From contig JBJMMA010000086.1 in assembly GCA_045805065.1 (NCBI GenBank), positions 1-28,047 on the forward strand: a DNA stretch of 28,047 nucleotides, read 5' to 3'. Both the position numbers and the translations under genes were made by a program. The stretch is from Bdellovibrionia bacterium. GTDB lineage: Bacteria; Bdellovibrionota; UBA1018. Below are positions 1 to 28,047 of this stretch, piece after piece; position 1 is the first letter of the stretch; each line of letters starts with the position of its first letter. Under the pieces are notes generated by a model that searched no databases, had not been told where the DNA came from, and saw only the letters and a program-made list of their open reading frames with translations.

Positions 1-20
1 ACAATCAATACCTAAACGAC

Positions 21-365
21 TCACATAAGATCAACAACCTTAGTCGTGATGTTAATTTCGTTACCAACCATCTCAACGGTTGAAACTGATCGATCGAGTT
101 TTCCTTCAACCGTCTCATCCCAATCCAGAAACTGGGATAGAAGTCCCTTTTGAACAAAGGCGATCTTTTCGGCAAGCTCATCGGAGTGCTGCGGATCCAT
201 CAGGCGCGCAACGTCTTGATAGAGCGTAATACTTCCTGCACCGTAAACTCGTGAGAGCTCTTTGTCATCCAGCCGGGTCATGGCTGAAGCATTCAGGCTT
301 CCCATCACAAGCATTGAAAAAGCGGCACTCAGAACAAGAAAACGAAAAGGGTTCAGGTTTTTCAT
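21..365 (-). CDS. Secreted hypothetical protein with a DUF6160/FilA-like N-terminal motif
   Basis: Likely start is MKNLNPF at 365. A signal peptide ending ASA is followed by MTRLDDKELSRVYGAG, which resembles the LDDxELSxVxG motif. Confidence 0.55.
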   Translation of the reverse strand: MKNLNPFRFLVLSAAFSMLVMGSLNASAMTRLDDKELSRVYGAGSITLYQDVARLMDPQHSDELAEKIAFVQKGLLSQFLDWDETVEGKLDRSVSTVEMVGNEINITTKVVDLM

Positions 366-409
366 GCGTACCTGAGTACTATCGTCAGGAATAAAACGCA
401 ACAGCTAGT

Positions 410-916
410 TTAACCCTTGGACATCAATAACTTAACTCGCTCCCACATTCGATCAAAGTGTGAGCCCTTCCAATAAACCCGCTCACAGCGCGGACAGAGA
501 AAGAACTCACTAAACTGAAGTCTCACATGTCCTGGCAAGCGATCCTCAAGCTGATGAGGTTTCACAGGAAGAATCGGGCTATTGCACTGCAAACAGCGCG
601 AGAGAAATCCCTGCATGGAGCTGATCTTGGTGCGAAGATCGAAGTGATCCGCAATCTCAATGAGTTGCTCATCCGGATCGGTTGCTTTGACGTAATGGCA
701 AAGCGCGGGATCAGCGCTCTCTGAAAGCGCGCGATCGCGCGTCAGCAAGATACGATCATCCGTCTTGGAAATCTCAAGAAGCTCGGGATCCGTGTAATCA
801 TCTTTCCAAAGCGTATCAAACCCGACCATCCGCAGATGGCGAGCCAGCTTTCCCAGATGCACATCCAGAACAAAGCGGTAACTCAGTCGTGCTGGTGGTT
901 TAATGTTTTCGCTCAT
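410..916 (-). CDS. Mut7-C RNase (PIN-like, DUF82) domain protein with C-terminal Zn ribbon
   Basis: Motifs RFVLDVHLGKLARHLRMVGFDT, RILLTRDR, SRCLQCN and CPRCERVYWKGSH. Start taken at ATG 916, overlapping the corA end. Confidence 0.9.
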   Translation of the reverse strand: MSENIKPPARLSYRFVLDVHLGKLARHLRMVGFDTLWKDDYTDPELLEISKTDDRILLTRDRALSESADPALCHYVKATDPDEQLIEIADHFDLRTKISSMQGFLSRCLQCNSPILPVKPHQLEDRLPGHVRLQFSEFFLCPRCERVYWKGSHFDRMWERVKLLMSKG

Positions 917-1811
917 AACGAATTTGGCGTCGGCGTCTTGCGTCTTTTCCGAAGTAGCCACCCTTTTGAATGCTCAGATAAAAAACTGCCACGGTTGTTA
1001 CCATGACACACATAGAGAGGTAAAAAAATTTCGCTGAACCATAAGGCATGATCTGAAAATTGGTTCCAAAGAAACCCGTCCAGAAAGTCAGCGGCAAAAA
1101 GACCGCGGCAAGCGCCGTAAGCCTTTCCATCTGATCGTTGACCAGCTTGGATGTCCAGCCCCAGTAGATATCCAGCGCAGATGCCGATTGCTGCTGAAAC
1201 GTTTCCATCGCCTGCCGGTTTCTCTCAGCGTGATCCCACACGTCGCGCCATCGCCAACGAAGGTCTCCCTCGGGCTTGCAGATCTCAGTCCATTGCTTAA
1301 TGACAGAAGGCAGGGCCGCGATTCTGGGAGCCGCAGCACCTACTTGGTGCTTGAGCCTTAAAAGTGATCTTGGGTCGAGATCCCGAGTAAAAATCTGAGA
1401 CTCCAGCAATGCAAGCCGATCATAAAACGCGCGAATCGACGTCTCAGACATATCCACGATCTGATCCATCGCCTGATACAAAATCGAGGATACCGACTCG
1501 CACGTCGGACTGATTTTAAGGAACTGATACCAGCTCTCGGAACCCTTCGGGAGAGCAGCGTCTGTCACAAGGATGATTGATTTTGGAAAAATCACGAACT
1601 GAAACTCCAGGACCTCAAGCTCTCTGATCGCGTGGATCACAAGAAACTGATGGACCTCGAAGTCTTCGTACTTGGAGCGTTGATTTCGATGAAGGCAGTC
1701 CTCCACCGCAAGCGGATGGATCCCGCGCTCATTCGCAAGTGTAGTCAGATCAGGCTCTAGCGGCGGTGTGATTTCAATCCATTCCAAACCACCGTTTTTA
1801 CGAGTCAGCAT
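900..1811 (-). CDS. corA: CorA-family divalent cation (Mg/Co) transporter
   Basis: IHPLAVEDCLHRNQRSKYE, a long helical stalk, and N-xx-M-ERLT...FLPLTFWTGFFGTNF with two C-terminal TM helices. Confidence 0.88.
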   Translation of the reverse strand: MLTRKNGGLEWIEITPPLEPDLTTLANERGIHPLAVEDCLHRNQRSKYEDFEVHQFLVIHAIRELEVLEFQFVIFPKSIILVTDAALPKGSESWYQFLKISPTCESVSSILYQAMDQIVDMSETSIRAFYDRLALLESQIFTRDLDPRSLLRLKHQVGAAAPRIAALPSVIKQWTEICKPEGDLRWRWRDVWDHAERNRQAMETFQQQSASALDIYWGWTSKLVNDQMERLTALAAVFLPLTFWTGFFGTNFQIMPYGSAKFFYLSMCVMVTTVAVFYLSIQKGGYFGKDARRRRQIRYERKH

Positions 1812-1817
1812 CCCCGC

Positions 1818-1845
1818 ATCTTATGACAGACGCCTGCTCAGTCAA
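1818..1845 (-). promoter_or_regulatory. Putative sigma70 promoter of corA (leaderless geometry)
   Basis: Minus strand reads TTGACT-N16-TAAGAT-N6-ATG. Confidence 0.55.
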
Positions 1846-1884
1846 GCGCCCAGCAGATTTCTGCTCCTACCTTAGGTTCCCACC

Positions 1885-2304
1885 TCAGGCTCCCATGAGC
1901 CGCGAAGGTGGAACATCATCTATATCGAGGGCTCTTTGTCCTTCTGAACCGGCTGATCCGGCGTCCAGTGTGTTACCTTCGCCTTCTTTCATTTGAGCTC
2001 CAAACCGATTTGTAAACCAGCCCGTAACTCGTCCCATCAGAGCGCTTTGACCATATCTTTTAGCCACAAAGTAAATTCCTAAACCCAGGCCGATTGCCCC
2101 AAGTGCCATTGGAAGATATGATTTTGACTTGTTTAGGAAATTGGACGTCGTCTCTTCTCCTTCCACTCCGCCGAGTGCCTCAAGCTCCTCAGGGTTCACG
2201 TGATGTTGCTCGGTAGGATCGGGCATTTCGCCGCCTGCAGTATGCTTGATGGGAGTTTCGTTCAAAGATGTTGACTGGGATGTCGAGCGAGTTCGTATAG
2301 CCAT
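1885..2304 (-). CDS. Hypothetical single-TM, acidic and largely disordered protein
   Basis: ATG 2304 is preceded by a GGAGG SD. One hydrophobic segment, LPMALGAIGLGLGIYFVA. Confidence 0.75.
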   Translation of the reverse strand: MAIRTRSTSQSTSLNETPIKHTAGGEMPDPTEQHHVNPEELEALGGVEGEETTSNFLNKSKSYLPMALGAIGLGLGIYFVAKRYGQSALMGRVTGWFTNRFGAQMKEGEGNTLDAGSAGSEGQRALDIDDVPPSRLMGA

Positions 2305-2338
2305 AAAAAACCTCCTGGTTCGCCCAATGAGCTGAAAG

Positions 2339-2354
2339 TGCAATCATGACGCCA
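2339..2354 (-). promoter_or_regulatory. Putative sigma54 -24/-12 promoter
   Basis: Minus strand reads TGGCGTCATGATTGCA (GG-N10-GC), upstream of 1885..2304. Confidence 0.6.
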
Positions 2355-2399
2355 GAGGTGATACTTGAGCCCTAAGGCTGCTTGTGCGATGTCTGAGAA

Positions 2400-2843
2400 A
2401 TGAACAATCTCCCTAAACTCATTTCCATTCTTTCAGTCAGCTTGGCTCTCTTGTCCCAACCCGGATCTTCTTTTGCTGCTGGAGCAAGCTCCAAATCCAT
2501 TCAGGGAACCGTCCAAATTACCAAGCAACTCAAAGATAAGCTCTCTTCGACGGCTGCTCTTTATATCATTGCTCGCCCGAATGGAGTGACTGCAGGTCCC
2601 CCGGTAGCCGTGAAGCGTTTCACGACGCCGCTTAATTTCCCGATCTCGTTTGAGATCACAGCCAACGACGCGATGATGCCAGGCACGCCGCTTGAGGGAG
2701 AGTTCACGCTCATGGCGCGAGTCTCTCAGAAAGGCTCTGCATCCCCTGCCGCTGCAGGAGATCTTCTTGCTTCAAAACCAGTCAATGGCGTGAAGCCTGG
2801 CAGAAAGCCAGTCACGATTGAGATTAACGAAGAAAAAAAGTGA
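2400..2843 (+). CDS. Secreted Ig-like protein resembling the CcmI/CycH C-terminal domain
   Basis: Signal peptide, then LYIIARP..GPPVAVKR, FPISFEITANDAMMPG and ARVSQKGSA...GDL. Confidence 0.8.
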   Translation: MNNLPKLISILSVSLALLSQPGSSFAAGASSKSIQGTVQITKQLKDKLSSTAALYIIARPNGVTAGPPVAVKRFTTPLNFPISFEITANDAMMPGTPLEGEFTLMARVSQKGSASPAAAGDLLASKPVNGVKPGRKPVTIEINEEKK

Positions 2844-2847
2844 TTCT

Positions 2848-4086
2848 CTAGTCGATCAACTCGACTCTAAGGACATGCTCGCGGATCGCCTGAATCACGG
2901 CCTGGCTGTGTTCAGGCCCGCGGGTCTCAAGAGTCAAAGCCACATCCGTTTGATCAATCGTGGTCGATGGCTCGCTTCGATCATGAATCGCCTGCAGAAT
3001 ATTTGCGCCTTGTTTCGCAATGAGATCGGTCAAGCGCGCAAGGGAGCCTGGACGATCCGAGACCAGAACGTTGATTCTCAAGCGGCGTCCCGCGCGAATC
3101 AATCCGCGGTCAATGATTCTTGAAATCAAGTTGACGTCAATGTTGCCACCGCTGATGACGAGGACGACTTTCTTTCCTTTGATTTTCTTTTTCACCTGAT
3201 CCAGCACTGCCAAAGGAAGCGCTCCAGCCCCCTCGACAACGACCTTTGCTTTCTCAAGCAATGTCAGAACGGCTGCGGCAATCGCTTCATCGTCAGCCTC
3301 AAGCGCTTCATGAACGCGAGACTTGAGTACTCCGAAAATCTTTTCGCTCGATTTTCCAACGGCGATTCCATCGGCAAAAGTATCGGCCCGTCCTGGCTTG
3401 CAGACTCTGCCCTGATGCAGGGATCTGACCATAGTCGAGGCACCTGATGCCTGTCCCCCAATGATGTAAGCTTGAGGATGAAGCTCATGCATGACGAGAG
3501 AGAGTCCTGCCAGAAGCCCCCCTCCCCCGATTGAGCTCACAACGACATCCACGTCAGGAAGCTGCTCCAGGATCTCAAGGCCCACCGTCCCCTGCCCTGC
3601 GACGATGGCAGGATCTTCAAACGCATGGACGTAAACTCGGCCTGTCTTTTTGGCGACTTTCCAGGCGTACTCATAAGCCTCGTCATAGCTATCGCCCTGG
3701 AGCTCCACCTCAGCACCCAGCGCGCGGGTGTTTTGGATTTTGACCAAAGGCGCGCCTCTAGGCATCACGATCAACGCCTTGACCCCAAGCTGCCTTGCAG
3801 CCCAGGCAACGCCTTGCGCGTGGTTTCCGGCGCTGGCTGCAATTACGCCGCGTTTTTTTTCTTCCGGGGAGAGCTTTGAAATTTTGTAAATTGCGCCGCG
3901 GATCTTGAATGATCCGATGGGCTGCATGTTTTCAAGCTTAAGATAGAGCTCGCATCCCAAGGATTCGGAGAGCCAGGAGTTCAAAAGAAGCGGGGTTGGC
4001 TCAAGGTAGCGATGAATGACTTGCTTGGCGTCTTGAATATCAGCCAGCGAGATAGAAAATCCGGATTTCTTTTTGCGGGATGCCAT
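2848..4086 (-). CDS. ilvA: Threonine ammonia-lyase with a single C-terminal ACT domain
   Basis: KLENMQPIGSFKIRGA (PLP Lys), ASAGNHAQG, IGGGGL, SGGNID, and ACT motif DRPGSLARL. Confidence 0.93.
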   Translation of the reverse strand: MASRKKKSGFSISLADIQDAKQVIHRYLEPTPLLLNSWLSESLGCELYLKLENMQPIGSFKIRGAIYKISKLSPEEKKRGVIAASAGNHAQGVAWAARQLGVKALIVMPRGAPLVKIQNTRALGAEVELQGDSYDEAYEYAWKVAKKTGRVYVHAFEDPAIVAGQGTVGLEILEQLPDVDVVVSSIGGGGLLAGLSLVMHELHPQAYIIGGQASGASTMVRSLHQGRVCKPGRADTFADGIAVGKSSEKIFGVLKSRVHEALEADDEAIAAAVLTLLEKAKVVVEGAGALPLAVLDQVKKKIKGKKVVLVISGGNIDVNLISRIIDRGLIRAGRRLRINVLVSDRPGSLARLTDLIAKQGANILQAIHDRSEPSTTIDQTDVALTLETRGPEHSQAVIQAIREHVLRVELID

Positions 4087-4117
4087 CCCATCAAGATATC
4101 TGCGTCACGATTTGGAA

Positions 4118-5119
4118 TCAAGCTGCGCGACGAGCCGGCTTTCCATGGGCTCCAGGAGCAACGGCAAATGCAGGCCGGTACACCCAGACCGGGCATTGAG
4201 CATTCCGAATGACATGTCGAGTAATGCTTCCTAAAAGCGTAGAAGCAATCGGACCTGAGCGCGATTCCATGGCAACTAGATCCGCGTTTCGGCTTTTCGC
4301 CAGGTAGACAATCGAATCACCAATATCGCTTCCCTGCACGTCCACAATGACTTCAGTTGGAACACCCTGGTTCTCAGCCCAGCGAGCCCAAGCCTCTGCT
4401 CTACGGCGATGACGATCGGTCTCAACTGAGAAGTAGGCCTGCACAGGAACCCACGATCCTCCGGCCAGATAAGCTCCGCTTTGAAGGATCGGCTCCACAG
4501 GATGTGGAATGGTATGGAAGAGAACGATTCTCGCTCCCAATCCATGTGCCTGATCAACAATTTTACGAAAGACTGCCTTTGCCTTCGTTCCAAACTGAGT
4601 GGGCACCAAGATGGTTTGAATTTTTGGCGAGATTTTGATCTTGGGTCGCAAGATCACCACAGGTACGTGCGAATACTGGATCACGTTCTCAGCAAAGCTT
4701 CCGGTGAGAAACCGTCCCAGGCCTTTTCGACCATGACCGGGAACCACGATCATTTCCGCATTCATTGCCTTAGCGTGCATCGCAAGCGAACGTGCGGCTT
4801 GTGCAGTGGCCGTGAAATTTTCCGCGATCACTTCCGGGTGCGCCATATTCGCCACCTGAATGTCCTTGAGCGCATGCTCGAGAGCTTTTTGAGCCGCTTC
4901 CCGGTACTGCTCCAGCCAAAGGCCGCTGAACTCGATTGTGAGATTGATATCACCAGGGCTTAAAACATAAACGGGAACCACTTCGATGTGTCCCCAGTTC
5001 TGTTGACGAGCGAGAGAATTCAGCAATTGAGGAGCAAGCGAGCGAAGGTGTTCCGGATCATCAAAAGCATCGACCGCCCATACAATCCTGCGGGGAACAG
5101 CACTCTTCTCGTCATTCAT
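4118..5119 (-). CDS. Tandem-domain universal stress protein
   Basis: Two USP modules: IVWAVD...GHGRKGLGRFLTGSFAE..VPVVI and ILVPT...LLGSITRHVIRNAQCPVWV. Confidence 0.9.
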   Translation of the reverse strand: MNDEKSAVPRRIVWAVDAFDDPEHLRSLAPQLLNSLARQQNWGHIEVVPVYVLSPGDINLTIEFSGLWLEQYREAAQKALEHALKDIQVANMAHPEVIAENFTATAQAARSLAMHAKAMNAEMIVVPGHGRKGLGRFLTGSFAENVIQYSHVPVVILRPKIKISPKIQTILVPTQFGTKAKAVFRKIVDQAHGLGARIVLFHTIPHPVEPILQSGAYLAGGSWVPVQAYFSVETDRHRRRAEAWARWAENQGVPTEVIVDVQGSDIGDSIVYLAKSRNADLVAMESRSGPIASTLLGSITRHVIRNAQCPVWVYRPAFAVAPGAHGKPARRAA

Positions 5120-5131
5120 CCCCTTATGCGA

Positions 5132-5147
5132 AGCATTGGGTATGCCA
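5132..5147 (-). promoter_or_regulatory. Putative sigma54 -24/-12 promoter of the USP gene
   Basis: Minus strand reads TGGCATACCCAATGCT (GG-N10-GC). Confidence 0.6.
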
Positions 5148-5179
5148 CGAGAGGAATGAGCCGGTAGCCGTCCGCTTGA

Positions 5180-5392
5180 TTAGTGCTTGTGGCCGGGATG
5201 ACAGGAATGACACCCGTGGTAATAAGTGCTTTCACGCTGATCTCCCTGCCCCGACACGCGGAAGCCTGAGATCAATTTCTTGGTGTCTTTCCCATGGCAT
5301 TTCGGGCACTTACCCTGATCCACATCCGTGGACGAAGTAATCTGTTCAAACTGATGTTTACAGTGCTCACAGTAGAATTCGTAAAGTGCCAT
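5180..5392 (-). CDS. FmdB-family zinc ribbon protein
   Basis: MALYEFYCEHCKHQFE...CPKCHG...KKLIS, with a C-terminal GCHSCH. Confidence 0.88.
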   Translation of the reverse strand: MALYEFYCEHCKHQFEQITSSTDVDQGKCPKCHGKDTKKLISGFRVSGQGDQRESTYYHGCHSCHPGHKH

Positions 5393-5517
5393 GCTTCTCA
5401 TTTTACAGGAACCCTACCTGAGCGCTAGTCGGCAAAATTCGCCTGTGATATTGGCCCTATGAGTTGGCAATGAGGCGGTTGTATGCTTTAACTGCATTCA
5501 TCTAATCGCCAATTGGG

Positions 5518-5594
5518 GACCCCATAGCTCAACTGGATAGAGCACCAGCCTTCTAAGCTGGGGGTTGCAGGTTCGATTCCTGCTGGGGTCGCCA
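5518..5594 (+). tRNA. tRNA-Arg (anticodon TCT), CCA encoded
   Basis: Acceptor stem GACCCCA/TGGGGTC, D arm GCTC..GAGC, anticodon arm CCAGC-CTTCTAA-GCTGG, T arm GCAGG-TTCGATT-CCTGC, 3' end GCCA. Confidence 0.97.
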
Positions 5595-5595
5595 T

Positions 5596-6105
5596 TTACG
5601 CAGCTTTTTGAACAATCTCGTGTGAAGTCTTCTGCTGAGGCATTTCGCCCTTCTTCACTTCTTTCAAAAAGCCTTTCTTGAGTTGAAGAAACTCTTCGGC
5701 CATCTGAGTGGCAAGCTTGTTATCGAAAGCCTTCCTCGCCTTCTCGAAAAGCTCTTCTTCCTCTTCCTTGATGTGATGCTCAAGAGATTCCTTGGCGACG
5801 CTCAGGAGCGCGGTCCATCTTTTGTCGTTGGGAGCGGTGGCTTCGAGTTGCTCCAGCAAACGATCCACGACAGCATGCTCTTCGTATCCTTCGAAAGCGA
5901 GATCGTCAGCTTCTTTCACTTCACACTTTTTTAAACGATCGTAGAATACCTGCTCTTCGGCACGGGAGTGCGGAACAATGGCTTCCTTGAGCTGCTTCAA
6001 GAGCTGAACGCGCTTTTGAGGAGCTTCCTCCGTGGTCTTCTCGAGCTGTTTGAGCAATTGTTTGACGAGTCTGTGATCCGACTTAAGCACGGTGTAGATT
6101 TGCAT
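5596..6105 (-). CDS. Hemerythrin/HHE cation-binding domain protein
   Basis: LKSDH, HSRAEEQVFY, EEH, and HHIKEEEEELF. Start taken at ATG 6105. Confidence 0.9.
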   Translation of the reverse strand: MQIYTVLKSDHRLVKQLLKQLEKTTEEAPQKRVQLLKQLKEAIVPHSRAEEQVFYDRLKKCEVKEADDLAFEGYEEHAVVDRLLEQLEATAPNDKRWTALLSVAKESLEHHIKEEEEELFEKARKAFDNKLATQMAEEFLQLKKGFLKEVKKGEMPQQKTSHEIVQKAA

Positions 6106-6118
6106 GAGTTTAAGCCGG

Positions 6119-6134
6119 TGCAACGGCTATGCCC
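6119..6134 (-). promoter_or_regulatory. Putative sigma54 -24/-12 promoter of the hemerythrin gene
   Basis: Minus strand reads GGGCATAGCCGTTGCA (GG-N10-GC). Confidence 0.55.
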
Positions 6135-6212
6135 GCTTCCTTGAATTCTTACATGCATATGATGCAATCAGGCATGACAACAGGAAGCGGCGCACATATC
6201 ATGAGAACATCT

Positions 6213-7697
6213 ATGCAAATTCTAACGACCTTGGGCATTTCACGCGAAGTTCAGGCCGTCTTTACGCCAGAAACTATCTCCGAACTCGTCAGCAAATACA
6301 GTGAGCTCAAAAGCCAGCACAAGTCGATCTCCGTGGTCTCAAGAGGAAATAACTGGGGATATGGTTGCCGTGCCCCAATCGAAGAGAATGGCCTGCTCAT
6401 CGATTTGAGCCGATGCGCTGCAATCTGCGAATTTGATTCTTATCATGGAACTGTGACGCTTGAGCCGGGTGTCTCATATGGTCAGCTTGCTGCCTTTCTC
6501 AAAGAGCAAGGAGGCCAGTGGATCGCCCCTGTTCATGGCGGTGGCCCGGATTGCTCAGTCATAGGAAACGCACTGGAGCGAGGCTACGGAATCACTCCTT
6601 ATACGGATCATTTCGGAGCGGTCCTCACGCTTGAGGCGATTCTAGAGAACGGGACCCTGTACGAAGGCTCTTTGAAAAAACTTGGGCAAGAGAAGCTCGA
6701 TAAGCTCTTCAAGTATGGCGTAGGCCCCTATTACGATGGAGTCTTCACTCAGTCAGGAGTCGGCATTGTCACGAAGATGACCATCAAGCTTGCTCCAAAG
6801 CCAAAGTACATCGAGATGTTTTACTTTGCCCTGAAAGACGACACGCAGATCAAAGAAGTCGTTGAAGCAACCAAGATCTCCAAGCGAGACCTGGGATCCA
6901 TCCTGGGAGGCATCAATCTGATGAACCGCGAGAGATGCCTCAGCATGCTTGCCGATTATCCGCTCGAGAAGATCAAAAACGCGCAACCGCTGGATGACAA
7001 CGAAGTCCGCGACTTAGCCATGCGATATCAGGCTCCACACTGGATGATCGCGGGCACGCTGTATGGCGATAAGGCTCTTGTTAAAGCCGCAAAAAAGCGC
7101 ATTAAAGAAAATTTCAAGTCCGTCAGAAAGCGTCAGTTCTATTTCAATTCGACCAACAAAAAAATTGTTCCTTATGTTGGCAAACTCTTGAACGCAATCG
7201 GCCTCACTTCCGTCAAAAAGAGCCTGGACTCGATGTCAATGGGCTTTGACATCATCAACGGCACACCCAATAACGTCGCGCTCAAACTCGCGTACTGGAA
7301 GCATGAGGATAAGGATCTCGTGAAAAACGAAAACCTGAATCCCAATCGCGATGGCTGCGGACTGATCTGGTACGCGCCACTGGTCGAGATGAAGCCCGAC
7401 GTTGTTGTCTCATACATCGACTTTGTGAATGAGGCAGCGCGGAAGTTCAACATGAACCCGCTGATCACGCTCACGACCGTCGATGATCTTTGCTATGATT
7501 CGACGGTGCCGATTGTCTTCAATATGCAGAGCGAGCAGGATCGGGAGATTGCTCGGACCTATTTCGAATACCTCTTTGCGGAAGGCGCTCGAAGAGGGTT
7601 CTTCCCTTATCGCTTCAGCATTGAGACACAGAAAAAGCTCAACATCCAGAATCCGCTTCTGAAGCCAGCTTCGGTCAATCCGAGCCGGTATCAGTAA
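6213..7697 (+). CDS. FAD-binding oxidoreductase, VAO/p-cresol methylhydroxylase flavoprotein family
   Basis: SRGNNWGYG, LEPGVSY, SVIGNALERGYGITPY, KYGVGPYYDGVFTQS.GIVTKM and GFFPYR. The start is uncertain (6129-6213). Confidence 0.85.
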   Translation: MQILTTLGISREVQAVFTPETISELVSKYSELKSQHKSISVVSRGNNWGYGCRAPIEENGLLIDLSRCAAICEFDSYHGTVTLEPGVSYGQLAAFLKEQGGQWIAPVHGGGPDCSVIGNALERGYGITPYTDHFGAVLTLEAILENGTLYEGSLKKLGQEKLDKLFKYGVGPYYDGVFTQSGVGIVTKMTIKLAPKPKYIEMFYFALKDDTQIKEVVEATKISKRDLGSILGGINLMNRERCLSMLADYPLEKIKNAQPLDDNEVRDLAMRYQAPHWMIAGTLYGDKALVKAAKKRIKENFKSVRKRQFYFNSTNKKIVPYVGKLLNAIGLTSVKKSLDSMSMGFDIINGTPNNVALKLAYWKHEDKDLVKNENLNPNRDGCGLIWYAPLVEMKPDVVVSYIDFVNEAARKFNMNPLITLTTVDDLCYDSTVPIVFNMQSEQDREIARTYFEYLFAEGARRGFFPYRFSIETQKKLNIQNPLLKPASVNPSRYQ

Positions 7698-7702
7698 AAA
7701 AG

Positions 7703-10567
7703 TTATCGGCCCTGAATCGAAAAGCGGATGACCTTGCTATTATTTAAGTCAGTGACATAGAGATTTCCGGATGGATCCAAGGCGATACTTTGCGGGCCGT
7801 TCATCGCTCCATCATCCGCTCCGGAAGCAGCCGCGCCGCCCTTGCACCATCCTGGAGTCAGAGCTCCAACGGCCGCACCAATGCACCCTGTAGCTCCCCC
7901 CGTTGGAGAGCTGCCGATTTTTCCAATCCAGCCCAGGAACGCCCCTGAGGACGCGTTGTATTTGCTGATGCGAGAGTTGTTTCGATCGGCCACATAGATA
8001 TTCAGGGATGTATCCCATGCAATTCCATACGCATTATTGAGCATCCCGTCCCCAGCACCTGAGGTAGAAGTACCTCCCGTGCACCAGCCCGGGGTAAATG
8101 TGCCAACCGCAGCACCATTGCAACCCGTAGCTCCTCCCGTCGGAGAAGTTCCGATTTTTCCGATCCAGCCCAGAAACGCTCCCGAAGACGCGCTGTATTT
8201 GCTGATGCGGTGATGATTTGTGTCCACAACATAGAGATTACCAGCAGGATCCAGCGCTACTCCGCCTGGCGAATTGAGCATCCCGTCTCCAGTGCCCGAG
8301 CCTGACTGCCCACCTTTGCACCAGCCTGGCGTGAAAGCTCCAATGCTCGCACTCGTGCAGCCTGCTGCGCCGCCCGTTGGAACGACAGCAATCTCACCGA
8401 TCCAGCCTTGAAAAATTCCCGACGCGTTGTACTTGACGATTCGGTTGTTAAAAACGTCGGCAATGTATAGATTTCCGGAGGAATCAATCGCGATCCCACC
8501 TATCCCATGAAGAACTCCATCGCCGACGTCATTCATGGTTGTTCCGCCGATGCACCAGCCGGGAGTAGGATCAAAAGCCACGGCCGTTGAGCATCCCGGA
8601 TCTCCTCCGGTAGGAGTAGCGTTGACTCCACCGATCCAGCCTTGGAATGCACCAGACGAATTGAATTTATTGATACGACTATTTGCCATGTCGCCAACAT
8701 AGAGATTTCCTGACGAGTCGAGCGCAATAAACCGGGGCGAATTGAGGGAGCCATCTGCTACAGTACTCGCTTTCGATGTACCTCCCTTGCACCAACCCGG
8801 CGTCACCGTGTTAACAGCAGCACCTGCGCATCCTGCGGCGCCTCCTGTGGGCGAGGTCGCGATTTTTCCAATCCAGCCTTGAAACACTCCTGAAGAATTA
8901 TATTTGTTGATGCGAGAATTGCCCGCGTCGACGGCATAAATATTACCCGCTGAGTCCCGTGCAACACCAGACGGTGAGGAAAGCATCCCGTCGCCTGAGC
9001 CCGAGACAGTTAGAGATGTAGATCGATGCCACGAAAAGTAAGTTGCGACTGACTGTAGCGCACCGGTGAATGATCCTGTCGAACTATATTTACCGATCCG
9101 AGAATTTCCTTGGTCGGCAACATATAGATTTCCTGATCCATCCACAGTGATGGCTCTCGGACTATTGAACATTCCGTCTCCATTGCCTGACGTAGAAGCT
9201 CCGCCTGTGCACCAGCCTGGAGTGAATGTACCGACTGCCGCGCTAGTACAACCAGTCGCTCCTCCAGTTGGGGTGGTCCCAACTTTCCCAATCCATCCTT
9301 GAAAAACTCCAGACGAATCGTACTTCATGATTCGATGCTGGTTTAAGTCCGCCACATAGAGATTGTTGGACGAGTCCACGGCAAGCCCCCAGGGCTGTTT
9401 CGGGCCGATTGTAGAAACACCTGTGTCAGGACGTCCTCCTAAACACCACCCAGGAGTTAATGAATATCTCGGCGCGGAAGTGCATCCGCTTGCTCCCCCG
9501 GTAGGAGTGCTATCAACCGCTCCGATCCAGCCTTGATAGGTTCCAGATGAGTCATACTTAGTAGTGTAATTATTAAAGGCGCTGCTTACGTAAATATTTC
9601 CCAAGGAGTCTAAAGCAATTCCACCTGGGTGATACATTCCACCATTCGTATCGGTGTAATCAGAGTTGCCACCGACGCACCAGCCCGGCGTAAACTGTCT
9701 GAACGTTGCACTCGTACAGCCTGCCGCGCCTCCTGTAGGAGGAGTGAAATAAACGATTCCTATCCAACCTTGAAAAACTCCTGACGAATTATATTTATCC
9801 ACCCGGTTATTATGGCCATCGGCCACGTAGATATTTCCAGATGTGTCAAAAGCAAGAGCCTCGGGCTGGTCCATCGATCCATCACCTATGTCACCCGACT
9901 TACTCGTGCCTCCAGTGCACCATCCTGGGGTGACGGTGCCACCTGCGGCACCTGCGCAGCCTGCCGCACCTCCTGTAGGAGACGTAGCGATTTGTCCAAT
10001 CCAGCCCAAGAACGCTCCCGACGTTACGTTGTATTTACTGATGCGATTATTGCCATTGTCAGCGACGTAGAGATATCCAGATGAGTCCAGTGCGATCCCC
10101 ATTGGAGTGGATAGCATCCCGTCGCCGCTGCCAGATGTCGAAGTCCCGCCCGTGCACCATCCAGGAGTAAATGTACCGACAGCGGCCCCCGCGCAACCTG
10201 CTGCGCCTCCAGAGGGTGAAGTCGCAATCTTTCCAATCCAGCCTTGAAATACTCCTGACGAATTATACTTACTGATCCGATGATTGGCGTCGGAGACGTA
10301 AATATTTCCAGAAGAGTCCCTCGCAATTCCATATGACGCAAAAAGCGATCCATCTCCATTACCGGATACAGGAGTGCTTAAACCCGATGTAAACCCGCTT
10401 TGAAAAGCACTATCTGCGCCGAGACGATAGGGATTGAGCCCGCCTCTCCAATGCGCTCCGAAGTTATAATAACCCGTGGCGCTTGCACTCAAACACATCA
10501 GCTGCCCTAGGCCCAGCCCCAGACAGAAGACTAGCAGTGAATTGGTTGAGGCATTAAGCTTAAGCAT
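7703..10567 (-). CDS. Secreted NHL-repeat protein (12 blades) with 10 Cys-pair inserts
   Basis: N-terminal signal peptide. 12 copies of PxGIAxDxxGNxYVAD..NxRIxKY and 10 copies of GWIG...PTGG..GC-x12-C.GG. Confidence 0.88.
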   Translation of the reverse strand: MLKLNASTNSLLVFCLGLGLGQLMCLSASATGYYNFGAHWRGGLNPYRLGADSAFQSGFTSGLSTPVSGNGDGSLFASYGIARDSSGNIYVSDANHRISKYNSSGVFQGWIGKIATSPSGGAAGCAGAAVGTFTPGWCTGGTSTSGSGDGMLSTPMGIALDSSGYLYVADNGNNRISKYNVTSGAFLGWIGQIATSPTGGAAGCAGAAGGTVTPGWCTGGTSKSGDIGDGSMDQPEALAFDTSGNIYVADGHNNRVDKYNSSGVFQGWIGIVYFTPPTGGAAGCTSATFRQFTPGWCVGGNSDYTDTNGGMYHPGGIALDSLGNIYVSSAFNNYTTKYDSSGTYQGWIGAVDSTPTGGASGCTSAPRYSLTPGWCLGGRPDTGVSTIGPKQPWGLAVDSSNNLYVADLNQHRIMKYDSSGVFQGWIGKVGTTPTGGATGCTSAAVGTFTPGWCTGGASTSGNGDGMFNSPRAITVDGSGNLYVADQGNSRIGKYSSTGSFTGALQSVATYFSWHRSTSLTVSGSGDGMLSSPSGVARDSAGNIYAVDAGNSRINKYNSSGVFQGWIGKIATSPTGGAAGCAGAAVNTVTPGWCKGGTSKASTVADGSLNSPRFIALDSSGNLYVGDMANSRINKFNSSGAFQGWIGGVNATPTGGDPGCSTAVAFDPTPGWCIGGTTMNDVGDGVLHGIGGIAIDSSGNLYIADVFNNRIVKYNASGIFQGWIGEIAVVPTGGAAGCTSASIGAFTPGWCKGGQSGSGTGDGMLNSPGGVALDPAGNLYVVDTNHHRISKYSASSGAFLGWIGKIGTSPTGGATGCNGAAVGTFTPGWCTGGTSTSGAGDGMLNNAYGIAWDTSLNIYVADRNNSRISKYNASSGAFLGWIGKIGSSPTGGATGCIGAAVGALTPGWCKGGAAASGADDGAMNGPQSIALDPSGNLYVTDLNNSKVIRFSIQGR
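7745..10335 (-). repeat. Intragenic tandem repeats of about 235-240 bp (NHL blade plus insert)
   Basis: Recurrent 'atccagcc' and 'gcacca' motifs at roughly 79-codon period. Confidence 0.85.
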
Positions 10568-10714
10568 TGTTCATCCCGGAAGCGTACGTTCAATTCGGGT
10601 AAGTCGCTGTGCCTAAACGAGAAGTAAGATCAATGTAGCAAAATGGCACTTAATTACATTCTATCGCTTTAACAAATATCCCGGAAGTGTCCTGGGCGAC
10701 ACACATCCACCTAC

Positions 10715-10744
10715 TGTTCTTTGATGTTCTTCAATGTTCTTTCA
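10715..10744. repeat. Three tandem 10-bp repeats, TGTTCTTYNA
   Basis: TGTTCTTTGA TGTTCTTCAA TGTTCTTTCA. A further TGTTCTAAAG lies at 10772. Confidence 0.7.
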
Positions 10745-10761
10745 GGTCCCTAACGGCAGGA

Positions 10762-11412
10762 TTATTCGTATTGTTCTAAAGGCCCATAAACCAGGGCCGG
10801 AGCAATGCGCGAGACAATCATTCCGATATTTGCCCACATCAATGGGCCCCAGAGCGGAAGCTCGAAATAGCGAGCATGAGGATAGTACCAGAAGCCCTTC
10901 CAAAGCCCCGAGCTCTCAATGAGAATCCCGGTCAGAGTAAAGAGAGCAACACTCAACATATCTTGTTTGCTGCGGAAAAACGCCACTGCAGAAAGCAGAA
11001 GGGTCGCGAGAAAACCAGCCAGAATCACTTCATCACGAATCACTGAAAAGCTGACCGCGAAAACCGCCGCATAAATCACTGAAGCTTTTCTCTGGCCCTG
11101 TGAAATATCTTTCAGCTGCAACGTGCGCTGAACAAAGAGGCAATAAAACCCCCACATGAAAAGCTCGTTGTAAGGCATCAGCAGAATGTCCTTCTTTGCA
11201 AACTCGAAGACGCCGTTTTTAAGCGCGCCGTAGTTTGAGATGACAAAGATGACATTTACGATAAAGAACTGGATGATTTCAGCCGGTTTCAAGGGCCAGA
11301 AGGCAGCAGTCCAGAAAGCAAGGAGCACAATCGTCTTCAAAACCGTTGAAGAGATGCTCAGTGAAATGAGAATCGTGCCTAGAAGCTGCGCTGCAGGTCG
11401 GAGCATTTTCAT
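10762..11412 (-). CDS. Multi-pass membrane protein (DUF2878-like, internally duplicated)
   Basis: About 7-8 hydrophobic helices, with two similar halves ending G.F.F....PY..L.MWG and G.W.Y.....LPLW.PLMWA. ATGA overlap with the upstream gene. Confidence 0.7.
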   Translation of the reverse strand: MKMLRPAAQLLGTILISLSISSTVLKTIVLLAFWTAAFWPLKPAEIIQFFIVNVIFVISNYGALKNGVFEFAKKDILLMPYNELFMWGFYCLFVQRTLQLKDISQGQRKASVIYAAVFAVSFSVIRDEVILAGFLATLLLSAVAFFRSKQDMLSVALFTLTGILIESSGLWKGFWYYPHARYFELPLWGPLMWANIGMIVSRIAPALVYGPLEQYE

Positions 11413-12686
11413 GACATGGCTTTTTCGACGCGACTGCCTTCAGTTCCAATGAGCTCGGAGTTGAGCGTTGAGATGAACTCCCTCCAGGCCCCTGTCGCAT
11501 TCAGGATTCTGAATCCATAGTATCCGTTGGACACCTTTCTCACGGGCTGCGCGCGAAAACTGAAAACCTCGAAGTTCCCCATGGCGATCTGTACATTGTA
11601 GACCTGATTGAGGCGCAGTCCGCGCTCAACGACGGCGCCAAAGCTATTATCGGCGACATTTTTCACGGTCATCGCAATCGGAGCCAGCCCATGCTCCTGC
11701 ATCAGGACGCGGCCTGCGCACTCGACGTCAAATCGTTTTGATCTTCTGATCTCGCGAACTGGTTCAGTTGCAGACGGCTTTGGAAGATACTTTCGATACT
11801 CGTCAGAATCATAGAGCTGATGAATGATGTGTCTTTCAAAGTCGGAGAATTGAGAAAATGTCTGGGTCTTTTGATTGAAAAAATGATCCAGCAATTCCGG
11901 CGTCATGACAGGATCTGAGATTTTAGCATACGTGCGGTTCGGAAACTCGAAAGTCGGAATTTGGAAGTTACAGAAGTAGTCGTAGAGATTAGTGGTCTCC
12001 GGACGTCCGCCATATTGATTGGCGTACCAGGCAGGCGCCGCCCGCAGATCCAGAATGCCTCCTACGGCAGGTGCGCCATTCACAAAACTATAGTGATCGA
12101 TTTTCTCTTCTTTAATACGCGAGAATCCAAGAAGTGCTTCGTAGAAATCGATCCAGGAAGGATTTACGGAAATGATGAGACAATCCGCGCCAAAGCAGCG
12201 GACACAATACTCATGCATAAACTTGAGTAACGGAAAGAGGATCTCGCCACGCATATGAGAGAATTGGCGATTGACCGCAAGGCCCGAGACCTCGACCAAT
12301 CGGGTCCCTACGCTTCGGTAAGTCGCCAAATCAAAAATTGCATCTGATGGCAGGCCAAAGGAGCCATCCCGGACAAGAGAAAGCGTGCCCACGACCTGAT
12401 CATCCCAAAGCGCGATCAGAGTACTGGTGCTCGGGAGCGCATGATATTTCGTGACGCGCATGCCGGATGGATGAGGCGACATGTATTTTTCCGCAACATA
12501 TGCGTCATGGAGAAGTTTGAACGCGGCAGCAAGTTCATCTTGCGTCTGAGCGAGCTTAAAACGCAGGCGAGGACTTGGATTCCGGTTCAGCCGAATCATG
12601 TTCCGGAAAATATTGTGCCTAAATCGAGTTGGTGTAAGTACTTTCAGGGCCCAGCGCAGCAATGCCCGGAATTTGCCGAGTTTCAT
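11409..12686 (-). CDS. FeeM-like N-acyl amino acid synthase (GNAT) fused to a C-terminal PilZ-like domain
   Basis: FKLAQTQDEL.AAFKLLHDAY, VGTLSLVRDGSFGLP, EVSGLAV, ISVNP...FYEALLGF and VNGAPAV. C-terminal RRSKRF followed by a beta-rich domain. Confidence 0.8.
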   Translation of the reverse strand: MKLGKFRALLRWALKVLTPTRFRHNIFRNMIRLNRNPSPRLRFKLAQTQDELAAAFKLLHDAYVAEKYMSPHPSGMRVTKYHALPSTSTLIALWDDQVVGTLSLVRDGSFGLPSDAIFDLATYRSVGTRLVEVSGLAVNRQFSHMRGEILFPLLKFMHEYCVRCFGADCLIISVNPSWIDFYEALLGFSRIKEEKIDHYSFVNGAPAVGGILDLRAAPAWYANQYGGRPETTNLYDYFCNFQIPTFEFPNRTYAKISDPVMTPELLDHFFNQKTQTFSQFSDFERHIIHQLYDSDEYRKYLPKPSATEPVREIRRSKRFDVECAGRVLMQEHGLAPIAMTVKNVADNSFGAVVERGLRLNQVYNVQIAMGNFEVFSFRAQPVRKVSNGYYGFRILNATGAWREFISTLNSELIGTEGSRVEKAMS

Positions 12687-12738
12687 ATTAAGTTATTCGG
12701 CGGATCGACGATTTTGTTTCAGCTTTTCCCTCTTATAT

Positions 12739-12795
12739 TGTTCTCTGACGTTTTCTGTTCTCGGATGTTCTCTGATGTTCCCCGATGTTTACTGA
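12739..12795. repeat. Array of 10-bp direct repeats, consensus TGTTCTCTGA
   Basis: TGTTCTCTGA, partial CGTTTTC, TGTTCTCGGA, TGTTCTCTGA, TGTTCCCCGA, TGTTTACTGA. An extra CGTTCGCTGA lies at 12832. Confidence 0.8.
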
Positions 12796-12883
12796 GATCC
12801 AGACTGACTGCGAAGCATGAAGAGAACGTCTCGTTCGCTGAGCGGTTGCTAGATCTGACTTTGGCGTCTATATTCTCCTTCAC

Positions 12884-13711
12884 ATGAGCGAGTCGTCGCC
12901 GTTTTATCGCAAGATCCTTGTCGATGAATTTGAGTCCCGGCAAAAGCGAAATCCAAGTTATTCGCTCCGCGCCTTTGCACGCGACCTGGGCTTGCAACCA
13001 TCTAATATTTCAGAGATTTTACGTGGACTCTCCGGGCTCTCCATACAAGCAGGCACCGAAATCGCGACACGCCTCCAGCTCTCGGACGAAGAAACTCAGT
13101 GGTTTGTCCGGTCTATCGAGGCGCATCACTCCAGAGATCTAAGAAGACGCCAAAACGCACAAGCAGAGCTTGCGGCAATCACCTCGCGAAACGGACTAAA
13201 CGAACTTGATTTAGAGCGCTTCAAGATCATCAAGGATTGGTATCATTTCGCATTGCTTGAACTGACGGATACCGTGGGTTTTTCTCCCGATCCCGCATGG
13301 ATCGCAGATCGTCTCAAAATCACGGAAAAAGAAACGAAGGAAGCCATTGATCGGCTGATCGAGTTCAATCTTCTTGAGAGAAAAAAAGATGGCTCGCTCA
13401 AGCAGACCCGAAGTACCTGGGTTTCGGGTGGAGTCCCCTCTCGAGAAATTCGCAAACACCACGCTCAGATCCTTCAAAAGGCGGAAGGCGCTTTGTCTAC
13501 TGTAGATATTGATTCTCGCGACTTCTCGGCGTTGACGATGGCGGTTCCCCAAAGCAAACTCCCCGAAGCCCGTAAGCTGATCCAGGAATTCAGAAGGCAG
13601 TTTGTTCGCCTGTTTGAAACTTCTACTGAACCCAAAGATCGGGTTTTTATCCTGGGGGTCCAGTTCTTTCCTGTTGATGATCCGTCCACTGAAGACAAGG
13701 CACAATCATGA
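12884..13711 (+). CDS. TIGR02147/DUF4423-family protein (N-terminal HTH plus wHTH-like region)
   Basis: RNPSYSLRAFARDLGL..S.ISEILRG, FKIIKDWYHFALLEL, WIADRL, IRKHHAQIL, RDFSALTMAV and LGVQFFP. Confidence 0.88.
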   Translation: MSESSPFYRKILVDEFESRQKRNPSYSLRAFARDLGLQPSNISEILRGLSGLSIQAGTEIATRLQLSDEETQWFVRSIEAHHSRDLRRRQNAQAELAAITSRNGLNELDLERFKIIKDWYHFALLELTDTVGFSPDPAWIADRLKITEKETKEAIDRLIEFNLLERKKDGSLKQTRSTWVSGGVPSREIRKHHAQILQKAEGALSTVDIDSRDFSALTMAVPQSKLPEARKLIQEFRRQFVRLFETSTEPKDRVFILGVQFFPVDDPSTEDKAQS

Positions 13712-14994
13712 ACCCGACATTCAAAACTATCCTGCTCTCTTCTTTAGTAGTCCTTCTTTCAAAGAACGCATCTGCTGTCCATGGAGTCGGAAATGGCGGA
13801 AACGTCATCGTCTGCAAAGACTCCTCCTCAGCAATCCGCTCAGTGGAGATCTTGGATTACTATGAACTGAGGCAAGCCGGAGGAAAGCTCAGGCTCAATC
13901 CGGCGCTTGGCAGCTACTCCGCCATGCTCCAGGAGCTTTTTCAAAGCTGGAAATCGGTCGCTCCAAAGAGAATGGCTCAGTACGAAAAATGGCTCTCCGA
14001 ATTTGAAAAAGACTCAGCCATTTACTCAGGCGTCCAGATCCCACCGATTGAGGACACCGGAGTCATCAACATCCCTGTGGGCTGTGGAATCACGCCTGCT
14101 GCTTTTCAAAGACCCGAGTCGCAGCTCCTGCCTGGCATCAAGCGGTACACGATCAACAAGGATCTCTGGGATCGCATGTCCGAGATTGAGAAAGCAGGAT
14201 TGGTTCTGCACGAGTTGATTTACCGCGAAGGAATCCGGGCCGGTCACCCATCGTCTTTCGCCACTCGCTACTTCAACGGCTATCTGGCTTCGGCAACACC
14301 TCAGCCTATGGAATACGCTCTGGTTGTTCAGCAATTGCCGCTGGAGTGGGTTGAGTTTGGCCAAGGCCTTGTCATCAATCTCGGAACCGCTTACGCAACT
14401 CAAGGCGACGTCGTCTTTCAACGCACATCCAAAATCACCGAGGAAGGATGGATTGCAGGAAAAGACTACGATCCTGCCAAGTATGTTTATCCTTTCAGCA
14501 ATTATCAGAAAGGAACTTACTCAGAGTTCTCTGGCGATGTGAACTCTGAGCATCTCAAGATTCGTTTCAAGTCCCTTTCGCATGAAGCAACGAACAAATC
14601 GGGCCAGATTGAGGTCAGCCACGAAAAACTCGTTCTGACTAATTTAGTCTATACTCGCGTGGCAAGCCTGATGGCGTCTCTGGATGGACTGCAGATGGAG
14701 TTTACTGCACTGCCAACCCAACTCACCGGCATTCAAATGATCAATCAAAATAAGCATCTTGAGTTTGGGATGAGAAGCTCGGACGCACACCCTGCTGCGC
14801 TCGCAGTGAATCCAGGCTCAAGCTTTTACGTCCAGGCAGATGGAAGCCGAATCGAGTCCATCACTCAAATTCTTCCAAGCCGCCGCCCAAATTTTAACGA
14901 AGCTGAGTACGCCTATTATGGCGATGGCTTTGTGACTTCGACCGGCGAAACCTGGATCTACGACTCCAAGCTCAGCAAGTACGTCAAGAAATGA
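13708..14994 (+). CDS. Secreted GNGG-motif protein with zincin-like HExxY (paralog 1)
   Basis: Signal peptide, then GVGNGGNVIVC, LDYYE, INKDLW and KAGLVLHELIYRE...SS..TRYFN. ATGA overlap with TIGR02147. Confidence 0.8.
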   Translation: MNPTFKTILLSSLVVLLSKNASAVHGVGNGGNVIVCKDSSSAIRSVEILDYYELRQAGGKLRLNPALGSYSAMLQELFQSWKSVAPKRMAQYEKWLSEFEKDSAIYSGVQIPPIEDTGVINIPVGCGITPAAFQRPESQLLPGIKRYTINKDLWDRMSEIEKAGLVLHELIYREGIRAGHPSSFATRYFNGYLASATPQPMEYALVVQQLPLEWVEFGQGLVINLGTAYATQGDVVFQRTSKITEEGWIAGKDYDPAKYVYPFSNYQKGTYSEFSGDVNSEHLKIRFKSLSHEATNKSGQIEVSHEKLVLTNLVYTRVASLMASLDGLQMEFTALPTQLTGIQMINQNKHLEFGMRSSDAHPAALAVNPGSSFYVQADGSRIESITQILPSRRPNFNEAEYAYYGDGFVTSTGETWIYDSKLSKYVKK

Positions 14995-16280
14995 GACTTG
15001 CCTGCGCTCTTGGCACTGCACTCCCTGCCGCACTTGCAGCGGTATTTTCGATAACTGGCTATGCAGCCACTGAAGTCGCAAATAGCGCTAATGTCCTTGT
15101 TTGCGAACATCCATCGCGGCCCCTGGAACTTTTAGATTACTTCGAGCTCCGCCAAGCAGGAGGAAAGCTCACGCTCAATCCTACGCTAGGTAACTACACG
15201 GCGGTGCTCAGAGGACTCTTTCAAAACTGGAAATCCGTCGCACCTAAAAGAATTGCTTTATACGAACGGTGGCTTTCCGACTTTGAGAAAGAAGCAGGGT
15301 TTTATTCTGGAATTCAGATCTCACCCAGTAAGGACATTGGAGCTATCGGTATCCCCGATGGTTGCGAGATCGTACCCGCCGCCTATCAGCATCCGGATGA
15401 GGAAATCTTTCCAAATGTAAAACGCTATGTCTTCAGCAAGGACCTTTGGGATCATTTGCCAGAAGTTGAAAAAGCAGGGCTCGTTTTGCATGAATTGATT
15501 TACCGAGAAGCGACTCAAGCTAGGCACTCATCTTCGTATCCCACGCGATATTTCAACGGCTACCTGGCCTCAGCCGCGCCCACGTCCCTGGAATATGCTC
15601 AGATCGTGCAGAAATTGGAGTTCGAATGGGTGGAATTTGGATCAGGTCTTGTCCTGGAGCTCAAAAAAGGCCAAGTCACTCCGTATCCATACCAGCCCCC
15701 GAGGTATTCAAAAATCACCGAGACAGGGTTTGTCACAGGCAATGAGTATAATCCATCCACCTATGACTTTCCTTTTAATGATTATCAGAAAGGAAAGTAT
15801 CTAGGATTTGTCGGGGACGTTTCGTCCGAGCATCTTAAGATCCAGTTCAAATCTTTCTCTCCAGGCACGACTTATATCGACTCAAAGGTGATGATCACCG
15901 GCACTGAGGTGCTGCTCTCGGATCTCAGTAAAACTCGGGTTGAAAACATCTCAGCATCCATAGATCGCGCCTCCGTCGAGCTGAGTCACCTCCCCATTCA
16001 GCTTATGAGTTATCAACTGAGTGTGAACAAGAGTCGCCTTCAGATAAAAGTCGCGACTCAGGACGTGCATCCTGATGCACTCAACGTAAATCCGGCCACA
16101 AGCTTTTACGTCCAGCCAGACGGAAGCATCATTCGCTCGATTACAAGCATCTTGAAGAACGACAATTGCCCGCCTGATTGTTATCAGCCTCAATATGCGC
16201 TCTACGGCGATGCTCTCGTGACTGAGGCCGGAGAAAAATGGGCTTACGACTCTGGCAAGGCCAGGTACATCCGGAAATAA
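14991..16280 (+). CDS. Secreted paralog 2 of 13708..14994
   Basis: Colinear over its full length (LDYFELRQAGGKL, WKSVAPKR, KAGLVLHELIYRE, TRYFNGYLASA, SFYVQ.DGS). ATGA overlap. Confidence 0.8.
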   Translation: MRLACALGTALPAALAAVFSITGYAATEVANSANVLVCEHPSRPLELLDYFELRQAGGKLTLNPTLGNYTAVLRGLFQNWKSVAPKRIALYERWLSDFEKEAGFYSGIQISPSKDIGAIGIPDGCEIVPAAYQHPDEEIFPNVKRYVFSKDLWDHLPEVEKAGLVLHELIYREATQARHSSSYPTRYFNGYLASAAPTSLEYAQIVQKLEFEWVEFGSGLVLELKKGQVTPYPYQPPRYSKITETGFVTGNEYNPSTYDFPFNDYQKGKYLGFVGDVSSEHLKIQFKSFSPGTTYIDSKVMITGTEVLLSDLSKTRVENISASIDRASVELSHLPIQLMSYQLSVNKSRLQIKVATQDVHPDALNVNPATSFYVQPDGSIIRSITSILKNDNCPPDCYQPQYALYGDALVTEAGEKWAYDSGKARYIRK

Positions 16281-16333
16281 AAATGAATGCGGCAAAGAAA
16301 GGACCATCGTCCTCACTTCGCCGCATCGATTTT
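16280..16333. terminator. Probable bidirectional intrinsic terminator between the convergent cassettes
   Basis: Interrupted hairpin ATGCGGC...AGGAC-catc-GTCCT...GCCGCAT (16287-16326), flanked by AAAAT and ATTTT. Confidence 0.6.
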
Positions 16334-16351
16334 CAGGATTTGAACTACTGA

Positions 16352-17161
16352 TTAGTTTGCGAAACGTGCGCAGGCGTCAACGAATGACATGTCGCTGATG
16401 TCCTGGCATTGGCCATTGACTTCAATTGCCCACACGGTTGGCGTGCTTGGCGAGAGCTTGCGGCAATCGGCTTGATTGTTCACAATAGCAACGAGGCCGC
16501 CGCTGCAGTTATCGCTGTGGTAGAATTTCACTCCACCGTGATCGCCGCCTTTGAAAGCTTCGCAGGCATCTTTTGGATTCATGTCCGCGATGTCTTTGCA
16601 TTGGCCGTTGACTTCAACTGCCCAGACGTTGCTGTTGTTCACTACTTCAGCAAAGCGGGAGCAATCGCTGCGACGTCCAACCGATCCCAGCAAGGATCCA
16701 TGGCAATTATCGCTGTGATAGAGTTTAACGCCTCTCATGCCACCGCTGAAAGCCTGGCAAGCTTTGGTGAGAGTAGTGTCCTGGATGTCCAGGCATTGTC
16801 CGTTAATTTTAACAGCCCATGCAGAGTCATTTCCAAGGTGCTCACAGTCGGTGCGTGAGTCCACGACAGCGACAAGGCTGCCACTGCAGGTATCAGATTT
16901 GTAAATTTCGACACGATCGCTATCGTCGTAAGGTGGGTTTGGGCCTGGTCCTGGACCTGGGTTTGGATGATTGCCGTAACAGTTGTAGCTCTTGAAGCTA
17001 GCAACTTCAGCTTCGAGTCTTTGAAGCTCATTCATACATTGAGCAGAGCAGCTGTAGCGACAGCTTGCTGGCAATTCAGCATGCGCGGAAGCGCCTGCGC
17101 CAACGAGAACAGCGGCAATTGCCAAAGCTTGAATCACAGAGTTTTTCAAAACGTCCTTCAT
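16352..17161 (-). CDS. Secreted Cys-rich protein with three ~57-aa repeats
   Basis: GAGGA SD before ATG 17161, signal peptide ending AHA, a PG linker, and 3 copies of V..Y.SD.C.G.L...V....DC......WA..INGQC.DI.D.....AC..F. Confidence 0.82.
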   Translation of the reverse strand: MKDVLKNSVIQALAIAAVLVGAGASAHAELPASCRYSCSAQCMNELQRLEAEVASFKSYNCYGNHPNPGPGPGPNPPYDDSDRVEIYKSDTCSGSLVAVVDSRTDCEHLGNDSAWAVKINGQCLDIQDTTLTKACQAFSGGMRGVKLYHSDNCHGSLLGSVGRRSDCSRFAEVVNNSNVWAVEVNGQCKDIADMNPKDACEAFKGGDHGGVKFYHSDNCSGGLVAIVNNQADCRKLSPSTPTVWAIEVNGQCQDISDMSFVDACARFAN

Positions 17162-17266
17162 AAATATCCTCACCTTTCGACGCATGGTCTATAACACGGG
17201 GCCGAATGGGTCAACTGACGTAAATTACCGACCGAAACGATCCTAGTATTGATGGGCCACTTGGGC

Positions 17267-18448
17267 TTAGAACTGATGGACCACTTGATCCAGACTGATT
17301 GGAGAAGAGCTTGTGATGCTGCTCTCAACCTTAGCGATTGTACGGTAGCTATCCTGAACAGAGATCATCATCGAGATCTTGTTCATGAGACTTACGTCCG
17401 CGTAGTTGTCGTCCACTTGTCCAAGCAGTTCTTTGATCTTGGATCCATTCTTGTCAAAGAAAGCGCGGATCGCTTCGTTGCGCTCGGCTTGCGAGATCTT
17501 CGCGTTGTTAAGTGAATACAAAACGTTCGCGTAGTCGTTGTTAATGAAAGATACGAAATCCTTCATTGCCTTCAACGCCACTTGCTCTCGAGCCGCATCG
17601 CGAGGCTGAGACTTGCGTGCAAACTGATCTGCCATTGCACCCGCGACGTGTCGCAAATACAACTGATCTGGGCTCGTCGATTGGATCGCTAATTCATAAC
17701 GATAAACGTTATACACCTCTCTGCTACCCTCACCGACATAGCCAGTATAAACCATTTCACCGTCGGTCAGCGTATCCGTATCGTAGTTCTTTGGGCTGAC
17801 TGCGAGATTGCATTTCAGGAACTGACGATACCCACGGGTTCTGAGATTGCGAATCAAGTCCCGAATATCTGTCGTCTGAGCGTCAAGATCTGCAAAGGAA
17901 GTGACAGTATCCCCGCGATCAGTCAAACAGGACTTCAGTCTAAATGTCACAAAGCCCACATAAGTATCCGATCCGGATCCAGTGATCTTAGCGAGGTCTT
18001 TTCCTTGAACAAAGGCGCGCCCTTCCATCCCAGTTCCATCTGCAGTCATGCGATCCAAAATAAGTCCGCGCTTCACATCTCTCCAGACCGGCGTGTTGCG
18101 CTGAAGATAAGTGGCAAGCCTGTCTCTATCCCAACGGCACATCGTCGCCCCAGAATCTGATGTCCATTTACCTCCGATGTATTTGTCGCCGTATTGTGTC
18201 GAATGCATCAGGGGTAACTTAATCGATGCAAACTGGAACATTGGAAAGCGTATATTATAGTCTACAACCTGATACTTGAGAGCATCACAGCGCTCATCAC
18301 CAGGGCTACCAACGGAAATTTCACTCGGTCCTATTGTCGGAGATTCATATCTTTCGCCCAAAGTCTGGTCCGCTGTAACCGAAGCTGCATGAGCAGGAAT
18401 CGCGGCAAATACTGTTGTCAGTGCAAGTAAGTTTAAAAACGTTTTCAT
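17267..18448 (-). CDS. Secreted hypothetical protein (tandem paralog B2)
   Basis: Signal peptide ending AHA, AAGG SD, and colinearity with 18471..19679. Confidence 0.82.
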   Translation of the reverse strand: MKTFLNLLALTTVFAAIPAHAASVTADQTLGERYESPTIGPSEISVGSPGDERCDALKYQVVDYNIRFPMFQFASIKLPLMHSTQYGDKYIGGKWTSDSGATMCRWDRDRLATYLQRNTPVWRDVKRGLILDRMTADGTGMEGRAFVQGKDLAKITGSGSDTYVGFVTFRLKSCLTDRGDTVTSFADLDAQTTDIRDLIRNLRTRGYRQFLKCNLAVSPKNYDTDTLTDGEMVYTGYVGEGSREVYNVYRYELAIQSTSPDQLYLRHVAGAMADQFARKSQPRDAAREQVALKAMKDFVSFINNDYANVLYSLNNAKISQAERNEAIRAFFDKNGSKIKELLGQVDDNYADVSLMNKISMMISVQDSYRTIAKVESSITSSSPISLDQVVHQF

Positions 18449-18470
18449 GGCGAATACCTTTCTTTAAAAC

Positions 18471-19679
18471 TCAGTATTGGTGAACCACTTGGTCCAGACT
18501 GATTGTAGAAGAGCTCGTGATACTCTTCTCGACCTTGGCGATCGTGCGGTAGCTATCTTGTACAGAGATCATCATCGAGATCTTGTTCATGAGACTTACG
18601 TCCGCGTAGTTGTCATCCACTTGCGCAAGCAGATCCTTGATCTTGGATCCGTTCTTTTCAAAGAATGCGCGAATGGCTTCGTTGCGCTCAGCTTGCGAAA
18701 TCTTCACATTATTGAGCGAGTAAAGGACATTGGCGTAGTCGTTATTGATGAAAGACACGAATTCCTTCATTGCCTTCAGTGCCACCTGCTCACGAGCCGA
18801 ATCGCGAGGTTGGGCTGTGCGGGCGTACTGATCCGTCATCGCGCCTGAATTATGGTTGGACAAGAAAAGGCGATCTGGAGTCGTTGACTGAATATTCAAT
18901 CGATAAGTGCCATTATCGTACCCGATTTTTTCACCATTGAAGCCGGATCTAAATGATTCGCCATCGTAGCCAGGTGCAACCGTTTCACCATCTGTCAACG
19001 TATCGAGATCGTAATTTTTAGGGTTGACCGTGAGGGTGCACTTTAAGAACTGACGATATCCGCGCGTTCTGAGGTTTCGGATTATATCTCGAACATCGGT
19101 CGTCTTAGTATCGAGATCGGTAAAGGAAGTCACGGTGTCGCCACGGTCTGTCACACAGGACTTCAATTGAAAGGTGATAAAACCCTCGACGGTGTTTGAA
19201 CCCGATGCCGTAATCTGAGCGATATCTTTTCCTTGGACAAAAGCGCGCCCTTCCATACCGGTTCCATCGGCGGTCATGCGATCGAGAATCAGCCCACTCT
19301 TCGCCCCTCTCCAGACAGGGGTGTTGTGCTGAATATAAGCTTTAAGCTTCGCTTCATCCCAGGTGCAAATCTGCCTCGAAGGAGTGTTCCAGCTCCCCTT
19401 CGAAATGTATGAGGATCCATATTCCGGCGAGTACTTCAGAGGCCACTTGATTGACCTGAATTCAAATAACTGAAATTCGGTACTATATTGCACAACCTGA
19501 TACTTGAGATCACCACAGTCTTCGCCACTCGGGATGCCGTAGATGCGGATATTGCTTGGTCCAAGTGTTGAAGACTCATATCTCTCGCCCAGAGCTTGGT
19601 CCGCGGCCACCGAAGCGGCATGAGCGGAGAGACCCGTAAACACTATTGTGAGAGCAATGAGAGCGTTAAGTGTTTTCAT
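18471..19679 (-). CDS. Secreted hypothetical protein (tandem paralog B1)
   Basis: Signal peptide ending AHA. Shares LILDRMTADGTGMEGRAFVQGKD and a near-identical C-terminal helical region with B2. Confidence 0.82.
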   Translation of the reverse strand: MKTLNALIALTIVFTGLSAHAASVAADQALGERYESSTLGPSNIRIYGIPSGEDCGDLKYQVVQYSTEFQLFEFRSIKWPLKYSPEYGSSYISKGSWNTPSRQICTWDEAKLKAYIQHNTPVWRGAKSGLILDRMTADGTGMEGRAFVQGKDIAQITASGSNTVEGFITFQLKSCVTDRGDTVTSFTDLDTKTTDVRDIIRNLRTRGYRQFLKCTLTVNPKNYDLDTLTDGETVAPGYDGESFRSGFNGEKIGYDNGTYRLNIQSTTPDRLFLSNHNSGAMTDQYARTAQPRDSAREQVALKAMKEFVSFINNDYANVLYSLNNVKISQAERNEAIRAFFEKNGSKIKDLLAQVDDNYADVSLMNKISMMISVQDSYRTIAKVEKSITSSSTISLDQVVHQY

Positions 19680-19682
19680 GAC

Positions 19683-20696
19683 TTATTCCTTTCCAACAAC
19701 CAAAGGGTTCTTCGTAACGATTTGATAAAAATAGGAGCCATTATCGGCTTGAACGGACCGGCAGACAGCTCCGCTGAACTTGACGGAGTTGCGGTCTTCT
19801 GCCGCGAGACGCTCATGGCATGCGATAAGCGCATCGATGGATCTTTCGAAAGTATGGTCCACGAGACCCCCACCCAAGCCCATGCTGCTTGCCACGACTT
19901 TCCATTGAAGCTGATCAAGCTCACCTAAGCCAAAGACTCGAAGTCCATAAAGAGACTCAGTCTCCGTAACAGGCATCGTGTGCCAATGGTCTTCGGCAAA
20001 CTCTTTTTCAAAGCCTTTCTTCTTCAGCCTGAGCCGGGTTTGGTCGTTGAATGCTTCCATCACGACGTGTTTGCGATCGCGTTGATAGTAGATGCAATAA
20101 ACAAAGTAATACTTGTCCTCGTACAACTCTTTTTGGCGCGCGCATTCTTGGCCTGCAGTCTCCTCGTTCATTCCTTGATTTGGATTTTCCATTTCGTAGG
20201 TAGCCAAGAGAACAGGAGTCTTGCTTGGCTGATCGCTTCTTCTTTCCAAAAGTGGTTTCATTTGCGCAAAGAGCGGCGTCGATACGGCATAAGCCTGATC
20301 GTTCACGCCGCAAATCCAGAGCATCTCATGAAGAACCAGCTCAAGTCTTGCGAGCTTGTCGGAGTGCTTGTTCCAGGCCTTTGCATCGACTTCGATCGTG
20401 TTTTCAGCCGGATAATTCACCGCGCTTCGAGGACCGTCAGGAAGTTCCGCTTTATCAACGAACTTCACGCGAAGGGTTTGAAGCTTTTGAGCGTAAACGG
20501 CGAGATTTACCGGAAGAACTTGCTGCTTATTGAGCGCGCGAAGCACATCGAGATCCTGATAAGCCAGCGTGACGAATTGCATCTCGTCGAAATCGCCGCC
20601 GTTTCCTGCGCGATCTCCACTTCCAGCCATCGCAGGGGCGATGACCTGCATTTGTGTTGCGATCGCAAGCGCTGCGATCAGTCCTAGTTTCTTCAT
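19683..20696 (-). CDS. Secreted GNGG-motif protein with degenerate zincin-like HExxW
   Basis: Signal peptide ending AMA, then GDRAGNGGD and AVNYP...IEVD..AW...LVLHEMLWICGVND..Y..S. ATGA overlap with TIGR02147. Confidence 0.8.
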   Translation of the reverse strand: MKKLGLIAALAIATQMQVIAPAMAGSGDRAGNGGDFDEMQFVTLAYQDLDVLRALNKQQVLPVNLAVYAQKLQTLRVKFVDKAELPDGPRSAVNYPAENTIEVDAKAWNKHSDKLARLELVLHEMLWICGVNDQAYAVSTPLFAQMKPLLERRSDQPSKTPVLLATYEMENPNQGMNEETAGQECARQKELYEDKYYFVYCIYYQRDRKHVVMEAFNDQTRLRLKKKGFEKEFAEDHWHTMPVTETESLYGLRVFGLGELDQLQWKVVASSMGLGGGLVDHTFERSIDALIACHERLAAEDRNSVKFSGAVCRSVQADNGSYFYQIVTKNPLVVGKE

Positions 20697-21568
20697 TGAG
20701 GTACTCCTTCTCTTACGGTCTTCGTTAATGGGAATAATGCGGATTCAAGTTGATAAACTGTGTCGGCATCCGTGGCTGATCCGAACTCAGCCATGAACTC
20801 GTCTTCAAATTTTCTGACAAACGCTTTCATGCGCGGAAGATCCTGGGATTTCACGGATACGGTGATTCCCGAAACCTGGCGCTCGCTCAGGGGCACCGCA
20901 CGAATGGATGTGCGCGCCATCGAGAGCACTTCTTCATGAAAACGTTTCAAGGCTTCGCTTGCCACGTCGTCAGTGGTGTTGAGCGGCTTGCCCGTCAGCA
21001 ATATCTGCTGAGTTTCGGGATCAACAGAGAGAAGCCCAAGCTCAGACATGGTCTTGATTGCGCTGGATACGTCACGAGGCGTGACCTTGAAGCGAAATTT
21101 GGATGCGATCCAGTCTGCGTCCATCCGAAAACTTTTGAGCTTTGCGAACTGGCGAATCCCGTAAAACCACCAGTGCGAAATCGCTGCAAAAGTTTTGTCA
21201 TCGAGGAGGACGAATTGAGCCTTTGGGCTCATCCGGCGCAAGCGATCCATGATGACCACTTTGCGTGCGGGATCTTGATCCGCCTTTGAAAGAGAGATCA
21301 GGTCTTCAAAATAGCGGCGCTCTTTCTCGTTGAAGTTAAAATACTGAATGAGCTTTTCAGTGATCTCAGGACCCGCTTCGCGCGATCCGTTTAGAATCTT
21401 TAAAATCGAGGTGCTGTTCTTCAGGCCAAGCTTTTTGGCCCAAGCACCGTAGCTCCAGCCCTTTTGCGTCCGCTTCTTATCGGAGTAATGGGTCTGCAGA
21501 AATGCCCGGTAATCCGTGAAGCTGAAAAGCTCGCTACGTGGAATGTGATTTAAGGCGTCCGTTTGCAT
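20693..21568 (-). CDS. TIGR02147/DUF4423-family protein (second copy)
   Basis: FTDYRAFL, WSYGAWAKKLGL..STSILKILNGSR, SHWWFYGIR, WIASK, LKRFHEEVL, ERQVSGITVSV and VYQLESALFPLT. Confidence 0.88.
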   Translation of the reverse strand: MQTDALNHIPRSELFSFTDYRAFLQTHYSDKKRTQKGWSYGAWAKKLGLKNSTSILKILNGSREAGPEITEKLIQYFNFNEKERRYFEDLISLSKADQDPARKVVIMDRLRRMSPKAQFVLLDDKTFAAISHWWFYGIRQFAKLKSFRMDADWIASKFRFKVTPRDVSSAIKTMSELGLLSVDPETQQILLTGKPLNTTDDVASEALKRFHEEVLSMARTSIRAVPLSERQVSGITVSVKSQDLPRMKAFVRKFEDEFMAEFGSATDADTVYQLESALFPLTKTVREGVPQ

Positions 21569-21702
21569 GCGGCGCTTGTATAAAAGGCGCAGGCATGTCG
21601 CAAGGCATTATGTGGCCATTTGCCATCTTTTTACAGGCAACTTGCCTGCACCTGAAAGCATTTAAAGACAACGTATACCTAAGATATTAAATACTTAGGC
21701 AA

Positions 21703-22542
21703 TCAAAGCAGAGTCGTAGACCAGTCCACGATCTGCCTACAAAGCGCCATGCGAACTTGCAGAAACATATGATCGCAGTCGTAGGCCTTCTCCTGCAGGG
21801 ACGCGACCCGGTTCTCAGAAAGCGCTTTCATCAAGCTATGGTGGTGAGATTCGGGAATAGAAACCACATCCCTGGTTCCATACTGAATCAAAAGCGGAGT
21901 CTTCCGGACGGCGTCGCCCAAGAGCTCAAGATCCCATTTCTCGATGTTTTCCATGGAGGATTGGATTAATTCTTCAGCAGTCGTACCCTGCACAGGGCGA
22001 ACGCTATAGCGAAAGCTGTCCACTGCAAACGCAACGTTGTCTTGGCTTTGGCGAAGCCATTTTCCAAAGGCGCCAAAGTTAAATGCACCGATGGTAGCAA
22101 CGCCGCTCACGCGACGATCTTTAGCTGCAGTGTGAAGGCCGATAAAGCCTCCCATGCTATGGCCCACGATCATGATCTTTGCAGGATCGCAGCGAAACTC
22201 GTCGGCAGCTTCCGGGCTCGCGACAAAGTCCACGGCAGAAAGTCCGTCTTCCAAAGCGTTCTCAAAGGAGAACTTGCCAGGGCTTCCCCAGGCTCCGCGA
22301 TAGTGGAAAAACAGGCAATTCCAGCCCGCGCGACGAAGAGCATGTCCAACATCAAAATTAGGCTCATTTCCTGGAAAGCCATGAAGAATGATGGCGACAG
22401 GATGAGGGCCTTTTCCGGCAGCGACCATAAAGCGCGCCAAAAGCTTTTGCCCCTTGGACTCAAAAGTAAATGGGATCAACGTCGAAGGATATGCTGGATC
22501 CGTCTCTGGCAGATCCATGGTAACAGGGTCAAATTTGGACAT
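21703..22542 (-). CDS. Alpha/beta hydrolase
   Basis: HGFPG, YRGAWGS.G, nucleophile motif GHSMGG, and downstream Asp (RDVV) and His (DHMF). Confidence 0.9.
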   Translation of the reverse strand: MSKFDPVTMDLPETDPAYPSTLIPFTFESKGQKLLARFMVAAGKGPHPVAIILHGFPGNEPNFDVGHALRRAGWNCLFFHYRGAWGSPGKFSFENALEDGLSAVDFVASPEAADEFRCDPAKIMIVGHSMGGFIGLHTAAKDRRVSGVATIGAFNFGAFGKWLRQSQDNVAFAVDSFRYSVRPVQGTTAEELIQSSMENIEKWDLELLGDAVRKTPLLIQYGTRDVVSIPESHHHSLMKALSENRVASLQEKAYDCDHMFLQVRMALCRQIVDWSTTLL

Positions 22543-22562
22543 TACGCCACCTATATCAGTAT

Positions 22563-23189
22563 CTAGATGCGCTTGGCAATAAAGGCCAAAAGCTCAGGAC
22601 GCGCTGGATTTCGGCCCTGGGCGACGACCTGAAAGCCGCTTTGCCGAATCAAAGACGCAAAATCATCGGCACGGTAACGATAAATCGTACGGGCAGGGCC
22701 CGACGGATCATCGGTACGGTCTTCAGATTGTCCTTCGCCTTCAGCAATGGATACAAAAAGGGTTCCATTTGGCTTCATGGCGGCAAAAAAACTGGCCATC
22801 GCGCGCTGACAACCCGGCGCAGGAAGATGCGATAGAACGCCATGCGCCCAAACCGCGTCATAGCTTTCTTTAGGAAGGCTCAATAGCATCACATCGGCTT
22901 GCCACACCTTACAACCACTCTGAGCGCGCGCGATGCTGACCATTTCGCTGGATGCATCGAATCCTTCGGCCTGAAATCCCAGGCGATTGAAAACCCTGAG
23001 GTCGCGTCCCGTTCCGCATCCGGCATCCAGGATCTTTCCGCCCGGCGGGATCCGGGAGCAGAACTCCTGTAGCGCGGCCTGGTCCATTCGCGAATGAGTC
23101 CGCTCGAAGTAGCGCTTCTGATTATGATTGTAATAGGCAACGGTTGAGGCATGAGCGTTCATCGATTTAATCTCAAGGGGTTTATCCAA
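22563..23189 (-). CDS. Class I SAM-dependent methyltransferase
   Basis: KILDAGCGTGRD, GFDASSEMV, YDAVWA..VLSHL and MKPNG. Confidence 0.9.
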   Translation of the reverse strand: MDKPLEIKSMNAHASTVAYYNHNQKRYFERTHSRMDQAALQEFCSRIPPGGKILDAGCGTGRDLRVFNRLGFQAEGFDASSEMVSIARAQSGCKVWQADVMLLSLPKESYDAVWAHGVLSHLPAPGCQRAMASFFAAMKPNGTLFVSIAEGEGQSEDRTDDPSGPARTIYRYRADDFASLIRQSGFQVVAQGRNPARPELLAFIAKRI

Positions 23190-24096
23190 ACAGGCTCATC
23201 TGAGAGCCCTGGTTCATCTCAACCCAGGGCTTGAGCTCCAAGCCGCATCGGATATTTATTTCTTGTGTAAAATACTGGATCAGATCCGGTGCCTGAACAT
23301 TGTCGGGCTCATGAATGAAGAAATAGATCTCGCGAATTCCTTGCGAGATCCAGTCATTCAATCGGCCGATCCATGCATCAATTCGAGAGTAATCCGTTGG
23401 ATGAAGCGAATTTCCCACAAAACGAACCATCACTGAAGGCGCTGTCAGGCTCATGTGAAGCACGTCACGCCTTCCCGCCACGTCCGTGATCAAAGCAACG
23501 GCTCCATAGATCTCAAGGAGTCGTGTCACATCGGAACGGAGCACGCCCTTGGAGAACCACGCAGGATGCCTGAACTCAATCGCAAGTTGAAAGCCTCGCG
23601 GCAGAGTCTCAAGAAAGTTTCTCAGCACGGGAAGCTGCGCCGGACTGAACTGAGGGGGAAGTTGAAGAAAGCTTCTTCCCAATCGATCCCCTAAGCCCAT
23701 CACGGATTTGCAGAAGGACTGAGTCATGGCTTCAGCGTCCTGAAGCATGCGCTCGTGCGAGATCATCTGCGGAAACTTCGGGCAAAACTTGAAGCCTGGC
23801 TCAGAATGGGTGCGCCAGTTATTGATCGTATCCTCATCAGGAATTCGATAATGGGTCGTATTGAGCTCAATGGTATAGAACTGCTGGGAGTAAAATTTCA
23901 GATAATCCTGGGAGCGCGTGCCCAGAGGATAAATCCGGCCAACCCACTCCTTTTGTGACCACACGGGTGCCCCAGTGTAGACTGCTGGCTTACTGCCAGT
24001 TGCGCCCAGACGATTGAGTAGCTGAGCGTTTCCTGTGAAGTCCGCAGGTAAGCTGAAATCAACGCCTGAAATGCTGGGGAGTTTTCCGAAGTCCAA
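23182..24096 (-). CDS. DUF72 family protein
   Basis: W.G.IYP, YSQQFYTIELNTTHY, FKFCPKFPQMISH, FLQLPPQF, IEFRH..WF and YFFIH. TTG start. Confidence 0.9.
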   Translation of the reverse strand: MDFGKLPSISGVDFSLPADFTGNAQLLNRLGATGSKPAVYTGAPVWSQKEWVGRIYPLGTRSQDYLKFYSQQFYTIELNTTHYRIPDEDTINNWRTHSEPGFKFCPKFPQMISHERMLQDAEAMTQSFCKSVMGLGDRLGRSFLQLPPQFSPAQLPVLRNFLETLPRGFQLAIEFRHPAWFSKGVLRSDVTRLLEIYGAVALITDVAGRRDVLHMSLTAPSVMVRFVGNSLHPTDYSRIDAWIGRLNDWISQGIREIYFFIHEPDNVQAPDLIQYFTQEINIRCGLELKPWVEMNQGSQMSLFG

Positions 24097-24147
24097 TCAC
24101 CGGAAAACTCCCTCATTTAGACCCAAGATTCAAGGGCTTTTGAACCT

Positions 24148-25953
24148 TCAGTTCTTCTTATGCGACTGGAAAGCAAACGGGTAAATGACCGTTGTCGGCT
24201 GCCCGTTCTCGGCCGCTGGGAATTGCATCGACTTGATGACATCCCGGACACATCCCTCAAGCTTGTCAAAATGAACATCCGTGCGCAGCAGCTGCACGGA
24301 AACGACCGGCCCGGTCGGGGAAATCTTCCACTGGTAGAGGATACGGCCTGCAAGATCCGAGTTCACTAAAAGCGCGCGCTCATAGCAGTTTCGGATCTGG
24401 CTTCGGTACTTGGCAATGACGGCTCGAACGACGTCGCGAGTCAGGCCCCCACTGGTCTGAAACCCTCCGCTTCCGCTGCCATCCAGGCCACCGCTCCCGC
24501 TTCCATCCCCACTCCCGGCGCCGGTTCCGAGAACGGAGCCCGCGGCAAAATCCTTCGAGGAGTTTCCGCCTGGCCCGGCAATCGGGCCCGTCGACTTGGG
24601 ATTGAACTCGTGATTTCCGCTCAACGTGGTTGAGGCCTGAGACAGGCTTGAGCTATCGCCTTTCGGAGAGCCTTTGGATCCTTCACCCAGATCGCCAATC
24701 GCGCCGCTCTTCAGAACAACTTTTCCCTGATCTCCGGACACAGCAGACGCGATCAAGCCCTGATCCACGATCTGATCGGCCTTAATGCCGCTTCCCTTCG
24801 GACCGCCGGATGTCTTTTTCAGAGCACCCAGAAGTCCCATGGTGTTGACGTCTTTGGGGGCAGCTGGTGCCGTCGCAACGTTCAAGCCTGATTTTTTAGG
24901 CCCTGGATTCTGCTTTACCTTAGGCTTTGCCAGATTGGCTTGAGAGTTCTTTTGAACAACCGGAGTTGCGATCTCCTTTTGTTTGCCACCCTCTACAACC
25001 GTAGCCTCTGCCGGCACGGCTTGCTTTTGCTCCTGAACCGGAGGAGGTGGCGGAATCAGTTGGGGCTTCGGAGGCGGTGCCTCCTCCAACCTTTGAATTT
25101 CCACTTTTGCAATACGGGGCGGCGCTTCCTGGGCGATCTGATCACTCACGGGATGCAGGTTGCTGAGCACAGTGATCGACGCTCCGATCAAGAGTGCTGC
25201 CGCAAACAAGCCGACGAGAAGCTTGTCTTGAAAGAAGTCGGTGCGGACTTTCGGAGGATTAGTCCAGGGAACGAGTCGCAAAAAGAAGCGCATTCCCTTC
25301 CATCTGACTTCAAGCAGATCATTGGGCCAGAGATCCGGAGACTTCCCGGCTTCCACCTGAATTCCCTTTTGGTAAACCACAGCGCCTGGCATTTCGCTCG
25401 TCAGGACCCGTATCGTTTCAGAGGCCTTTTGCTCCGGGTTCCAGAGAATCTTGAACTCAGGAACCTTTTCAAAGGGCTTTTGCTTTTTCACAAAGCGGCG
25501 GGGACGAAGGTGCAACACTTCTTCAATTGCGCCACTATCGGAGCGTCCTTGAACGACTTCGAGAACATAGCCGCTCTTGCTGATTGGCTTCAGCCCTGCC
25601 GCGCCTTGCGCAGGCGCCAGCGTGTCGCTGATCCCACCGCCATCCCACTCGGTCGTCAGTTTGTCTTCACGGCATAAAATCTGAAAGCCGCGGAACTGCA
25701 AGGGCTCATCACTGAGGATCACTCCCTCGCCGACTTCTTCAGCGGACTGGGAAATATCAAAGATGGACCAGTAGCCCGTGCTCGGGTCGAACTCGCCGCC
25801 ACCTACCCACTCCAACATGAAGTGTACAGGCTTGATTCCGCTGGCTCGCAAAACCACGTCACAGGCGGGAGATCGCCCAATCGTTACAATTGGACGTGTC
25901 AGGCCTGCGCTTGCCAGCTCGAGCGTGCCACGACGAATAATCACTCTTCTCAT
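24148..25953 (-). CDS. GltG/PglI-AgmX-like protein: FHA-like N-terminus, TM helix, Pro/Gly linker, TonB-C-like C-terminus
   Basis: TIGRSPACDVVL..S..H, one TM segment, poly-Pro and GLLGAL, then GGL.RDVV..VI.....QIRNCYERAL...LAG..W.I...G.V...C....I....FP....VIYPF.F. ATG 25953 overlaps the upstream TGA. Confidence 0.82.
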   Translation of the reverse strand: MRRVIIRRGTLELASAGLTRPIVTIGRSPACDVVLRASGIKPVHFMLEWVGGGEFDPSTGYWSIFDISQSAEEVGEGVILSDEPLQFRGFQILCREDKLTTEWDGGGISDTLAPAQGAAGLKPISKSGYVLEVVQGRSDSGAIEEVLHLRPRRFVKKQKPFEKVPEFKILWNPEQKASETIRVLTSEMPGAVVYQKGIQVEAGKSPDLWPNDLLEVRWKGMRFFLRLVPWTNPPKVRTDFFQDKLLVGLFAAALLIGASITVLSNLHPVSDQIAQEAPPRIAKVEIQRLEEAPPPKPQLIPPPPPVQEQKQAVPAEATVVEGGKQKEIATPVVQKNSQANLAKPKVKQNPGPKKSGLNVATAPAAPKDVNTMGLLGALKKTSGGPKGSGIKADQIVDQGLIASAVSGDQGKVVLKSGAIGDLGEGSKGSPKGDSSSLSQASTTLSGNHEFNPKSTGPIAGPGGNSSKDFAAGSVLGTGAGSGDGSGSGGLDGSGSGGFQTSGGLTRDVVRAVIAKYRSQIRNCYERALLVNSDLAGRILYQWKISPTGPVVSVQLLRTDVHFDKLEGCVRDVIKSMQFPAAENGQPTTVIYPFAFQSHKKN

Positions 25954-26288
25954 TTCGAGGGCCTCACTGCGCTTTTTCCATTCGACGTACCCGTTGGCGT
26001 GACCTCGCGATACACGGGTTTCCAAGGGGCTTCGTGCTTTTGGAACTCATTGAAGTTTTTCCGACCGTATATGACGGCCTGAAGGCTAGGTTGTTGATTA
26101 CCGAGCTGGATAAAGAGATCTGGGTTCGACTTTTCGCCTTCGATCACGTCAGCATCGAAATTCAAGACACTCGGAGCAATACGCGAGGACGGGCCTGGCG
26201 CACGCTTCTGTGGAGCCTTGTCCGCAGCATGAACAGGGAAAATCGAAACAGCAGCTAGAAGTGCACCGAGACTGATAAAAGTTTTCAT
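25950..26288 (-). CDS. Small secreted GltF/CglF-like protein
   Basis: Signal peptide ending VHA, motif LNFDADVIEGEKSNPDLFI, ATGA overlaps on both sides, and a position directly before the gltG-like gene. Confidence 0.7.
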   Translation of the reverse strand: MKTFISLGALLAAVSIFPVHAADKAPQKRAPGPSSRIAPSVLNFDADVIEGEKSNPDLFIQLGNQQPSLQAVIYGRKNFNEFQKHEAPWKPVYREVTPTGTSNGKSAVRPSK

Positions 26289-28047
26289 CGAGACATCTCC
26301 TGACACTTGGATAGAATCTTATCCTGTTTTTCAGCTGACAGCTCTTCAAACAGGTAACGTCTCATGACCTCTCCGGAATCCGAGGACAGCAAAATTCCCG
26401 TTCGATACCAATAGTACGTCTCATTCTCAGAAAACCATTCTTTGCGGCGCAGGTCCAATACGATCAAAGCGCCAATCGGGTTTTTCGATTGAACAAGCTT
26501 CTTGAGAACATCATCCCGAGTGGATGGCCATGGCCATTTCTCGACATTGACCATAGGAAGGGTTCGAGCCAATTCCTGCTGTTCCGCATCCTTCAGGGTC
26601 GAATCGATCTTGGCTTCAATTTTTCCGAACTCCTCGGCCTGCTGAGAGAACTCTTTGGCAAGCTCTTCGACACCAGCCTTATACTCGGCCTGCTGTTCAG
26701 GACTGAGCCCATCAGGAATCGGAGAGGAAAGAATGAGCTGAGCGAGCTTCTCTTCGTTTCCACGGGCGGCCTCAAAGATCCGGCGTTGGACCTGAGGGGT
26801 CTTGCCTGCGATATCCTTTTTAACCAACTCTCGGATTGCGCGCGTTTCAGTCGCAAGTCTCTCAACCGCTTTGGCAAGCGTTGCTGCCTTGGCCTTGGCC
26901 GAAGGATATCTGAGACCCTTCAGGCGACTCTCGGTTGGCGTCAACTCCACATGCTTTGGTTTGGCCGGGAGGAGTCCTTTCACCCAGGATTCTTCCTCTG
27001 TTGTTGGCGAAAACGCCCATTGCTGGTGGTTGAGGCGCAAGGCCAGAAGCGCAAGCTGGCGGTCGGAGTCGCTCTTTGGCGCGCTGGACTTGAACCACGA
27101 CACCACCGTCTGCGGACGGGTCAGGCCTAAAAGAGTGTGGAGATAAGCGCGACGCTCGACATCTAACTTGTCAATCTCGCGACGCGTGACCTCCTGACCA
27201 CTTCCCAGCTTTGCAAGAACCTGCTCCAGTTGCAGGGACTTACTGCTGATCTTATCGGTATTCACGCCTGCGAAAAGATCCACAACAGTCTGAAAATCGC
27301 CCTGCTTCAGATGGTATCCGGTGAGTGCCTGAAAGGGCCCCAAGTACTCTTTTGAGATTCTCTCATCCGGAGACAGCTTGACCATTTCCGCAACGGCCTG
27401 AGGATAGAGCTGTTTCTCGATGTAAAAATTCAGAAGGTCCTGTCTGGCGATCTTTGCCTTCTCAGGATCTGCACTTGCCGCAATGAACTGTTTGACCGAG
27501 TCGGTGTAACTGGACGCATCGCCCTTCTCACGCGCCTTTTTGGCGACTTCCAGCAAGCTCTCGCGCTTGAGCGCCTGAATTCTTTGACTATTGCTTAACG
27601 AAGCATACTTTGCGTCTTTGAATCGACGTCCGAGTTCATCAAATTGGCCAAGCTGATAGCGCGCCCACTGAGAGCGATAGAAGTTTTCCTCATTCGGCTC
27701 AGTCGCCAGTACCTGGTCCAGTAGCGGCAATGCGTCGCTGTACTCCTTATCCTCAAAACGGAGATCAAGTCTTCGTTTCGCGATTCGGATCCAGGAGCTC
27801 GACTTCGGATTCTGTTTGAGGAATCCGTCGAGGGATTTGACCAATTGCGGACGATTGGTCTTTGGATCTTTCTTGGACAACTGCTCGTAAGCCGCCATCT
27901 CAGAAAGAGCAGATTTCTCGCGCAGGTTCGCAAGTGCCGGATTGACCTGCACTCTGCGATTCAGGGTAACTACGCAAGCCCAGTCTTCCGTACTCTCGCA
28001 CACGTCAAGCCAGATCTGGGTGATCGTCGGCAGAAACTTGGACTGCT
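26285..28047 (-). CDS. TPR protein, GltD/AgmU-like (5' end outside the window)
   Basis: The frame is open to the window edge. Helical TPR-like repeats and a C-terminal SPIPDGLSPEQQAEYK..VEELA..F...A motif. Confidence 0.7.
   Translation of the reverse strand, partial: QSKFLPTITQIWLDVCESTEDWACVVTLNRRVQVNPALANLREKSALSEMAAYEQLSKKDPKTNRPQLVKSLDGFLKQNPKSSSWIRIAKRRLDLRFEDKEYSDALPLLDQVLATEPNEENFYRSQWARYQLGQFDELGRRFKDAKYASLSNSQRIQALKRESLLEVAKKAREKGDASSYTDSVKQFIAASADPEKAKIARQDLLNFYIEKQLYPQAVAEMVKLSPDERISKEYLGPFQALTGYHLKQGDFQTVVDLFAGVNTDKISSKSLQLEQVLAKLGSGQEVTRREIDKLDVERRAYLHTLLGLTRPQTVVSWFKSSAPKSDSDRQLALLALRLNHQQWAFSPTTEEESWVKGLLPAKPKHVELTPTESRLKGLRYPSAKAKAATLAKAVERLATETRAIRELVKKDIAGKTPQVQRRIFEAARGNEEKLAQLILSSPIPDGLSPEQQAEYKAGVEELAKEFSQQAEEFGKIEAKIDSTLKDAEQQELARTLPMVNVEKWPWPSTRDDVLKKLVQSKNPIGALIVLDLRRKEWFSENETYYWYRTGILLSSDSGEVMRRYLFEELSAEKQDKILSKCQEMSR

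Follow-up and report, generated by a model that had tools for sequence, protein, structure and literature searches.

The RRNPP systems (Rap-Phr, AimR-AimP, PlcR-PapR and Rgg-SHP) combine a regulator carrying a TPR sensor domain with an exported peptide, the regulator gene overlapping the gene of the peptide precursor. Export and transcription are also linked in the partner switches FlgM/FliA and ExsE/ExsC/ExsD/ExsA, which are coupled to type III export. The module described here resembles the RRNPP systems in its many paralogous cassettes, its orphan regulators and the existence of precursors with a duplicated peptide (locus L033), and differs from them in that neither the structure model nor the profiles of the TIGR02147 regulators contain a TPR domain, the hosts are Gram-negative and the candidate peptide forms the N-terminus of mature proteins that are mostly large and folded. 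As in the export-coupled switches, an exported protein would inform a transcription factor of export status, whereas here Sec or lipoprotein signals are used and a short tag is carried by unrelated payloads in up to 28 copies per genome.

The controller (C) proteins of restriction-modification systems (C.AhdI, C.BclI) are similar in other respects, namely a weakly related XRE helix-turn-helix (HTH; E 0.004 to C.BclI), an inverted-arm operator (here a candidate one) with a conserved spacer beside the protein's own -35 box, and coupling to the controlled gene; TIGR02147 proteins, in contrast, are about 275 aa long with two further domains, and the gene they would control encodes an exported protein. 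The only structure spanning most of the C-terminal two thirds of the regulator is Kfla_6221 (PDB 4g6q), an ArsR-like winged helix plus C-terminal domain; the match is weak (TM 0.52 by target, 168 columns, E 0.036), the N-terminal XRE domain is lacking, and no paper with that name was found in a literature search. The TIGR02147 (Fsuc_second)/DUF4423 family itself is catalogued without a function. Within a literature search whose scope left out subscription journals and bioRxiv supplements, no paper was found for TIGR02147 or Fsuc_second, and DUF4423 appeared in one proteome paper, as table entries.

The window, that is, the whole 28,047-nucleotide stretch of a Bdellovibrionia bacterium (contig JBJMMA010000086.1) that was analysed, contains the following features:

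12739..12795, plus strand: array of GTTCTC-like half-sites with a period of about 10 bp, between regA and a divergent FeeM-like gene; possible extra regA sites
12822..12838, plus strand: degenerate candidate regA operator, its inverted arms flanking a core of 7 nt, with the -35 box 7 nt further on
12884..13711, plus strand: regA, TIGR02147/DUF4423 regulator of clade A (HigA/C-protein-like XRE HTH, winged helix, C-terminal alpha/beta domain)
13708..14994, plus strand: A1, first partner of regA (signal peptide, tag, zincin-like HE domain with HExxY, beta-rich C-terminal domain)
13780..13803, plus strand: Gly/Asn tag of A1, a low-confidence coil segment of the structure model
14991..16280, plus strand: A2, A1 paralog (51% identity, LVLHE kept, tag degenerate)
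16281..16330 (approximate), no strand: hairpin separating the convergent units, likely a bidirectional terminator
16352..17185, minus strand: B4, secreted Cys-repeat protein, probably outside the module
17267..18448, minus strand: B3, secreted accessory protein, B2 paralog without tag
18471..19679, minus strand: B2, secreted accessory protein without tag
19683..20696, minus strand: B1, first partner of regB (signal peptide, tag, HE domain with HExxW, unrelated C-terminal part)
20592..20618, minus strand: Gly/Asn tag of B1
20693..21568, minus strand: regB, TIGR02147/DUF4423 regulator of clade A
21592..21649, minus strand: candidate regB operator, a palindrome (21633-21649) plus further GGCA/TGCC half-sites

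The original prediction had read this region as two mirror-image cassettes, each with a TIGR02147 regulator joined to a secreted protein, and most of its layout was borne out. The two regulators, of about 270 aa (275-291 aa) and devoid of signal or membrane segments, reach 149 and 176 bits for TIGR02147 (cut-off 50) and also pass the DUF4423 cut-off. They do point inward, although this orientation is convergent and not divergent, as it had been called. The ATGA overlaps between regulator and partner are present at 13708-13711 and 20693-20696, and a third one, absent from that account, couples A1 to A2 at 14991-14994. GNGG and LVLHE occur in both first partners (residues 28 and 165 of A1, 31 and 120 of B1), while A2 has retained LVLHE and lost the tag. 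Divergence between the cassettes was seen as well: regA and regB are 25% identical, and A1 and B1 can barely be aligned pairwise (E 0.039), despite which both match one common profile. All six inner genes encode proteins with a signal-peptide-like N-terminus by a crude hydrophobicity rule and with no later hydrophobic stretch, and none reaches a Pfam or NCBIfam cut-off; the regulator-adjacent partners A1 and B1 are folded proteins of 337-428 aa. The six include two tandem paralog pairs (A1/A2, and B2/B3 at 71% identity), and the cassettes meet at a single hairpin (folding z -5.5 on one strand and -5.9 on the other).

Other parts of that description were not supported. Among the four close regulator pairs of the genome only the window pair is convergent, and the mirror arrangement appears incidental. 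Of the suggested phase variation no sign was seen: neither strong inverted repeats flanking the genes nor a notable short tandem or simple-repeat tract within them was detected, and a profile scan of 13 window proteins revealed no recombinase. B4 lies 81-105 nt past B3 and may be a separate unit; its homologs were found in 11 of 200 other genomes, where the nine loci read had no TIGR02147 gene closer than 1.5 kb, and it probably lies outside the regulator module. For B2, the atlas search gave no usable match and weak matches were seen in two of 200 other genomes; on contig C188, a distant paralog of B2 stands behind the partner in a further regulator cassette.

The coupling of regulator and exported gene, which had been proposed to be conserved, is found far above chance both in this genome and in others. 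TIGR02147 regulators number 28 in this genome and split into two clades. Each of the 15 in clade A, the window pair included, has a coupled head-to-tail partner gene whose exported product bears a Gly-rich tag, and 12 of the 13 in clade B face an exported tagged gene divergently. Moreover, 29 of the 30 HE-domain genes lie within a regulator cassette. In other genomes, the tag in its strict form was present at 42/89 and 70/81 regulator loci, compared with 18/2581 control genes. In the reverse test, which started from 29 HE-domain loci, a script placed a regulator upstream in 26 and reading by eye in 27, and in a tag-pattern search of five genomes the three matches all stand behind a regulator. 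The same module, for which a possible role in predation had been proposed, was also recognised in records of Desulfobacterales, Nitrospiraceae and Chitinispirillaceae. Nevertheless, a coupled partner is missing for about 33 of the 89 clade A regulators sampled across the phylum, which counts against the explanation preferred below, and locus L160, with a tagged paralog upstream of its regulator, is a counter-example. Clade B partners outside the genome (n=47) carry a loose tag or better in just 21 cases and a signal peptide in 42, against a background of 44% for the crude rule. No third conserved gene recurs across some 215 loci. Deep co-phylogeny of regulator and cargo domain, which had been put forward for testing, was not supported: on the partner tree, itself of weak support, the regulator clade changes 15 times.

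The unit common to the partners is the tag and not the HE domain, which the original prediction had placed in the core: outside this genome most partners lack it (it is present at 12/89 and 1/81 loci). BLAST sorts the 122 tagged partners into 46 clusters; those in other phyla are lipoproteins beginning with C-x-GTExGNP, tag-only ORFs occur outside the window, and the L033 partner consists of nothing but a signal peptide and two tag copies. Tag codons follow the GC3 of their gene (rho 0.57, n=103), with synonymous sites free to vary; a role of the tag as a DNA site is ruled out by this variation, and its conservation, judged from the codons, is at the protein level. Furthermore, its position is set relative to the lipoprotein Cys (SD 2.9) and not to the start codon (SD 7.1; n=79). 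The tag has gone from four of the five later paralogs in the genome, and among homologs elsewhere it is carried by 31 of 37 in first position as against 3 of 16 in other positions. The Asn form was found with 31 of 44 clade A regulators and with one of 21 in clade B, the latter being a parser mis-pick; after allowing for kinship the match between tag and clade is not significant (p 0.5).

As regards the HE domain, its H and E are invariant and the window motifs are HExxY (A1 and A2) and HExxW (B1), HExxH not being found there. A His at +4 occurs in 1 of 57 A1 homologs, in none of 150 representatives and in 1 of 25 own-genome partners (two of the 25 not parsed). Zincins of low score abound among the top structural rows (Z 4.0-4.7; best Z 4.7, rmsd 4.7, 138 aligned), Foldseek at E 0.001 gave no match for A1, and the best hit of a profile search against solved structures had E 0.18. 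Atlas rows also give weak zincin alignments. The models weakly suggest a zincin-like fold without the second His: the likeness to M35 aspzincins, minigluzincins and SprT lies in the weak alignment and the invariant H and E, whereas the second His of these metallopeptidases is missing from nearly all members, and for this reason the domain is probably not a standard peptidase. A repressor-protease pair of the BlaI/BlaR1 or ImmR/ImmA type was likewise rejected, as the partner has an incomplete motif, a signal peptide and no further membrane segment.

In the regA AlphaFold model (pLDDT 88.9), the regulator comprises an XRE HTH, nearest to HigA, a winged helix and a short alpha/beta tail; residues 106-264 are matched by the DUF4423 profile of Pfam, and Foldseek at E 0.001 returned no match. 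A C-protein-controlled operon was discarded for the window, where signal-peptide genes follow regulators of 275-291 aa in place of a small HTH gene and a restriction endonuclease. Among the residues listed, His193, Ala200, Ser215 and Arg237 show the expected trend towards a link with having a partner, which is not significant on independent pairs; His193 is lost in orphan regulators (92% vs 58%), again not significantly after kinship correction (p 0.25).

In many clade A promoters, inverted repeats that differ from locus to locus stand 7 nt ahead of the -35 box. An operator score of at least 13 was reached by 7 of 15 clade A promoters and 8 of 1658 controls, the score having been built from the same promoters it rates, and 7 of the 10 matches of a genome-wide search are clade A promoters. 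The predicted switch was autoregulatory, and autoregulation of clade A through these putative operators fits such repeats; both window promoters, however, score just 11. The regA promoter has a TTG -35 box at 12846 and a -10 box at 12869, and its candidate operator (11 of 15, weak alone, as at least 126 of 1658 null regions reach 11) is 57 nt away from the start codon, close to the 55-56 nt seen for 6 of the 7 best sites in clade A. The upstream GTTCTC-like array has five copies; of 1658 upstream regions, a single one exceeds three, and that one is probably the array region itself, the pattern having been picked after it was seen. For regB, the arms of the sister regulator L042 resemble the candidate operator by eye. 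No clade B promoter scored above 11 for the clade A type of operator. Scores of at least 13 were found at 3/90 and 1/77 loci of other genomes, near background in most, so the architecture is confined to one subgroup. GAATAC precedes 51 of 84 regulators that share one recognition helix (7.4 expected) and 14 of 82 others, and a recognition code between helix and operator was not significant (Mantel-type test, rho 0.16, p 0.08, n=19).

The explanation that we prefer, at slightly less than an even chance, is an autoregulated switch whose feedback ligand would be the tag of its own partner. Each TIGR02147 protein would be a dedicated, cytoplasmic and local transcription switch for one exported partner and the accessory genes behind it. 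We infer that clade A regulators bind inverted half-sites directly upstream of their own -35 box, probably as activators, translational coupling linking them to the partner, and that those of clade B, head-to-head with it, may act on one common promoter region. The tag, directly past the signal-peptidase site, would be bound by the winged-helix/C-terminal part, and the remainder of the partner (HE pseudo-zincin, beta-propeller or other lipoproteins) would be exchangeable payload. Since regulator and mature tag are in separate compartments, contact would need either sensing on the precursor before export, as an export monitor, or re-import of a clipped peptide. For lipoprotein partners, tag release would take two cuts, which argues against a ligand role. 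A complex prediction for the regulator dimer and the L033 tandem-tag peptide (score 0.01, mark 0.32, controls not folded) is evidence neither way.

The position of the tag beside the lipidated Cys matches an envelope sorting signal equally well. The regulator would then be an ordinary local (auto)regulator with another ligand, and the tag would be recognised beyond the cytoplasm, by machinery for export, anchoring or surface display that is encoded elsewhere. Lipoprotein sorting signals do lie at a near-fixed distance from the processing site, as the tag does, and the tag remains on the exported side after cleavage; same-operon exported paralogs, however, mostly lack it, it is rare on exported proteins far from regulators (22/1513, mostly dissimilar to the tag), no common machine gene lies near the loci and tag-only partners would carry no cargo, so that we regard this reading as less likely, albeit the strongest competitor. 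The compartment problem would also be solved by an unlinked sensor or protease in the inner membrane or periplasm that reads the tag and relays to the regulator in a BlaR1/BlaI- or anti-sigma-like manner, without direct contact, and the one-to-one pairing and clade-linked tag variants are compatible with it. Such a relay would nonetheless need to discriminate between as many as 28 paralogous pairs, the loci share no recurrent sensor gene and a second membrane segment is absent from the window partners, which makes it quite improbable.

Two further readings merit still less credence. With its HigA-like HTH and one-to-one translational coupling, the TIGR02147 protein could be mainly an antitoxin or chaperone neutralising the precursor of a harmful exported partner, with HigBA-type autoregulation; yet the partners form 46 unrelated clusters, tiny peptides among them, the HE domain lacks HExxH and clade B is not co-transcribed with its partner, and this is very unlikely. 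Hardly different in its slim chance, and if anything below it, is a passenger role for the tag, as a flexible Gly linker that travels with the regulator since payload swaps would leave the 5' end of the partner gene next to it. The tag is indeed of low complexity, modelled as low-confidence coil and physically linked to the regulator gene, but GNP tags show Gly at -4 in 92% and Thr at -3 in 88% across several phyla, compared with at most 25% in the flanks just past the tag, and their synonymous sites vary freely.

Returning to the tag as feedback ligand, a broader version of it is possible, though we hold it with less confidence: TIGR02147 would be a large family of peptide-sensing transcription factors in Gram-negative bacteria, of non-TPR fold, with a ligand of about seven residues on arbitrary exported proteins. 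Grafted at the mature N-terminus, the tag would let up to dozens of private feedback circuits per cell report export or clipping of a given protein; operator arms and tag variants would diversify, keeping the circuits apart, and some partners would be pure pheromone precursors.

The pairing of regulator and tagged protein suggests an undescribed link between an exported protein and its controlling switch. A long-catalogued family would gain a testable role, its operator and target gene being predicted and a candidate ligand proposed, and one rule would unite the exported proteins of a large family without annotation (2,645 clusters at 50% identity, E up to 1e-10). A tractable test organism exists, since at least six DUF4423 proteins are expressed in B. 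bacteriovorus HD100, where some of them peak at particular stages of the predatory cycle (PMC12546842). If the tag is a sorting signal, it would be an export motif that is still unexplained; if it is a ligand, it would mean peptide-based transcriptional feedback in Gram-negative predators, myxobacteria and sulfate reducers, through a fold unlike that of the RRNPP regulators.

The window carries two cassettes, each headed by a TIGR02147/DUF4423 regulator gene that scores above the curated cut-offs:

regA: 12884-13711, forward strand, TIGR02147/DUF4423 regulator
regB: 21568-20693, reverse strand, TIGR02147/DUF4423 regulator

The two products are 25% identical, and each gene is joined by an ATGA overlap to its own partner, A1 or B1, both encoding a signal peptide, GNGG and LVLHE, as the original prediction had it. 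The tandem paralog pairs were also correctly read (A2 is a paralog of A1 with 51% identity; B2 and B3 are 71% identical), and a strong hairpin does lie between the units, where the cassettes were said to meet. The mirror-image layout, in turn, had been regarded as special but looks incidental, since eight regulators of this genome form four close pairs and the window pair is the only convergent one. Both B2 and B3 are accessory genes, and rare ones. No regulator was found beside the B4 homologs in the nine loci read, and a TTGACC box with an extended -10-like box, read by eye upstream of B4 (window:17186-17220, reverse strand), suggests that this gene has a promoter of its own.

Divergent from regA lies a FeeM-like N-acyl amino acid synthase gene with an overlapping membrane-protein gene (window:10762-12686, reverse strand); since an array of regA-like half-sites sits in between, this operon may also be under regA control. 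The window further encodes a secreted NHL-repeat protein of 954 aa, with regular Cys/Gly-rich inserts separating the repeats (7703-10567, reverse strand), and a cluster of a putative FHA/TonB-C-like protein, a small lipoprotein-like gene and a TPR-like protein (24148-28047, reverse strand), which may resemble gliding-motility genes.

In the whole genome, the TIGR02147 search gave 32 matches merging to 28 loci, which the regulator tree splits with full support into 15 (clade A, regA and regB included) and 13 (clade B). Signal peptides were called by a crude rule of our own which over-calls (1554 of 3884 genes), and for that reason it was applied only alongside matched controls. All 15 clade A regulators have, directly behind them, a signal-peptide gene that starts with a Gly-rich stretch, here termed the tag (a short segment just past the signal-peptidase site); nine overlap this partner by four bases, and 14 of the 15 partners carry the zincin-like domain to which the LVLHE of A1 and B1 belongs (HE domain). 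Such a downstream gene was found for none of the 13 clade B regulators; 11 of them have a divergent gene with tag and HE domain at about 120-250 nt, in one more the divergent gene is small and Gly-tagged, and the last has an untagged secreted gene that runs off the contig end (read by eye). The reverse search with the last-round HE profile gave 31 matches, or 30 after removal of one canonical HExxH protein (E 0.019): 25 first partners, four later cassette genes and one gene near a contig start (about 220 nt away).

Of 40 other genomes in the phylum sample, 33 have TIGR02147; the 14 control genomes have none. Among 89 evaluable clade A regulators of the phylum set, drawn from the top of the list and hence biased towards high scores, 56 had a coupled signal-peptide gene, 51 with the loose tag and 42 with the strict one, and about 33 were orphans. 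A second set, from the best 80 of 475 loci (one subfamily, named records; Myxococcota, Desulfobacterales, Nitrospiraceae, Planctomycetota, Chitinispirillaceae and Bdellovibrionota), yielded 81 regulators, 75 of them coupled and 70 with a strictly tagged partner; lipoproteins with the start C-x-GT[ED]xGNP account for nearly all of these partners. Control genes treated identically showed the strict tag in 18 and the loose tag in 63 of 2581 cases, so that the comparison of TIGR02147 downstream genes with control genes proposed in the original prediction came out in its favour. Clade B regulators elsewhere had a divergent signal-peptide gene in 42/47 cases (background 44%), a loose tag in 21/47 (background 88/2545) and an HE domain in 11/47. 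Starting from the HE domain, the regulator was found upstream in 26 of 29 loci by script and 27 by eye, five of the 29 having been read in earlier sets; orientation agreed with clade every time, and the gap was about 650 nt in three. Moreover, a DNA pattern for the tag gave three matches in five large genomes (eight regulators), each directly after a regulator.

Many clade A regulators of G017 and G032 (family f11) are orphans; taken together, orphans retain the HTH consensus at the N-terminus, with drift in the winged-helix and C-terminal parts. The TIGR02147 match of L068 falls inside an open frame of 946 aa, which may be a fusion, and in L178 (1600-1815) about 200 bp of hexamer-like repeats split regulator and tagged partner. 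L004 (G000:C191:6000-7940) has a tagged first partner without the HE domain, followed by a second gene in which the HExxH motif is complete.

The unit shared by the partners is the tag. Of the GNGG/LVLHE pair named in the original prediction, it is the Gly-rich part that recurs; the HE domain is present in only 12/89 (phylum set) and 1/81 (second set) partners. Behind the tag, 122 partners fall into 46 BLAST clusters, and one partner of 71 residues (L033:2321-2533, forward strand) is made up of a signal peptide followed by a nine-residue tag in two tandem copies. A tag variant is also duplicated in L030. Tag codons are synonymous-variable and track gene GC3, so selection acts at the protein level. 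On the regulator tree (151 rows) tag class shows 23 changes, where shuffles give at least 58, a result that kinship alone can yield. Among 65 HE partners, a set that omits five loci without adjacent regulator and holds one parser mis-pick per clade group, the Asn tag occurs in 31/44 of clade A and 1/21 of clade B, with few independent pairs.

As for the payload, A1 gives a good model (pLDDT 91.7), in which a zincin-like N-domain is followed by a beta-rich C-domain, the tag being a low-confidence coil. The H and E of the HE domain are invariant and the second His is nearly always absent, which makes standard peptidase activity unlikely. With 7,496 representatives at E 0.001, perhaps including some true zincins, the domain family is a large one, and its alignment members gave no Pfam match better than E 0.0016.

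The AlphaFold model of the regulator (pLDDT 88.9) combines an XRE HTH like that of HigA (Z about 8) with a winged helix (Z up to 9.0); the C-terminal part appears to resemble Kfla_6221. Many clade A promoters have one layout in common: an arm of 5 nt, then a core like C[AG]CTTTG, the arm in inverted form, a further 7 nt and a TTG -35 box. Arms vary from locus to locus, and for six of the seven best sites the distance to the start codon is 55-56 nt. With a core derived from the very promoters it scores, 7/15 clade A promoters reach 13 (maximum 15) against 8/1658 controls, and a genome scan gives ten matches, seven of them clade A promoters (shuffles 0-2). Both window promoters are degenerate (score 11). 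Independent support for these candidate operators comes from GAATAC, found upstream of 51 of 84 regulators with a common recognition helix (7.4 expected); a general correlation between recognition helix and arm was not significant. In C-protein systems, operator placement beside the -35 box goes with activation, and the putative site, which stops 7 nt short of the -35 box, may by this analogy serve activation.

At least six DUF4423 proteins were detected in Bdellovibrio bacteriovorus HD100, according to PMC12546842. There, Bd3700, classed under unknown function, is up by 2.67 log2 at 4 h, with a rise of 0.49 log2 at 3 h for the neighbouring Bd3701; in supplementary file 3, Bd3758 (DUF4423) peaks at 1-2 h of the predatory cycle, with an opposite abundance profile for the neighbouring Bd3757. 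Both couples are a lead only, as candidate regulator-neighbour pairs.

The TIGR02147/DUF4423 family is catalogued yet uncharacterised, and searches with family names and descriptive terms returned no account of the pairing in the literature covered, in line with its having been called undescribed. Two readings of the tag have to be weighed. The distance between tag and Cys is 6-7 residues in 51 of 79 lipoproteins, the spacing to the start codon being far looser. The tag is mostly lost in non-first cassette paralogs (4/5 in this genome, A2 included), and elsewhere it is found on 31/37 first-position against 3/16 non-first homologs, the three being a first gene past a repeat insert, a marginal match and one true exception (L160). 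The main rival, which we consider rather unlikely, takes the tag as an envelope sorting signal. The regulator has a profile match to C.BclI, computed here; the module may further be likened to RRNPP, FlgM/ExsE and C-protein systems. The best reading, plausible albeit short of probable, is an autoregulated switch in which the regulator reads the tag of its partner: the regulator would control its own cassette and sense the tag as a candidate ligand, either on the precursor ahead of export or, alternatively, after the tag has been clipped off and re-imported.
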